Below, one piece after another: positions 1-64,000 of a stretch of 64,000 bases of DNA; position 1 is the stretch's first letter; each line of letters opens with the position of its first letter. The DNA comes from Pedobacter sp. (GTDB taxonomy: Bacteria > Desulfobacterota > Desulfuromonadia > Desulfuromonadales > Syntrophotaleaceae): NCBI GenBank assembly GCA_050253415.1, contig JBFWJC010000002.1, positions 544,725-608,724 on the forward strand, read 5' to 3'. The position numbers were made by a program, and so were the translations under genes. The notes under the pieces are model-generated. The model was not told where the DNA came from, did not search any database, and was given only the letters and a program-made list of their open reading frames with translations.

Positions 1-127
1 GCATTATTTAAAGATTCAAACCAGTCTTTCGATTTTTCCTCTATGGTGCAATGGCATTGACAGGTATGCGCAGTGTTGTTATAAATTGCGGACTTGAAAA
101 GCGTTTTCAATTAATTTGGAATTACTC

Positions 128-682
128 ATGATATCATCTCTTAAGATTCTCTATACGCGGGAGCAAATAGCCGCACAGGTTCGCAGGCTTGGCAGTGAGA
201 TCGAACGTGATTTTTCGGATCGGGAAATTCTGCTGGTTTGTGTGCTCAAAGGCTCCTTTTTGTTTTTTGCCGATTTGGTGCGGGAAATTTCCTGCCCGGT
301 GGTGGTCGATTTTGTCCGCATGGCCAGCTATGGCTGCGAAACCATCTCCTCCGGGGTGGTTGAAATGCGTAAAGACCTCGAATTTTCCGTAACCGATCGG
401 GACGTAATTATCGTCGAGGATATTGTCGATACCGGCTATACATTGCAAGCCCTGTATCATCGTTTACAGGACCGTGGTCCGCGTTCGCTGAGGGTTTGCA
501 CGTTGCTCGATAAGCGGTTTGACCGCCGGGTGCCCATCGAGGCGGACTATGTTGGAATCACCCTGGACGAGGGCTTTGTTGTCGGATATGGGCTTGATTA
601 TCAGGAGCAATATCGCCACCTGCCGGACCTGTATGTGTTAAGCGAAGATGCTCCAATTGTGAAGGATGGGGGGCTGTTATGA
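128..682 (+). CDS. hpt: Hypoxanthine phosphoribosyltransferase
   Basis: VLKGSFLF, PRPP-binding IIVEDIVDTGYT and FVVGYGLDY motifs; ATG at 128 preferred over TTG at 116. Confidence 0.95.
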   Translation: MISSLKILYTREQIAAQVRRLGSEIERDFSDREILLVCVLKGSFLFFADLVREISCPVVVDFVRMASYGCETISSGVVEMRKDLEFSVTDRDVIIVEDIVDTGYTLQALYHRLQDRGPRSLRVCTLLDKRFDRRVPIEADYVGITLDEGFVVGYGLDYQEQYRHLPDLYVLSEDAPIVKDGGLL

Positions 683-1893
683 TTGTGCAATGCCCTGATT
701 GTTCCAGCCGGTTTCGCCTGCCAGATGACAAGTTGAAGGCAGAGGGCACCAAGGTTCGTTGCTCCAGATGTCAGAAGGTCTTTACGGTAATGCCCGACCA
801 TGATTCCCCGCCCGCTGCCGACAGTGTCGGTGATAACTGGAATGAGGCGGATGGGTCGGGAGGTGCCGGGTTTCACGAATTTGACTTTGGCGATTCCCCA
901 AGCGACGGCGAAACGTCCGGGCAATTTGATACCAATGATGATTTCAGTACCGGTTCCGACTTTGATTTCGATGCATTTGGCAGCGACCAGGAGCAGGAAT
1001 CCGATGACTTTTTCGCCGATTCAGGTGAGGGGTCTAATGACTTTGCGTTTGGAGAGCCTGCCGGCTTTGAGGATGGATCTGAGTTTTCCATGGAAGAAGA
1101 TGAAGAAGAGGACTTTTTTTCCTCCTCTGCGCGGGGACCTGCTGAAGAGCCGGTTTCCGCAGATTCTTCCGATTCTTTTGGTTTTCCTTCGACGATGCCT
1201 GCCGATGCCGAAACTTTGGATAGGCAAAAGTCCGTATCTGAAGAGTTGGGCGGGTTCGATGAAGATTTGTTTGGGTCGGTTGACGCGAACGAGGACAATC
1301 TGGGCATGCTTCCTCCACCCGTGCGGACATCCGCTCCCCGCAAGTCGGGTCGTAAGGGTGCCTGGTTATTGAGCTTGCTGTTTTTGGCAGCGCTTGCGGC
1401 CGGAGGGTATTTTGCCTGGAGGACGAATAAGATTGACCTTTCTGGTCTGCTGAATGTTGCCCGGATACGGACTTTGCTGCATCTGGATGCGACCGAGGTT
1501 GCGGAGGGGCAGATCCGTACAAGGGGACTGAACGGATTTTTTCTGCAAAGCCGCAAGGCAGGTCGGTTGTTTGTTATTCAGGGTGAGGCTGTGAATGACT
1601 ATCGGGAGCCCCGCTCGGCCATTGCTGTTAAAGGGGTCATTTTTGATGACAAGGGTGTGCCTCTGTTGCAGCAGACGGTGTTTTGCGGGAATCCTCTAGA
1701 TACCGCCGAATTGACAGGTACGTCTTTTGACCGCATCGTCGAGCGGATGAATAATCAATTCGGGGACTCCCTGAGTAACCTTAATGTCCCTGCGGGCAAA
1801 GCCATTCCGTTTACGATTGTATTTCACAACCTGCCAGCGGAGTTGAGTGAATTCTCGGTTGAGGTTGTCGATTCCAAGTCGGCCTCACGCTAG
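679..1893 (+). CDS. MJ0042-type zinc-ribbon / DUF3426-like membrane-anchored protein
   Basis: N-terminal CPDC...VRCSRC ribbon, long acidic D/E/F/S linker, one TM helix, C-terminal beta-rich domain; ATGA overlap with hpt. Confidence 0.8.
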   Translation: MIVQCPDCSSRFRLPDDKLKAEGTKVRCSRCQKVFTVMPDHDSPPAADSVGDNWNEADGSGGAGFHEFDFGDSPSDGETSGQFDTNDDFSTGSDFDFDAFGSDQEQESDDFFADSGEGSNDFAFGEPAGFEDGSEFSMEEDEEEDFFSSSARGPAEEPVSADSSDSFGFPSTMPADAETLDRQKSVSEELGGFDEDLFGSVDANEDNLGMLPPPVRTSAPRKSGRKGAWLLSLLFLAALAAGGYFAWRTNKIDLSGLLNVARIRTLLHLDATEVAEGQIRTRGLNGFFLQSRKAGRLFVIQGEAVNDYREPRSAIAVKGVIFDDKGVPLLQQTVFCGNPLDTAELTGTSFDRIVERMNNQFGDSLSNLNVPAGKAIPFTIVFHNLPAELSEFSVEVVDSKSASR

Positions 1894-2014
1894 GGATTCG
1901 GGTGGACAACCTGCTTGCTCATGATCGTGGGCGGTCCGTTGGGCTCAAGAGCAGGCTCTTTTGTTGCTGAAAATTGTTGTGCCGGGTGAGGTGTGTCGTT
2001 CGGGGGAGGGTGTG

Positions 2015-2197
2015 TCAGTTCTTACGCGGGGGAGTCGACGAATCGTTGCGAGATTCTTGACCCCGTTCCCCACGCCAGCCCTTTTGGAAGTTGGCCAGGC
2101 TTTTTCCTAGCCCTGCGCCGATTTCCGGAAGTTTGCGTGCGCCAAACAGCAGCAGGCAGATAATGAGGAGTAGGGTCAGTTCCCAGAAGCCGGGCAT
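2015..2197 (-). CDS. tatA: Twin-arginine translocase TatA/E subunit
   Basis: WELxxxLxxxLLLFGARKLPEIGAGLGK signature. Confidence 0.9.
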   Translation of the reverse strand: MPGFWELTLLLIICLLLFGARKLPEIGAGLGKSLANFQKGWRGERGQESRNDSSTPPRKN

Positions 2198-2240
2198 GAT
2201 TCCAAGGCTCTCCTTCGGAAGGCGGCTGTTCTGTGAAGAA

Positions 2241-2274
2241 TAGCGGGAGAAACCATCGCTGGAATCTCCCGCTA
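2241..2274 (-). terminator. Probable intrinsic terminator after the ferredoxin gene
   Basis: tagcgggaga...tctcccgcta inverted repeat followed by TTCTT on the minus strand. Confidence 0.5.
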
Positions 2275-2291
2275 CGCAGGGTTGTACTGGA

Positions 2292-2462
2292 TTAGTCTGC
2301 TTTGATAGCGTCTACGGGGCAGCTGTCAATACAAGCGCCGCAGTCGGTGCAGGCGTCAGCGTCAATCACGCGTACGTCGCCTTTTTCTTCGATAGCGCCC
2401 AAGGGGCAGCTGTCGTCACAAGCACCGCAGTTAATGCAATCTTCAGTGATAGTATGGGACAA
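2292..2462 (-). CDS. 2x[4Fe-4S] ferredoxin, 56 aa (absent from the ORF track)
   Basis: Hand translation: MSHTITEDCINCGACDDSCPLGAIEEKGDVRVIDADACTDCGACIDSCPVDAIKAD; two CxxCxxCxxxCP motifs; TTG start with GGAGGTG RBS. Confidence 0.95.
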   Translation of the reverse strand: MSHTITEDCINCGACDDSCPLGAIEEKGDVRVIDADACTDCGACIDSCPVDAIKAD

Positions 2463-2709
2463 GGTATTCACCTCCTTTTCTTTGAAATCACTTGCTTCTT
2501 CCCTTGTAGATCTTAGGTGCGAATTCTACAACAACTTTTTATAAATTGTCCACCCCAAATGATGCTAAAGGGTTTGACATAAAGGCCTTGATTTTAAAGG
2601 GGTCATCTTATAGTATCTATTCGTTTGACTGTTGAAGCCTGACCAATGGGCGGAAGGGGGCCGGCCTTTCCGCCCGTAACACATTTAAAGAGGAGGCACG
2701 TTAAGTTCT

Positions 2710-3975
2710 ATGGATATTCTCGCTCTGAATTGCGGAAGCTCTTCCGTAAAATACCAGCTGTACAGCTGGACCCGTCGTGAAGTTATTGCCAAGGGTGTGG
2801 TTGAGAGGGTTGGCATTGGCGAATCCTTTATTTCCCACGAAGTCCCGGGCCGTGAGGATTACAAAAGTTCTCACGATTGTTCCGATCACACCGTAGCCAT
2901 CGAGTTGATCATCAAAACCCTGACCAGCGAGACAGTCGGCGTGGTCAAGAGCATGGATGAAATTTCCGCTGTCGGCCACCGGGTTGTGCATGGCGGTGAA
3001 AAATTCGCCAGCTCGGTGTTGATCGATGAAGCCGTGCTCCAGGGGATCAAGGATGTGCAGCATCTGGCACCCTTGCACAATCCGCCCAATATCATGGGTA
3101 TCGAAGCGGCCAAAAAAGTTCTGCCGAATGTCCCTCATGTCGCTATCTTCGACACCGCATTCCATCAGACCATGCCCCAAGAAGCTTACATGTATCCGCT
3201 GCCCTACGAGTGGTACGAGAAACACAGCGTGCGTCGCTACGGTTTCCATGGCACCTCTCACCTGTACGTCTCCAAGCGCGCTGCGGTACTGCTCGGCAAA
3301 GACCCCAAGGACTGCAACATCATTACCCTGCATATCGGTAACGGTGCATCCCACGCTGCAATCCGTGGCGGTGTCTGCGTCGATACCAGCATGGGCCTGA
3401 CCCCTCTCGAGGGAGCCGTGATGGGTACCCGCAGTGGTGACATCGACCCTGCGATCCCGACCTTCATCATGGAGCGCGAGGGCTACTCCGCCAAGGAGAT
3501 GGACAGCATTCTGAACAAGAAGTCCGGTCTGCTCGGCATTACCGGCAAGTACACCGACCGTCGTGACATCGGTGACGGGATCAAGGCCGGCGACAAGCGC
3601 TGCCAGTTGGCGCATGACATCGAATGCTATCGCATCAAGAAATATATCGGCTCCTACATGGCGGTGCTGGGTAAGGTGGACGCTATCGTCTTCACCGCCG
3701 GCGTCGGCGAAATGGGTTCCGAAATCCGCCAGCAGGCTCTCGAAGGGCTCGAGGCTCTGGGGATCAAGGTTGATAAAGAAAAGAACCTCAAGACCCGCAC
3801 CAAAAAAGCCGAAGTGGAAATCTCCACCCCCGATTCGCCGGTCAAGGTATACGTTATCCCTACCGACGAAGAACTGGTGTTTACTGAGGACGTGGTTGGT
3901 ATTCTCGAAAATACCTACAGCGATCACATGGATTTCGGTTACAGCTTCAAGTCGAAAGACTACGAGCGCAAGTAA
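2710..3975 (+). CDS. ackA: Acetate kinase
   Basis: LNCGSSSVK, GHRVVHGG, FDTAFHQT, RRYGFHGTSH and DTSMGLTPLEG motifs; AGGAGG RBS. Confidence 0.97.
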   Translation: MDILALNCGSSSVKYQLYSWTRREVIAKGVVERVGIGESFISHEVPGREDYKSSHDCSDHTVAIELIIKTLTSETVGVVKSMDEISAVGHRVVHGGEKFASSVLIDEAVLQGIKDVQHLAPLHNPPNIMGIEAAKKVLPNVPHVAIFDTAFHQTMPQEAYMYPLPYEWYEKHSVRRYGFHGTSHLYVSKRAAVLLGKDPKDCNIITLHIGNGASHAAIRGGVCVDTSMGLTPLEGAVMGTRSGDIDPAIPTFIMEREGYSAKEMDSILNKKSGLLGITGKYTDRRDIGDGIKAGDKRCQLAHDIECYRIKKYIGSYMAVLGKVDAIVFTAGVGEMGSEIRQQALEGLEALGIKVDKEKNLKTRTKKAEVEISTPDSPVKVYVIPTDEELVFTEDVVGILENTYSDHMDFGYSFKSKDYERK

Positions 3976-3997
3976 GTCGATCCGTACTATCGTACGC

Positions 3998-4034
3998 AAA
4001 AAGGCCGGTGGAATAATTCCACCGGCCTTTTTTT
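3998..4034. terminator. Bidirectional intrinsic terminator between convergent ackA and pta
   Basis: aaaaaggccggtggaa-taa-ttccaccggccttttttt. Confidence 0.9.
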
Positions 4035-4060
4035 GTTCAAAATGTTACGTTAGTCAGTGA

Positions 4061-5062
4061 TCAGCCCTGCGCCTGAACAGCGGTGATGGCGGTGACGCTG
4101 ATGATGTCATCTACCGAGCATCCGCGGGAAAGGTCATTAACCGGCATGGCCAGGCCTTGAATAACGGGGCCGACGGCTTCAGCACCGGCGAGACGTTGAA
4201 CCAGTTTGTAGCCGATGTTGCCGGCACCCAGGTCGGGGAAGACCAAGGTGTTGGCTTTGCCTGCTACGGTCGAACCGGGGGCTTTGCTGGCACCGACCTT
4301 GGGTACCAGGGCCGCATCGGCCTGCAGTTCGCCGTCGATCTGAAGTTCAGGGGCCATTTCCTTGGCGATTGCCAGGGCTTCGATGACCTTGTCGGCGTCT
4401 TCGTGTTTGGCGCTGCCTTTGGTCGAGAAGGACAGCATCGCTACCCTTGCTTCGACACCGAGGAAGCTCTTGCAGCTTTTGGCCGTGGAAATGGCGATTT
4501 CAGCCAGGGCCCGGGCGTCAGGATTGGGGTTGACCGCGCAGTCTGCAAACAGCATGGAACCGTTTTCACCGTATTCGGGAGTGTTGGTTACCATGATGAA
4601 GCAGGACGAGACGGTTTTCATGCCCGGTGCGGGACCAATCACCTGAAACGCTGCGCGCAGTACATTGCCGGTGGTGTTGTAGGCACCGGCAACGCAACCG
4701 CCGGCATCGCCTTTACGTACCATCATGGTGCCGAAGAACAGGTTGTCGTCAGCAGTCAGAAGCTTCAGCGCGTCTTCGCGGGACAGGCCCTTCTTTTTGC
4801 GGATTTCGACCAGCTCGTCTGCGTAGGCATCGAGTTGGGGCGCGGTTTTGGGGTCGAGCAGGGTGACGCCTTCGAGGGAAACGCCTAGTTCGGCAGCTTT
4901 AGCCTGCAAAGCGGCGGGCTCGCCCAGCAGTACGACCTTCGCGATATTGTCTTTTACGATAGGGCCTGCGGCCTGAATCATGCGGTCATCGTAACCTTCG
5001 GGAAGAACGACGATCTGAGGGTTCTGGCGGGCTTTGGCTTTGATCTGGTCAACCAAGTGCAT
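4061..5062 (-). CDS. pta: Phosphate acetyltransferase (short form)
   Basis: [37 protein letters not shown] and NDLSRGC motifs. Confidence 0.96.
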
Positions 5063-5243
5063 AGGGATCCTCCTACAGGTGTATAGGTTATGAGCGCCTC
5101 ATTTATACTTGATGCCCCCTGAGGGGTCAACTTCTTTTCCTTAAAATATGGAGCTCCCTGCTATTGTAAGGGCTGGGGATTCTCAGCTAGTCAAAAGATG
5201 GCGGGTTCATGTATAATGACCTCTGAAAAATTACCTTACTCCG

Positions 5244-6080
5244 GTGAAATCAAAGGCCAGAATGAGCCCCTCATACCGTCAAGATATAGTGCTGGCAGCC
5301 TTTGCAGTGCTGTCTTTGTTGTTGCACCTGCTGTTACTGTATGTTTTACCGGCCGATCGTTTAATGGTCGCGCCCGCGGAAAAGCAGCCTGTCGTGGTCG
5401 AGGTGCGTCCTCCGCAGCAAGCGAGGCGCGAAATCGACATGCCACCCGAGGTTCGTCCGCCACAACCGCGGCAACAGCCGGCCAAGAGATTGGCGCCTGT
5501 CGACCAGGTAGTGCCACGGGAAACTGCCCCCAAGGGGGCTGCTCCGGAAGATCGGCAACCTTTGCCGCAAGCTGTCGCCAAGGCCCCCAGTCCTGCCTCT
5601 GCCAGGCGTGCTCCGGCTGGACCAGGCAGGGTGTCACCTGAATCGCTGGATCTTGGGTTGCCTGTAACAACACAAGAGCGTCTGCGCGGAGAGATTGCGC
5701 GCAAAGACCGACAGGATGTAGAGGAGGGGGAGGCTGTATGGCTCGACACGGAGAAGGATCTGCTGGCATCCTTTTTTAAACGGTTTCGAGACAATATCTA
5801 TCAAGTCTGGAACTATCCGCGTTCGGCCGCAGAGCGTGGAGAGTCAGGTGTCTGTCTGCTTAAAATCGTCATCAATCAGGATGGCAGCGTCGAAAATGTC
5901 GAACGTCTGGAAAGTACCGGATTCCCAACCCTCGATCGGGAAGCAGTTGCCGCCGTGTATCGCGGGGCCTCCTACGGCAACCTGCCTTCATCATATCCCA
6001 AAGATCAACTTACCATCATGGCCTATTTTCAATATCGGCTTACCGCTTCGGGTGGGGTTTTCGATATAAGCGGTCGTTAA
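5244..6080 (+). CDS. TonB-family energy transducer
   Basis: N-terminal TM with SLLLH motif, Pro-rich linker, TonB_C-like WNYPRSA...G...STGFPTLDREA; start uncertain (5244 or 5262). Confidence 0.8.
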   Translation: MKSKARMSPSYRQDIVLAAFAVLSLLLHLLLLYVLPADRLMVAPAEKQPVVVEVRPPQQARREIDMPPEVRPPQPRQQPAKRLAPVDQVVPRETAPKGAAPEDRQPLPQAVAKAPSPASARRAPAGPGRVSPESLDLGLPVTTQERLRGEIARKDRQDVEEGEAVWLDTEKDLLASFFKRFRDNIYQVWNYPRSAAERGESGVCLLKIVINQDGSVENVERLESTGFPTLDREAVAAVYRGASYGNLPSSYPKDQLTIMAYFQYRLTASGGVFDISGR

Positions 6081-6136
6081 TGGTTTTGGTAAGTGTTTTT
6101 CTATGAAAACTTCCGCGACTGCGGGATGCGTTTCGC

Positions 6137-6523
6137 TTAGTCTTCCCCCTGGACGAATTCCGTGTAATCGTCGGCATCCATCAGGTCATCCAACTCCTCA
6201 ACTTCGGACAGTTTCAGGCGGATCATCCAGCCATCTTCATAAGGAGAAGAGCTGATCCAGTCAGGAGAATCGATCAGGTCCTGGTTGGCCTCGATGACTT
6301 CGCCTGAAAGGGGAGAATAGATCTCAACCATTCCCTGGGGTAATTCGACTGTCGCCAAAGTATCTCCCATCTCCAGATCGGTACCGACTTCAGGTATCTC
6401 AATGGAGAGGATTTCCTCCATATCACCATGCAGATATTCCGTTATGCCTATGGTAGCCAGATCCCCGTCTGCCTCAATCCATACATGGTCCTCGTTATAC
6501 AATAATTCATCGGGAAAGAGCAT
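6137..6523 (-). CDS. Glycine cleavage H-like protein lacking the lipoyl lysine
   Basis: HVWI...ATIGIT...IYSPLSGEV...SPYEDGWM motifs of GcvH; VELPQG replaces VESVKA; ATG at 6523 with GGAGG RBS. Confidence 0.85.
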   Translation of the reverse strand: MLFPDELLYNEDHVWIEADGDLATIGITEYLHGDMEEILSIEIPEVGTDLEMGDTLATVELPQGMVEIYSPLSGEVIEANQDLIDSPDWISSSPYEDGWMIRLKLSEVEELDDLMDADDYTEFVQGED

Positions 6524-6819
6524 GGGACCTCCCTTGCGGTAACGTTGTCCTGGTTTGATAACCGGGACTTTGGCGTCGCTATGTTTCAGGTTAGTAAACT
6601 GTAGCCCCGGGACTTTGTCAAGGTAGAACACGTCTCTTGGCCATGGGGCGGTTTTGAGCGAAATATACGAAAAACAGATTACGATGTAAAGGCAAGAGAT
6701 GTGGAAATTTTTTTTCTCTATTTTACAGAGGGCGTTGCTGGCTGCGGCGGGAGCGTCTGCAGGAGGTCGGGAAGGGGTTGAGGTGGTCTGCCGAGGAGGG
6801 AAAGGAAACTATGGCGATG

Positions 6820-6858
6820 AAAAAAAAACGACCGCCGGTTACCCGGAGGTCGTTTTTT
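6820..6858 (-). terminator. Intrinsic terminator after the FmdB-like gene
   Basis: aaaaaacgaccgccgg-ttac-ccggaggtcgtttttt, with A/T tracts on both sides. Confidence 0.75.
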
Positions 6859-7115
6859 CAGGCGTTGCTGGCTGCCTTGGGGCAACCCTTGCAGCTTGCT
6901 CCCGAATCACCTGGACTGCATCCGGAAGGTTTGCTGGTGGAAGAATAACCTTGTTGGTACCAGCCGCTGCCCTTGAGGGCGAAAGCTGATTGAGAAATAA
7001 GCTTGTGCACAGCGCCACCACATTCCTGGCATTGGCTCAAAGGCTCGTCGGAAAATTTCTGGCGTGCTTCAAAGACCAGGCCGCACGCATCGCATTGATA
7101 TTCGTAGATGGGCAT
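6858..7115 (-). CDS. FmdB-family zinc-ribbon protein
   Basis: MPIYEYQCDACG...CQECGG...FALKGSGWY. Confidence 0.9.
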   Translation of the reverse strand: MPIYEYQCDACGLVFEARQKFSDEPLSQCQECGGAVHKLISQSAFALKGSGWYQQGYSSTSKPSGCSPGDSGASCKGCPKAASNA

Positions 7116-7398
7116 TCAAAACCTCCGTTTATCTGATTTCGCTTCTTAATGTAGCTATTCATGCCCTTGTTTGTCAAGGGGCGGACTAACCCTGAGCGTG
7201 TTTGCCGCAGAAGAAAAAATAGGTTTATAGGTATTGAGAATTCACGGAAATAGTGTAAGGTTACAAATTAGAAAAAATAAAGCTATAAGGTTGGTCATTA
7301 TGAGCCATGGTAATAAGCAGCGTTCCGTTATGATGACTTCAGTGCCATGGAATGGAGATTTTCGAACTGATTATCAATATTTATATAAGTATATATAA

Positions 7399-9312
7399 GT
7401 GCTATGCGGACTGATTGCTGTGGATGGTGGATGGGTGAGAAAAAAAACACTTATTGATGAGTGGAAGATGCAAGTCTCCTGCATGGGCAAGCTTGCGCAG
7501 CCCCTGGCTGCGTTGGGCTTGGTCCTTATTTGCCTGGTAATCATGGATCGATCTCCTGTTTGTGCCAACCTGCTGCGCCTGCAGGGGGGGGGACGGCATC
7601 AGGTCACTCCCTTTATGGAGATTCTAAAAGATCCAGGAGGAATTTGGACCGTTGACCAAATTGCCGGGGATTCCTTTGACGGAGCATTTTTCTCCGTCGC
7701 TCATGACAGTATCAATCTTGGGGTGTCGGATGCTGTTTACTGGTTACGCTTTTCCGTGGTTGATCAGTCGGAAAAGCAGCCCGCAACCGGTCAGCCATTA
7801 TTGTGGTTGTTCGATCTGCGCTGGCCTTTTGTCAAGCAAATGGATATCTATGCTGTCTCTACCGAACCCGGGGCACAAATTCACATTGAAAAGGTCGCAT
7901 CCGGTAGTTCGGAATGTCCTGTTTTTGATGTCGTTCCGCAGCAAGGATGTCGTACCTTGTTTTATCTTCCCACCGTGATGCGAAAAGCGAAAACAATTTA
8001 CATACGCATCGTTCCCTTGGGGCATCTGGTTCTTTCACCCGTTGTAACCACGGTGAAAGGTTATCAGGATGGGTTGGCTCAAGGTATGCTGCGATCCGGG
8101 TTGCTTATCGGGGTCATCTTTGCGTTATCCCTGTGCTGTCTTATTCTGTTCACCGCCGTGCGCGAACGCAGCTATGCCTGGCTTGCGCTGGGTATATTTA
8201 TGGCAGGGGCATCTCTTGCTTTTATGCAGCCGCTTGCCGTGGCCTACCTTCTTGATATGCCGGTTGACGTGATCCATAAGGCTGCTCAATTGTTCTCCGG
8301 CGGAGCGATAATTTTTCTGGGGTGTTTCGTTCGGTCTTTCATCGGTATGCCGGCAGGTGCTGTGGGATTACGGCGGGTTGATCGATTGTTGTTGGTTTTT
8401 ATCCTTTTAGGGGTGCTTTTGATTCTGGTGGCCTCTGTCGGAAGAAGTGCGGTGCACGAGGTCGTGTTTGCTTTTTTGGCCCTGCTTGCAGGGCCCGTCA
8501 TCATGGCAGCAAGTTTAATGGCATGGCGTCAAGGTGTTCGCCGGGCACGGTTTGTTTTCATTGCAAGTGTGGTTGCCGGTGGATGCGGTTTCGGGCATAT
8601 GTTGTTTTTTGTAGGCTTACTGGAATCCACTCCTGTGCAGACGCACCTTTTTGAGCTCGGGAGTCTTTGTGGCGTGATTTTGCTGGTCTGCGCTCTGCGG
8701 GACAGAGTGCGTGCTTTGCACCGTGAACGGGAGACGCTGCGCGTTTCTGAACGACGGCATATGCTGCTGGCTTTTACCGATGCGCTGACCGGTTTGTTCA
8801 ATATGCGATATTTCCGCATCCAGCTCGATCTGGAAATCCGGCGCGCCGAACAAATGAATCAGCCATTCACTCTGATGATGATGGATATCGATAATTTCAA
8901 GTTGTTTAATGATTGTTACGGGCATCTTGAGGGGGATCGGGTGTTGCGTCATCTGGGGGGATTGGTAGGTTCAGTAGTCCGGGAGCGGGATGTGGCTTGT
9001 CGCTATGGAGGAGAAGAGTTCGCTGTTATATTGCCGGGTAGTGATCGCGACGCTGCCGTCAATATACATACACGCCTGCAACAGGCCTTGCAGCAATGGG
9101 CGCAACAGGAAAAGACGGACTTGCCGTATATGGTAACCCTCAGCGTCGGAGTGGCGGAATATCGCTCCGGCGAAACGGCCGAAGATATCATTGCCCGGGC
9201 CGATAGTGCGATGTATGCCGCGAAGCAGGGTGGCCGTGATCAACTGGTTATAAGCCAATTCGGTTATCTGGCCGAAGATAGGAAATATCAGGGTTGTTAT
9301 AGCTCGTTTTAA
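7399..9312 (+). CDS. 7TM-DISM sensor diguanylate cyclase
   Basis: Periplasmic NLGVSDAVYWLRF (DISMED2-like), about 7 TM helices, DALTGLFN...RERD (I-site)...YGGEEF; true start may be further downstream. Confidence 0.88.
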   Translation: MLCGLIAVDGGWVRKKTLIDEWKMQVSCMGKLAQPLAALGLVLICLVIMDRSPVCANLLRLQGGGRHQVTPFMEILKDPGGIWTVDQIAGDSFDGAFFSVAHDSINLGVSDAVYWLRFSVVDQSEKQPATGQPLLWLFDLRWPFVKQMDIYAVSTEPGAQIHIEKVASGSSECPVFDVVPQQGCRTLFYLPTVMRKAKTIYIRIVPLGHLVLSPVVTTVKGYQDGLAQGMLRSGLLIGVIFALSLCCLILFTAVRERSYAWLALGIFMAGASLAFMQPLAVAYLLDMPVDVIHKAAQLFSGGAIIFLGCFVRSFIGMPAGAVGLRRVDRLLLVFILLGVLLILVASVGRSAVHEVVFAFLALLAGPVIMAASLMAWRQGVRRARFVFIASVVAGGCGFGHMLFFVGLLESTPVQTHLFELGSLCGVILLVCALRDRVRALHRERETLRVSERRHMLLAFTDALTGLFNMRYFRIQLDLEIRRAEQMNQPFTLMMMDIDNFKLFNDCYGHLEGDRVLRHLGGLVGSVVRERDVACRYGGEEFAVILPGSDRDAAVNIHTRLQQALQQWAQQEKTDLPYMVTLSVGVAEYRSGETAEDIIARADSAMYAAKQGGRDQLVISQFGYLAEDRKYQGCYSSF

Positions 9313-9357
9313 CGGACGAGTTTGCTGTTACCCCCTCCGACACGCAGGTAGCCCCTT

Positions 9358-10149
9358 TCACTCATCATCCGCTGCGGCAACAGCCTCCAGTGCCACGCGG
9401 ATGGCATTGTTTTGAGCGACTTGCTTCAAACTCTGATCGATAGTTTCTCCCGAGGTTCGTCCGGCCAGCACACCGCACACGCACCCTGCGGAAAAACCGT
9501 ACACCCCCGCCATTTTAAAAAGGGTTCCAGCTTCCATTTCGTAATTCAAAATGTTCAATCGGCGGTATTCCTCTGTGATTCCTACTAATTTCCTTAGCAG
9601 GTGAGGATTAGCCGAGGTCCCGGTGCGTTCCTGTCCTTCATAAAAGGTATCGACGGATGCGGTCAGACCCAGGTGGTAGGGAATATTAAGGCTGCGGGCC
9701 GCGTTGGCCAGGGCGACGGTGACAAAAGGATCGGCTGCAGCCGGGTATTCCGGTGGCGCAATATCGTTGGCGGCTCCCTGTCGGCACAGGGCGGCCTGAG
9801 AAATAACCACGCTGCCAACCTTGACATGGTCCTGAATGGATCCGCAGGTGCCGACCCGGATAATGCGGCGAATGCCCACGGCAAACAATTCATTGACGAC
9901 GATGCTCAGGGAGGGAGCGCCCATGCCGCTGGTGGCTGCCAGCAACGGTTGCCCATTGTCCAGAGCGAGCAGGTAGCTGTTCAAGCCGCGGTTTTCCGAC
10001 AGGGTTTTGCGATATTGGACACCCTCGGTTTCCATGGCGATCTGTCTTGCACGTTCCGGTGCGCCGCACAGCAGGGCGGTGGTAGGAGGGGTTGGCCCGA
10101 GATCCGCAGCCTTGAAACCTATATGGTAAAGGGGTAAACAATCAGACAT
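9358..10149 (-). CDS. udp: Uridine/nucleoside phosphorylase
   Basis: SGMGAPS, IIRVGTCGSIQ, DTFYEGQER and NYEMEA motifs. Confidence 0.88.
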   Translation of the reverse strand: MSDCLPLYHIGFKAADLGPTPPTTALLCGAPERARQIAMETEGVQYRKTLSENRGLNSYLLALDNGQPLLAATSGMGAPSLSIVVNELFAVGIRRIIRVGTCGSIQDHVKVGSVVISQAALCRQGAANDIAPPEYPAAADPFVTVALANAARSLNIPYHLGLTASVDTFYEGQERTGTSANPHLLRKLVGITEEYRRLNILNYEMEAGTLFKMAGVYGFSAGCVCGVLAGRTSGETIDQSLKQVAQNNAIRVALEAVAAADDE

Positions 10150-10555
10150 GCAGGTTCCTCTTGAGGAAGGCGTGAGGCAGAAAGTCCCGTAACGGGCCGG
10201 CCAGAATCAGGTCGGTATCGCATACGGCCATGATGTGGAGTTCCGGTGCGAACTCCGCCAACATCTGCAAACAGGCACCGCAAGGCGGGGTTGGGTTTTG
10301 GGTCGGGGTGAACACGACCAAAGCTGCAAAATGGCGATAGCCCTCGGATACCGCTTTTACCAGCGCCACCCGCTCGGCGCACAAGCTCAGTCCGTACGAT
10401 GCGTTTTCGACGTTGCAGCCGGTGATAATAGTGCCGTCACCGGCCAGCAGTGCGGCTCCGACGGCAAAACCACTGTAGGGGCTATAGCTATTTGCCAGCA
10501 CCTTTCGGGCGGCTTGCTCAAGACGTTGAGTTTGTTCAATGGGACTCTGCGGCAT
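10142..10555 (-). CDS. cdd: Cytidine deaminase
   Basis: YSPYSGF, GCNVENASYGLSLCAER and PCGAC zinc motifs. Confidence 0.95.
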   Translation of the reverse strand: MPQSPIEQTQRLEQAARKVLANSYSPYSGFAVGAALLAGDGTIITGCNVENASYGLSLCAERVALVKAVSEGYRHFAALVVFTPTQNPTPPCGACLQMLAEFAPELHIMAVCDTDLILAGPLRDFLPHAFLKRNLHV

Positions 10556-10628
10556 GACGTCCTTATCTTTTGGGAAAAGCAGGGTTGTGAATAGCTTGTG
10601 GAAAAGCCTCTTTGCCTGGGGATAAGTG

Positions 10629-12155
10629 TCAACGACACCGCCAGCGAAACCAGGCCTTTAACAGTTTTTTCAGCAGGGGTGTCAATCGAGTGCGTTGGTA
10701 ACTGTCGGCCAGTTTACGCAGGATTTCAGCCTGAGTCGGATAAGGGTGAATGGTTTTGCCAATGGCCCCCAACCCCAGCTCTGCGGAGATGGCCAGCGCC
10801 ATCTCACCGATCATCTCTCCGGCGTGCGCAGCGACGATGGTCGCACCGAGGATCTTGTCGCTGCCTTTTTTCAGGTGGACCCGTGCGAACCCCTCCGTTT
10901 CACCGTCGATCAGTGCCCGATCGACTTCTGCGAGCGGGACGGTCAAGGTGTTGACGGCGTGGCCTTGCTGTCTGGCTTCTTCCTCGTAGAGCCCCACATG
11001 GGCTACTTCGGGGGAGGTATAGGTGACCCAGGGGATGATCATGTTGCGGGTCGTCTGTCTACCGTGAAACAGCGCATTGGCGAGCAGAATGCGGGCCATG
11101 GCATCGGCCGTATGGGTAAACTTGTAGGGGGAGCAGATATCCCCGGCGGCATAAATGCGGCGGTTGCTGGTGCGCAGACGTTCGTCGACCCGGATGCCGG
11201 TTTTGGCGTCGAATGCAACCCCTGCCTGGTCCAGTCCCAGGTCGTCGACGTTGGGAGCGCGGCCGATGGCTACCAGAATCTCGTCGACCACCACATTAAG
11301 GGGACCTTCAGGAAGGTCGGCCTGAATGATTTTATCGTGATCCTGTCGGCTGATTTGCTTGGTGCGGCATTCAAAATGAATAGTGATTCCTTCACCCTTC
11401 ATAGTGTGTTCCACAATGGCGGCCGCCTCACGATCTTCGCGGGGCAGCACGCCGCTGCCGTATTCGAGTACCGTAACCTGGCTACCGAGTCGGGCGAAGG
11501 TCTGGGCCAGTTCGCAGCCGATGGGGCCGGCACCGATAATGGCAAGTCGCGGCGGCAGTTTTTGTAGATCGAAGACCGTTTCGTTGGTCAGATAGCCGGT
11601 TTCTTTCAGGCCCGGGATCGGGGGGGCGGAGGCTCGGGCGCCGGTGCAGATGGCAGCCTTGCGAAACCGCAGAGATTTACCGCCGACCGTCAAGGTGTCG
11701 GGAGAGGTGAAGCGGCCTTCACCAAAAAAGACATCCACACCCAACTCGTGTTGGAAGCGGGTGGCGCTATCATGCTGGCTGATGGTGGCCCGCACCGTTT
11801 TCATATGCGCCATGGCGGCGCTAAAGTCGGCATGGATCTTTTCTGTACCCAAGGCTCCGAACCGGTGTGCGTTGCGGGCCTCGGCCACAGCCCTTCCGCA
11901 GCGGATCAGACCCTTGGAAGGGACACAGCCAAAGTTCAGGCAGTCTCCTCCCATGCTGTGTCGCTCGATCAATGCGACCCGGGCACCGAGCCCCGCGGCT
12001 CCAGCAGCTGTCACCAGACCTGCGGAGCCGGCTCCGATCACCACCAGGTTATAGCGGGCTGCCGGGTCGGGATTTGTCCAGCTGTCAGGCCGGACGTTAT
12101 CTGCGAGAATCTGGTCGGAGGCGTTGTTCGATGTTTTTTTATGGGCGTTGAACAT
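10629..12155 (-). CDS. Pyridine nucleotide-disulfide oxidoreductase (MerA/Lpd-like, no metal-binding extras)
   Basis: GAGSAG FAD motif, GGDCLNFGCVPSK redox disulfide, HPYPTQAE C-terminal motif. Confidence 0.85.
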   Translation of the reverse strand: MFNAHKKTSNNASDQILADNVRPDSWTNPDPAARYNLVVIGAGSAGLVTAAGAAGLGARVALIERHSMGGDCLNFGCVPSKGLIRCGRAVAEARNAHRFGALGTEKIHADFSAAMAHMKTVRATISQHDSATRFQHELGVDVFFGEGRFTSPDTLTVGGKSLRFRKAAICTGARASAPPIPGLKETGYLTNETVFDLQKLPPRLAIIGAGPIGCELAQTFARLGSQVTVLEYGSGVLPREDREAAAIVEHTMKGEGITIHFECRTKQISRQDHDKIIQADLPEGPLNVVVDEILVAIGRAPNVDDLGLDQAGVAFDAKTGIRVDERLRTSNRRIYAAGDICSPYKFTHTADAMARILLANALFHGRQTTRNMIIPWVTYTSPEVAHVGLYEEEARQQGHAVNTLTVPLAEVDRALIDGETEGFARVHLKKGSDKILGATIVAAHAGEMIGEMALAISAELGLGAIGKTIHPYPTQAEILRKLADSYQRTRLTPLLKKLLKAWFRWRCR

Positions 12156-12284
12156 GCTTCCCCCTTGATTGCAAATAAGCGGTTGTCATGAAAATGCATG
12201 TTCTGAAAGTATACTGAACGAGGAACCAGATACAACGCCAGTGCAAGGATAGGTCCCGATCGGGAGGGTTTTTATCCGGGGATA

Positions 12285-12788
12285 TCAGCGTTTTTTACGA
12301 CGGAAAAGATCTGTTTTCAGACTCGATACCCGGTCCAGGAAAAGCAATCCGTCAAGGTGGTCAATTTCATGCTGCAGGGCGATGGCTTCAAACCCGCTGG
12401 CGCGAATGACCCGCTTGCTGCCGTCGCGGTCGAGGAATTGAACCACCACGCTTTCACTGCGCGTTACATTGCCCGTGTAATCGGGGACGCTCATACAACC
12501 CTCGCGGGAGGCCGTACAGCCCTCTTGTTCAATAATCAAAGGATTGACCATGACCAGCAGGCCGTGGTTGTTGTCACGTCCGAGTTTGCTGTGGGAAACA
12601 TCGACCACCACCACCCGGCGCGTGACGCCGATCTGGGGAGCTGCGACGCCCACCGAGTGGCCGGCTTCCACCATGGTGTCGATGAGATCCTGAATCAGGC
12701 TGTCGACTTCAGCATCGAGCTGTTCGACCGGAGTACAGACTTCCTTGAGTAAGGGATGCGGATAGAGAAGAATGTCCTTGGCAGCCAT
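12285..12788 (-). CDS. def: Peptide deformylase
   Basis: VGVAAPQIG, EGCMSVP and QHEIDHLDG motifs. Confidence 0.95.
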   Translation of the reverse strand: MAAKDILLYPHPLLKEVCTPVEQLDAEVDSLIQDLIDTMVEAGHSVGVAAPQIGVTRRVVVVDVSHSKLGRDNNHGLLVMVNPLIIEQEGCTASREGCMSVPDYTGNVTRSESVVVQFLDRDGSKRVIRASGFEAIALQHEIDHLDGLLFLDRVSSLKTDLFRRKKR

Positions 12789-12792
12789 GGCG

Positions 12793-13332
12793 TCAGAGTT
12801 CTACGGGGGTTATGGTGCGAACGGAAATGTCGACCTGCAGCTCTTTTTTCAGTCGACCAAGCACCGCAGAGAGTTCCTCGATGTCAAGGCCGGCGGGCAG
12901 AACCGCCTCAATCATCATGACGTACACCGGGTTTTGCGCCGATCCCACAAGTTTGGTGTTGAGGTCAGTAATGTTGATCTGCCGATCCCCCAGTTCTTTG
13001 ACGACGGGATAGACGATCCCCGGCTTGTCCGAACCGTAGACGGAAATCATGCAGATTTCACCGTCGATCTTTTCAGCGGTTTCTCCGCCGGGTTGCAGTT
13101 TGCGTAAAAACACCGATAGCCCATCCGCTTCAAGGGGAGCGAAGGCCGAATCAAATTCCGCCTGATCGTGCATGTCTGGATTGGACAGGATCAGGATCAT
13201 GGCGAATTGTCCGCCCAGGATGGTGCAGCTTGAGTCGGCAATGTTGCAACCGAGGCGATAGAGAATTTCCGTAACCTTGGCGACGATACCGGGGTGGTCC
13301 CGGCCGATGATGGTCAGGGCGAAATGGCTCAT
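12793..13332 (-). CDS. GcvR-like tandem ACT-domain protein
   Basis: Two ACT repeats: GRDHPGIVA and GSDKPGIVY. Confidence 0.88.
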   Translation of the reverse strand: MSHFALTIIGRDHPGIVAKVTEILYRLGCNIADSSCTILGGQFAMILILSNPDMHDQAEFDSAFAPLEADGLSVFLRKLQPGGETAEKIDGEICMISVYGSDKPGIVYPVVKELGDRQINITDLNTKLVGSAQNPVYVMMIEAVLPAGLDIEELSAVLGRLKKELQVDISVRTITPVEL

Positions 13333-13437
13333 GATGATTGTCCTCCGATCCGACGGTAAATGCCGGAATTAGCTTGTCCAACTGTAGAATTTTATCTAGC
13401 ATGGCTGTATCAAAATTGCCAGTGCTTTCCCGGAAAG

Positions 13438-13767
13438 ATGCCTATGCCAATGAATAAGCACGACCTGGATATTTCCTTTTTTAAGGCCAGCGGCCCTGGC
13501 GGCCAGCATCGGAACAAAACCGAAACGGCTGTTCGCATCCATCACCGCCCTAGCGGCATAACTGTCACCGCCACCGAACAGCGTTCACGTCAGGCCAACA
13601 TCGAGAAGGCTCTTGAGCGACTGACGGCGCGTCTGGCAGCCTTGCACTACAAGCCTCCCCGGCGAATACCTACCAAGCCTGGCAAGGCGGCCAAGGAGCG
13701 CCGTCTGTCCGGCAAACGACTGCTTTCCGAACGCAAGCGACAACGCCGGTCCGTGGATGGCGATTGA
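13438..13767 (+). CDS. ArfB-like peptidyl-tRNA hydrolase (ribosome rescue, RF-1 family)
   Basis: SGPGGQHRNKTETAVR GGQ motif and basic tail RIPTKP...KERRL...K. Confidence 0.85.
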   Translation: MPMPMNKHDLDISFFKASGPGGQHRNKTETAVRIHHRPSGITVTATEQRSRQANIEKALERLTARLAALHYKPPRRIPTKPGKAAKERRLSGKRLLSERKRQRRSVDGD

Positions 13768-13788
13768 TGCTGTGACTGCTGATTTGCC

Positions 13789-14619
13789 TCAGCTGGATTG
13801 TACCAGGGGGCTTGCACCGGGGACAAAGGGGTTGGTGCGCACCGCCAGGGAATAGAGAAACGGGTAATGGGTCAGCAGGTGCTGGGTGTAATGGAGCCAC
13901 TGGCTTGTCGCCAGCTGGTAAGCCCGGCGCACGTCGCCGGCAAGATGTTCCAGGTCACTCTCGGGAAGATGGGATAAGCTTTGTCTGTGTTGCAGCTCTT
14001 CCTTGAGGTGCAGGGTGGCGATGAGCAGGTCGGTAAAGGACTCATGTTCCAGCAGATAGGGACTCTCCAGCAGTCGTACCAGCATGGGGCCCTGGGCATT
14101 GAGCAAGGCGCGCAGGGCCGGCAGGTCGAGTTGTTCATGCCGGATTTCGAAACCATGTGCTGACACGGCTTTGTTTGCACGGTTGAAGTCAGGCGCTGTC
14201 CAGCTTCCATCGATGCCCAGGCTCTTCTGCAACAAACTCCCCTGCCGGTCAGCCCGGGCGCAATGGCCTAACAGTTCGGAGCCCGTTTCACTGAAAAACA
14301 GGCCTACGATCATCTGCAGTTTCTGTTGCCGGGTCTGATGCTCCCTGCGATTGAGAAATACTTCCGTGCCGGCGGCCAGGGTGCTGACGAAGGTTCCCAC
14401 CCCGGTGACGATAAGCACTACCGCCAGTACCTTGCCGAAAGGGGTGATCGGGGAGATATCCCCGTAGCCGACGGTGGCTATGGTCACGATGGTAAAGTAG
14501 ATGGCATCGATGGCCGACAGGTTCTCGGCAAACATGAATCCGATGGTTCCGACAATCAGTACGGCACAGAATATGGCCAGGTAGATGCGAAGGCGCAATC
14601 GTTCCTTGGCAGCATGCAT
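13789..14619 (-). CDS. Two-TM potassium channel family protein
   Basis: TIATVGYGD selectivity filter between two TM helices; helical C-terminal domain with no obvious RCK motif. Confidence 0.85.
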   Translation of the reverse strand: MHAAKERLRLRIYLAIFCAVLIVGTIGFMFAENLSAIDAIYFTIVTIATVGYGDISPITPFGKVLAVVLIVTGVGTFVSTLAAGTEVFLNRREHQTRQQKLQMIVGLFFSETGSELLGHCARADRQGSLLQKSLGIDGSWTAPDFNRANKAVSAHGFEIRHEQLDLPALRALLNAQGPMLVRLLESPYLLEHESFTDLLIATLHLKEELQHRQSLSHLPESDLEHLAGDVRRAYQLATSQWLHYTQHLLTHYPFLYSLAVRTNPFVPGASPLVQSS

Positions 14620-14655
14620 GGTTTATCTCTCCTTGAACTTCTCTTCGACAAATAA

Positions 14656-15486
14656 TCAATAAAACAGCAACAGACCCATTACCGTCCCCAAAAAAAACAC
14701 GCCGGTGCTGCGTTGCCAACCGGCAACCGGAGCTGAGTCGCCGATTGCGTGGGGATAAAGCAGGGCGATCAAGGGGGCGGCCGCCAGCCCGAGGCTCAGC
14801 CACCGAATCATGGACGACCCGGGAATAATCAGGACCGGGATCAACAGGGTAGCGGTTGACAAGGCCAAAATCCATACAAAAATAAGCTTTTGCAGACGGG
14901 CAGGGGGAAGCCGGTGCAGTTCCGGGAAGATCCCTGCTTGGCATAAATCATGGCGACGTCGCAGCAGGATCTGCCAGCTGTGGGGGATCTGCCAGAGCAG
15001 CAGCAGGGTGGTAAGGGTGACCAGTCGGGGATCTTGCAGCCGTCCTCCAGCCGCAAGCCAACCGATGGTCGGGGGCAGGGCCCCACACAAGGCGCCGGGC
15101 AATAAAGCCAGTATGGTACGGCGTTTCATGGGGGTGTACAGGAAGTGATAAAGCAGGAAAATACTCAGGGTCAGCACGCCGCTGCGCCAGCTCAATCCGG
15201 TCAGCATTAATGTGCCGGTGGCGGCCAGACCAAGCCCCAAACCCAAGCCGGCTGAGGGGCGTAACTGTCCGGAGGCCAGGGGTCTGTACCGGGTTCTTTC
15301 CATCAGTGCATCGCTGTAGCGCTCCTGCCATTGATTCAGGACCGTGGCGCCGGTTGCTGCCAGCAACACGCCCAGACCAAGCCATGCGGCCCGCAGGTCG
15401 TAATTTCCCCCCGCTGCCATGTAGCCGACCAGCCCCGAACCGGCCACCGCGCTGCACAGCGGCAGGCGCAGCAGGCTGCGGATCAC
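14656..15486 (-). CDS. cyoE: Protoheme IX farnesyltransferase (heme O synthase)
   Basis: NQWQERYSDALMERTRYRPL, YTPMKR, GALPP and WQIPH motifs; within the cox operon. Confidence 0.88.
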   Translation of the reverse strand: MIRSLLRLPLCSAVAGSGLVGYMAAGGNYDLRAAWLGLGVLLAATGATVLNQWQERYSDALMERTRYRPLASGQLRPSAGLGLGLGLAATGTLMLTGLSWRSGVLTLSIFLLYHFLYTPMKRRTILALLPGALCGALPPTIGWLAAGGRLQDPRLVTLTTLLLLWQIPHSWQILLRRRHDLCQAGIFPELHRLPPARLQKLIFVWILALSTATLLIPVLIIPGSSMIRWLSLGLAAAPLIALLYPHAIGDSAPVAGWQRSTGVFFLGTVMGLLLFY

Positions 15487-16439
15487 GGCTGCGACTCCAT
15501 GGCTGCGGGTGTTCCGGGAAGGGCATCCTTATGAGGTTGCAGCAGATAATCGATGAGTGCCTGCAGATCCTGCTCACTGATCTTATCCGCATAAGACGGC
15601 ATCACGGCAGCGTATCCCTGTACCACCTGGCTGGTCGGTTCGAGGATGCTGCTTTTGACGTAATCCCGGCCGATGGTCAGGGAGGTATCCGGAGGGGTGG
15701 CAAAGACCCGGCTTGCGCCCTCGGTCAGATGCGCAAAACTTGGTCCGACCCGGGCGCTGCCGTCCAGGGAATGGCACGCCAGACAACCGTACTGGTCAAG
15801 CAGTTGCCTGCCCTTGACGGGGCCGGCGGCAGGTTGGGCATTTTGCAGCCATGCTTCGAAATCGGCGGCGGGTAGAACCTCCACGGTGGTAATCATGCTG
15901 GCATGGGCGAGCCCGCAGTACTCGGTGCAGAACAGATCGAAGGTGCCGGTTTCCGGAGTCTGAAACCAGACGTGGGTAGTCATGCCCGGCACGGCATCTT
16001 TTTTAATCCGAAAGGCCGGGATGTAAAGACTGTGCAGCACGTCCTCGGAGACAATGTCGATGCGGATAGCACGTTTTGCCGGTACCACCAGTTTGGGGCT
16101 GGTGCGCCCCCCGGGATAGACGAAACTCCAGGACCACTGGCGAGCGACCGCCTGTACGGGCAAGGCATCCGGCGGCACGTTGGCCAGAGACAGATAACCC
16201 TTCCAGCCGTACCAGAACATGGTCAGCACGATAAGGGTGGGGATCAGGGTCCAGGTGATCTCCAGCCACAGGCAGGAGCTCGGGATCTCTTTGGGCTGTG
16301 GCTGGCGACTGCGGTGAAAACGGATGGCGAATGCCACCATGACACCGGTTATAAGGACCAGCATCGCCAGGCTGATGCCGAAAATATACAGAAAAACCTT
16401 ATCCACCGCCTCGGCGGTATCAAGCCACGTTGGGGTCAC
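15483..16439 (-). CDS. coxB: Cytochrome c oxidase subunit II fused to cytochrome c
   Basis: CuA motif DVLHS...CTEYCGLAHASM and a C-terminal CLACH heme c site. Confidence 0.95.
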   Translation of the reverse strand: MTPTWLDTAEAVDKVFLYIFGISLAMLVLITGVMVAFAIRFHRSRQPQPKEIPSSCLWLEITWTLIPTLIVLTMFWYGWKGYLSLANVPPDALPVQAVARQWSWSFVYPGGRTSPKLVVPAKRAIRIDIVSEDVLHSLYIPAFRIKKDAVPGMTTHVWFQTPETGTFDLFCTEYCGLAHASMITTVEVLPAADFEAWLQNAQPAAGPVKGRQLLDQYGCLACHSLDGSARVGPSFAHLTEGASRVFATPPDTSLTIGRDYVKSSILEPTSQVVQGYAAVMPSYADKISEQDLQALIDYLLQPHKDALPGTPAAMESQP

Positions 16440-16448
16440 GAAAGCCTC

Positions 16449-16733
16449 TCAGCGATAAAGGGTATCGAAAAACGTCAGGCCGATGAAGGTCGCCAGGGTC
16501 GCGAGGGCAACCAGCAGCGAAATCCGGATCATGCGTCCTTCATTTTTTAAGTGCATGAAAAAGAAGATGACCAGTGCCGCTTTGCTCGTCGCGATGCCCA
16601 GGGCCGCCCAGATGTTGAACGCACCCAGATGAATTCGAGAGATGCCGACGGTGGCGGCCGTCAGGCACAGCAGCAGTACCCATATCGCGGTTAACTGACG
16701 CATGGCGCCGGTATGTTGGGTGTCGTTGTGCAC
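16449..16733 (-). CDS. coxD: Cytochrome c oxidase subunit IV
   Basis: Three TM helices with KAALVIFFFMHLK. Confidence 0.9.
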   Translation of the reverse strand: MHNDTQHTGAMRQLTAIWVLLLCLTAATVGISRIHLGAFNIWAALGIATSKAALVIFFFMHLKNEGRMIRISLLVALATLATFIGLTFFDTLYR

Positions 16734-16744
16734 TGTGAGCCCTC

Positions 16745-17350
16745 CTACAGCAGCAGGTAGTACAAGGGAAAGATGAAAATCCAGATCACATCCACCAGAT
16801 GCCAGTAAAGGGCGCCGTTTTCGAGAACAGTCGGCAATTCGGCGGTAATGCGTCCCTGACGAACCAGGGCCAGTACCCAGGTCAGGATCACCCCCCCGAT
16901 GAATACGTGCAGACCGTGCAGGCCGGTGGTCAGATAGTAAAGGCCGAAAAACAGCTCATGGCCGACCGGAGCCTGGCGCAATGTGGGAGACCCCGGATAA
17001 AGACCATGCTGGAACTTGGCGTGCCATTCCAGCCCCTTGTTGATCAGGAACAGCAGGGCCGCCAGCACGGTGAAACTCAGCAGGGACTGACAAAGGCGCA
17101 GACGGTTACGGCGCAGCGCTTCCAGGGCAAGGGCCACGGTCAGGCTGCTGGTCAGTAGCAGGACGGTATTGCCGGTGCCGAAGTACAGGTTCAATTCCCT
17201 GCCGCCGTCGGCGAATTCAGCGGGGTAGCGTTGCAGGTACACGGCAAAGATCACGAACAGGCCGCCGAATAGCAGCAATTCCGAAAACAGGAACAGCCAC
17301 ATGCCCAATCGCGAACTTTCCGCATCTTGATGCTGGGTCGATGGTTTCAT
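16745..17350 (-). CDS. coxC: Cytochrome c oxidase subunit III
   Basis: GMWLFLFSE, TGLHGLHV and YWHLVDVIW motifs. Confidence 0.95.
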   Translation of the reverse strand: MKPSTQHQDAESSRLGMWLFLFSELLLFGGLFVIFAVYLQRYPAEFADGGRELNLYFGTGNTVLLLTSSLTVALALEALRRNRLRLCQSLLSFTVLAALLFLINKGLEWHAKFQHGLYPGSPTLRQAPVGHELFFGLYYLTTGLHGLHVFIGGVILTWVLALVRQGRITAELPTVLENGALYWHLVDVIWIFIFPLYYLLL

Positions 17351-18978
17351 GGCGTCCCCGCGTGTTTGAAGTCGTAAGGATCGTGGGAGACCTGGGGCAG
17401 TTCCTCAAAATTTTCGGTTGGCGGCGGCGATGCTATCGTCCATTCCAGGGTGGCTGCTTCCCAGGGATTGGCTCCGACGAGCTGCCCGCGTCGCAACGCG
17501 ATCAGCAAGTTCACCGCCATCAACGCCAGTCCCAGCGCCAGAACCCACGAGCCGTAAGTGGCAAGATGGTTGAGGGAGGTAAATTGCGGCAGATAGTCGT
17601 AATAGCGGCGCGGCATGCCTCGCAGCCCCACCAGCATCATGGAAAAATAGAGCAGGTTGAAACCGATGATCATGATACCCCAAGCCAGGGTGGCACGCCG
17701 GTTGTTGTACATGCGGCCGAAAATTTTCGGAAACCAGTAATGCAGGGCGCCAAAGAAGGCGAAGCCCGTACCGCCGAACATGACGTAATGAAAATGTGCC
17801 ACCACGAAATGGGTGTCATGAACGTGCACGTCGGTGGCGGCCGAACCCAGCACCAGGCCGGACAGGCCGCCGATGGAAAAAAGAACCACGAACGTCAGGA
17901 CGAAAAGCATCGGCGCTTCAAGGCGGATCGATCCGCCGTACAGGGTCGCCACCCAGTTGAACACCTTGACCGCCGAGGGGATGGCGACAATGAAGGTCAG
18001 CAACGAAAACACCAGGATGGCCATGTCGCTCATGCCGCTGACGAACATATGATGCCCCCACACCAGGGACCCGGCCGCCGCGATACCGATGCTCGATGCA
18101 GCAATGGCTTTGTAGCCGAAGATCGGTCTGCGTGCAAACACCGGGATGATCTCCGAGACCACGCCCATCGCCGGTAGCGCCATGATGTAGACGGCCGGAT
18201 GCGAATAAATCCAGAACAAGTGCTGGTACATGATGGGATCGCCGCCACGGGCGGCGTCGAACAAACCCAGTCCCAGTATGCGCTCTGCAAGGATCAGTAC
18301 CAGGGTGATGCCGAGGATCGGCGTGGCCAGTACCTGTACCCAGGCCGTGGCGTACAGGGACCAGATAAACAGCGTCAGGCGTGACCAGGTCATGCCGGGG
18401 GCCCGCATTCGATGCACAGTGGTAATGAAGTTAAGGCCGGTGAGGATAGAAGAGAAGCCGAGGATGAAGACCGCAAACACCGCCAGCGATACGTTGGTGG
18501 TGGTCTCGCCGGAAAAAGGCAGGTAAAAGGTCCAGCCGGTGTCAGGCGGACCTCCGCCACCGAATAGGGAGGACAGCGCCATCAGCGCGCCGATGAGGTA
18601 GAGCCACCACGAAAACAGGTTGAGGCGCGGAAAGGCGACATCCCGTGCCCCAATCTGCAGAGGCAGCATGATGTTGCCGAAGGCAGCCGGGATCCCCGGG
18701 ATGATGAACAAAAAGATCATCACCACTCCGTGCAGAGTGAACAGGGCATTGTAGGTTTCCGGGCCGATAATGGTGCGACCCGGAGCGAGCAACTCCAGGC
18801 GTATCAGCAGACCGAGGGCGACGCCAACGGCGAAAAAGGCGGAGATGCAGTACAGGTAGAGAAGGCCGATGCGTTTATGATCGGTGGAAAATATCCAGTC
18901 GAACAAGGCCGGTTGGTCGCCCGAAGGCTCGAGGAAGCCGCGTCTGAAATACTCTCCCATTCGAATGACCTTTCCCAT
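17347..18978 (-). CDS. coxA: Cytochrome c oxidase subunit I (type A2)
   Basis: DHKRIG, HGVVMIF, WIYSHPAVYI (A2 YS motif), WGHHMF, VAHFHY, GMPRRY. Confidence 0.97.
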   Translation of the reverse strand: MGKVIRMGEYFRRGFLEPSGDQPALFDWIFSTDHKRIGLLYLYCISAFFAVGVALGLLIRLELLAPGRTIIGPETYNALFTLHGVVMIFLFIIPGIPAAFGNIMLPLQIGARDVAFPRLNLFSWWLYLIGALMALSSLFGGGGPPDTGWTFYLPFSGETTTNVSLAVFAVFILGFSSILTGLNFITTVHRMRAPGMTWSRLTLFIWSLYATAWVQVLATPILGITLVLILAERILGLGLFDAARGGDPIMYQHLFWIYSHPAVYIMALPAMGVVSEIIPVFARRPIFGYKAIAASSIGIAAAGSLVWGHHMFVSGMSDMAILVFSLLTFIVAIPSAVKVFNWVATLYGGSIRLEAPMLFVLTFVVLFSIGGLSGLVLGSAATDVHVHDTHFVVAHFHYVMFGGTGFAFFGALHYWFPKIFGRMYNNRRATLAWGIMIIGFNLLYFSMMLVGLRGMPRRYYDYLPQFTSLNHLATYGSWVLALGLALMAVNLLIALRRGQLVGANPWEAATLEWTIASPPPTENFEELPQVSHDPYDFKHAGTP

Positions 18979-18987
18979 GAAGATTCC

Positions 18988-19833
18988 TCAGGTTTTTGGT
19001 TTTTTACGGCTGGACAAAACCAGGTACAGCGCAAACCCGCTTGCTGTGAGCAGTACGGCCACCGCACTGACACGCAACAGGTTGAAGACATAGCGGCGGC
19101 CAGCGGGATCGTAACTGAAACAGAACTGTACCACTTTACGTATGGTTCCGCCAAGCCGTCCTTCAGCCGCCTCGGTGAATGCCAGGGTGACGTCGAGAGG
19201 CAACATGCGGGTGCCGTGCAGATAGCGTACGATGCGACCGTCCGGAGTCACCACGAAGACCGCCACCGGATGCAGGAAGTCATTATCCCGCCGGGCGAAA
19301 CGATAGCCGGCGGTATCCAGCAGGCGGCGGATATTGACTTCATCTCCGGTGAGAAAACGCCAGCCGTCGTCCGGAAAAGGGGCGTTCATGGCGGTGCGAT
19401 AAGTCTGACGGGCTTTTGCTGCTTCGGCGGGGCCGTCGCGGTCGTCAAAGCTGATGGACAATACCCTGTAATCTTTTCCGGGTGTCAGGCGAATTTGGGG
19501 AAGAACCCGGGCCAGGTCGCCCTGTAGAAAACTGCAGACATTGGGGCAGCTGAAATAGACCGGTGCAATCAGGGTCGGTACAGTGATCAACTCTGAAAGT
19601 TTCACCTGTCGGCCCTGTTCGTCCCGGAAGGTTGTATCCAGGGGGATCACGTTTCCGAGGTGCTCGTCGAGGCCGACCTCCGGAGTCGTCATCATCGGCA
19701 TACGGTGCTCGTGCTGCATGTGATCGGTTGTTGAGAAAGCCGGAGTGTTTGCAAAGATCAAGCAAAGCGCTGGTAGCAGGCTGCTCAAAAGTATATAGGG
19801 GAAGTGAGTGTTCCGTGCGCGGGATGTCTTCAT
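18988..19833 (-). CDS. SCO-family CuA assembly protein
   Basis: YFSCPNVC (CxxxC) and FLHP motifs; first gene of the cox operon; start approximate. Confidence 0.88.
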   Translation of the reverse strand: MKTSRARNTHFPYILLSSLLPALCLIFANTPAFSTTDHMQHEHRMPMMTTPEVGLDEHLGNVIPLDTTFRDEQGRQVKLSELITVPTLIAPVYFSCPNVCSFLQGDLARVLPQIRLTPGKDYRVLSISFDDRDGPAEAAKARQTYRTAMNAPFPDDGWRFLTGDEVNIRRLLDTAGYRFARRDNDFLHPVAVFVVTPDGRIVRYLHGTRMLPLDVTLAFTEAAEGRLGGTIRKVVQFCFSYDPAGRRYVFNLLRVSAVAVLLTASGFALYLVLSSRKKPKT

Positions 19834-20005
19834 GAAATATCTTCCTGTCGGCAAGTTGCCGCTGGATCGGTGGACATGAAAGGGAACCGCTAAGGTTGAT
19901 ATGGGATCATTAATTTCATCAACATTATACGGAACTCGCACATGAATGCAATGCCCTGATATCAGGCGTATTGCGTCGTTGTTGGGGTTCTGCTAGCATA
20001 CTCGC

Positions 20006-20221
20006 ATGAATGAGACCGAATCACACCGCCTTGCGGAATTGGAAGAGCGCGTTATGGAGCTGGAAATACGCTTCACGCATCAGGCCCGGCAGCTCGAAGA
20101 ATTGAACGAGGTGCTTACGGAAAGTGCCGATTTTATCGCTGTCCTGCGCCAGGAGAACAGCGCCTTTCGGCAGATATTGAAAGGCCTTTCCCCCGAAATG
20201 TTGGAGTCGCCCGATGAGTAA
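20006..20221 (+). CDS. slyX: SlyX-family coiled-coil protein
   Basis: LEERVMELEIRFTHQARQLEELNEVL pattern. Confidence 0.75.
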   Translation: MNETESHRLAELEERVMELEIRFTHQARQLEELNEVLTESADFIAVLRQENSAFRQILKGLSPEMLESPDE

Positions 20222-20726
20222 TCGGCTGGTCAGTCGGAAGCTTTTTAGGCTGTTGCGCGATGCTGTCCTGATCGTCCTGCTGGCTACGGTGGCAGGAGCC
20301 GCCATCAATGGCCGGCTTTTGTGGCAGGTCTGGACGGGTGAGATGCCCGGAACGGTTGTTGCTTCCGATCCGCTTCCGGACGGTGAATTGTTGCCCATGC
20401 CCATCTCTCTGACGGAACTCCGGAGTTTATCTGCCAACGAGGTTCTTTTGCTCGATGCCCGCAGTCGCGATCTGTATCTGCAGGAGCATTTGCCCTCGGC
20501 GCGTAACCTGCCTTGGGGCGAGATTGAAAAACTGCTGGAGTCTTTCCGCGCCGAGGTGCCTGTCGATCAATCCCTTGTCGCGTATTGCAGCGGCTACGGC
20601 TGCGAGGATTCCTTCCACCTGGCTCAGCGCCTGATGGCGGAGGGCTATGAGGACGTCCGGGTGTTTGAGGGTGGTTTGCCGGAGTGGCAGGATGCCGGTT
20701 TGCCGGTGGAAGAGGGGCAGCCATGA
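20214..20726 (+). CDS. Membrane-anchored rhodanese-like protein
   Basis: LLDARS, HLPSARNLP, active-site YCSGYGC, FEGGLPEW. Confidence 0.88.
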   Translation: MSNRLVSRKLFRLLRDAVLIVLLATVAGAAINGRLLWQVWTGEMPGTVVASDPLPDGELLPMPISLTELRSLSANEVLLLDARSRDLYLQEHLPSARNLPWGEIEKLLESFRAEVPVDQSLVAYCSGYGCEDSFHLAQRLMAEGYEDVRVFEGGLPEWQDAGLPVEEGQP

Positions 20727-21145
20727 CGAATCTGAAGCCGATTCTGTATCATCTTTGTCGCTTGCTGCTCGGTGGCCTGTTTGTCTATGCCGGAGTGGTC
20801 AAGGCCCTTAATCCCGCCGGTTTTGCCGGTGAGATCGCCAACTACCAGATCCTGCCGTACCGGCTTAATTTTCTGGTGGCGTCTACCTTGCCTTTTGTCG
20901 AATTGCTGGCCGGATTGCTGCTGGTCATCAACCGCAAAGTGCGCCCTGCCACGGTGGTTATCGGCGGATTGAATCTGGTGTTCATGGTAGCTCTGTCTTC
21001 CTTGCTGATACGTGGGCTTGATATCGACTGCGGTTGTTTCCGTCCCGGTGCGCATACCTCGGCTCAGGCGGCTTTATGGCGCGATGCCGGGCTGATGGTA
21101 CTGGTTGTCGTCACCTTTATCGGCAGCGGACGGCGCAGTGTCTGA
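20723..21145 (+). CDS. MauE/DoxX-family membrane redox protein
   Basis: GLFVYAG..K, LPFVELLAG and RGLDIDCGCF motifs; ATGA overlap with the rhodanese gene. Confidence 0.88.
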   Translation: MTNLKPILYHLCRLLLGGLFVYAGVVKALNPAGFAGEIANYQILPYRLNFLVASTLPFVELLAGLLLVINRKVRPATVVIGGLNLVFMVALSSLLIRGLDIDCGCFRPGAHTSAQAALWRDAGLMVLVVVTFIGSGRRSV

Positions 21146-21148
21146 GAC

Positions 21149-22714
21149 ATGTCCATACTATTGATCCATCCTCCGGCGGCGAAGGCTGGCGAGCCGCCCC
21201 TTGGCCTGGCCGTATTACAGGCCTGCCTTAAAGCTCGCGGTGCCAAAGTTAGGGTTTTCGACGCCAATCTGGATGGTTATCGTTATCTGTTGGATTCCGA
21301 GATTCTGGCTGCCAAGGCCGGACCTACCCTCACCACACGCTTGCGGCGCGCCCTGCGCCATGCCGAGTCTTCCCTGTCCTTACTCTGCAGTGCTGCCGGT
21401 GCCGCCGATCCGGCCCGCTATGCCACGGCGGTACGCTATCTGAATGATGCCCTGAGTTTGCATGGCGGCGCTTCTGGCGGTGAGCGACTCACTCTCGGGG
21501 ATTATCATCACGGCGAACTGTCGGAATTTTCCGAACGCGACCTGGGGCTACTGGCTGCCGGCGAAGCGCAAACCCTGTTTCACGATTATTTTCATGGTGA
21601 ACTGTTGCCGACCATGGAGCAGCAGCAACCGCGCTTATTGGCACTGTCTATCAATTACCGCCATCAGGTGTTGCCCGCCTTTGAATTGGCCGGATTGTTG
21701 CGGCGTCGTTTCCCCGGGGTGCCGATGGTGGCCGGTGGCGGTATGATCAGTTGTTGGCAATCGGCGTTGCAGGAAACCGGCATGCGTTTGCCGGCTTTCG
21801 ACCATCTGGTGGCGGGACCCGGTGAGCAGCCGCTGTATGATCTGCTTGAAAAACCTTCAGGGTTGGATTACCTGCTGGAAGATGCCTCGACCCTGGGCTT
21901 GGAGCCCGATTTCAGCGGACTCGATCCCACGGCTTACTTTTCCCCCCATCCGGTGCTGCCGGTGACCGCCTCGCGCGGCTGTTACTGGGCGCGCTGCCTG
22001 TTTTGCCCTGAGGCTGCCAACCCGACCCACCCGTACAAGGCTTTTCCGGGGCAGGAGTTGCCAAGGTTGCTGCGTAGCCTTGCCGATCGATGGAAGGTGC
22101 GTCATTTTCACCTGACTGACAATGCCATCCCTCCCTCCGCCCTGCAGGCCCTGGCGGCGCAGGCCGATCAACTTGGCGATCTGTCGTGGTACGGTTTCGT
22201 GCGCTTCGAACCGGCACTGCTGGAAGGCGATCTCATCGAACGCCTGGCCCATTGTGGTTGCCGTCTTTTGCAGCTCGGTCTTGAGAGCGGCAGCCAGGCT
22301 GTTCTCGATCGGCTCGCCAAGGGCACTCAGCTGTCCGTGGCCGCAACGGTGTTGCAACGATTGAAGCAAGCCGGAATCGCCACCTACGTCTATGTGTTGC
22401 TCGGAACCCCCGGCGAAAGTCCCGAGGAAGCCGGCCAGACCAGGACTTTCCTCGAAGCGCATGCCGGGCATATCGATTATCTCAACCTGGCCATCATGAA
22501 CATGCCGCGGCATTCGGCCTTGGCTGCGGAGGCGGATGCGGGTGCAGCCCAGCCCCTCGACCTCTATCTGCCCATGGATGAGGATGCTGTCGAACGTCGT
22601 ACTGCCAGGCGTTTTTTGCAGGGGGAGTTGCTCGCTTCTCCGGCGATCAAGGCCATCGTCAATCGCACCCCGCCGCTGTTTACCTCCAATCACGCTTTTT
22701 TCTTCCAGCCATAA
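21149..22714 (+). CDS. Cobalamin-binding-domain radical SAM protein
   Basis: LLIHPP...PPLGLA N-terminus, SRGCYWARCLFC, LGLESGS. Confidence 0.85.
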   Translation: MSILLIHPPAAKAGEPPLGLAVLQACLKARGAKVRVFDANLDGYRYLLDSEILAAKAGPTLTTRLRRALRHAESSLSLLCSAAGAADPARYATAVRYLNDALSLHGGASGGERLTLGDYHHGELSEFSERDLGLLAAGEAQTLFHDYFHGELLPTMEQQQPRLLALSINYRHQVLPAFELAGLLRRRFPGVPMVAGGGMISCWQSALQETGMRLPAFDHLVAGPGEQPLYDLLEKPSGLDYLLEDASTLGLEPDFSGLDPTAYFSPHPVLPVTASRGCYWARCLFCPEAANPTHPYKAFPGQELPRLLRSLADRWKVRHFHLTDNAIPPSALQALAAQADQLGDLSWYGFVRFEPALLEGDLIERLAHCGCRLLQLGLESGSQAVLDRLAKGTQLSVAATVLQRLKQAGIATYVYVLLGTPGESPEEAGQTRTFLEAHAGHIDYLNLAIMNMPRHSALAAEADAGAAQPLDLYLPMDEDAVERRTARRFLQGELLASPAIKAIVNRTPPLFTSNHAFFFQP

Positions 22715-22838
22715 GCTTTAAGTTGAAACCAGCCATAAAGCTATAAGCTGTAAGGAAAGGTAAAAAACTTTTTGTTTGAAGCTTGGACTTGAGGTGCGCT
22801 CTATGGTACACCTGCGCCGATGGAGGAGCTTACCGTTT

Positions 22839-23882
22839 ATGAGTACCTGGCAACAACAACTGGCTGACAGCCTGACCGTTCCCGCCGCCCTGGCGGCGCG
22901 CTTCGATATCGACACGACGCCATTGGAAGAGGTGGCACGGCGCTATCCTATGCGCATTTCGCCCTATTATTTCGGTCTTGTTGAGCAACCGGGGGATGCC
23001 ATCTGGAGACAGTGCGTGCCCGATGTGCGGGAGTTGCTGCCATGCGAGGACGCTGCCGACCCCCTCGACGAGGAGCGTTTGTCGCCGGTTCCGCTGGTGG
23101 TGCACCGTTACCCCGATAGGGTTTTGTTGTTGGCCAGCGGTGCATGCGCGGTCTATTGCCGTTTCTGTACCCGTAAGCGCAAGGTCGGATGCGCTGCCAT
23201 GGGCGTTACGCAAGAGCGGCTTGATGCGGCCATCGATTATATTGCGCGGACCACGCAGATCCGCGATGTGATCCTGTCCGGAGGCGATCCGCTGCTGTTG
23301 GAGGATGATCGTCTCGAACATCTTCTCAAGCGGCTACGGGCGATCCCCCATGTGGAGATCATTCGTCTCGGCAGTCGGGTCCCCGTGACCCTTCCGACAC
23401 GCATTACCGAAGACCTGTGTGCCATGCTGCGCCGTTATCATCCCCTGTATCTCAACACCCATTTCAACCATCCGCGCGAGCTTACTCCCCAGGCAGCTGA
23501 AGCCTGTCGCCGGTTGGCCGATGCCGGCTTACCCCTTGGCAATCAGACGGTATTGCTGCGCGGCGTCAACGATAGCCCCGCCGTCATGCAGCAGTTGGTT
23601 AAAGGTTTGCTGAAAATCCGGGTGCGCCCCTATTACCTGCATCACATGGACCTGGCGGCCGGCACGGCGCATTTCCGCACCCGCATCGAAACCGGACTGG
23701 ATATCGTGGCCGCCCTGCGCGGGCCGATTTCCGGGCTGGCCGTGCCCCATTACGTCATCGATGCCCCCGGTGGCAAAGGCAAGATTCCCCTGCTGCCGGA
23801 GCATCTGCTGCAGCTTGGAGAAAAGGCGCTGCTGCGTACGCCGACAGGTGAGACGATCCTGTTTCCCAATGGCGAGATGTGA
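22839..23882 (+). CDS. KamA-family radical SAM (lysine 2,3-aminomutase / EpmB-like)
   Basis: HRYPDRVL, CAVYCRFCTRKR, SGGDPL, NQTVLLRGVND and PGGKGKIP (PLP lysine region); RBS GGAGG. Confidence 0.9.
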   Translation: MSTWQQQLADSLTVPAALAARFDIDTTPLEEVARRYPMRISPYYFGLVEQPGDAIWRQCVPDVRELLPCEDAADPLDEERLSPVPLVVHRYPDRVLLLASGACAVYCRFCTRKRKVGCAAMGVTQERLDAAIDYIARTTQIRDVILSGGDPLLLEDDRLEHLLKRLRAIPHVEIIRLGSRVPVTLPTRITEDLCAMLRRYHPLYLNTHFNHPRELTPQAAEACRRLADAGLPLGNQTVLLRGVNDSPAVMQQLVKGLLKIRVRPYYLHHMDLAAGTAHFRTRIETGLDIVAALRGPISGLAVPHYVIDAPGGKGKIPLLPEHLLQLGEKALLRTPTGETILFPNGEM

Positions 23883-23910
23883 ATGGTCTTTGCCAGTTAT
23901 TGATTTTATC

Positions 23911-24032
23911 TCACCACGAAGGACACGAAGATCACGAAGAAGGACTTAAAAGACAAACCAGGATCTTTTGTTTAAACCTTAAAAATCTTGGTTTTAGCTT
24001 TTCCTTCGTGTCCTTCGTGCTCTTCTTGGTGA
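23911..24032. repeat. Palindromic intergenic element built from CACGAAGNN 9-mers (REP/MITE-like)
   Basis: Left arm tcaccacgaaggacacgaagatcacgaag; right arm cttcgtgtccttcgtgctcttcttggtga is an imperfect reverse complement; AT-rich spacer. Confidence 0.75.
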
Positions 24033-24091
24033 TAAGTATTGCCAAACAGACCTTGCACGCGTGGCTTAACGGCGCACTTTGGCGTTTAGCT

Positions 24092-24991
24092 CTAAAAATC
24101 AACCTTCACGCCGGAGCGTTCCTCGGCCAGTTGCCAGAAAGCCCGTACCACCGGTCGCTGCAGATTGCGGCGGGTGGAGCACAGTCCCACCACATAAGGA
24201 GCCAGTTGCGGCGCTGCTTCCAGAATGCGCACTTCATCGCGAAACGGACTGCGGGCCAGTACCAGCTCCGGGACGATGCCGATGCCGCAGCCGAGGCGCA
24301 CCATGGCAATGATCGCCTCGTTGCCGGAGACCTCCGAGGAGATATTGGGGGTGATGCGCCGCGACTTGAGCCATTGATCGAGACGCCGCCGTGACAGCCC
24401 TTTTTGCGGCAGCACCAGGGGAGTACGACGCAGGTCGATTTCGCCGTCGCGCACCGGCAGAGGGGGCGCATCGCCCTGCCTGGGGGCGATGAACAACAGC
24501 GGGGTGTTGATGATGGGGAGGAATTCGAGCTGTGATTGTTGCCGGTCGGGCAGGGCGGCGACAGCGAGATCGATTTCACCGCTTTGCACCTGGGCCACCG
24601 CCCGCTCGGCGGCGCCGGTGCTTAATTCGAGCTGTACCTCGCGATAGGCGCTGCGATAGGCCTCCAGCAGGCGAGGCAGCAGGCTGTAGACCGCCGTGAT
24701 GGAGGCGTAGATGGACAGGGTCCCGCTGATGGCCTCCTTGCCTTTCACAGCGCCGCGAAAAGCCTGCCACTCCTGCAGCGCCTGGCGCGCATAGCTGCGG
24801 AACTGCTCGCCGGCGGCAGACAAGGTGACGCGGCGGTTATCCCGCACAAACAGAGGCTGTTCCACTTCGTCTTCGAGCCGCTGAATGGTACGGGTCAAAG
24901 CTGAAGGGCTGAGATTGCATGCCTGGCTGGCCCGGCCGAAGTGCAGCAGTTCGGCCACGGTCAAAAAGATCTCAAGTTCGCGTATATCCAT
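24092..24991 (-). CDS. ilvY: LysR-family activator IlvY
   Basis: LHFGRASQACNLSPSALTRTIQRLE HTH, VSGNEAIIAMVRLGCGIG; divergent from ilvC. Confidence 0.9.
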   Translation of the reverse strand: MDIRELEIFLTVAELLHFGRASQACNLSPSALTRTIQRLEDEVEQPLFVRDNRRVTLSAAGEQFRSYARQALQEWQAFRGAVKGKEAISGTLSIYASITAVYSLLPRLLEAYRSAYREVQLELSTGAAERAVAQVQSGEIDLAVAALPDRQQSQLEFLPIINTPLLFIAPRQGDAPPLPVRDGEIDLRRTPLVLPQKGLSRRRLDQWLKSRRITPNISSEVSGNEAIIAMVRLGCGIGIVPELVLARSPFRDEVRILEAAPQLAPYVVGLCSTRRNLQRPVVRAFWQLAEERSGVKVDF

Positions 24992-25000
24992 TTCTCCTCC

Positions 25001-25052
25001 ATGTTGCGTAATATGCAATACAGTATTCTAAACAAATCAATTTACGCAATAG
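25001..25052. promoter_or_regulatory. Tandem IlvY operators O1/O2
   Basis: ATGTTGCGTAATATGCAATAC (25001-25021), 10 bp spacer, ACAAATCAATTTACGCAATAG (25032-25052); resembles the E. coli ilvYC operators as I recall them. Confidence 0.75.
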
Positions 25053-25115
25053 GCAAAATCGGGTATGGTCGTTTATTCTCTGACTTTTTTAACAACCCAC
25101 ATAAAGGAGACACCG

Positions 25116-26588
25116 ATGGGACAGAACTATTTCAACTCGCTGCCGCTTCGCCGCCAGCTGCAGGAACTCGGTACTTGCCGTTTTATGGACGCCTCTGAAT
25201 TCGCCAACGGTTGCGAATATGCCAAGGGTAAAAAAATCGTCATCGTCGGTTGCGGCGCCCAGGGTCTCAACCAGGGCCTCAACATGCGCGACAGCGGCCT
25301 CGACGTTTCCTATACGCTGCGCAAGGGCGCCATCGAGCAAAAGCGTCAGTCCTACCTGAATGCCACCGAAAACGGCTTCGCCGTCGGCACCTACGAAGAA
25401 ATGCTGCCGACCGCCGATATCGTCATGAACCTTGCTCCCGACAAGCAGCACACCGACGTGGTCAACACCGTCGTGCCGCTGATGAAGCAGGGCGCGGTCT
25501 TTTCCTACGCTCACGGCTTCAACATCGTCGAAGAAGGCACCCAGATCCGCAAGGACCTGACCGTTATCATGGTTGCCCCCAAATGCCCCGGATCCGAAGT
25601 ACGCGAAGAGTACAAGCGCGGTTTCGGCGTGCCGACCCTGATCGCCGTGCATGGTGAAAACGATCCCAACGGCGACGGTCTGGAAATCGCCAAGGCGCTT
25701 TGTTCCGCTCAGGGCGGCGACCGCGCCGGGGTACTCGAATCGTCTTTTGTCGCCGAGGTCAAATCCGACCTGATGGGCGAGCAGACCATTCTCTGCGGCA
25801 TGCTGCAGGCCGGTGCTCTGCTGTGCTTCGATAAAATGACCCAGAACGGCATCGACGCACCCTATGCCGTCAAGCTCATCCAGTTCGGCTGGGAGACCAT
25901 TACCGAAGCCCTCAAGCACGGCGGCATCACCAACATGATGGATCGTCTCTCCAATCCCGCCAAACTGGTGGCTTTCGGGGTAGCGGAAGAACTCAAGGAC
26001 ATCATGCGTCCCCTGTTCGAAAAGCACATGGACGATATCCTGTCCGGCGAGTTTTCCCGCACCATGATGGAAGACTGGGCCAATGATGACATCAAGCTGC
26101 TGACCTGGCGCGAAGAAACCGGCAAGACCGCTTTCGAGCAGACCGAAGGAGCCGGTGAGATCACCGAGCAGGAATACTTCGACAAGGCGATCCTGATGGT
26201 CGCCATGGTCAAGGCCGGGGTTGAACTGGCCTTTGAAACCATGGTCTCCTCCGGCATCGAGCCTGAGTCGGCATATTATGAGTCGCTGCACGAGACGCCG
26301 CTCATCGCCAATACCATCGCGCGCAAGAAGCTGTACGAAATGAACCGCGTCATTTCGGATACCGCCGAGTACGGCTGCTACCTGTTCTCCCACGCGTGTG
26401 TGCCTTTGCTCAAGGACTTCATGGCCAAAGTCGGTACCGATCTCATCGGCAAAGGTCTGACCGTCAAGGACAACAGCGTCGACAACCATACCCTGGTTGC
26501 TGTCAACGCCGAGATTCGCAACCACCTCATCGAAGAAGTGGGCCAGGAACTGCGTGCCGCCATGCAGGGCATGAAAGCCATCGTCTAA
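25116..26588 (+). CDS. ilvC: Ketol-acid reductoisomerase, long class II form
   Basis: NYFNSL N-terminus, [29 protein letters not shown], duplicated C-terminal domain, about 490 aa; AAGGAG RBS. Confidence 0.96.
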
Positions 26589-26613
26589 ACGATCGCGACA
26601 TAGAATAAACGAT

Positions 26614-26651
26614 AAAAGGGGCAAGCTGCTGATGCAGCTTGCCCCTTTTTT
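26614..26651. terminator. Intrinsic terminator after ilvC
   Basis: aaaaggggcaagctgc-tgat-gcagcttgcccctttttt. Confidence 0.9.
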
Positions 26652-26708
26652 CATGGGTAGACGGAAATGGTCATCTGGAAACACGATAACTTTGGAGCCA
26701 GCCCTGCG

Positions 26709-26891
26709 TTAGCCCGGTGAATAGCCCAGCGCTACGAGTGTCTTCAAGAGAATTCCCTTGCGTTGTTTCAGGACATCGCGATAATCCTGGCTATCCGTAT
26801 CGGCGATTTCCATCCTCAAGTCGGATAGACAGCTCTCCAGAATGCTGATCAGGGTGTCTTTTTCTTCAGGGTTGAGATCGAGTTGAAACAT
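26709..26891 (-). CDS. Small helical hypothetical protein (60 aa)
   Basis: MFQLDLNPEEKDTL...LSDLRMEIADTD; GGAGGT RBS. Confidence 0.7.
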   Translation of the reverse strand: MFQLDLNPEEKDTLISILESCLSDLRMEIADTDSQDYRDVLKQRKGILLKTLVALGYSPG

Positions 26892-27229
26892 GCGGTACCT
26901 CCTGTTCCGGTAGGTTGTGACCGACGCCAAAACTTTCATTCACCTGGTTTTTAAGTTTTCCCTGTATTGATATCTTAGAGCATTTTTGAACAGAAGCAAT
27001 GCCGGTGTTCTCTGCCATCCTGTTGGCCATCTGCCGAGCCTTCCGGGTTTATCTTTGCACTTCTCTGGTTGATGCATGAGGAAGTCAACCAGGTTTGAAT
27101 CCCTTTCCGGGTGTTTCCCGATGAGCAAATTCAAGCTCGGTAAGGGTCCGTCCAGTGACATTATCCATGCCGACCTGTGCCAGGTGTCTCTCTTCTTAAG
27201 CGACTGTGCTCCGGGCCATGCTCCGTAGT

Positions 27230-27709
27230 TTATTTCCTTTTATTCAACTTTCTTGTCTTGTAGCGTGCGATCGCCTCGCTCAGGCGACGTCTGTCCTCAT
27301 CCGTTTCGCTGGCCAGTGCTGGTACCTGGGTGGGACATCCGTCCGGGCTGAGTGCCACGAAAGTCAGGTAAGCCGACGCTGTATGCCGGATTTCGCCGGT
27401 CATGATATTTTCCGCTTCGACCCGGACGCCGACTTCCATGGAGGTATTGCCAACACGGTTGATGCTGGCTTTGAGAATGATCAGGTTGCCCACAAATACC
27501 GGGTGGTGAAAGTCGAGCCTGTCGATAGAGGCGGTGACGATATTACGGCGTGTGTGGCGCATGGCGACCACCCCGGCGGCATTGTCGATAAGTTTCATGA
27601 TGGCGCCACCATGGACATTGCCGGCTGGATTGGCATCGTCAGGCATGGCCACCTGGGCGAGTTCAACACGTGATTGCGAAACTTTTTTGGCCTGTTTGGG
27701 CATGATCAA
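27230..27709 (-). CDS. HotDog acyl-CoA thioesterase
   Basis: DANPAGNVHGG, VTASID, VGNTSMEVGV, AYLTFVAL. Confidence 0.92.
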   Translation of the reverse strand: MIMPKQAKKVSQSRVELAQVAMPDDANPAGNVHGGAIMKLIDNAAGVVAMRHTRRNIVTASIDRLDFHHPVFVGNLIILKASINRVGNTSMEVGVRVEAENIMTGEIRHTASAYLTFVALSPDGCPTQVPALASETDEDRRRLSEAIARYKTRKLNKRK

Positions 27710-27918
27710 CCTCCTGCATGTTTGATATATAGGCAGTATAGCGTAAACGCGTATGAACTTGGAGGATTAGATGCTGGTGGCGTATGGCTTGGATGGGAGC
27801 TGAAAATGCTTCTTCAGTGTAGTTTGCAACGGGATTCGATTAAGCAGGGAAAATGTGTCGGGGGGGGGGCGATGGGTTTCGGGAGGCTCGGCCGCGTTTG
27901 GTTGACGATACCGATGGG

Positions 27919-29025
27919 TTAAAGGGACAAATAAGCATCATCCCTGGAGGCGTGACCGGATACCACTTTATTGCGGCCGGTTTTTTTTGCCTGGTAAAGG
28001 GCCTGGTCGGCCATCTCAATCAGTATATCCGCTTCCATATGCAGGTCGGGTATCACCGTGGCCACACCCAGGCTCAGGGTGACAATAGGTTTTACTGCGG
28101 ACCGGGAATGTTGCAGTGCTAATTGTTCGACGGTTCGGCGCACGTTTTCGGCAACCATAAGAGCCCCTTCCAGGGGAGTCTGTGGCAGCAGAAGCACAAA
28201 CTCTTCGCCACCGTAGCGCGCTACAAGGTCGGCTGTTCGTTGGGCGCAGCCTGCCAGGGCTTGTGCAACACGGCGAAGGCAATCGTCTCCAGCCTGATGT
28301 CCATACTGATCGTTGTATTGTTTAAAATAATCGATGTCGCACAGAATAAGTGTCAGAGGGCTATCTTCCCGGGCCAATCGTCCCCATTCTCGTGCCAGCG
28401 TTTCATCAAACGCACGGCGATTGGGGATTTGGGTCAGCCCATCCACCCTCGCCATGTGCGATAATGCCACGTTGGCTTGTGCCAGTGCGGCTTCAGCACG
28501 TTTACGCATGGTTATATCGCGAAATTGACCAACGATACCGGGCGAACCGTCAAGAGTTATCAGTGACGAGGTCGAAACCATGTAAAACTCGCAGTCCCCA
28601 TTGCCGGTTGGTCGTTCGATGTCCCATTCATGGAAGGATTGAGGCTGGTGAGCCGAGGCCAGTGGGCAGGATGTGCTGTGGCGGGTACAAAATTTGAGGA
28701 TCTCATGGCATGGGTGTCCCACCACTTCATCCTGGGAGCGGCCCAGAAAACGAAACATCGCACTATTGGCTCGTACGACGATGCCGTCATGGCGCACCAC
28801 CCAGATGGGGTCGGCGCAGGATGAGAATATCTGCTCCAGTTCCAGGCTTTGCATTTCCACGTTCAACTGTTTCTGGGTGGCTGAGGCGACGATTTCTTCG
28901 AGGGTGTTTTGGGTGGCGGCTAAGCGCTTGCAGTTCGCTGCCAAAGATGTGTTTTCCAGCTCAAGGGTCCGGATCCGCTCTTTAAGCATATTCAGTGTTG
29001 CAGGATCGGTCACGTGCGCCTCCAC
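27919..29025 (-). CDS. PAS-GGDEF diguanylate cyclase
   Basis: Coiled coil, PAS ending FRDIT, DGLTQIPNRR...RTAD (I-site)...YGGEEF. Confidence 0.9.
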   Translation of the reverse strand: MEAHVTDPATLNMLKERIRTLELENTSLAANCKRLAATQNTLEEIVASATQKQLNVEMQSLELEQIFSSCADPIWVVRHDGIVVRANSAMFRFLGRSQDEVVGHPCHEILKFCTRHSTSCPLASAHQPQSFHEWDIERPTGNGDCEFYMVSTSSLITLDGSPGIVGQFRDITMRKRAEAALAQANVALSHMARVDGLTQIPNRRAFDETLAREWGRLAREDSPLTLILCDIDYFKQYNDQYGHQAGDDCLRRVAQALAGCAQRTADLVARYGGEEFVLLLPQTPLEGALMVAENVRRTVEQLALQHSRSAVKPIVTLSLGVATVIPDLHMEADILIEMADQALYQAKKTGRNKVVSGHASRDDAYLSL

Positions 29026-29387
29026 CTATGCGAAAGATCGTCCTCTGGAAAATTGGTCTTTTTTGAGCTGAAACATCATCGCTACCAATCTGTCTGTATA
29101 CGATCGACAGGTATTCTCTGATTTAAGCGCAGGCATGTCAATGCCAAAAGAGAAACATAAGAAATGGTCTGCCAGGATAATAACTATTGCCGGATTTTAC
29201 ACAAAGATAAAGGTGGGATGGATTGAGTTATTGGTAAAAGAGAAGAAATGGTCTGATGTATAAAATCAATCTGCTTTTGTATCTATGAGTTCAATAGAAA
29301 ATTGCCAACATACGAATCAAATTCGGTTACGAAGTATGTTGGCAATTAATTCCAGGCAAGGATGTATTCGTTGGAGAGTTGCGGGTT

Positions 29388-29723
29388 TTATCGATCAGTC
29401 TTATTGCGGCGGCGACCCCGTTGTTTTGCAGGAGCGGATTTTTCTTCCGGTGGGGCGCTTTGGGTGCCTGCAGGTTTTTGCGGTTTGGCGATAGTGACGG
29501 AGATCTGGCGGTTGATAATGCGCGCGTCGTCCAGGCACAATATGGCTTCTTTGGCTTCAGCCTCGCTGGACATCTTGACATAGGCATATTCGAGAAACTG
29601 GCCGGTTTTAGCGTCCGTTCCCATGTGGATGTAAGAAACCTTGCCGGCGACGGAAAAAAGCTTGCGTAACTCTTCCTCGGTGGTTTCGGGGGGGAGGTTT
29701 TTGACGTACAGGTCCTTGCTCAT
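29388..29723 (-). CDS. RRM RNA-binding protein
   Basis: LYVKNLP (RNP2), YAYVKM (RNP1-like), basic tail. Confidence 0.85.
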   Translation of the reverse strand: MSKDLYVKNLPPETTEEELRKLFSVAGKVSYIHMGTDAKTGQFLEYAYVKMSSEAEAKEAILCLDDARIINRQISVTIAKPQKPAGTQSAPPEEKSAPAKQRGRRRNKTDR

Positions 29724-29808
29724 GGGGTGCCTTCTGTTTTTGGATAAATGTTGTTAGCGCAGTTTTTTATCTGCCGGCTTTAAACGGCTTATGGCAGAAG
29801 GTCATGCG

Positions 29809-30012
29809 TCAGCCATCCTGTGGTTCAATGGCATGCACCCGTCCTACCTGACCGTCGACAAGCCGCACTTTGATGCCCCTGGAATGATACGGGGCTTTGG
29901 TCAGCAGCGAATCGACCATTCCGCGCGTCAGTTTGCCTGTGCGCTGGTCTTTTTTCAGTACGATAGCCACATGCAGTCCGGGATGGATATCTTTGCGGTA
30001 TTCTCCTGCCAT
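29809..30012 (-). CDS. YwbE/DUF2196-family small protein
   Basis: IVLKKDQRTGKLTRG...LLT...HSRGIKVRL.DGQVGRV. Confidence 0.85.
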   Translation of the reverse strand: MAGEYRKDIHPGLHVAIVLKKDQRTGKLTRGMVDSLLTKAPYHSRGIKVRLVDGQVGRVHAIEPQDG

Positions 30013-30105
30013 GGTCCTGGGTATTTCCTTTGCCTGCGTATGTTTGCGGTTCCGCTATACTTTACCACCTGTGGCGTTAAAGCTCAAAGTCGACTTTTTG
30101 CGAAA

Positions 30106-30456
30106 TTAATTCTCGACGGTAGTATTCGTTGCGGCTCTGCAGGCATGGCAGCGGAAAATATTGTTCTGGTAACATTTTCTCAGCAGGTCTTTTTCAATCT
30201 CACCGTTGCCCATGCAGGTTTCCGGTCCTGCCAGGCCCTGGCATGTGACATGAAACAGCAGCGGCTGGAGAAATTTTTCAAAGGTGACTTGTTGTTTGGC
30301 TGTAAGCAGATTGACGTCACCATCGTGGTCAAGCAGAAAAGTCCCGACTCCCAACACCGTGCGGGGCAGGTATTGTGTCCCGGAGACGGCCTGTTTAATG
30401 TAGTCGGTATCGGTGTTAACCAGAAAGTCGAGAAGGTCCAGGTCTATTTCTTCCAT
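30106..30456 (-). CDS. Hypothetical Cys-rich protein (116 aa)
   Basis: Start MEEIDL with GGAG RBS; C-terminal C..C..C..CHAC. Confidence 0.6.
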   Translation of the reverse strand: MEEIDLDLLDFLVNTDTDYIKQAVSGTQYLPRTVLGVGTFLLDHDGDVNLLTAKQQVTFEKFLQPLLFHVTCQGLAGPETCMGNGEIEKDLLRKCYQNNIFRCHACRAATNTTVEN

Positions 30457-30615
30457 CGTTGTTCTCCAGAAAAGCGTTATCGGTGTGCGGTTTGGGCTAT
30501 TTGCATGGCGTTCGGCCGCATCATGGGGGTAATCGATGCGGAATGCCAGTCTTTTTTTATGACGGCCCGCTGAAACAGCCGTCCGGCAGGCGGTCGTTTC
30601 GCCCTTTGTCAGCAA

Positions 30616-31653
30616 TCACCCTTTGTTCGGTGGTTTGCCAGCAATGCGGATTTCCCAACTGCCGGGTCCGTCCTGCTTGATTTCCACCGCGACATCAAGG
30701 AACGCTTTGATCACCTCGATATTGGTGATGAAGTGTCGGGTTGGTCTCAGTGTGCGAAACGATCCGCCACCGGACAGAGCCATGGGCAGTAAAAGCTGGT
30801 CGGCCAGATAGGTACCGACCGGGACGCCGGCTGCCAGGTACTCCTGAGCGTGTTCGCAGGCCTGTCGGGCCACTTGCTCGGCGGACACCTTGCGTTCTCC
30901 GAAGCCGGTAAAAATTTCGGTTATATACTCGCTGGTGATTTCGATGGACAGGACGTTTCCCGGACTCCGGGTGTCGGTAATTTCCTCGATAAACAGATGT
31001 CCTTCTTCCCAGCCCAGCATATCCCCAACCGTCCGAATTTCCCGCTCCGCGATGTGGCGTGGCAACCTTGCTACCGTAGCGCATGCGCGATAGGCACGAA
31101 TGTCGCCCCGGCGGGGTATGTGGATCGGGTTAAACCAGGGTGCGGGCTCGATATGCACTGCAATTTGCCCGCCTCCGGCCGGGTAGAACCCATGTTTTTT
31201 CAGCACAGCGGTCACCCTTGGCCCCATGCGCCTTATCAGCGGGAGAAAGGTCCGGGCCATAAACTCGAAGGGTGGTGCGAAGGGATTGTGGGTGCCGCCT
31301 TCCAGTAAGAGCTCGGAAGAGCCGGATGCCAGGCAAAGGGCAGGTAAAACGGTTTGCAGCACCAGGGTGCAACTGCCGGCTGTGCCTACGCTGAAGAGGT
31401 AGCGGCCTGCCCGAATGGTTGCAGGGGAAAAAGTCAGTTGCTGGGAACCGAGATGGTCGCCTTCGATTTTAGCAGACCCAACCTTGGCTGCGGCCTGTAC
31501 CGCGGTAAGGTGTTGTCTCATGAGGCCCGGTTTGCTGCGTTGGTGTCGAATTCTATCTATCCGAAAGGGCTTGCCGGTGACCAGCGAGAGAGCCAGGGAC
31601 GTTCGCAGAACCTGGCCGCCCCCTTCGCCTTGGGAACCATCGATAGTAAGCAT
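30616..31653 (-). CDS. rtcA: RNA 3'-terminal phosphate cyclase
   Basis: IDGSQGEGGGQVLRT, RSKPGLMRQH, GGTHNPFAP, GFYPAGGG, YLADQLL, catalytic-region TRHFITN. Confidence 0.93.
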   Translation of the reverse strand: MLTIDGSQGEGGGQVLRTSLALSLVTGKPFRIDRIRHQRSKPGLMRQHLTAVQAAAKVGSAKIEGDHLGSQQLTFSPATIRAGRYLFSVGTAGSCTLVLQTVLPALCLASGSSELLLEGGTHNPFAPPFEFMARTFLPLIRRMGPRVTAVLKKHGFYPAGGGQIAVHIEPAPWFNPIHIPRRGDIRAYRACATVARLPRHIAEREIRTVGDMLGWEEGHLFIEEITDTRSPGNVLSIEITSEYITEIFTGFGERKVSAEQVARQACEHAQEYLAAGVPVGTYLADQLLLPMALSGGGSFRTLRPTRHFITNIEVIKAFLDVAVEIKQDGPGSWEIRIAGKPPNKG

Positions 31654-31833
31654 GCTCAACTCCCGGATGCCTGGCGGCCTTGGTAAGGCAGTCGGTACGC
31701 TGCAAAACTGACGGACATTTTCACAGCATACCGCCATTCTGGAGGGTTGACCATTCTGTTGAGGAGTTTTTCCCCTTTGCCGGATAAGGGGCCTGTGGAC
31801 TTTGCATACGCGGGAGGGACGTCGGCAGGAGGG

Positions 31834-32745
31834 CTACAGTAACTCCGGAGTAAAGGCCACGGCCTCGTCGATGGTAACCGCATCGGTCAGAAGCATCACC
31901 AGCCGGTCGAGTCCCAGGGCGATACCGGCAGCTTCGGGCATGGCGCCCAATTCCTGTAGAAACTTTTCCGGTGATGGGTAGGCTGGTTTGCCGGCACGTT
32001 GTCGTGCTGTTTCTTCGTCGGTAAATCGCTGACGCTGCTCCAACGGATCGGTCAGTTCCGAAAAGGCGTTGGCCAGTTCCAGCCCGGCAATGTAGAGCTC
32101 AAAGCGTTCAGCTACCTGGGGACGTTGCGGATGCCGGCGTGCGAGGGCGGCAAGTTCAGCCGGGTACTCGATAAGAAAAGTCGGCCGCTGAATGCCAAGG
32201 CGGGGCTCGATCTCCAGGGCGATGATTTCGTCGAAGCGGTTTTCGGCCAAGGCCTGTTCCACTGAGAGCGAGCCGAATCGGGCAAAGGCCTGGGCTACCG
32301 TGAGCCGCTCCCAGGGAGGGGCGAGGTCGATGGTCTGCCCCTGGTAATGCAGCTCGCCCTGGGGGAGCAGTGCTGCGAGCAGGGCCTCGCATTGGTCCAT
32401 CAGGGTGTGATAGTCGCAATGAGCGGCGTACCACTCAAGCATGGTGAATTCCGGCAAATGGCGACTGCCACGTTCCTCGGCGCGCCAGCAATGGCAGATC
32501 TGAAACAGGCGCGGATAGCCGGCCGCCAACAAGCGTTTCATGCAAAGCTCGGGGCTGGTATGCAGAAACCAGGCGTCACTTTGCACCGCATCGATGTGCG
32601 CCTCGGGGGCGTTACCGGGCAGCCGGTGCGGGGTTTCGACTTCCAGGAAGTCATTTGAAACGAAAAAGGACCGGATCGCTTGTACGATCCGGGCCCTTTG
32701 TTCAAGTCTGGGGCGCTTTTTCGCCAGCGCCCAGTTGCCTTGCAT
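31834..32745 (-). CDS. epmA: EF-P lysine aminoacylase
   Basis: LHTSPELCMKRLLAAG, HLPEFTMLEWY, ELANAFSEL, GIALGLDRL; directly downstream of efp. Confidence 0.93.
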   Translation of the reverse strand: MQGNWALAKKRPRLEQRARIVQAIRSFFVSNDFLEVETPHRLPGNAPEAHIDAVQSDAWFLHTSPELCMKRLLAAGYPRLFQICHCWRAEERGSRHLPEFTMLEWYAAHCDYHTLMDQCEALLAALLPQGELHYQGQTIDLAPPWERLTVAQAFARFGSLSVEQALAENRFDEIIALEIEPRLGIQRPTFLIEYPAELAALARRHPQRPQVAERFELYIAGLELANAFSELTDPLEQRQRFTDEETARQRAGKPAYPSPEKFLQELGAMPEAAGIALGLDRLVMLLTDAVTIDEAVAFTPELL

Positions 32746-32751
32746 GGTTAT

Positions 32752-33315
32752 TTATTCCTTTACGCGGGTAACGTATTCACCGGTGCGGGTGTCGATCTGA
32801 ATCAGAGTTCCCGCTTCGACAAAAGACGGCACCTGCAGGTTGTAGCCGGTTTCCACGGTAGCCGGTTTATTGTTGCCGGCGGCGGTGTCGCCCTTGACCC
32901 AGGGGTCGGCCATGGTCACGCGCAGGTTGACGAAGTTGGGCAGGGTAATGCCGATGCCGCGGTCGCCGAACATCAGAATCTTGACTTCCATATTGTCGAC
33001 CAGGAAGTACTTCTGGTCACCCAGGGCATCCTCGCCGAGAGTGGTCTGCTCGTAGCTTTTCTGGTCCATGAACACGTACCCGGTTTCGTCCTGATAAAGG
33101 TACTGCATGTCACGTTCATCCAGAGCGGCGGGCTCGAAAGATTCACCGGAACGATAGGTGCGATCGAACAGGGAGCCGGTAATCATGTTACGCAGCTTGC
33201 ACTTGTAAAGGGCCTGGCCTTTGCCCGGCTTGGTGAAGTCGAACTGAACGATGACGTGGGGTTCGCCGTCGATCATCAGTTTGGAGCCTTTGCGCAGGTC
33301 GGAACAGTTCAGCAT
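32752..33315 (-). CDS. efp: Elongation factor P
   Basis: KPGKGQA loop, GDTA, ETG, IDTRTGEYVTR. Confidence 0.96.
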   Translation of the reverse strand: MLNCSDLRKGSKLMIDGEPHVIVQFDFTKPGKGQALYKCKLRNMITGSLFDRTYRSGESFEPAALDERDMQYLYQDETGYVFMDQKSYEQTTLGEDALGDQKYFLVDNMEVKILMFGDRGIGITLPNFVNLRVTMADPWVKGDTAAGNNKPATVETGYNLQVPSFVEAGTLIQIDTRTGEYVTRVKE

Positions 33316-33586
33316 GGTGCTTATCTCCTCAAAAATTTATAAGCCGTGAGAACGGCGGATCATCCAAACACGGTATTAAAGCACAGGAAAATGGCTGTTG
33401 TCATGGAAAAAGTGGTTTCAGATGCGGATCTTCAGGCTTATCCAAAAACTGGGGCGGGGTTTCGTGACAGTGAAATTGATGCCATAAAACAATTGGTTAG
33501 CAAATTTTTAGCCCATTGGTTACGACCTTGGCTGTATAATAGTGAGGTAAATTCATATGCAAACACCGAAGTCAAAGGAGTCTGTT

Positions 33587-34165
33587 ATGAAAGCACAAAT
33601 GACTTGCATCAACGGCGTAGACGTTGAGCAATTGCGACAAAATATCACCAATATTCAAAAAGATCCCTCTCTGGCACGCTGCCAGTTCCGCGCCACCAAT
33701 CGCTGGCAAGGCGGAGGTTACTCCCAAACGGTTATTCATGATTTCCATGGTGCCGGACAGGAGATTGAGCACAGGAACGATTTCAGAATGGATGCGGATG
33801 AACCGCCGCTTTTGCTGGGAGAGGATATCGGTGCCAACCCTGTTGAATATGTGCTGACAGCCTTGTCCGCTTGTTTGACCACCTCGCTGGTCTATCATGC
33901 CGCGGCCCAGGGTATCACTGTGCACGAAGTCGAATCGGACCTCGAAGGCGACCTGGATCTGCGCGGATTTTTAGGATTGTCCGATACGGTCCGCAACGGG
34001 TATGAGCATATCCGGGTTAATTTCCGCATCAAAGCCGATGCGCCTCAGGAAAAAATCGATGAACTCATTCACCTGGCGCAGAAGCGTTCCCCGGTATTTG
34101 ATGTCGTTACCAATCCAATTCGGGTCACCGTCAAAGGGGAAAAAATGATGGAAACCGCCCACTGA
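33587..34165 (+). CDS. OsmC-family protein
   Basis: ADEPPLLLGEDIGANPVEYVL, LEGDLDLRGFLGL, RSPVFD; AAGGAG RBS. Confidence 0.88.
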   Translation: MKAQMTCINGVDVEQLRQNITNIQKDPSLARCQFRATNRWQGGGYSQTVIHDFHGAGQEIEHRNDFRMDADEPPLLLGEDIGANPVEYVLTALSACLTTSLVYHAAAQGITVHEVESDLEGDLDLRGFLGLSDTVRNGYEHIRVNFRIKADAPQEKIDELIHLAQKRSPVFDVVTNPIRVTVKGEKMMETAH

Positions 34166-34240
34166 CGGCCATTGTCTTTACCATTGAAAGTCCATGCCGG
34201 AAGTGTTTCCGGTATGCGGACAAGGGGAAGGGGATAAAAA

Positions 34241-34282
34241 AACAGCAGGGCTTGTGGAGATAGATTCACAAGCCCTGCTGTT
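34241..34282. terminator. Terminator between convergent osmC-like gene and mscL
   Basis: aacagcagggcttgtg-ga...ttcacaagccctgctgtt with an upstream A tract. Confidence 0.8.
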
Positions 34283-34306
34283 GTCTTGGTGGTTGTAATC
34301 GTGGCA

Positions 34307-34711
34307 TTAACCTTTTTGCTTGAGCAGGTCCCTGATTTCTTCGAGCAGGATTTCTTCCTTGGACGGAGGGGTCGGGGGCGCCGGTTTGGCTTCCTCTTTT
34401 TTACGCAAAGCGTTAATGGCTTTGATCAGCAGGAAAATAGCGAAAGCGATGATCAGGAAATCGCACAGGGTCTGGAGAAACATCCCGTAGTTCAGGGTGA
34501 CGGCAGGCACGGTTTCCGTTGCCTGTTGCAGGGTGAAAGAGAAAGCTTTGAAGTCCATGCCACCCAGCAGCATTCCCAGGGGCGGCATGATGACATCCGC
34601 CACCAGGGATGAGATGATCTTTCCGAAAGCGGCGCCGATGATGATACCGACGGCCATGTCCACCATGTTCCCTTTTACGGCAAAGGTTTTGAACTCTTGC
34701 AATATGCTCAT
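34307..34711 (-). CDS. mscL: Large-conductance mechanosensitive channel
   Basis: [27 protein letters not shown]...LLEEIRDLL. Confidence 0.96.
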
Positions 34712-35012
34712 TCTGTGTCCTCCTTTACTGGGCGCTGGATCATAACCAGCCGATAAGATGAAAAAAACCAAATATGAAATTCAAGGTTATATATATCATA
34801 GTTTCCGGCTTGAATGTATAGAGTAAGTTAATGACAAATGGGGATCTTCATCCTCTGGTTGAACTCTGATAGGTTGCGCTGCCAGTGTATATGCCGTATA
34901 GAAGGGGTGACATGCCTGGAATGCCAGGCGACAATGACCGTGCTGTGCGGAAATTCTGATTTTAACAATCCCTGCCGCAGATGATGGGGCAAGGTTTTAT
35001 AAAGGCTGGTCT

Positions 35013-36785
35013 ATGAATCTAACCCTTGTTTCCATGCATATTGAACCCTCATCGCGGGCTGTACCTTTGGCCACGGGGATGTTGGCCGCCAGTCTTTACC
35101 AGGCTTTTCCTGTTGGCCTGACAACCCACCTGGTCGATTGTTATCTTGGGCAGGGTGTCGCCGCATGCGCGGAGGAGGTGTTGCGGCAAGCGCCCGATGT
35201 GGTTGGCTTGTCCATGTATGTCTGGAATCGCGAACCCATGCTGTCGCTGGCTGCGGATCTGAAGAGGCAGCGTCCGCACCTGGTAATCTTTGCCGGCGGC
35301 CCGGAAGTGACGGCGAACCCGGCCGGTATTGTGCAGCATGCCGCCATCGATTTCGTATTGCCGGGAGAGGGTGAAAGCATCGTGGTCGAAGCCATGCAGT
35401 TACTGTTGGCGGACTGCCCGCCTGCTCATATCGGCGATCGGGTTCATGCTGCACCGGTGACGGACCTGTCGTGTTTGCCATCCCCCTATCTGACGGGGCT
35501 GCTGCCGCCGGACCAGTATCCCGGCCTTCTGTGGGAGTTGTCGCGAGGGTGCCCGTTTCGCTGTGATTTCTGTTTTGAATCGCGCGGCAGCGACAAAGTG
35601 CGACGGTTTTCCCTGGATCGTCTGCGGGCCGAGTTGGAGTTGTTCGCGTCCAGCGGCGTCCAGCAGTTATTTGTCCTCGATCCGACCTTCAATTACAACC
35701 CCACCCATGCCAAGCAGTTGTTGCGCATGATGGCTGAGGTGGCACCGGAGATTCACTATACCATCGAGGTGCGTGCAGAGTTTATCGACGAGGAAATGGC
35801 GGGGTTATTCGCCGGCATCAACTGTGCCTTGCAGATCGGTCTCCAGAGTGCCGACCCCACGGTCTTGGCCAAGGTAAACCGCACCCTTGACCCGGATGAT
35901 TTTGTCGAGCGTATTCTGTTGTTGCATGAGGCCGGGGTGGTCTATGGTTTCGACCTTATCTATGGCTTGCCGGATGACCATCTCCAAGGTTTTCTCGACA
36001 GTCTCGACTTTGCTCTAGGCTTGCGGCCCAACCATCTGGATATCTTTCCCCTTGCCGTGCTGCCCGGCACGCGTCTGGCGGAGACCGCGGGTCATTTCGA
36101 CTTGCAGCACCAGGCTCATGCTCCTTACACGCTGATATCCTCGCCAACGTTCAGTGCCGGCGATATGCAACGGGCAGGGTCTATCGCCAGAGCCTGCGAC
36201 CTGTTTTACAATCGCGGACGGGCGGTGCCCTGGTTCGACTTGATGCTGGATAACCTGGAGATCACGCCGGTGCAATTCTTTACCTTGCTGGCTGATCAGT
36301 TGCCCGAGGCGGAGCTTGTTGGGGTGGAGATCATAGCCTGGCAGCAGCAGGTTCTGGCCGGCATGTTTCAGGCCCAGGACAAATTGGTGGCCGCGTCCCT
36401 GGCCGTGGATGTTGTCGCCTGGTTTGGCTATTCATCCGCCTTGCTTTGCGGAGAACTTGGTGAGGACGGGGTGCCCCGGGAGACGGGCCGGTTGTATCTG
36501 ACTCCGCACAGTTGTTTCGTATCTTTCGGCAGGGACCCTGAGGCCTTGTTGGAAAAGCTGGAAATGGGCGTTGTCGACCTCGAGGTGGTGGCGATGCTGG
36601 TTCCCGAAGCCCCTTGCGAGGTGATGCTTTACCTGCACGAAGGGAGTGTCGCCCTGGGTGTTTTTACGTCGGATGAGCTTACCTGGCTCAAAAGTCTTGG
36701 CAAGGGAGGCGTTCGCCCGACAGCCAGCGTGCTGGCCGAGTTCTGTGATGCCGCCGTGGCCGAAGGCCTGGTGGTTAAGTCCTGA
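35013..36785 (+). CDS. Cobalamin-binding-domain radical SAM protein
   Basis: GLSMYVWN, AGGPEVT, ELSRGCPFRCDFC, IGLQS, DLIYGLP. Confidence 0.85.
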   Translation: MNLTLVSMHIEPSSRAVPLATGMLAASLYQAFPVGLTTHLVDCYLGQGVAACAEEVLRQAPDVVGLSMYVWNREPMLSLAADLKRQRPHLVIFAGGPEVTANPAGIVQHAAIDFVLPGEGESIVVEAMQLLLADCPPAHIGDRVHAAPVTDLSCLPSPYLTGLLPPDQYPGLLWELSRGCPFRCDFCFESRGSDKVRRFSLDRLRAELELFASSGVQQLFVLDPTFNYNPTHAKQLLRMMAEVAPEIHYTIEVRAEFIDEEMAGLFAGINCALQIGLQSADPTVLAKVNRTLDPDDFVERILLLHEAGVVYGFDLIYGLPDDHLQGFLDSLDFALGLRPNHLDIFPLAVLPGTRLAETAGHFDLQHQAHAPYTLISSPTFSAGDMQRAGSIARACDLFYNRGRAVPWFDLMLDNLEITPVQFFTLLADQLPEAELVGVEIIAWQQQVLAGMFQAQDKLVAASLAVDVVAWFGYSSALLCGELGEDGVPRETGRLYLTPHSCFVSFGRDPEALLEKLEMGVVDLEVVAMLVPEAPCEVMLYLHEGSVALGVFTSDELTWLKSLGKGGVRPTASVLAEFCDAAVAEGLVVKS

Positions 36786-36796
36786 AACGGGGTATG

Positions 36797-37522
36797 TCAG
36801 GCCCGCTTGACCCTATCCAGGTAGTTACGGGTTTCTTCAGGCAAGCGGTCCAGACCATGGCGGTCGACGTTGCCCATGCCCCAGTTGTAAGCGGCCAGAG
36901 CGTGATCCAGGTCGCCGTCATAGCGATCGAGCAACTGGCGCAGGTAACGGGTGCCGGCCATAATATTCTGTTCCGGATCAAAGGGATCGGTGACCCCCAG
37001 TTCCGCTGCGGTTCCCGGCATGAGTTGCATCAGACCCTGGGCGCCCACGGGCGAAACCGCACGGGGGTCAAAAGCGCTCTCGGTGCGGATTACCGAACGG
37101 ATCAGGCCGGGAGCGACGCCATGATCAGAGGCGGCCTGATTTATGATCCGGTCGATTTCCGGGGATTGGTTTTGCGGAGTTGCCGGCAACAAGGATTTTG
37201 TCTTTGTCAATTCACCGCCAATTGCCGGGTAGTTGTCAAAATTCCGCCTGTCGGCCAACCCGTGCCGATTGTCACCCCCGGCCATTGGCAAAGCGTCCAG
37301 CATCGTATTCAGGTCGGTATCCTCCGACTCCTCAAACAGGCTGCGGGCCAGTTTCAATTGGCACATATGCATCTGCAGCCGAGCCTGTCGGACCGCTGAA
37401 GCTTGCGGCGATTGCTCGGCCAGAATATTTTGCAACTGATCCTCAAAACCGCTTGAAGGTTTTTTGTCAGCGGTCGGACGGAGAGGGGTCGGCGAACCGA
37501 TCGATTCAATTTTAATGCTCAT
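36797..37522 (-). CDS. Lytic transglycosylase (SLT domain)
   Basis: IRTESAFDPRAVSPVGAQGLMQLMP, ALAAYNWG, ETRNY; GGAGG RBS. Confidence 0.9.
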   Translation of the reverse strand: MSIKIESIGSPTPLRPTADKKPSSGFEDQLQNILAEQSPQASAVRQARLQMHMCQLKLARSLFEESEDTDLNTMLDALPMAGGDNRHGLADRRNFDNYPAIGGELTKTKSLLPATPQNQSPEIDRIINQAASDHGVAPGLIRSVIRTESAFDPRAVSPVGAQGLMQLMPGTAAELGVTDPFDPEQNIMAGTRYLRQLLDRYDGDLDHALAAYNWGMGNVDRHGLDRLPEETRNYLDRVKRA

Positions 37523-37564
37523 GACGACCTCCGGGGGCGAATATGCATATAAGGGGAGATGTTT

Positions 37565-37581
37565 TGCAGCTTGTGTGCCGA
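37565..37581 (-). promoter_or_regulatory. Candidate sigma-54 promoter for the SLT gene
   Basis: Minus strand tcGGcacacaagctGCa, with GG-N10-GC spacing. Confidence 0.45.
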
Positions 37582-37630
37582 GGTTGTGGTTCGTTCTGCA
37601 AATATTTAAATTCAAGCCTTGGAGGGTGTT

Positions 37631-37984
37631 ATGGAGCGCGAAGACCGTCGACGTGGCCCCGATGTCTGGGCGCGTTCATTACGTTATCTGGCCTTGGTCG
37701 GTTGGGCGGTGTTGGTCGCCTGTTTTTTTGTATTCGGTCGGGCTAAACCTCAAGTCGAAACCTTTATTGATCGTTATTACGAAATTCACGTAAGACAGTA
37801 TTGGGACATGGCATGGGTGCGTCCCTTGCTGTGGTTACTGGTGGCGGGGCTTGTCGTGGGACTTTCAGGCCTGGTTGTCAACAGTTGCCGACATCGGCGT
37901 CGCACCGATGCGTGGCGTATCTCTCTCGTGGTGCTGGCCGGGACTTGCCTGGTTGGGATCCTGTCGTTGCTCTACGCGTTCTGA
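37631..37984 (+). CDS. Small three-TM membrane protein
   Basis: EDRRRGPD N-terminus, three hydrophobic segments, GGAGG RBS. Confidence 0.7.
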   Translation: MEREDRRRGPDVWARSLRYLALVGWAVLVACFFVFGRAKPQVETFIDRYYEIHVRQYWDMAWVRPLLWLLVAGLVVGLSGLVVNSCRHRRRTDAWRISLVVLAGTCLVGILSLLYAF

Positions 37985-38077
37985 ACTCATCGGGATCGTC
38001 TCCAGTCGCTGCCACATAGCTTCGCATTTCCCGTGTTCAGGGTGAGTATTTGTTTTTGGGGTTGTCAGGACGGTTTG

Positions 38078-39244
38078 TCAAGGCTCTAAAACCGGCGGAA
38101 TGGTGGTCTCGGAGACTGTTTCCCTTTCGGAAGGAATAAGCTCAAATACAGTAATCTCCGGAGGCGCGCCGATGCGCATGGGAGGCCCCCAGCTACCGGT
38201 GCCGCGGCTGGCATAGAGAACGCCGCCACCGGGCAGTTGGTAAAGGCCGTTTTGCATGGGGTAGGCGAGGTGCGTAAGGAGATTGAAGGGGAAGATCTGG
38301 CCGCGGTGGGCATGCCCGGACAGCTGCAGGTCAAATAAACCGATATGTTCCGGAGTGACAACCGGACGGTGCTTGAGAAGAATTTTGAAGCGTTTTGCCT
38401 CTTGTCCAATCAAGGGAAGATAAGCGTCTCGGCCATGACCCGCTGCAGGGTCGTCCACGCCGGCGAGCAGTAAAAGATCACCGATGGGCACGGCCTTGTT
38501 GCGCAGCAGTGTGAAGCCGCTGCGCTGCAGAAAATCGAGGGAAGTTTGCAATCCGGCATAAACTTCGTGGTTGCCGGTGACGGCAAATTTCCCCAAGGGC
38601 GGATCGATGCTGCGCCACATGTCGGACAGGCCATTAAGGTGGTCTATCTGCGCATCGACCATGTCGCCGGTGACGACCAGCAGATCCGGTTGCAGTCGCT
38701 GCAGGATGGTTATAACCGGGGCCAGCGCTTTTTCCCGGTGTATAAGCCCAAGGTGCAGGTCCGAAACTTGTGCCAGGCGTATCGGAGGGGTGCCGGGAGG
38801 CAGTTTGTTGGACATCAGGATAATACGTTCCACACGCATGTAGGCGGCTTCGTAAAATCCATACATGCCCATGCCCAGGGTGCAAACGACAATGATTATG
38901 GCGCAGGTCGGGCTGCGGACGGTCAGGCGCGGCAGGGTTGGTTTAAAGCTATGCAGAGTGAATGCAAACAGATCCCAACACAGTAATGGAAGCAGCATGC
39001 TGAAGGCGAGAAACGCCAAGCCCATCCAGCTGTAGCTGATCCAGGCCAGGTAACGGGCGACCTCGGGATAGCCATGGCGATCGAGTAGCCGGACCGCTAC
39101 CGGGGCGACGACCATCATCCCCATCCATACCCGGCTTGTCATGGGCAGGTATCGCTTGCCACTCAGAAGAGGCTTGATCCCCCAGTAGACCAAGGCATGC
39201 ATGGCGCCATACAGACACATGAAAGTCAGGACAAACCAGATCAT
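38078..39244 (-). CDS. Membrane-bound metallophosphoesterase
   Basis: SDLHLG, TGDMVD, TGNHE, LKHRP, SGHAHRGQ. Confidence 0.9.
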   Translation of the reverse strand: MIWFVLTFMCLYGAMHALVYWGIKPLLSGKRYLPMTSRVWMGMMVVAPVAVRLLDRHGYPEVARYLAWISYSWMGLAFLAFSMLLPLLCWDLFAFTLHSFKPTLPRLTVRSPTCAIIIVVCTLGMGMYGFYEAAYMRVERIILMSNKLPPGTPPIRLAQVSDLHLGLIHREKALAPVITILQRLQPDLLVVTGDMVDAQIDHLNGLSDMWRSIDPPLGKFAVTGNHEVYAGLQTSLDFLQRSGFTLLRNKAVPIGDLLLLAGVDDPAAGHGRDAYLPLIGQEAKRFKILLKHRPVVTPEHIGLFDLQLSGHAHRGQIFPFNLLTHLAYPMQNGLYQLPGGGVLYASRGTGSWGPPMRIGAPPEITVFELIPSERETVSETTIPPVLEP

Positions 39245-39350
39245 GCGTACCTCCCTTTACCCCTTTGTCATGGTCATCTCAGGGCAAAGTCGTGATCGTC
39301 ATGCAGCCTCGATGCGCTGCTTGAGTCAAAACCTGAATGCCAGCCTGGAC

Positions 39351-39710
39351 TTATTTCTGGAAAAACAGGTAGCCGGCAAGACCGAGCAGAACCAGGGCGA
39401 ATACCCTTTTGAAACTCGCCGTCGATACATGCTCCAGCATGCGGGCGCCGAGTTGTGCGCCCAGTATCCCGCCACCGCCGAGTAACAAACCGACCCGATA
39501 ATCGACATTGGCCAGTTTGTTGTGGGCCAGCAATGCCGATATGGAAATGATCAGGATGGCGAGAAACGAAGTCCCCACTGCTTTTTGGGCCGGATATCCG
39601 AGAAACAGAAGCAGTGGGATCATCAAAAAGCCGCCACCAAGGCCGGTGAACGAAGCCCCGATGCCGACCAGAATGCCGAGCAGCCCCAGCCAGAAAAATT
39701 GAAAAGTCAT
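39351..39710 (-). CDS. Half-size TauE/SafE (sulfite exporter family) protein
   Basis: GLGGGFLMIPLL, AVGTS, GILGAQLGA; single repeat. Confidence 0.85.
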   Translation of the reverse strand: MTFQFFWLGLLGILVGIGASFTGLGGGFLMIPLLLFLGYPAQKAVGTSFLAILIISISALLAHNKLANVDYRVGLLLGGGGILGAQLGARMLEHVSTASFKRVFALVLLGLAGYLFFQK

Positions 39711-39724
39711 GGTCGATGTCCCGG

Positions 39725-40006
39725 CTATTCGACTTGTCGCGGGTGCCAGTTTTCATCGACCACGGATACCCGGCCAAGAAAACCGTAGGAAACCATGGTC
39801 ATTTTGATGGTGTCCTTGGTAACGGATGCGACCAGAAAATTGCTGAAGTCCAGATCGCCAAAACGTTCGGCATCCTGTTCTTCGGTATAATATTGCGGAT
39901 CCTGCAACATGTCGTTAATGGCATCCTTGTGGGCGCTGAAATCGGGGGTGGTGTAGGCGGCGTATCCGACGCCTGCCGCGATGATCAGCATCAGAAGTTT
40001 TTTCAT
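39725..40006 (-). CDS. Small exported hypothetical protein
   Basis: Signal/anchor MKKLLMLIIAAG; GGAG RBS; co-oriented in an operon. Confidence 0.65.
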   Translation of the reverse strand: MKKLLMLIIAAGVGYAAYTTPDFSAHKDAINDMLQDPQYYTEEQDAERFGDLDFSNFLVASVTKDTIKMTMVSYGFLGRVSVVDENWHPRQVE

Positions 40007-40037
40007 GGTTTTTCCTCCCTTTTAAAAATGACAACAA

Positions 40038-40688
40038 TCACTCGGGCTTGTCGGCAGATAGTGCCGATTCCGAGCCATTCATAAGTCTGACTCTCCCCCG
40101 AAAACGATCGCATACTTCCTTGTAAAAGGCAGGCACGTCGCTGCAGGGCAGGCAGGCGTATATTTCAACCTCGTGAGTATAGCAAATATCCTCCAGGGCA
40201 AAGCCCTGTATGTTCAAAAGTCGACGCAGGGCGTCCTCGTCGGCGTACGGTAAAACAAACCTTACTCTTTTTGAGGGGATAAATTTATCCAGAGGTAACT
40301 CTTCCAGGACCTTTTGTACGCTCCCCGCGTAAGCTCTTACAAGGCCTCCCGTGCCGAGACGGATACCGCCGAAATAACGGATTACCACGGCGGCGACTTC
40401 ACCGATACCGCTGTGGCGCAGCACATTGAGGATGGGGCGGCCCGCTGTGCCCTGGGGTTCGCCGCCATCGCTCATGCCGATATCCATGGTCGTTGCCGGG
40501 TCACCTGCCACAAATGCCGAGCAATAATGGTTGGCACCTGGCCATTGCTCCTGTGCCTTGATGATGAACTGCTGGGCTTCTTCGCGGCCCCGGACGTGAC
40601 CGATTGTGGCGATAAAGCGGCTGCGCTTGATTTCCTGTTCCATCCATATACTTCGAGCCGGTATGAAATAAGACCCTGGGGTAACCAT
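40038..40688 (-). CDS. yigZ: YigZ/IMPACT-family protein
   Basis: IKRSRFI, SDGGEPQGTAG, RYFGGIRLGTGGLVRAY. Confidence 0.9.
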   Translation of the reverse strand: MVTPGSYFIPARSIWMEQEIKRSRFIATIGHVRGREEAQQFIIKAQEQWPGANHYCSAFVAGDPATTMDIGMSDGGEPQGTAGRPILNVLRHSGIGEVAAVVIRYFGGIRLGTGGLVRAYAGSVQKVLEELPLDKFIPSKRVRFVLPYADEDALRRLLNIQGFALEDICYTHEVEIYACLPCSDVPAFYKEVCDRFRGRVRLMNGSESALSADKPE

Positions 40689-41076
40689 AATCTTTGTCTT
40701 TGGAAACGGATGCTATGAGCGGCCGCAAGGTGTCGATGGGAAATGTGCTGCTCCCAGTTTGTTCGGATCAATACTCTCCGCCAGTCAAGACTGCAAAGGG
40801 ACAATGCCGCGACATCGTTGCGCCACGGGTCGGTCTGATCAAAACAGTGCTTATCGGATCGGGTGGGTGAGTTGGTAAATCCACGCCCAAACAAGTCCTG
40901 GCGGTCGGAGAAAAATCCGAAACCTCTATATGATAGGGGTAATTCATTGGCGTGGCCAGAACATTTTTATGTATGACGGGTCTGAATCCAGTGTGTGTGC
41001 AATTGGAATGGTATATTTCAACTGTGGGAAAGATTCATGCAGAAATTGAACGATCACACGGAAAGGACGTGAGACT

Positions 41077-41397
41077 ATGCGCGGCCTGGGTCTAAGCCTG
41101 TTGATGTTATGGGGTCTGTCGGGCACCTGCCTGGTGCATGCGGCTACGGAAGTAACCGTCGATTGGCCCAGCGGAGAGGTTCAAGTGCAGAAAGATGAGC
41201 CGGAAGAAGTGCCACAGGAGCAGATGCCGCCAAACGTTGCCTGTGAAAAAGAGAATAAACGTCTGCGGGCCATTGTCGAAACCCAGCAGGGAATCATTGC
41301 GCGGCAACAGCAAAAGCTGCAGGAGCAACAGGCCATTATTCGCCACAAGGATGGAATTATCCGGGGACTTGATTTGTTGCGGCGTCAGGGTAGGTGA
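41077..41397 (+). CDS. Secreted coiled-coil hypothetical protein
   Basis: Signal peptide (VHA-A), Q-rich heptads, followed by a terminator. Confidence 0.6.
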   Translation: MRGLGLSLLMLWGLSGTCLVHAATEVTVDWPSGEVQVQKDEPEEVPQEQMPPNVACEKENKRLRAIVETQQGIIARQQQKLQEQQAIIRHKDGIIRGLDLLRRQGR

Positions 41398-41436
41398 TGT
41401 ACGGATAGTCCGTAATATCTGAGGTATTAAAAGAAC

Positions 41437-41468
41437 AGGGCCGACAGCATTGCTGTCGGCCCTTTTTT
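41437..41468 (+). terminator. Intrinsic terminator
   Basis: agggccgacagca-t-tgctgtcggccctttttt. Confidence 0.85.
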
Positions 41469-41640
41469 GTGCTGCGGCAGCCAGCGTTGGGCGCTGGATA
41501 CCGCGCGCAAATAGGGCTGGTTGAATTAAATTGAGGGGAAAATATGTTTTTTTAAAACCGGTGTTCGATTTTCCTGAATGACGGTGTTGCCTGGTAAGTG
41601 GCTGAAAGTATAACCGTATTTTGTTTATGTCGGGTTTTGC

Positions 41641-41722
41641 TATGAGGGATAGGGGATCCCCTATCCCTCATAATAACCCCCCCTGAGTGATGGTAAAAGC
41701 CACCTTTGAGCGATTTTATCTA
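41641..41722 (+). promoter_or_regulatory. Perfect 32-bp palindrome overlapping a motif shared with the porin upstream region
   Basis: tatgagggatagggga|tcccctatccctcata (41641-41672); the following atccctcat...ctga...cctttg...gat block recurs at about 46672-46732. Confidence 0.6.
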
Positions 41723-41834
41723 TGTCTACGCCTCTGTTACAAATACCCTGCGCGCAAAAAAGCGGATCTGCACGACCCGAGGTGGAGTTCCTATTTTATT
41801 CACAGCAAAACAGTTTTTCGAAGGAGAGGAAAAG

Positions 41835-42797
41835 ATGGACGCTTTCAGTCTGGATACATTGCTGCTTTGTTTCGGTGGCGGCATTGTCAGTGCGGCATTG
41901 GGTGGGCTGTTTTCTTTCGCCCTTTGCGGTGCCATCGTTGTAGCCGGTTGTCTGGTCGTATTTGCTGGCGGATCGGACTTTATCCTGTTGCAGGTCGGCC
42001 TCGGTCCCATCTGGGGGCCGCATGTCGGTGGCTTTTCTGCGGGAGTTTGCGCGGCGGCTTACGCTGCCGGTATCCGGAACAATAACCCCGGCGGCAGTGG
42101 CAAGGATATCCTCTCGCCCCTGGTTGGGACATCCTGGGATGTTTTGGCTGTTGGCGGCTTTGTTGCGGTTCTCAGTCATCTGTTGTTGCAGGTGCTGACT
42201 ACGATCCCGGTAATCAACCAGTCGGACTGTATCGCCCTTACGATCGTTATTGTGGCGATAGTATCCCGACTGCTGTTCTGTAAGCAGGGACCGTTCGGTT
42301 CTTTGGATTCGATCAAAGAACACGGATTGCTGGGTACCAATGACTGGTCCCTTTCCTGGGTGCCCTGGATGTCCAAAACACCGCAGCTGATCGTTTTCAG
42401 CTTCGGCGCCGGTCTGCTGTCAGGGGCCGTAGCGATGGGCACGAAAGGTATTCTCGCTCCCATGGCGAGTGCCGGCACGATCTCTGCCGCCGGGGCCTTT
42501 GTGGTGCCTCTGATTTTTGGGTGGGGTGTAGCCGCAGCGTCTTTGATCTGTCTGGAACTCGGCAACGGTGAGATCCAGAAGTTCCCGGTCTGGCATTGTC
42601 AGGCGATTCTTGCGGCATTGGCTTACATGCATTTCGGTTCGTTGCTGGTGGCTGGGATTGTCGGTTTGCTCGCAGGACTGCTGCAGGAACTTCTTGCCCG
42701 GATGTTCTGGAACCACGGTTCGACCCATATCGATCCCCCGGCATTCGGCATTGCCGTAGGCACTCTGTTACTGAATCTTGCGAAAGCCGCCATTTAA
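41835..42797 (+). CDS. Uncharacterised Gly/Ala-rich multipass inner-membrane protein (candidate diol permease)
   Basis: About 9-10 hydrophobic segments, GPHVGGF and THIDPPA motifs; first gene of the GRE operon; AAGGAG RBS. Confidence 0.75.
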   Translation: MDAFSLDTLLLCFGGGIVSAALGGLFSFALCGAIVVAGCLVVFAGGSDFILLQVGLGPIWGPHVGGFSAGVCAAAYAAGIRNNNPGGSGKDILSPLVGTSWDVLAVGGFVAVLSHLLLQVLTTIPVINQSDCIALTIVIVAIVSRLLFCKQGPFGSLDSIKEHGLLGTNDWSLSWVPWMSKTPQLIVFSFGAGLLSGAVAMGTKGILAPMASAGTISAAGAFVVPLIFGWGVAAASLICLELGNGEIQKFPVWHCQAILAALAYMHFGSLLVAGIVGLLAGLLQELLARMFWNHGSTHIDPPAFGIAVGTLLLNLAKAAI

Positions 42798-42916
42798 ATA
42801 AGCGGTTTTTAGGTAAGTAAAATATGACCAAAATCCTGTGAAACACTACGTCCAAAACGGACGCTGAGAGCACCTTGAAGCATCTGTCAAATCTCTTTAA
42901 CCGTAAGGAGAAAGTC

Positions 42917-45319
42917 ATGTCTCAAAAACAAACTGTTCAGATCAATTCCGCAGTAGCCGAGCATGGACCGTCGAATCGCGTGGAGCAGGTTAAGGACCGG
43001 TTCCTTACCTACACTCCCGAAATCTGCCCGGAACGGGCCCGTCTGATCACCGAGTCCTATAAGGAAACCGAAGCTCTGCCAATGCATCTGCGTCGGGCCA
43101 AGTCTCTGGAAAAGATTCTGGCCGGCATGTCGATTTTCATCGAGGACGATGAGCTGATCGTCGGCAACCAGTGCAGCAAGCCCCGCTCAACCCCGATCTT
43201 CCCGGAATTTTCCTGCCAGTGGCTGGAAGATGAGCTGGATCGTCTCGCTAAACGCCAGGCGGATGTTTTCCTGATCTCCGAAGATACCAAAGCTATCCTG
43301 CGTGATGAGGTCTTTCCCTACTGGGCCGGAAAAACCAATCAGGAGTACGCGACCTCTTTGATGACTCCCGAGGCACTCGCCGCACAGGGTGCCGGGGTGT
43401 TCACGGTCGGCAACTACTATTTTAACGGTGTCGGTCATATCTCCGTCGATTACCAGAAAGTCCTCGAAGATGGCCTGGACGGTATTATTGCCGAGGCCGA
43501 GTCCGCCAAAGCCACCCTCGATTGCGCTGATCCGGATGACTTGAAGAAGGGGCAGTTCCTCGATGCCGTGATCATCAGCAACAAGGCGGTTATCGCTTTT
43601 GCCAACCGCTTTGCCGACGAAGCTGAGAAGCTTGCAGCGTCTGCCGACGCCACCCGCAAGGCCGAACTGCTGGAAATAGCCCGTATCTGCCGCAAGGTAC
43701 CTGCACAGCCGGCGGCAACCTTCCACGAAGCACTGCAGTCCTTCTGGTTCCTTCAACTGGTGATCCAGATCGAAAGCAACGGTCACTCCATTTCACCGAT
43801 GCGCATGGATCAGTATCTCCATCCTTACTATGCCGCGGATAAGGCCAATCTCGGCGCCGAAAAGGTTCAGGAACTGGTGGACCTGCTGTGGATCAAGATG
43901 GCCGGCGTCAACAAGGTGCGCGACGAGGGCTCGACTCAGGCCTTCGGTGGTTATCCCATGTTCCAGAATATCATCGTCGGCGGTGTCGATCGTCACGGTG
44001 AGGATGCCACCAACGAGCTGTCCCTTATCCTGATGCAGGCGACCGCCAATACCGCCCTGTATGCTCCTTCGCTCTCCGTTCGTATTCACGAAGGGACGCC
44101 GACCCTGTTCTGGAAAAAGGCTGCCGAAGTGGCCCGTCTGGGTCTCGGCATGCCCGCCTGGTACAACGACCGGGTTGTTATTCCCGCTCTTCTGTCACGC
44201 GGCCTGACCCTGGAAGATGCTCGCGATTATGGCATCATCGGTTGTGTCGAGCCCCAGGTTGGCGGTAAGACCGAAGGCTGGCATGATGCTGCGTTCTTCA
44301 GCATGTCCAAGGTTCTGGAGCTGGCTCTGAATAACGGTTACGATCCCATGGGCAAGGTGCAGCTCGGACCGCAAACCGGTTCGGTCGAAGATTTCAAGAG
44401 CTTTGACGACGTGGTGGCTGCGTATCAGAAACAGATGGAATATTTCGTCAAGCTGCTGTGCCATTCTGATAATGCCGTCGACTTGGCTCACGCCAAGAAT
44501 GTTCCCCTGCCTTTCCTCTCCGGGATGGTCGAAGACTGCATCGGTCGCGGCAAGTCGGTCCAGGAAGGTGGCGCCATTTACAATTTTACCGGGCCTCAGG
44601 GCGTCGGTGTGGCCAACGTCGGCGACTCTCTGGCAGCCATCAAGAAATTCTGCTTCGATGAAAAGGTTCTCTCTCTGCCCGAGCTTAAGGCGGCTATGGA
44701 CAAGGATTTCGAAGGCGCCGAGGAACTGCGCCAGATGCTGGTAAATAGGGCACCGAAATACGGCAACGATGATGACTATGCCGACGAGGTGGCGGTTATG
44801 GCGACCGATATCTATTGTGCCGAAGTGCAGAAATACCGCAATCCGCGTAACGGTATTTTCCAGCCCGGACTCTATCCGGTCTCGGCCAATGTGCCCCTGG
44901 GCTGCGTGGTTGCCGCAACGCCCGACGGACGCAAGTGCGGTCAGCCGCTGGCTGACGGGGTTTCGCCGCAGGGTGGGTTCGACACCTCCGGTCCCACGGC
45001 CACCGTCTGCTCGGTCGCTAAACTGGATCACACCGTGGCATCCAACGGTACATTGCTGAACCAGAAATTCTCCCCCGATTCGCTGGCCGGGGAAGACGGA
45101 CTGCAGAAGTTGATTGCCGTTACCGATACCTTCTTCAAGCGGGGCGGATTCCACGTGCAGTACAACGTCATATCCCGCGAGGTGTTGGAAGATGCACAGG
45201 CCAATCCCGATAATTACAAAGGCTTGGTTGTTCGTGTGGCTGGTTACAGTGCCTTCTTTACGGTTCTGGATAAATCGATTCAGAACGATATTATCAGTCG
45301 TACCGAGCAGGTAGCCTGA
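42917..45319 (+). CDS. Glycyl radical enzyme, B12-independent 1,2-diol dehydratase (GD/PD clade)
   Basis: Gly loop VRVAGYS; Cys loop GIIGCVEP; GVGH, ESNGHS, GWHD, YPMFQN and GLYPVSAN. Confidence 0.9.
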   Translation: MSQKQTVQINSAVAEHGPSNRVEQVKDRFLTYTPEICPERARLITESYKETEALPMHLRRAKSLEKILAGMSIFIEDDELIVGNQCSKPRSTPIFPEFSCQWLEDELDRLAKRQADVFLISEDTKAILRDEVFPYWAGKTNQEYATSLMTPEALAAQGAGVFTVGNYYFNGVGHISVDYQKVLEDGLDGIIAEAESAKATLDCADPDDLKKGQFLDAVIISNKAVIAFANRFADEAEKLAASADATRKAELLEIARICRKVPAQPAATFHEALQSFWFLQLVIQIESNGHSISPMRMDQYLHPYYAADKANLGAEKVQELVDLLWIKMAGVNKVRDEGSTQAFGGYPMFQNIIVGGVDRHGEDATNELSLILMQATANTALYAPSLSVRIHEGTPTLFWKKAAEVARLGLGMPAWYNDRVVIPALLSRGLTLEDARDYGIIGCVEPQVGGKTEGWHDAAFFSMSKVLELALNNGYDPMGKVQLGPQTGSVEDFKSFDDVVAAYQKQMEYFVKLLCHSDNAVDLAHAKNVPLPFLSGMVEDCIGRGKSVQEGGAIYNFTGPQGVGVANVGDSLAAIKKFCFDEKVLSLPELKAAMDKDFEGAEELRQMLVNRAPKYGNDDDYADEVAVMATDIYCAEVQKYRNPRNGIFQPGLYPVSANVPLGCVVAATPDGRKCGQPLADGVSPQGGFDTSGPTATVCSVAKLDHTVASNGTLLNQKFSPDSLAGEDGLQKLIAVTDTFFKRGGFHVQYNVISREVLEDAQANPDNYKGLVVRVAGYSAFFTVLDKSIQNDIISRTEQVA

Positions 45320-45326
45320 TATCGGA

Positions 45327-45355
45327 CAGCCGCGGGGGGAGTCCCCCCGCGGCTG
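45327..45355 (+). other. GC-rich hairpin between the GRE and activase genes
   Basis: cagccgcgggggga-g-tccccccgcggctg, no U tract. Confidence 0.65.
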
Positions 45356-45435
45356 GTTAAAGTTCGAAGGGGTTGGGTTTGCCGCAAGTGATCTATTGGC
45401 AATACCGTAATCATTAGCAGAAAGATGGTCGGACC

Positions 45436-46407
45436 ATGAACTGGACAGACAAACTGTATGACTTCAACGCCCTGCAGGAGCCTGAATGGGAGCCTAGAGG
45501 GTTGGTCTTCGATGTGCAACGATTCGCCATTCATGATGGGGGAGGCATTCGTACCAACGTGTTCATGAAGGGATGTCCTCTCGATTGCCTGTGGTGCCAG
45601 AATCCGGAATCGATTCGTTGGCGTCAGGATATCACCTTCATCGAGCCTCATTGCATTCAATGCCGGAAATGCATTGAGGTCTGTCCTGTTTCAGCCATCG
45701 AAACGAATGAAAAAGATCAGCGTGTCACAGGCATCGACAGGAAAAAATGCATTCTGTGTGGAGCCTGTTTCAAGAGTTGCTATGCCGGTGCTATCAATAT
45801 CATCGGTCGCTGGCTTAGCGTCGAGGATCTGGTAGACATGGTCCGTCGGGATACTGATTTTTATATCGCATCCGGTGGAGGGGTGACTTTCAGCGGAGGA
45901 GAACCGACAGGTCAACCCAAATTTTTGCTGGCAGCATTGCAGGCCATGCAGGGAATTGGGTTGCATACAGCCGTGGAGACATGTCTGCATATCGCCTGGG
46001 AGCAGTTGGAACCTTTGTTGCCCCATGTAGATTTGCTGCTTACCGATATTAAGCACATGGATTCTCAGCAGCATAGCACTTTGACCGGTGTGCCCAACGA
46101 TCTGATTCTGGATAATTTCAGAAAGATTGCAGCAAGGAATATCCCTGTAAGGGTTCGTCTACCCTTGATCTGTGGCCTGAACGACAGCACGCAGAATTTG
46201 CAGGCGACGGCGGATCTGGTTCTTTCCTGCAAAAATATCAAGGGTGTGGACGTGTTGCCTTACAACCGACTCGGCATCAGTAAGTGTCGGCAGCTTGGTA
46301 GCGAATACGCACTGGCGGATCTTACTCCTCCTTCGAGGGAAAAAGTCGAGGAGGCAGCCATGTTTTTCCGCAACGTGATAGATGATGTCACTATCGGCGG
46401 TGCGTAG
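45436..46407 (+). CDS. Glycyl-radical enzyme activating enzyme (radical SAM with ferredoxin insert)
   Basis: HDGGGIRT, GCPLDCLWCQNPES, CIQCRKCIEVC and CILCGACFKSC, GGVTFSGGEP. Confidence 0.93.
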   Translation: MNWTDKLYDFNALQEPEWEPRGLVFDVQRFAIHDGGGIRTNVFMKGCPLDCLWCQNPESIRWRQDITFIEPHCIQCRKCIEVCPVSAIETNEKDQRVTGIDRKKCILCGACFKSCYAGAINIIGRWLSVEDLVDMVRRDTDFYIASGGGVTFSGGEPTGQPKFLLAALQAMQGIGLHTAVETCLHIAWEQLEPLLPHVDLLLTDIKHMDSQQHSTLTGVPNDLILDNFRKIAARNIPVRVRLPLICGLNDSTQNLQATADLVLSCKNIKGVDVLPYNRLGISKCRQLGSEYALADLTPPSREKVEEAAMFFRNVIDDVTIGGA

Positions 46408-46607
46408 AAAGCCATTATGAAAATCTGTTTTGGGCGTCTGCTTCTTGTCTTTGTAATGAAGGGATCTGTTCGGAATGTCGGGATTTCGAACGGATCCTAC
46501 CCTCCTGAGTCCAGAGTGAAATTGCAACAGTCTTTTTGAAGCATCCACCCCTTTGCAAAGATCTCTGAATGTTTAAAAAATAGAGTAATATCAATGATTT
46601 ATTGTAT

Positions 46608-46634
46608 GGCCTGCAAATGCGCAGGCCTTTTTTG
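46608..46634 (+). terminator. Probable intrinsic terminator after the activase gene
   Basis: ggcctgc-aaatgc-gcaggcc-tttttt. Confidence 0.65.
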
Positions 46635-46857
46635 TTGGGAATGAAATGGCATTGAAAAGGGGTATGACCCCATCCCTCATTTATCCCTCCTGACGGTTGT
46701 TAGAAATCCCCTTTGTGGGGATGTTTTTCTAATTGTAACAAAGTTATTTTGTGACCGAACTGGGCATGAAATCAGGTAGGGATGGGGGGTGAACATTCAA
46801 CTGCTACGTTTATGCTTTCCTGTAATTCATCAGTACCATTATTTATTGGAGGTAAGT

Positions 46858-48105
46858 ATGCGTTTGACCCGACTTATGGCTGTTGTGTTGGTTGCTATGG
46901 CAACTCAGGTGTTCTTGATTTCTACTTCTTTTGCAACATTTGTCGTTGGTGGGAATGATGGTTGGACATTCAGTACCGATGGGAACGTGAACATTTTTGC
47001 CGCGTATGAAAGCGGCGATGAAAAACCGGCTTTTGGTCTCGGTACCCGTCGTGGCGGGACCATGGCCGATGGTCAGGAAGGTTATCGCGAGCGCGTCGGT
47101 TTCGTCCCCGGATGGCTGGGATTCAATATCAAAGCTCCCACTATGGGCGGATTGGACATGGCGGCTCGTATCAGCTTTTGTCCGACCTTCGATGCAAAGG
47201 ATGTGGGTAAATCCAAGAACTCGTTTGGCAATCAGATCGACCTGCGCGAGATTTATTTCACCGTCGACGGGAACTTCGGGCAGATTCTGGCCGGTAAAAC
47301 TCTCAGCCTGTATCAGGGTGGCAACATTGGTACCGACATGACACTTTGGGGATATGGTGCCCAAGGCGGCATTGACGGTGGTGGTACCCCGCTTGGGCGT
47401 ATCGGTTATGGCTATGTCTACCCCCAGTTCAATGCGCAGGTAAGGTATACCTCGCCCGATGTTGCCGGGTTCAAAATTGCTGTTGGCCTATACGATCCCA
47501 GCGTGATCAATGGCTATACGGTCGAAGCCAGAGAAACCACCTTGCCCCGGGTCGAAAGTGAACTTTCCTATGCGGGAGTTTTTGAGGGCGGTAGCTATAA
47601 AACCTGGGTGTCGGGCATGTATCAGGAGGCCAAATTTACCGGTGACAGCGGTTTGTCCGGAAGTGTCGAAGCTTATGGTGTGGCCGGTGGTATTCAGGTG
47701 CTGTACAAAGGGTTTGACATCGTTCTCTCCGGTTTTGAAAATCAGGGGGTTGGGTCCCTTTTGATGCTTGATTACGACTCTCTGGACTCGGTCGGTGAGG
47801 AGCGTGACGGCAGGGGCTATATCGCACAGCTTATGTATGGGTTTGATAACTCCTGGGGGAAAACCAAACTTGGAATCAGCTATGGCGCCAATATCATGGA
47901 TGAAACGGCAGCGGACAGGCAGGATCGGTTGTCCGGAGCAGAGGTCCAGATTGAGGAGCAAAAGCTGTTCGGTGTTGGCGTCTATCATGACATCAATGCC
48001 AATCTTAAAGTAATCCTTGAGTATTTCTATACCGATAATCAATGGTTTGATGGGGCCGGTCAGCAAAGCAATATGGTTGCAGTGGGTACCTTCTTTACCT
48101 GGTAA
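46858..48105 (+). CDS. Outer-membrane porin
   Basis: Signal peptide (SFA), alternating beta-strand pattern, REIY..VDGNFGQILAGK, C-terminal aromatic (FFTW); GGAGG RBS. Confidence 0.85.
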   Translation: MRLTRLMAVVLVAMATQVFLISTSFATFVVGGNDGWTFSTDGNVNIFAAYESGDEKPAFGLGTRRGGTMADGQEGYRERVGFVPGWLGFNIKAPTMGGLDMAARISFCPTFDAKDVGKSKNSFGNQIDLREIYFTVDGNFGQILAGKTLSLYQGGNIGTDMTLWGYGAQGGIDGGGTPLGRIGYGYVYPQFNAQVRYTSPDVAGFKIAVGLYDPSVINGYTVEARETTLPRVESELSYAGVFEGGSYKTWVSGMYQEAKFTGDSGLSGSVEAYGVAGGIQVLYKGFDIVLSGFENQGVGSLLMLDYDSLDSVGEERDGRGYIAQLMYGFDNSWGKTKLGISYGANIMDETAADRQDRLSGAEVQIEEQKLFGVGVYHDINANLKVILEYFYTDNQWFDGAGQQSNMVAVGTFFTW

Positions 48106-48529
48106 GTTTATTTTGTCCTAGGGGGCTGGCGGGGTGTCTGATTCAGGTGCCCCGTCGCTTTTTAGGCGGCGTGAATGGATAGGATGGGAGGGCGTGGCTT
48201 TAGAGGTGTGGCGCAACTTGTGTTGAAATGCCGAATACGATATATTGATAAACCAAACTAAAATAATATTTTTCAAGTATGGGTATTGCTTAAGAAAGAA
48301 CTACGTATATGTTTGATTGGGAAAGTACAAAGGTTTTTTTGAAGAGGTCTTCACGCCTATTCCGGCATCATAATGTCATTTTAACATTTATAAAGACGCC
48401 AATTTTTCAGCCATACTTATTTCATAATTTGCATTTATAAGGTCACAGTAGTGACCTTTTTGTTTGATTGATGCTGCAGCTATTTTAAAGAGGCAGTCTT
48501 GTAAGACCCGTTGTCCTTTGGAGATATAG

Positions 48530-49177
48530 ATGGGTATGGATACGCATGATCCCGTAAAAGTCTTTTTGGTTGATGATCATCCATTATTGCGAACCGGATT
48601 GAGGTTTACTCTCGATGGTATGGAGGATCTTAATCTTATTGGGGAAGCTTCGGATGGATTTGAAGGCGTTGAAAAAATTCTCAAAAATCCTCCGGATATT
48701 GCGTTGATTGACATCGATTTGCCGGGTATTTCCGGCATTACCGTCATCGAGATGGTCAAAAAAAAGCTTCGCAATATAAAGATTATCGCCCTGTCCTCTT
48801 ATTCTGAAAAAACTTTTGTGACCGGTGCTATGGCCGCTGGTGCGGATGGATACATGCTTAAGGCCATCAGCATTATGGCTTTGGTCGATTTTCTCAGAGA
48901 TTTCGCCAGGGGAGAAAATCCCAGTTCGCCTTATTTGCTTGATATGGCCGTACCCGATGAGGAGGGAGGCGAGCAGGATCCCGTTCATATCACGCCACGG
49001 GAGCATCAAATCCTAGAGTTGATTTCTGAGGGGAAAAGTAACAAGCAGATTTCCAGCGAAATTTTTCTTAGTATCGAAACGGTTAAAACTCATATTAAAA
49101 AGATTTTTAGCAAGCTGGAGGTAAAAAACCGTCTGGAGGCCGTTGTTGCGGCCCGACAGCGGAAAATCATTGAATAA
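48530..49177 (+). CDS. NarL/LuxR-family response regulator
   Basis: LVDDHPLLR, DIDLP, C-terminal TPREHQIL...SNKQI...ETVKTH HTH. Confidence 0.92.
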   Translation: MGMDTHDPVKVFLVDDHPLLRTGLRFTLDGMEDLNLIGEASDGFEGVEKILKNPPDIALIDIDLPGISGITVIEMVKKKLRNIKIIALSSYSEKTFVTGAMAAGADGYMLKAISIMALVDFLRDFARGENPSSPYLLDMAVPDEEGGEQDPVHITPREHQILELISEGKSNKQISSEIFLSIETVKTHIKKIFSKLEVKNRLEAVVAARQRKIIE

Positions 49178-49265
49178 ATGCCGAGGTAGTTATGCTTGCC
49201 TCGCATGGCTAAACAATATGATGCAATGTCGGATGTTCTGAATCGGTTAACCGGGGAGGACGTGC

Positions 49266-49688
49266 ATGGTTGAGGCAAGGATTAGAGTCTTTTTGGCAGA
49301 TGATCACCCTTTGATCCGCACCGGGTTATCGTTGGCGTTTGAATTCGACCCCAAGGTTGCCATTATCGGTACTGCCGACAATGGTTGTGATGCCATAGAG
49401 GAAATAGAAAGGCTTCTTCCCGATCTCGTGCTTATGGATCTCGATATGCCCGGTTTGTCCGGGGTTGCAGCAATAAGGGAATTACGGAAGAAGTTTCCTG
49501 TGATGCAAATTTTGGTCTTGTCCACGTACAATGATCGTAAATACCTTGAAGATTCTCTCGAAGCAGGCGCTACGGGATACGTTTTAAAAACAATAAGTAT
49601 AGAATCATTATCAAATCTGATTATCGATATTAAGGAAAATAACGAAATTGTTTCACCGTACGTGTTATTTCTTAATAGGGATTCGTAA
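49266..49688 (+). CDS. Single-domain NarL-type receiver protein
   Basis: LADDHPLIR, MDLDMP, GYVLK; ends at SPYV without an HTH. Confidence 0.88.
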   Translation: MVEARIRVFLADDHPLIRTGLSLAFEFDPKVAIIGTADNGCDAIEEIERLLPDLVLMDLDMPGLSGVAAIRELRKKFPVMQILVLSTYNDRKYLEDSLEAGATGYVLKTISIESLSNLIIDIKENNEIVSPYVLFLNRDS

Positions 49689-49782
49689 CAGGAAAAACAA
49701 TATTGATCGTATTTTTTTCAAGTTAAATGAAAAAATTCTTTATAAAGCATGACATAAAAGCAGTGGCTTTAAAGAGGTTTAA

Positions 49783-51459
49783 ATGAAAAAAACCCTCAAC
49801 CTTCTTGATCTTGTTGATAAAGAGACTCTTGACGAAATACTCGATGCTTTTAACGAAGTATGTGGTATCGGATCGGTTATCGCTGATGTAGAAGGACGTC
49901 CCTTGTCCGGGGAAAAAAACTTTACCAAATTTTGCGCCAAATATTGCCGGGGGACGGAATCCGGGCGCAAGAAATGCTACGCGAGTGACGCCTTTGGCGG
50001 CGAGATGTCTCTGAAGCAACAGGAGCCGTACGTCTACAATTGCCTGAATTCCGGTTTGGTGGACTGCGCGACGCCGATTATCGTTGAAGGCTACCATCTT
50101 GCCAACCTGAATGGTGGCCAGGTTTTGGAAGATCCCATCCCTGAAGATATCGCGATTGCCAGAGCCAAAGCCATCGGGGTTGAAGATATCGATGGCTATC
50201 TGGCGGAACTTGCCAAAGTCCCGTTTGTCACTAAAGCCAAATTGCAGAAAATTGTTAAATTCATGGCGGTTATAACGCGTACCTTGAGCGATATGGCTAT
50301 GCAAAAATACTTGTTGGCCAAACAGTCAAAGGAATATCTGAACAAATTGGTCAATAGTGTCTCCGACTGTATTTTTGCCATTGATGTCAACTTCCGGATT
50401 ACTATGGTCAACAAGGTTTGCCATGAGGCATTTGGTTATGATGGTGGTCAGCTTTACGGGAAAAACTTTTGCGAGCTCTTGGCTCCAGGTGATAAAATCC
50501 TCGAATGTAAAAGTAAATTGGACCATGGGGCAGAAGATAACTTCCGAGTGGAAATGGAAGGGGTTAATAGCGACGGTAGCAAGTTCCCTGCCCAGGTATC
50601 TATTTCACGTATCAACGACGAAGACGGTGCCGTGGCCGGCTATGTCGCCATTTTGAGGAATATTACTGAAGAAAAACGGCATGAAAAAATGAAACAAGAT
50701 CTTGTGGCTATGTTGAGTCACGACATGCGGAATCCGATTTCCGCAATCAACAAGACTCTGGAATTACTTTCTACGGAACGGATTGGCAGTATTAACCAGA
50801 AGCAGGAGCATGTTATCAGGCTTGCGTCTAACACAAATGATCATTTGTGTAGTATGGTTAACTCATTTTTGGATATTTTCAGAGAAGAAAATACAAACTT
50901 TCAGCTAAACAAGACATCTTTCAACCTTGATTCTGTTATAAATGATTGTATTGAGGAACAATCCTTATTGTTGGCCGACAAGAATCTTGGAATAAAATAT
51001 TCGCCAAAAAATACAGCATTGGATGTTCATCTAGATCTTATCCGCATGAAAAGAACGATAACCAATCTTCTCTCCAATGCAATTAATTACAGTGTTGCCG
51101 GTGGAGTTATCAGCGTTGAAGCCAGGCGCGTTTTTGGCCGTAATAAGGTGCTCTTAAATGTCGTTAAAAGTCACCTTGTCGGGCATATAGATCCCTCTCG
51201 GAAATACCTGTGGGTTGCCGTTAAAGATCAAGGGTATGGCGTGCCCGAAGAGTACCAGGAAGCGATTTTCGAGAAATTTTTTACAGTCGAAAGCAGAGAG
51301 GGGATGGGGCGGCGTGGCATAGGCCTGGGGTTGGCATTTTGTAAACTTGTTACGGATGCGCATGGTGGAATCATTTTTGTCCGCACACCGACAAGTAAGC
51401 CCAAGTACCAGAAAACACCCGGGTGCGAGTTTCACCTTGTCGTGCCGGTTGCCCAGTGA
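49783..51459 (+). CDS. Cytoplasmic PocR-PAS sensor histidine kinase
   Basis: N-terminal FTKFC..YCR....G.KKC..SD...YNC.SGLVD.ATPIIVEG.....GGQV (PocR-like), PAS, H-box SHDMRNP, NLLSNA, DQGYG, GIGLGL. Confidence 0.88.
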   Translation: MKKTLNLLDLVDKETLDEILDAFNEVCGIGSVIADVEGRPLSGEKNFTKFCAKYCRGTESGRKKCYASDAFGGEMSLKQQEPYVYNCLNSGLVDCATPIIVEGYHLANLNGGQVLEDPIPEDIAIARAKAIGVEDIDGYLAELAKVPFVTKAKLQKIVKFMAVITRTLSDMAMQKYLLAKQSKEYLNKLVNSVSDCIFAIDVNFRITMVNKVCHEAFGYDGGQLYGKNFCELLAPGDKILECKSKLDHGAEDNFRVEMEGVNSDGSKFPAQVSISRINDEDGAVAGYVAILRNITEEKRHEKMKQDLVAMLSHDMRNPISAINKTLELLSTERIGSINQKQEHVIRLASNTNDHLCSMVNSFLDIFREENTNFQLNKTSFNLDSVINDCIEEQSLLLADKNLGIKYSPKNTALDVHLDLIRMKRTITNLLSNAINYSVAGGVISVEARRVFGRNKVLLNVVKSHLVGHIDPSRKYLWVAVKDQGYGVPEEYQEAIFEKFFTVESREGMGRRGIGLGLAFCKLVTDAHGGIIFVRTPTSKPKYQKTPGCEFHLVVPVAQ

Positions 51460-51546
51460 GGTCTGGGAGGGAACGTGTATCAGTCTCGGGTTCGATAAGG
51501 CTTAAAGAATAGATCTGTTACAGAAACAGATTAGTTTGTCTGTAGT

Positions 51547-51586
51547 AAAAGACCGGTGCGAGTGGCGCCGGTCTTTTGTTTTTTTT
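51547..51586. terminator. Bidirectional terminator separating the two accessory loci
   Basis: aaaagaccggtgc-gagtg-gcgccggtcttttg followed by a T tract. Confidence 0.85.
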
Positions 51587-51612
51587 CCGTGGATGAAGAA
51601 CCTGGTTAGACA

Positions 51613-52206
51613 CTAATTCATGCTCGCCAGACTTTCAATAATTTGCTTTGAAATCAGGTTTTTGGAGGAATTGTAGGATGATTCGGGCGCCACCAGCCCG
51701 ACGATAAAATATGCGGTATCTTCTGCTGGGGTAACGAAACCGACCAGCCGTCGCTTATTGAAATCCAGGTCGATCCATAAAAGATTGCCAGCTTCCGGGT
51801 CGATGCGCTCAAGCTGATCCATGGCATAGATCATTTCCGCTCCCGTGCATTCAAAACCGTGGCCAGGGATTCGGCCGCGCGTCGCAATAATGAAGCCCTG
51901 AGAATCGACGACAAAGGCTGCCTCGGCGCGGGTCACGCTGATACACCAGGCAATGCAGCTTTCCCAGTCGGCAAACCTCTGGGGTGGCGGTGCAACCTCT
52001 GTTTCCTGGGGGGCTTCTGTGTTGGTAGGACCTGCTACGGAGGCCGGCAGCGCTACAGGGTCTATCCTTTGTTGCGCAGTCAGGCGCACAAACGTTTGCG
52101 TGTCGCTTCGCTCCAGGGGTTTCCCATGTTGTTTTTTCGGTACGAGAGTGGCCAGAATCTGCTGCGCGTACTTCAGGTTATACGAGTTCACGTTGCGGTC
52201 TTTCAT
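51613..52206 (-). CDS. Hypothetical protein with a C-terminal Roadblock/LC7-like domain
   Basis: AEAAFVVDSQGFIIA beta-hairpin pattern after a Pro-rich linker; overlaps the ParA 3' end. Confidence 0.6.
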   Translation of the reverse strand: MKDRNVNSYNLKYAQQILATLVPKKQHGKPLERSDTQTFVRLTAQQRIDPVALPASVAGPTNTEAPQETEVAPPPQRFADWESCIAWCISVTRAEAAFVVDSQGFIIATRGRIPGHGFECTGAEMIYAMDQLERIDPEAGNLLWIDLDFNKRRLVGFVTPAEDTAYFIVGLVAPESSYNSSKNLISKQIIESLASMN

Positions 52207-52993
52207 CTTCGACTCCCGTATCGCCACCCATATTTTGGATGATGGTTTGGATTTCCGTAGCCAGTATCTCGAATCTTTTGGCTTCAGGTGGGCACCTGCC
52301 TGGTAAAAATGCGACCGGTACGCCTTTTTCGCTGGCCATGTGAAAAACCTCGGCGCGCGGTATGTAGGTTTCCATGACGCCGGGTAGCGACGACCAGGCG
52401 GTATTCATGATGGTGAAGGAAACATCCATGCTCAATTCCACCATGATGGCCAGAATGCCGAGCAGTTCGAGATCCGGGTTTTCAGTTTCTTTGACGTGCT
52501 GAAGCACATGCAAGGATTGAGAAATGGCCCGCAGGGCAAGAGGCTCCGCCTGCAGGGGGAGCAGGGTATGGGTGCTGACCGCCAGCGCTGCTCGGGTAAC
52601 CGATCCCAGCCCCGAAGGGGTATCGATGATGATGTAGCGGAATCGATGTTGTACTGATGTGATGATATCCTGCAGAGCCGTGGAGCAGCGCAGAACATTT
52701 TCGTAGATATCGATGTCCAGCGGATCAAGGCAGCCCCTTGGCAGAATTGATAGCTGCGGTAATTTGGTTTGCATGATGACATCGTCAAGCAGTGTCTCGT
52801 CAACTATGTGTTCCGCCAGGCCGCGCCACTCGGTGTCGCTGCGTGCCAAAGAAAAACCGATGGCGCCAAGAGGGTCCACGTCGATGAGTAGCGTGGAATC
52901 TCCAGCTTCGGCCAATGCAACGGCCAAATTCAGGGCAACCGTGGTTTTGCCTGTGCCGCCTTTGGAACTGACTATGGAAATAATATTTGCCAT
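52178..52993 (-). CDS. ParA/MinD-family ATPase
   Basis: Deviant Walker A SSKGGTGKTT, IDVDP, IIIDTP, PLQAE; homology starts at MANII. Confidence 0.9.
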   Translation of the reverse strand: MANIISIVSSKGGTGKTTVALNLAVALAEAGDSTLLIDVDPLGAIGFSLARSDTEWRGLAEHIVDETLLDDVIMQTKLPQLSILPRGCLDPLDIDIYENVLRCSTALQDIITSVQHRFRYIIIDTPSGLGSVTRAALAVSTHTLLPLQAEPLALRAISQSLHVLQHVKETENPDLELLGILAIMVELSMDVSFTIMNTAWSSLPGVMETYIPRAEVFHMASEKGVPVAFLPGRCPPEAKRFEILATEIQTIIQNMGGDTGVEDERPQRELV

Positions 52994-53190
52994 ATCTTCA
53001 CCGCATATCGTTAAGCGTGTTGTATCCGGGCGTGACGTAGTATGCCTCCCGGATTTCGCTATTTCTTCAGCGTCCTGCTGACCCAACTCCGGATATATGT
53101 CCATCGGCCAGATGGCGGTGCGTTCCAGGTTCATGCCAGGAGGCCGTCGCTGCTATGCCCGTGGGCGCACTGTTGCTGATATGTCTCCGG

Positions 53191-53769
53191 TCACTTGCTG
53201 GTTACAATAAATTCGCCGTAGGCATCGCCTGCTTCGAGACCTTTGGTCTGCTTACAGACAAAGGTGTCCATGCCATCCGGGTAGGGGGCCGCATAGGTAA
53301 GATCGAAGAAGGCTTGATTCAGTCCTTGCAGCATGTAGGCACGTAATCCTTCCCCCTTGCTGTCTGCTTCGTAATAATCGAAAGCCCGGACAATCATTTT
53401 TTTTCCTTCTTTCAGTTGCACGATGCCCGATTTTGCCCAGCCCCAGGCGGTGAACGCCGCATAGGCGCCGCGCAGAATGTCTTTTTCATCTTCGGTGACC
53501 ATTGGCATAACCACTTCGCTGAAAATTTCAGAGGTGATAATGCCGCAGCCGGTGTGGTAGCCACATTCATAGGCCGCCCTGACCAGTCCAGCCTCGATCT
53601 CGGCTTTACGCTCGGGTGCTGCAGCGAGAAGTCGTTCCGTTAAGGTGTTCAGCAACGAAACAGGCAATAGGTTGACCAGTACTTCGTATTCCGGGATCAA
53701 TCCTTGCTCGTTACTTTGCACAGTGACTTTGGCAAGAGCCTTAACCACGTCGTTTCGCATGACCGTCAT
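53191..53769 (-). CDS. V4R-like protein
   Basis: AWGWA, MLQG..QAFF and QTKGLEAGDAYGEF resemble the V4R C-terminal motif; GGAGG RBS. Confidence 0.6.
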   Translation of the reverse strand: MTVMRNDVVKALAKVTVQSNEQGLIPEYEVLVNLLPVSLLNTLTERLLAAAPERKAEIEAGLVRAAYECGYHTGCGIITSEIFSEVVMPMVTEDEKDILRGAYAAFTAWGWAKSGIVQLKEGKKMIVRAFDYYEADSKGEGLRAYMLQGLNQAFFDLTYAAPYPDGMDTFVCKQTKGLEAGDAYGEFIVTSK

Positions 53770-53788
53770 GTGGATCCGTCCTCCTTGT

Positions 53789-54304
53789 TCAAGCTGCCTT
53801 GACGACAAACACGCTTTGTTCCTCGCCTGTGACCATTCCGGCAGTTTCGGTTACGGAAAAACTTCTGGGGGCGCCATTGAAAATTGCGGCAAACAAGGCC
53901 GCTACATAGCCGCGCGTGAAATGGTTGATCGGTTTATGGTGTTTGCCCCATTTTATCAGCCAGCCTTCATCGATATGGGAATGGCTGAGTCGGGCTTCTC
54001 CGGATTGATCGTTGCCACTGATGGTCATTTTACCCAGCCCGAAAGTAGAGAAATATTCGGTGCCGACCATCCCCTTTTCCCTGCTGTCGGTGATACTGTT
54101 TTTCTGGAAATAATCCTCAAGCAGGACACGCATCGTATCTTCGACCGTATCAGCCAGAATTTGCGGCCCGTTGATATCATCCAGGTCTTCCACCAGTTTG
54201 GTGATGAGTGCCAGGTAGTGGTGGGAATGCATGACCACAGGGTGACCGTTAAGGTAGTGACGATAGGTAGTGTCATCGAGAGTGAAGTCGAGTTTAAGCG
54301 GCAT
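53789..54304 (-). CDS. V4R-like protein
   Basis: FGLGK, KPINHFTRGYVAALF and VTETAGMVTGEEQSVF; HSHHY motif; GGAGG RBS. Confidence 0.6.
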   Translation of the reverse strand: MPLKLDFTLDDTTYRHYLNGHPVVMHSHHYLALITKLVEDLDDINGPQILADTVEDTMRVLLEDYFQKNSITDSREKGMVGTEYFSTFGLGKMTISGNDQSGEARLSHSHIDEGWLIKWGKHHKPINHFTRGYVAALFAAIFNGAPRSFSVTETAGMVTGEEQSVFVVKAA

Positions 54305-54316
54305 CGCGTGTTCCTC

Positions 54317-55093
54317 CTAGAAAGACAAGCCAAGCTCTTGGAACAGTTTTTTGGTTTTGTGACGAATGATTCCCAGCTTGGAAGCGTCGGGGGTGACGAT
54401 GGCCGCAATGGCATCTCCTACCGGTTTGCACATGATGACTGCCCTGCCGTATTCGATGAACATATCCTGGAACTGGTTGACATTCAGCTCCGTGCCCATT
54501 TCTTCAATGCCATTGATGGAGTGAGCCAGCGAGGCTCCCAGTTCATCAATATTTACCCGGGCGCTGCTGCCGGCGGATTCAATGACGAATCCGTCACGAC
54601 CAACTACCACCACGGCATCAATGCCGGAGATTTCCAGCAAATCGTTCAAGACATCTGTCGATTCTCTTGGTTCTTGTTCCATGGACGTATTCCCTTCCTC
54701 AATTACTGGCGCGCTATTGGGTGTAAAGCTGTTAGTCATGTTTTCCTGTAAAACAATGGCTTCAAGGATGGCATGCTGGACCGACAAACCGATGTCTGTC
54801 TCCGGGGGGGCGATTCCCGGCAAGAAATTAAAAGACCCCTTGTTCCAGTTGAGCATGTCGGCAAAGCTTTCCATTCCGGTTTTTTCACTGGTCTTTGCCG
54901 ACAGGACCTTGCCCTTTCCAAAATAGATCATGCCCTCTTCATTTTGCGGATGGCGTACAATTCTGATCGCGCCACTTTCGGCGCTCGCTGCCAGAAACTG
55001 CAATAGGTCGGTAATGGTCGTCAGCGACAAGTTACCTTGTAGACCACGATCTTTCGGATCGCCTGTTATGGTTGGACCATAGAGCCCGGGCAT
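54317..55093 (-). CDS. DUF4388 + Roadblock/LC7 (MglB-like) fusion
   Basis: LQGNLS...DLLQFL...SG...G.IYF..G...W..GSF.F (DUF4388); GIDAVVVVGRDGFVIES...LGIIR (Roadblock). Confidence 0.85.
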   Translation of the reverse strand: MPGLYGPTITGDPKDRGLQGNLSLTTITDLLQFLAASAESGAIRIVRHPQNEEGMIYFGKGKVLSAKTSEKTGMESFADMLNWNKGSFNFLPGIAPPETDIGLSVQHAILEAIVLQENMTNSFTPNSAPVIEEGNTSMEQEPRESTDVLNDLLEISGIDAVVVVGRDGFVIESAGSSARVNIDELGASLAHSINGIEEMGTELNVNQFQDMFIEYGRAVIMCKPVGDAIAAIVTPDASKLGIIRHKTKKLFQELGLSF

Positions 55094-55209
55094 ATTTAAC
55101 CATCCTGAATTGGTAGGTGTTTAAAGCTGCGTCCTTGGTTTATTCCAGTTGTGGGCCCGTTTCTCGGACTGTTTCAGACTTCCCTATGCCTTGGTAAAAA
55201 GGGCAGCCC

Positions 55210-56553
55210 TTAACCGAAGACCAGCATGGTCGAAGTCTGATTGATGTGGCCGATATACTGTTCCCCATAGGTACTGAATCCGACCGTGGGGATGTCGGCA
55301 AAGAGTTTCCCGTAATCCCCGCAGAGATTCTGCTGGCGCAGATCCAGCGTTCGCAAAATACAATCGAAATTGATGATCCCCGAGATGCTTCCGTGTTTCT
55401 TTTGAGCCTGGGCAATTGCCTGACGGGTGTCGCCGATCATATCGGTGGATTCAAGCAGCGAGAGCTTCATGCCCTCCTTGACACCGCAATAAAAAAACAT
55501 GGTGTCCCCTTTGATGCGTTGCGGGCTGCGGACATAGGGCTCGCCGTCGACAACCAGTCCGATGGGGTTACGCATAAAGCGCTGACTTACTTCGTTGACC
55601 GGCACACCGATCGCTTCGGCATAGGCTACCGCGGCTGGTTTATCGTTGAATTGCAGAACTTCGCGATTGGCTTCATCAGCTTTGGTTACCCTGAGAGTTT
55701 TGCCGAGAAACCGGAAGCTTTGGGTTTTGATGAAGGAGAATCCAATCCCCGGTTTTAGGAGTGCGAGAATTGCGGCATTGGTGTAACAGGTGCCATGTGC
55801 ATAGACGTGGGTTGCTGAAAATTGCAGATCATCGCCAGCCGAGCCGCCGATAAAGGGTACGTTGGTCAGGTCACCGAGGGTTTCAATGACTTTCTCTTCA
55901 ATACCGGCCAACCCGTCGATCAATAGGATGCCAACGTACCGGGAGGGATCCATGGCGCCTACAGGCTGCCTGAAGTGGGTCTCGAAATTATGGAAGGCCT
56001 GTTCGATGGAGGAGCGTTGTTTGAGGTTCTGTATGACTTCAATTTTCAGGTCCTGCGCCGCTTCGGCAGAAAAAGCCATGGCGACAACAGCGCCTGTCAG
56101 CATATGGCCGCTGGTGATTTCACCTGCCGTTGAGCAGCCGAAGACCTGGGCTTTGGGGAATCCATCATGCATGTGCCTGCTGATGGCGTCGGGCGCATGT
56201 TGCATGGAAGAGAAAAATATAACCATGGCAGGGTCCATGCTTGCAAGTTGCTGTTGGATTTCCCTGACGCATGCTTCGGTGGATATTTGTTTTGAAAACG
56301 CCGTTTTGATGGTCCCGGTCGAGGGCTTTTGGGGGGTATTTGAACGGATGTCGCCCGTTGCAACGCAAAAGGTCTTCATCATGTCTTCCAGCTTGGAAAT
56401 AATGGCAGGTACGTCCTCGGACTGGGCTGTGTACTTGACCGGATTAATACCCTTGAGGATCATTTTGGTTTTAATGACCCGTTCCATCATGGGGTTGTCT
56501 TTTGCTGCGTGATCGATGATGAAGTCGATCATTTGGCGAATTTTTCCTGCCAT
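55210..56553 (-). CDS. FIST N/C-domain sensor with a small N-terminal helical domain
   Basis: GCSTAGEI, IDGL, GGSAGDD, PAAVAY, FDCILR and GFSTYGEQ...HINQT motifs. Confidence 0.88.
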   Translation of the reverse strand: MAGKIRQMIDFIIDHAAKDNPMMERVIKTKMILKGINPVKYTAQSEDVPAIISKLEDMMKTFCVATGDIRSNTPQKPSTGTIKTAFSKQISTEACVREIQQQLASMDPAMVIFFSSMQHAPDAISRHMHDGFPKAQVFGCSTAGEITSGHMLTGAVVAMAFSAEAAQDLKIEVIQNLKQRSSIEQAFHNFETHFRQPVGAMDPSRYVGILLIDGLAGIEEKVIETLGDLTNVPFIGGSAGDDLQFSATHVYAHGTCYTNAAILALLKPGIGFSFIKTQSFRFLGKTLRVTKADEANREVLQFNDKPAAVAYAEAIGVPVNEVSQRFMRNPIGLVVDGEPYVRSPQRIKGDTMFFYCGVKEGMKLSLLESTDMIGDTRQAIAQAQKKHGSISGIINFDCILRTLDLRQQNLCGDYGKLFADIPTVGFSTYGEQYIGHINQTSTMLVFG

Positions 56554-56835
56554 GAAAATACCTCCTGATAAAAGTCCAATTCTGCTTGTTTGGCCTAACA
56601 GACTGGTGCTGACATTTGCCTGAGCGGATTTTGTTGCGCTCGTATTTGACGCGGTGTTTTTATCAAATGGCGGATTGCCGAGATTGCAAAGAAGAAGCGG
56701 CTTGAAAACAGAAATGATTTATTTAAATGTAAGGAAGGTAATATAATATTTTAATCATTGATGTCAATATATTAAAATATAATTTTTAACGATGTTTTAT
56801 TTTGTCTGGTGTCTGGCGAGGGGAGGTCGCAGGCG

Positions 56836-57426
56836 TTATGGCAGGGGGGCGGTGGATCTTAACTGAAAGAAATCGTGGGCTTCAAGCATGAATGCGGCAA
56901 AATCGGTTTCGAGCCCTTGCTGGTGTCGTAACAGTTCCTCTATGCCCTTGCCAAGGAGGTTGGGACGGCTGAGGCGGGCCGCCAGTCGTTGCAAAACTAT
57001 TTCGATGTGATCGAGGTTCCGTAACGCCACAAGCCAGTTTATCGCCAGCATACGCGGAAGGTGTTTGCAAAAGGATGGCGGCAACAGGGATTGGTAGGTC
57101 TGCAAAACAAGATGAATGGAGGCCGCGAATTCTTCCAGCGGTTGGCTATGGTAGGATCCCCAGTTTTTGGCAAGAAAGTGGTCGTAGGCGATATCGACCA
57201 GAATCCCGCGGCAATGGCGCAGTTTCGGATTCAGGCGTTTTTTGCTGCGGCGAAAGGCAACCGCCGTCTCGGCAAAGCTATCGAGTTGACGGTGGTGAAC
57301 GATGCCATGAAGGACTTTTTCAGGCAGTCGTCGGTCGAGGGGGCCCTTGATATAATCCCCGAGCAGGGCGCCCAGTCGGGCACCCGGGTGCGGTTCGACC
57401 AGATAGAGGTGCAGCAGGTGGTTCAA
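56836..57426 (-). CDS. acpH: ACP phosphodiesterase
   Basis: MNHLLHLYL, LGDYIKG, GIVHHRQLD, DIAYDHFLA. Confidence 0.88.
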   Translation of the reverse strand: MNHLLHLYLVEPHPGARLGALLGDYIKGPLDRRLPEKVLHGIVHHRQLDSFAETAVAFRRSKKRLNPKLRHCRGILVDIAYDHFLAKNWGSYHSQPLEEFAASIHLVLQTYQSLLPPSFCKHLPRMLAINWLVALRNLDHIEIVLQRLAARLSRPNLLGKGIEELLRHQQGLETDFAAFMLEAHDFFQLRSTAPLP

Positions 57427-57494
57427 AGAGTATGCCCCGTTCGTTGTGTATGGTCGTTACGGCTTTGCCAGGGCTGAAAGGAACTGAGACGGGT

Positions 57495-58862
57495 CTAGTT
57501 TGTCCGTGCTCCCTCCACCCGTTCGGAACTCTGGTTGCCTTGGTCAAGTTGGGCCGTCTGGATCAGTTCTTTTCCGTCGAGACGTGCAGCAAGCTGGGCC
57601 ACCGCTTGTTTGAACCCATCACGATGCTTGGGCGAGACGGGGGCGGATGGCGGCGCTTTGATTTTGAGCGGATTGACGGCTACACCATTTTTATACATGC
57701 GGAAATCCAGATGTGGACCGGTTGAGCGTCCTGTGGTGCCAACATACCCGATGAGCTGTCCCTGGCGGACCTTGGTGCCTTTTTTTATACCTCGTCCAAA
57801 ACGGCTCATGTGATTATACATCGTTTCCCACCCACCGGGATGGCGGATCTTAACGCAGTTGCCGTTGTAGCGCTTGTAGGCGGCAAAGGTGACCGTGCCA
57901 TCGGCGACTGTCTTGATCGGCGTGCCGGTAGGCGCGGCGTAGTCGACGGCTGGATGGGGGCGTACTTTTTTGGTGATCGGGTGCAAACGCCGCATATTAA
58001 AGCCCGAAGAGATACGGGAAAAGGATAATGGGGCTTTCAAAAAGGCTTTGCGTAAACTGCGGCCGTTTTCGTCGTAATAAGCGGCGGACTGGTCACCATC
58101 TTTGAAGAGATAAGCATTATAAGCTTGACCCTGGTTGGTGAATCTGGCTGCCAGAATACGTCCGTATCCGGCGGTTTGGCCCTCTCTGAAGCGTTTTTCT
58201 ACCAAGGCCTCAAAGGAGTCTCCGGATTGAATGTCGCGGATGAAGTCGATATCCCAGGCAAAAATATCCGCCAGGGAAATGGCCAGCACTTCGCTTTCGC
58301 CACTGGCAACGACTGCTTCGAACAGGCTGGAGGTAATGCTACCCGTGACCAGTTCGGTTTGCACGGTGTAGGCGATGGGGACTTTGGTGACATGGAATCC
58401 TTCGCTCTCCTGTCGAACCACCAGCTGTTCTTCGCGATCGATGTCGTAAACAAAACTGTCGAAATTGCCATTGATCAGGCATAACGCATAAGGCTGCCCG
58501 GCGCATAACTTGGACAGGGGAAAAATCGGTTTGGATAACTGGCTGAGAAGGTGAATCTGCTGGGGCGAAAAAATGTCTGCAAACAGTGACGTAATTGTTT
58601 CCCCCGGCTGGATCGTGCCTTTGACTAACTTTCGATTAACGGGTGGTGTTTCCGGTATCGCAGCCTCTGTAATGTGAGACTGTTCCGGTTTCTCACGGGT
58701 GGTCCAAGGGGTTCCGAAACATAAGCCGAGGAAAAAACATCCCAGTACCAAAACACCAAGCAGAATGGGGGTTTTATAAGTCTTAAAAGATTTTTTTTTC
58801 AGACAGGGAAAACGTCGTGGTGGTTGAATATCACGCAGCATATCAGTCACTTTGCCGTTCAT
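57495..58862 (-). CDS. M23 peptidoglycan DD-endopeptidase (MepM/Csd3-like)
   Basis: N-terminal TM, HPAVDYAAPTGTP, YNHMS, GRSTGPHLDF; start uncertain. Confidence 0.9.
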   Translation of the reverse strand: MNGKVTDMLRDIQPPRRFPCLKKKSFKTYKTPILLGVLVLGCFFLGLCFGTPWTTREKPEQSHITEAAIPETPPVNRKLVKGTIQPGETITSLFADIFSPQQIHLLSQLSKPIFPLSKLCAGQPYALCLINGNFDSFVYDIDREEQLVVRQESEGFHVTKVPIAYTVQTELVTGSITSSLFEAVVASGESEVLAISLADIFAWDIDFIRDIQSGDSFEALVEKRFREGQTAGYGRILAARFTNQGQAYNAYLFKDGDQSAAYYDENGRSLRKAFLKAPLSFSRISSGFNMRRLHPITKKVRPHPAVDYAAPTGTPIKTVADGTVTFAAYKRYNGNCVKIRHPGGWETMYNHMSRFGRGIKKGTKVRQGQLIGYVGTTGRSTGPHLDFRMYKNGVAVNPLKIKAPPSAPVSPKHRDGFKQAVAQLAARLDGKELIQTAQLDQGNQSSERVEGARTN

Positions 58863-59102
58863 AAATAAGAAAATTGGTTGGGTGGGCCAGGATACGTGGC
58901 CCCATTTAAAATCACCGGCATGCTAACAGGTTTTTCCTGTCAATGTCCAGCGGTTCAAGGTGTCGGCCGGATTCAATGCAATGCCGTTGCCAAATACCGG
59001 TAAAATGGTCTATGTATGTAGCTGGATAATGCATTCTGCAGAAATGTGACACCGAGCCTCTAATCTTTATGGCTTTTGCCTAAATTAAAGACAGGAATAA
59101 CG

Positions 59103-60239
59103 ATGATAAAAAAAACACGCCTTGCGGATGAGTTTGCCCGGCAGGCCTGCATTGCCAGTCCGTCTTTCCGGGAAGGGGAAATATCCAGGTATCTGGTCGA
59201 GCGATTTGAGCGCCTCGGCATGACGGTGGTCATGGATGATGCAGGTCCTAAGGTCGGTAGCGAAAGTGGCAATTTGATCGCGACATTGCCGGCCAACGGC
59301 AAGGTCTGTGAGCCGTTGTTGTTGTCGGCGCATATGGACACGGTAGTGCCGGCGGATGGTGTGCAGGCGGTACTCAAAGACGGCGTATTTACCAGTGCCG
59401 GGGATACCATTCTCGGAGCTGACGACAAGGCCGGTCTGGCCGAAATCATTGAGGCGCTGGAAGTGGTGAGGGAGCAGAATATCCCGCACGGGCTGATCGA
59501 GGTGGTGATCACCATCTGCGAAGAAAAAGGTCTGCTCGGCGCCAAATATCTCGACTATTCCAAAGTTGTTTCAAAACGCGGCCTGGCCTTGGACACTTCC
59601 GGCACAGACCGGGTTATCAATACCGCACCGGCGGCCAATAAAATGCGCATCGTGCTTACCGGTCGCGAATCCCACGCCGGTATTTCCCCGGAAAACGGGG
59701 TTTCGGCGATTGTTGCCGCAGCCAAGGGTATCGCCGCCATGCGTCTGGGTCGCGTTGACCATGAAACTACCGCCAATATCGGCACCATTCAAGGCGGACA
59801 GGCCACCAATATCATCCCGCGCCAGGTTATCCTGGAAGGCGAAGCACGCAGCCACGATCCCGTTAAGCTGCAGGCCCAGACCGACCACATGATTGCCTGT
59901 CTGACCGATGCGGCGAGAGCTTGCGGGGCAACCATTAATGGCGAAACCGTGGCGGTGACGATTGAAACGGAGGTTCTGAGCGACTACCCCCATATGGCGG
60001 TTGCGGCGGGTGCCGGAATTCTGCAGTTGGTCGAAAAAGCGGCCAACCGTCTGGATCGGTCGATCGAATTGCGCAATGGCGGCGGCGGCAGCGATGCCAA
60101 TATCTTTAATGGCCACGGCATTGAAACCGTGATTATCGGTACCGGAATGACCGATGTGCATACCATCCATGAGTCGGTGCGGGTCGCCGATATGGTGCGC
60201 GTCGCTGAATTGCTGGTCGAGGTCATTCGCCTGGCCTGA
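59103..60239 (+). CDS. M20 peptidase T-like metallohydrolase
   Basis: SAHMDTV, LGADDKAG, EEKGL, GGGSDAN, VHT. Confidence 0.9.
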   Translation: MIKKTRLADEFARQACIASPSFREGEISRYLVERFERLGMTVVMDDAGPKVGSESGNLIATLPANGKVCEPLLLSAHMDTVVPADGVQAVLKDGVFTSAGDTILGADDKAGLAEIIEALEVVREQNIPHGLIEVVITICEEKGLLGAKYLDYSKVVSKRGLALDTSGTDRVINTAPAANKMRIVLTGRESHAGISPENGVSAIVAAAKGIAAMRLGRVDHETTANIGTIQGGQATNIIPRQVILEGEARSHDPVKLQAQTDHMIACLTDAARACGATINGETVAVTIETEVLSDYPHMAVAAGAGILQLVEKAANRLDRSIELRNGGGGSDANIFNGHGIETVIIGTGMTDVHTIHESVRVADMVRVAELLVEVIRLA

Positions 60240-60419
60240 CAGGCTCGAATTGAGCAGCTTCCCGGCAGTTTTCTTGATGCACTATCGTGCATGACAGAGA
60301 CCTGCCGCTTGTCCTCAAGGTGCGGCGCCGGATCATGCTGTAGCCTGGTCATTTCCTGAACTCCGAAGCGTTATCGCGCTTCGGGGTCGTTTGCCTCGAT
60401 TGAGATATTCCCGTCTTTT

Positions 60420-62954
60420 ATGAGACCGAACCCAAAGCAGCTTCCCATCGATAGTGTGCTGGGCGATGTGCGTCAAGCGCTTCGCTTGCATCAGGCCGCA
60501 GTGTTGCAGGCACAGCCGGGAGCGGGCAAGACTACCCGTGTTCCCCTGGCGTTGCTGGATGAGCCGTGGCTGGCCGGCAAGCGAATCCTGATGCTGGAGC
60601 CACGTCGTCTCGCGGCGACTAACGCCGCACGCTATATGGCGGCTTGCCTGGGTGAGGAGGTCGGCCAGACGGTAGGATATGCTATTCGTTTTGAGCGGCG
60701 AAGCACGGCAGCGACCCGCCTGGAGGTGGTAACCGAGGGGGTATTGACCCGACGTTTGCAGGTCGATCCGACCCTTGAAGGGGTTGGTCTTGTCATCTTC
60801 GACGAGTTTCACGAAAGGAATCTGCACAGCGATCTGGCCCTGGCGCTGTGTCGGGATGCTCAGTTGGGGCTGCGCGAGGATCTGAAACTGCTGGTCATGT
60901 CGGCCACTCTCGATGGCGAACCGGTGGCCCGTTTGCTGGGCGCGGCACCATTGCTGAGCTGCCCCGGTCGCTGCCACCCTGTCGAAATATCGTATCTGCC
61001 GCAGGATCCGCACGGACCGATTGCCGAGGTGGCGGCGCGGGCCGTGCGTCGCGCGGTGCGCGAAACTGAAGGGGATGTCCTGGTATTTCTGCCCGGCGCT
61101 GCCGAGATTGTCCGCTGTCGCGAACTGTTGCAGAACGACCCCGCTGTCGGCGAACCACGACTATGCCCCCTGTATGGCGAATTACCTTTTTCCGAGCAGG
61201 AGCGGGCCTTGCGCCCCGGACCGCAGCGCAAGGTGGTGCTGGCAACCAATATCGCCGAAACCAGCCTGACCATCGAGGGGGTACAGGTGGTGATCGACAG
61301 CGGATATATGCGGCAGGCCCGCTTTGATGCCGCCTCTGGTTTATCGCGGCTGGTTACGGTAAGGATCACTGCTGCCAATGCAGCGCAACGGGCCGGTCGT
61401 GCCGGCCGGTTAGGGCCGGGGCGCTGTTACCGCCTGTGGAGCGAAGCCACCCAGGGGGGACTGCTGCCTTTCGCACCACCGGAAATCCGCAATGCCGATC
61501 TGGCGCCGCTGGCCCTGGAGCTGGCCCGTTGGGGAGTGCGCGAGGCTGCCAGTTTATGCTGGCTCGACGCACCGCCGGTCGGCGCGCTGGCCGGCGCGCG
61601 GGATTTGCTGCGGGAGTTGGGTGCGCTTGATGCGCAGGAACGTCTTACTCCCACGGGGGAAGTTATGGCGCAAATGCCGGCGCATCCCCGAATTGCCGCG
61701 CTGCTCGCCAAGGGAGCAGCATCTCGGCAGCTGCCGTTGGCATGCGATCTGGCGGCACTGCTCGAAGAGCGAGACCTGTTGCGGGGAACGGAGCGTACGG
61801 TACAGGCAACGGCCAGTGATCTGCTGCAGCGTCTTGAGGCCTTGCATATCTGGCGGCGTAATCAGTCGCTGCCCGTTTCTGTCGATGCGGCGGCCTGCCG
61901 TGCTGTGGCCCGGTCTGCCAAGGCGTGGAGACACCGCTTGCGGGTTGCGGGCGAGACTGACGAGCTTAATCCCACGATGTTGGCAACGCTGCTGATGGCG
62001 GCTTATCCTGACCGCCTGGCCCGACGTCGGTCTGTTGGATCCAGCCGCTATCTGCTGATTAACGGGCAGGGTGGTTGTCTGTCGCCGCGAAGCGGCGTAC
62101 GCGATGCTGAATTTATTCTGGCGGTGCAGATAGGCGCCAGCCGGCATGGCGATGCCGTGATTTATCAGGCCAGTACCATTGAACGAAACCTGATCGAAAC
62201 CGAGTTGGCCGACCGTCTGGTCTGGCAGAAGAAAGTCTTCTGGGACGCCACGCAGCAAAAAGTGGTGGCCCGTGAGGAACGTCGTATCGGGGCTATGCTG
62301 GTAAGCGAACGTTCAGCCAGGATCGGTAAGGAAGAGCTCTTCGAGGCATTGCTGGAAGGCGTGCGTCAGGCAGGTTTGAATGTGCTGCCCTGGAGCACGG
62401 AGGCTACGCAACTGCGCTGGAGGGTGGCGGTTTTGGCCGAGGTATTTCCGGAGCAGAAGTGGCCGGATTGGAGCGATGCCTCATTGAGTGCAAATCTCGG
62501 ACACTGGATTGGTCCCTGGCTTGAAGGGGTTCGCAGTGTAGCCGATCTGGCCCGTCTCGATGTTGCGGCAATGCTGCGCAGCAGCCTGAGCTGGGCGCAA
62601 CAGCAGTGCCTTGAGCAGGAAGCACCTACCCATCTGGCCGTGCCGAGCGGACATCAGATCGCCCTCGACTACCGGCCTGAAGGGTCACCGGTGCTGGCGG
62701 TCAAACTGCAGGAACTGTTCGGACTGGCCGATACTCCGTGTGTGGCAGGTGGGCGGATCGCCGTGCAATTGCACCTTTTGTCCCCAGCCCGGAGGCCGCT
62801 GGCCGTTACCCAGGATTTGCGCAGCTTTTGGGACAATGTCTATCCCGAAATTAAGCGGGAGATGGCCGGTCGTTACCCCAAGCATCCCTGGCCCGACGAT
62901 CCTTGGCGAGCAACCCCGACCCGCAGCATAAAAAGAAAAACGCCCCGGAAATAA
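60420..62954 (+). CDS. hrpB: ATP-dependent RNA helicase HrpB
   Basis: GAGKTT, DEFHER, MSAT, ATNIAETSLT, QRAGRAGR, C-terminal GRYPKHPWPDDP. Confidence 0.95.
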   Translation: MRPNPKQLPIDSVLGDVRQALRLHQAAVLQAQPGAGKTTRVPLALLDEPWLAGKRILMLEPRRLAATNAARYMAACLGEEVGQTVGYAIRFERRSTAATRLEVVTEGVLTRRLQVDPTLEGVGLVIFDEFHERNLHSDLALALCRDAQLGLREDLKLLVMSATLDGEPVARLLGAAPLLSCPGRCHPVEISYLPQDPHGPIAEVAARAVRRAVRETEGDVLVFLPGAAEIVRCRELLQNDPAVGEPRLCPLYGELPFSEQERALRPGPQRKVVLATNIAETSLTIEGVQVVIDSGYMRQARFDAASGLSRLVTVRITAANAAQRAGRAGRLGPGRCYRLWSEATQGGLLPFAPPEIRNADLAPLALELARWGVREAASLCWLDAPPVGALAGARDLLRELGALDAQERLTPTGEVMAQMPAHPRIAALLAKGAASRQLPLACDLAALLEERDLLRGTERTVQATASDLLQRLEALHIWRRNQSLPVSVDAAACRAVARSAKAWRHRLRVAGETDELNPTMLATLLMAAYPDRLARRRSVGSSRYLLINGQGGCLSPRSGVRDAEFILAVQIGASRHGDAVIYQASTIERNLIETELADRLVWQKKVFWDATQQKVVAREERRIGAMLVSERSARIGKEELFEALLEGVRQAGLNVLPWSTEATQLRWRVAVLAEVFPEQKWPDWSDASLSANLGHWIGPWLEGVRSVADLARLDVAAMLRSSLSWAQQQCLEQEAPTHLAVPSGHQIALDYRPEGSPVLAVKLQELFGLADTPCVAGGRIAVQLHLLSPARRPLAVTQDLRSFWDNVYPEIKREMAGRYPKHPWPDDPWRATPTRSIKRKTPRK

Positions 62955-62996
62955 TCTTTTTCCAGGGCGTCAGGAGCTTTATCTCGAACCAAGGGT

Positions 62997-63806
62997 TCAA
63001 TCGTTGTCTGCGGGTTTTTGGATGATGTGTACGTCACGCTGCGGGAAGGGGATCGAAATGCCGGCTTCGTCAAAGTGCAGTTTGATTTTTTCCATGGTAT
63101 CGAAGTAGGTTGGCCAGTAATCGGGTACGTTGACCCAGGGCCGCATCACAAAGTTCAGACTGCTGTCTCCAAACGCGTTGAGAGCCACCACCGGTTCGGG
63201 ATCCTGCAAGAAGCGGCTGTCTTCCGTGATGATATTTTGCAGGATCTGTTTGACCTGGCGGATATCGTCATCGTAACTGACGCCAATGACCAGATCCATG
63301 CGGCGCGTTCCACGTTCGGTATAGTTTATAATATTGTCGTTCACGAGTTTGGCATTGGGTACCAGGATGGTCCGATTATCCGGGGTTTTCAGGCGGGTGT
63401 TAAAAATATGCACCAGTTCTACCGTGCCCATGACGCCGGCGCCCTCGATGAAATCCCCGGCCTTGAAGGGGCGCAGGACGATCATCATGATGCCGGCGGC
63501 GAAATTGGACAGCGAACTTTGCAGCGCCAGGCCGACGGCGAGTCCGGCTGCACCGACCACCGCGATCAGCGAAGTGGTCTGCACCCCCAGCCGGCCCAGG
63601 GCGGCAATGGCCACAAACGTCACCAGCGTCGCGTAGACCAGGGTGCCGCAGAAAGACACCAGCGTCGGGTCGAGATTACGTTTCGTCATGAGCCTGCGAA
63701 CAAGGTTGGAGAGCAGCTTGCTCACCCACAGGCCGATGGCCAGGATAAGCAATGCGCCCAGCAGGTTGAGTCCGTAGACGGTCAATCGTGGGTTGATCTG
63801 GTTCAT
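62997..63806 (-). CDS. mscS: Small-conductance mechanosensitive channel
   Basis: GAAGLAVGLALQSSLSNFAAG, RPFKAGD, IPFPQRDV; AAGGAG RBS. Confidence 0.92.
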   Translation of the reverse strand: MNQINPRLTVYGLNLLGALLILAIGLWVSKLLSNLVRRLMTKRNLDPTLVSFCGTLVYATLVTFVAIAALGRLGVQTTSLIAVVGAAGLAVGLALQSSLSNFAAGIMMIVLRPFKAGDFIEGAGVMGTVELVHIFNTRLKTPDNRTILVPNAKLVNDNIINYTERGTRRMDLVIGVSYDDDIRQVKQILQNIITEDSRFLQDPEPVVALNAFGDSSLNFVMRPWVNVPDYWPTYFDTMEKIKLHFDEAGISIPFPQRDVHIIQKPADND

Positions 63807-63946
63807 GTTTTCTCCTTTGAAAAATTTGCGGGACGTGCCAGTCACTTTACATTAATAAAATATCAAATAATTGCAACCCCTTAACGCTCTTGGCGGCGTC
63901 ACGCCAATTCAGCAGGAGCCTGCATGGCCGATTCCGCCTCACCGCT

Positions 63947-64000
63947 TTATAGCCGTGCCTTTTGGGCCATGTCACTGGCCAATTTTTCCACTGCAGCCAG
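63947..64000 (-). CDS. 3' end of a gene truncated by the window edge
   Basis: Open frame ...LAAVEKLASDMAQKARL* running off the window. Confidence 0.35.
   Translation of the reverse strand: MAAVEKLASDMAQKARL

Follow-up and report, generated by a model that had tools for sequence, protein, structure and literature searches.

The question raised by this locus is what six adjacent genes, encoding a FIST protein, a protein combining a PATAN (DUF4388) and a Roadblock domain, two V4R-family proteins, a ParA-like ATPase, and a second Roadblock protein, might do together. We propose, with a probability of roughly 0.55, that the operon specifies a sensor-fed nucleotide switch that relies on a ParA-type ATPase and not on a Ras-like GTPase. 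Judged from its sequences, the Roadblock/PATAN-ParA operon likely represents an unstudied type of cellular switch.

In the window, i.e., the whole stretch of 64,000 nucleotides that was analyzed, the list of open reading frames (ORFs) contains all six genes (g1 to g6, Table 1). They are co-oriented, with 116, 12, 19, and 197 nt between successive genes from g1 to g5 and a 29-nt overlap between the end of g5 and the start of g6, in keeping with the first-pass annotation, which had described co-oriented minus-strand genes, several of them tightly spaced or overlapping. Starts were refined from ortholog alignments: g4 was placed at Met14 of its ORF (the database form has 192 residues), g5 at Met48, where homology in relatives begins, and g6 at Met8, profile position 8 being the start of most of the full-length family members listed.

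Table 1. Positions of the operon genes and flanking features in the window
Feature	Position	Strand	Basis
g1: FIST protein, NosP type, 447 aa	55210..56553	-	Pfam and NCBIfam
g2: PATAN (DUF4388)-Roadblock protein, 258 aa	54317..55093	-	Pfam
g3: V4R-family protein (V4Ra), 171 aa	53789..54304	-	Paralogy to g4, V4R scores of relatives
g4: V4R-family protein (V4Rb), 192 aa	53191..53769	-	Foldseek of AF2 model
Spacer g4-g5, 197 nt; seventh-gene site in most relatives	52994..53190	-	
g5: ParA-like ATPase, 271 aa	52178..52993	-	Pfam AAA_31
g6: N-terminal helix, Pro-rich linker, and predicted Roadblock/MglB-like domain, 197 aa	51613..52206	-	
Terminator hairpin, common to g6 and the convergent PocR-PAS kinase gene	51544..51580	.	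16-pair stem
Promoter-like site, ~190 nt upstream of g1	56740..56767	-	Consensus scan

The domain calls of the first-pass annotation hold for all six proteins, although they differ in how directly they could be recovered. The ATPase g5 matches the Pfam AAA_31 model (110.9 bits) and looks active by its motifs: the deviant Walker A S-x-K-G-G-x-G-K-T-T, the DxD, and the Walker B D-T-P-S-G show little or no variation among 27 orthologs. The aspartates of the DxD and Walker B motifs and the G-K-T-T of the P-loop do not vary at all, and the Walker A signature lysine and the threonine after the Walker B aspartate are kept in at least 90%. Its best solved relative is 8ray_B, a “ParA family protein” (E 1.6e-27), followed by Soj, and it reaches no NCBIfam equivalog cut-off. 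In g1, Pfam finds FIST (139.6 bits) and FIST_C (78.6 bits); in g2, residues 19-115 match DUF4388 at 63 bits and residues 147-233 match Robl_LC7 at 40 bits. The labels of the remaining three proteins needed testing because g3 scores only 14.6 bits against the V4R model, below its cut-off of 31, and neither g4 nor g6 has a Pfam match.

The g6 protein consists of an N-terminal helix (residues 9-21), which is conserved in an alignment of 68 diverse members, a linker that is Pro-rich and variable, and a C-terminal domain (residues 81-193). A profile search of the PDB sequences gave no match. The AF2 model (pLDDT 85.3) has the MglB proteins of M. xanthus and T. thermophilus as its top Foldseek matches (E 1.7e-5, TMt 0.74); further, the profile of the family, which comprises 293 clusters at 50% identity, finds the Roadblock domain of g2 in the genome (E 6.8e-8), and hhalign of g6 with that domain gives E 2e-4 at 45% probability. 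From these matches, an MglB-like Roadblock domain is predicted for g6.

The two V4R proteins are recognizable as paralogs of each other (hhalign 98.2%, E 5e-14), and distant members of such pairs exceed the V4R cut-off (45.7, 40.3, 38.9, and 37.1 bits). The AF2 model of g4 (pLDDT 84.4, pTM 0.82) is best matched in Foldseek by the aromatic- or phenol-sensing domains of MopR, PoxR, and DmpR over ~200 columns (E 5e-6, TMq 0.71), and next by TRAPPC3/Bet3, which supports a predicted fold of the ligand-binding sensor type. In contrast to XylR, DmpR, MopR, and PoxR, the V4R proteins here are stand-alone and appear as an obligate pair. Two adjacent V4R genes occur in 16 of 16 distant loci, supporting their interpretation as a strictly paired sensor-type module; to this extent, the sensory role earlier suggested for V4R stands. 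Elsewhere, the pair directly adjoins PAS kinases (which distant pairs directly precede), a HisKA_3 kinase with a LuxR regulator, or an MCP, and we accordingly describe it, on its gene neighborhoods, as a portable sensor cassette. Conservation within the operon is highest for g4, with 724 homologs at E<=1e-3, 77-100% identity in the best 120 clusters, and 61-64% identity to Acidobacteriota. Both proteins have conserved His and Cys residues, with His26, His28, and His29 of g3 being invariant or nearly so. The ParA-linked g3/g4 have lost cysteines that the distant pairs retain and that we take to be the zinc site of the solved V4R sensors; so their ligand may differ from that of other V4R proteins, or they may serve as scaffolds only.

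How the six genes travel offers a guide to which of them form the switch proper. Their order is identical in six of seven loci from five genera of one Desulfuromonadales family and in 28 of the 38 loci from a sequence-pattern search, the other 10 being five short contigs, four Acidobacteriota loci lacking g1, and one of a different type; the arrangement is not due to chance. The ParA gene lies directly upstream of, and overlaps, a g6-family Roadblock gene in all 48 further loci considered (38/38 and 10/10), and the 29-nt overlap recurs in relatives. The flanking modules, in contrast, vary by lineage. The Acidobacteriota loci (L089-L092 and L109) keep the order g2-g3-g4-...-g5-g6, with g2 counterparts 45-52% identical to ours, and lack FIST; there the V4R pair is accompanied by a class-V aminotransferase (Aminotran_5), and the operons are flanked by a REC-sigma54 activator and a REC-GGDEF-EAL protein. 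In a third variant (L111, L113, L114, and L116), ParA-g6 is kept without any V4R gene, together with a response regulator (PATAN-bearing in three) and, in three loci each, a PAS kinase, a Roadblock protein, and an ODP diiron sensor. Across the lineages, the sensor set is FIST plus V4R pair, V4R pair plus aminotransferase, or ODP diiron plus kinase/REC, and the ParA-g6 core frequently comes with a PATAN protein and with a second Roadblock domain. On these gene orders, we take the invariant core to be ParA and g6 only, with FIST and the V4R pair as exchangeable inputs; the earlier expectation that the six-gene set is conserved together is right as to a unit kept in order, but only its last two members are invariant.

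Of 40 loci, 27 carry a seventh gene between g4 and g5, whereas 13 loci and the window lack it; its product of ~300 aa has a PATAN domain and a weak Roadblock match by Pfam. A tblastn search of the window at E<=1e-4 found no remnant of it, and the genus of the window has lost the second PATAN protein that most relatives carry. In one genome of the family (L019), ParA is cut off after ~42 residues, and the locus yielded no g6 but retains g1-g4; thus, the upstream genes can persist without the core.

Pairwise complex modeling, which the first-pass annotation had suggested, was carried out for two ParA and two ATP molecules with g6 in three runs alongside three controls. The median score of 0.54 (runs 0.35, 0.63, and 0.54; best control 0.00) falls in a range where, according to the tool, most calls are wrong unless the pair was likely beforehand, and no interface was output; contact agreement between runs was at least 43% and partner pLDDT at least 61. 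In the benchmark, 116 of 157 solved complexes and two of 215 mismatched pairs reach the mark; scores of <=0.60 account for only 18 of the 157, but for both of the passing mismatches. The modeling thus gives weak support to binding of g6 by ParA.

Two classes of known systems suggest parallels. As in the MglA/MglB front-rear polarity systems (with MglC, RomR-RomX, and RomY) of Myxococcus xanthus and Thermus thermophilus, Roadblock proteins and a P-loop switch are encoded together, PATAN domains are found nearby, and there are several Roadblock paralogs per system; MglB also gives the best superposition with the g6 model. Unlike in those systems, the NTPase is of the ParA type (SIMIBI, deviant Walker A, ATP) rather than Ras-like, g6 is extended relative to MglB by an N-terminal helix and a long linker, and the operon includes stand-alone sensors. 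The ParA/MinD positioning systems (ParB, MinE, McdB, PomX/PomY, and ParP/TlpT) are similar in that an orphan ParA whose ATP-sandwich motifs are intact is encoded next to a small partner, here one with a conserved N-terminal peptide, a disordered linker, and the weakly supported binding noted above; they differ in that the globular domain of this partner has a predicted Roadblock fold and that no cargo gene (carboxysome, chemoreceptor, divisome, or parS/ParB) is present in the operon. The N-terminal peptides of these partners activate the ATPase. PomX is described as a ParA/MinD ATPase-activating protein in the available part of PMC7993993, which does not mention an N-terminal peptide. Our literature search found no description of a ParA partner with a Roadblock fold.

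Taking these parallels together, we postulate that g6 would bind ParA, with its N-terminal helix acting analogously to the ATPase-stimulating peptides of other partners and its Roadblock domain dimerizing with itself or with that of g2; in most relatives, the second PATAN protein would also be available. The ATP-dependent monomer/dimer cycle of ParA would thereby be coupled to a Roadblock/PATAN platform, to which g1, as a sensor of a gas or heme-type signal, and the V4R pair, as a sensor of a small ligand or cofactor, might report as stand-alone auxiliary sensors, roles suggested by their families and by module swapping. NosP proteins, according to the accessible text of PMC12570481, are stand-alone FIST sensors controlling partner kinases, and g1 aligns with the whole NCBIfam NosP model (277.5 bits, 1-368 of 368), although below the equivalog cut-off of 450 bits; it differs in having no kinase in its operon and a conserved N-terminal extension of ~85 aa without a family match. 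Its orthologs in Desulfuromonadales loci are 54-89% identical. More speculatively, the output could be spatial or on/off control of an envelope machine (type IV pili or motility, for example) via the PATAN domain or ParA-ATP; in the portions of two sources at hand (10.1101/2021.06.11.447907; PMC4316618), PATAN-REC regulators of Synechocystis bind the pilus ATPase PilB1.

The same sources place PATAN genes near mglA/mglB, and this bears on the best-surviving alternative, namely, that the Roadblock and PATAN proteins form an accessory branch of an MglA/MglB polarity module, acting in trans on a canonical MglA in the manner of MglC and RomY in Myxococcus, with ParA only positioning or sequestering the complex. 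A canonical MglB-MglA pair is indeed encoded ~230 kb from the operon, beside pilM/N/O-like genes (G000:C2:368933-370143), and in L094 the ParA-g6 pair is convergent to genes for REC-PATAN, MglB, MglA, PATAN, and Roadblock proteins; therefore, the Roadblock/PATAN proteins could talk to MglA. We nevertheless consider this unlikely, as MglA was found in the examined flanks of only one of 56 loci, the invariant partner of the g6 gene is ParA, in overlapping reading frames, and the only NCBIfam MglB model that lists g2 gives it 12.8 bits, where 200 are required. Pfam and NCBIfam found no histidine kinase, MCP, DNA-binding, ParB, or small-GTPase domain in the six genes. The absences noted in the first-pass annotation thus apply to the cluster, which is conserved as a unit and has no small GTPase, but for MglA not to the genome; the possibility it had raised, that orthologous clusters always carry MglA, is contradicted by the single case in the examined flanks of 56 loci.

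Another, clearly less probable, reading is that the V4R pair carries a cofactor, Fe-S or another, that is loaded or sensed by the SIMIBI-type ATPase together with a sulfur-mobilizing enzyme; the Roadblock proteins would then serve as assembly factors rather than switch regulators. The cysteine-desulfurase-like Aminotran_5 (214 bits) that separates the V4R pair from ParA in Acidobacteriota operons suggests this, as do the one directly following the pair in L056 (391.9 bits), the Mrp/NBP35-type ATPase adjoining V4R pair-kinase cassettes in three loci (L050, L051, and L055), the His and Cys residues of g3/g4, and ParA lineages in metallochaperone-like contexts reported in the accessible text of a preprint (10.64898/2026.10.19.760177). 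However, no Desulfuromonadales locus, including the window, has an aminotransferase gene, the ODP-type variant dispenses with V4R, g5 is closer to chromosomal ParA/Soj than to Mrp/NBP35, and the PATAN, REC, kinase, and GGDEF-EAL neighbors indicate signaling. That the operon is a ParA-based antiphage or antiplasmid defense system is highly improbable and disfavored, for although the predicted immune systems in the available text of the same preprint include ParA lineages, V4R, and profilin/longin-like domains, their components diverge rapidly, whereas the proteins here, g4 in particular, evolve slowly, PADLOC yields an 18.9-bit partial ParA match and no match to the remaining five proteins, Pfam finds no effector-type domain in the six genes, and the locus lies among housekeeping genes with conserved synteny and unremarkable GC content.

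The switch on a ParA-type ATPase that we favor has a partial precedent in that preprint (bioRxiv, October 2026), of which one sentence and panel 16 of figure 2B state that ParA domains of the PriB1 clade displace MglA in MglA-MglB-centered systems, i.e., a ParA replaces the Ras-like GTPase beside MglB-like proteins, as proposed here. The first-pass statement that this combination is undescribed should be softened to that extent; in the available text of the preprint, “FIST,” “PATAN,” “Roadblock,” and “DUF4388” occur 0 times, and we found no analysis of a V4R pair or of the g6 architecture. PriB1 is marked there by Asn and Gln, versus Ser at the first Walker A position and Leu two positions after the DxD in g5.

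At the borders of the operon, the promoter-like site upstream of g1 (TTGACA, 16-nt spacer, TATATT) has 11 of 12 consensus matches and is a pattern match only, not significant alone, because shuffling predicts 5.9 such sites and the scan gave three. The hairpin between g6 and the convergent kinase gene is bordered by AAAA and TTTTGTTTTTTTT; it is a strong terminator on the plus strand, where a T-run follows the stem, and weaker on the minus strand, with only TTTT. Beyond it, the convergent neighbors are one histidine kinase of the PocR-PAS type plus two response regulators, whose linkage to the cluster is seen only within the genus.

The minus strand of the window carries six ORFs, coding in order for a FIST protein (g1), a PATAN (DUF4388)-Roadblock protein (g2), a pair of V4R proteins (g3 and g4), a ParA-like ATPase (g5), and a 197-aa protein with a predicted MglB-like Roadblock domain (g6). 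The first-pass annotation had picked out the same six co-oriented genes, and both this observation and all six of its domain labels stand, those of g1, g2, and g5 on Pfam matches and those of g3, g4, and g6 on paralogy, distant relatives, structural models, and profiles. The start sites of g4, g5, and g6 were shifted on the basis of comparison with relatives, and the revised starts leave spacers of 116, 12, 19, and 197 nt and a 29-nt overlap between g5 and g6. No histidine kinase was found among the operon genes with Pfam; a convergent PocR-PAS kinase is encoded next to the operon, to which it is linked only within the genus. This kinase and two adjacent regulators were rejected as members of the system because they accompany the operon at only two of seven loci from the family (L014 and L018), both from the same genus.

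Positions of the operon and of features in and around it
Feature	Position	Strand	Remark
Six-gene operon	51613-56553	-	six ORFs, g1 to g6
N-terminal region of g1	56299-56553	-	residues 1-85
g4 start, moved to Met14 of the ORF	53769	-	192-aa database form
g5 start, moved to Met48	52993	-	homology in all relatives begins there
g6 start, moved to Met8	52206	-	profile position 8, the start of most full-length family members listed
C-terminal tail of ParA	52178-52206	-	same bases encode g6 start
Promoter-like site	56767-56740	-	pattern match only; 3 sites found vs 5.9 expected in shuffles
16-pair hairpin between g6 and the convergent kinase gene	51544-51580		AAAA on one side, long T-run on the other
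LuxR-type response regulator	48530-49177	+	convergent to operon
Single-domain receiver	49266-49688	+	convergent to operon
PocR-PAS-HisKA-HATPase kinase	49783-51459	+	convergent to operon

The g5 protein matches the Pfam AAA_31 model with 110.9 bits (cut-off, 27) and displays a deviant Walker A motif, S-S-K-G-G-T-G-K-T-T, at residues 9 to 18. Across 27 orthologues, G12, G13, G15, K16, T17, T18, D38, D40, and D124 are invariant and the signature lysine, K11, is conserved in at least 90%; by these motifs, g5 can be assigned to the ParA/MinD deviant Walker A ATPases, and its closest solved structures are those of ParA/Soj. It falls into no named NCBIfam subfamily (ParA partition, MinD, BcsQ, FlhG, or tyrosine autokinase), scoring 78.8 against a cut-off of 180 for ParA_partition, 77.8 against 108 for eps_fam, 77.5 against 158 for BcsQ, and 74.5 against 202 for MinD_arch; since all of the NCBIfam models are far under their cut-offs, we regard g5 as an orphan lineage. 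Different phyla share the ParA C-terminal tail (consensus, D-E-R-P-Q-R-E-L-[VI]); because its bases also encode the beginning of g6, this conservation may be a consequence of the gene overlap.

The g6 protein combines a conserved N-terminal helix (residues 9 to 21) and a variable Pro-rich linker with a C-terminal domain that is predicted to adopt an alpha-beta-beta-alpha-beta-beta-beta-alpha arrangement (AF2 model, overall pLDDT of 85.3), residues 81 to 193 reaching block pLDDT values of ~87 to 97. Foldseek returned 96 matches of this model in the PDB at an E value of ≤1e-3, headed by the MglB structures 6hjm, 6izw, 6h5b, and 1j3w from M. xanthus and T. thermophilus (E values of ~2e-5, the best being 1.7e-5; TMt, 0.63 to 0.74) and followed by archaeal Roadblock proteins and LAMTOR. 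Hence, the modeled fold is superposable on that of MglB/LC7. At the level of Pfam, g6 gives no Robl_LC7 hit; a distant member of its family in the Acidobacteriota locus L114 scores 20.3 bits, under the cut-off of 23, and the g6-family profile retrieves the Roadblock domain of g2 (E value of 6.8e-8; hhalign E value of 2e-4). When the g6 alignment was run as a profile against PDB sequences, nothing matched at an E value of ≤10. The family as a whole comprises 293 clusters, and those nearest to g6 come most often from Myxococcota (Atlas, score of 0.96). In a sample of 400 further genomes from the same phylum, the g6 profile matched nothing apart from the window's own genome; as no other member of the window's taxonomic family was included, this indicates no more than that g6 relatives are not widespread in the phylum as sampled.

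Among 41 related genomes, g3 was found in 15, namely, in 14 of the 16 from the same family and in none of the 24 from the order's other families. The neighborhood check suggested by the first-pass annotation recovered all six genes in the same order at 6 of 7 loci from five genera of the window's family. At the seventh, L019, the ParA ends after ~42 residues and no g6 was detected at the locus, which thus keeps intact g1 to g4 and an additional PATAN gene without the ParA-g6 core; either a genuine deletion or an assembly error may account for this loss. The truncated ParA (G010:C145, ~11500 to 12100) is followed by a short tandem repeat and then by unrelated genes. A second search, with one genome per species, a 17-row g6 alignment, and the single peptide pattern [AGT]FVVD[STN]QGF, yielded 38 loci, which are biased toward close relatives because one pattern was used: 28 have the complete set in the conserved order, 5 short contigs show ParA-g6 only, 4 are Acidobacteriota operons with g2-g3-g4 and g5-g6 but without g1, and 1 (L094) has a different arrangement. 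Every one of the 38 has a ParA orthologue directly upstream of the g6-family gene, as do all 10 further loci from the 9 of 301 Acidobacteriota-sample genomes with a match (48/48 in total); these counts are not independent, because some genomes were sampled twice across the locus sets (e.g., L018/L059 and L017/L080). Cross-phylum identity is 61 to 64% for g4, 51 to 53% for ParA, 45 to 52% for g2, 45 to 51% for g3, and 31 to 41% for g6. By gene order and motif conservation, these comparisons establish a fixed genetic linkage, in overlapping frames and in at least two phyla as judged from record titles, between a ParA that keeps its ATP-sandwich motifs and a protein of predicted Roadblock fold.

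The genes around this core vary. Most Desulfuromonadales loci and the Acidobacteriota loci L089 to L092 carry, between g4 and g5, a seventh gene for a ~300-aa protein with a PATAN domain and a weak Roadblock match; it is present at 27 of 40 loci and absent from 13 and from the window, in whose 197-nt spacer no remnant of it was found. In the Acidobacteriota operons, a class-V aminotransferase follows the V4R pair, and the flanks encode a REC-sigma54 activator and a REC-GGDEF-EAL protein. Four loci of the Acidobacteriota sample (L111, L113, L114, and L116), of each of which part of the ORFs was scanned, represent a variant without V4R and FIST that retains ParA and g6 in all four cases. The scanned ORFs include a PAS kinase (L111, L113, and L114), a 121-aa Roadblock protein (L111, L114, and L116), an ODP-family diiron protein (L111, L113, and L116), and a REC-PATAN regulator (L111, L113, and L114; REC only in L116). 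Across the loci compared, PATAN and a second Roadblock domain thus often accompany the ParA-g6 pair, and the sensor modules appear as exchanged parts.

No small GTPase domain was detected in the six genes with Pfam or NCBIfam. A canonical MglB-MglA pair is encoded ~230 kb away in the genome, beside pilM/N/O-like genes, and it is possible that the operon's products act on MglA in trans. The further alternative, raised in the first-pass annotation, is that the cluster is a decayed version of a known system whose counterparts always carry MglA or che genes. An MglA/MglB module has been defined by an MglA-family GTPase within four genes of the MglB gene (PMC4316618). With the genome's own MglA as the tblastn query, a match was obtained at just 1 of 56 fetched ParA-g6 loci (L094), and none in the window or in 18 fetched V4R-pair loci without ParA; by this test, the cluster is no decayed MglA system. 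At L094, the ParA-g6 pair is convergent to REC-PATAN, MglB, MglA, PATAN, DnaA-like ATPase, and Roadblock genes. Elsewhere in the window's own genome, a 119-aa Roadblock gene (35.1 bits; G000:C2:798275-798634) lies 9 nt downstream of a ~1190-aa ORF, the first residues of which look SMC-like by eye.

The remaining products resemble sensory and adaptor proteins. The g1 protein unites FIST (139.6 bits) and FIST_C (78.6 bits) in one stand-alone protein; it aligns across positions 1 to 368 of the 368 of the NCBIfam NosP model with 277.5 bits, below the equivalog cut-off of 450, and on this score is best described as only NosP-like. Its N-terminal region of ~85 residues is kept in orthologues and has no family match among the Pfam and NCBIfam models; tblastn breaks g1 into two pieces at this extension in several relatives. 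A phmmer search of PDB sequences with g1 gave 0 matches at an E value of ≤0.01. In g2, residues 19 to 115 form a PATAN domain (PF14332; 63 bits against a cut-off of 25), which is accompanied by a Robl_LC7 match (40 bits against 23). For V4R, the cut-off of which is 31 bits, g3 scores 14.6, and g4 gives no Pfam hit; members of their orthologous groups from other genomes reach 45.7, 40.3, 38.9, 37.1, and 35 bits, and g3 and g4 are paralogous (hhalign, 98.2%; E value of 5e-14). The predicted model of g4 (pLDDT of 84.4) best matches the aromatic-sensor domains of MopR (5kbi; E value of 5.4e-6; TMq, 0.71), PoxR (5frw), and DmpR (6iy8), followed by TRAPPC3/Bet3; as modeled, g4 has the fold of solved V4R sensor domains and Bet3. 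In PoxR and DmpR, the V4R cysteine cluster in the C-terminal half forms the zinc site. Distant members of the V4R pair retain Cys at the aligned positions; in the ParA-linked g3 and g4, these are replaced by Asn/Gly/Ser and Ala/Gly, respectively. Invariant or nearly so are His26, His28, and His29 in g3 and Cys69 in g4.

Roadblock/longin-fold proteins serve across life as regulators of, or platforms for, small GTPases (e.g., MglB, Ragulator, TRAPP, and the SRP receptor), and other ParA/MinD partners have activating peptides. We read the operon as encoding a putative Roadblock-regulated nucleotide switch in which a ParA replaces the GTPase. More specifically, we propose, with a probability of about 0.4, that the ParA ATPase and a Roadblock protein whose N-terminal peptide stimulates it constitute a GTPase-independent switch that is fed by swappable gas, redox, or ligand sensors (NosP-like FIST, V4R heterodimer, or ODP) and from which PATAN adaptors steer a polar machine, e.g., type IV pili. 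Here, g6 would be the partner of ParA, its N-terminal helix might be the counterpart of the above activating peptides, its Roadblock domain would pair with itself or with that of g2, and g1 and g3/g4 would act as auxiliary sensors. The output is the most speculative element: type IV pili or some other polar machine might be what is controlled, a suggestion based on the binding of PATAN-REC regulators to PilB1 in Synechocystis (10.1101/2021.06.11.447907).

A predicted complex of two ParA, two ATP, and one g6 gave a median score of 0.54 (runs of 0.35, 0.63, and 0.54; best of three controls, 0.00) and the tool's grade of "weak support." Of 157 solved complexes, 116 passed the mark for this score, as did 2 of 215 mismatched pairs; values of ≤0.60 occurred in only 18 of the 157 and in both false passes. 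Contact agreement was at least 43% and partner pLDDT at least 61, and no interface was reported. The first-pass annotation had interpreted the genes as a sensor-to-ATPase positioning or polarity module; of this interpretation, it is the ParA-Roadblock pairing and the sensor-module logic that the comparative evidence bears out. An anti-phage defense reading was rejected, as the PADLOC match is only an 18.9-bit partial one (ParA), no effector domain is present, and the proteins are highly conserved.

Orphan MglB homologues without a GTPase partner make up 328 of 749 (~44%), with none characterized (Wuichet and Sogaard-Andersen, PMC4316618); the available part of that paper mentions PATAN neighbors and neither ParA nor V4R. 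In the literature outside subscription journals, only a preprint (bioRxiv October 2026, 10.64898/2026.10.19.760177) touches on a ParA-Roadblock pairing: it states, with reference to its Figure 2B, panel 16, that MglA is displaced by PriB1-clade ParA domains in MglA-MglB-centered systems, and it takes this as evidence of a switch function; its text contains none of the terms "FIST," "PATAN," "Roadblock," and "DUF4388." The operon family would give one set of the orphan MglB homologues a concrete partner, a ParA-type ATPase, and thereby bring SIMIBI ATPases within the range of the Roadblock fold. ParA/MinD biology would gain a partner protein of a new kind together with its first dedicated sensory inputs, with NO, O2, or ligand sensors tied to spatial regulation without two-component phosphotransfer. 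If the proposed switch is real, it would be a bacterial parallel, on an ATPase, to the Roadblock/longin and V4R (Bet3) regulators of eukaryotic small GTPases; cultivable Desulfuromonadales make the system testable.

The V4R pair also occurs apart from ParA. In the phylum sample (401 genomes), 20 genomes gave matches to g4, and two adjacent V4R genes were present at all 16 loci examined, with neighbors that include PAS kinases, a HisKA_3 kinase and LuxR regulator beside corrinoid-methyltransfer genes, a soluble MCP, and two Roadblock genes; by its gene contexts, the pair behaves as a portable two-gene cassette. At L041 (G305:C45, 10208 to 12343), it is followed by genes for a pair of small paralogues that contain Cys and match no Pfam family (155 and ~146 aa), two Roadblock genes, and the contig end. 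Neither MglA nor Roadblock genes follow it in L119 and L120, two non-ParA relatives with longer contigs. In other Desulfobacterota (L044, L046, L052, and L053), it immediately precedes a PAS-PAS-(GAF)-HisKA_3 kinase and a LuxR regulator, with genes for corrinoid adenosyltransferase and MtrH-like or URO-D-like methyltransferases in the flanks; V4R-sensed control of corrinoid-dependent methyl transfer is possible at these loci. In L050, L051, and L055, the pair and a PAS hybrid kinase are divergent from a gene for an Mrp/NBP35-type (NUBPL) ATPase (335 bits in L050). This ATPase and the class-V aminotransferase of the Acidobacteriota operons, both missing from the window's operon, hint at a sulfur or Fe-S link. 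Among the scanned ORFs downstream of the NUBPL gene in L050 are those for a methyltransferase, a DUF6627 protein, a C39-like peptidase, and a TPR protein.
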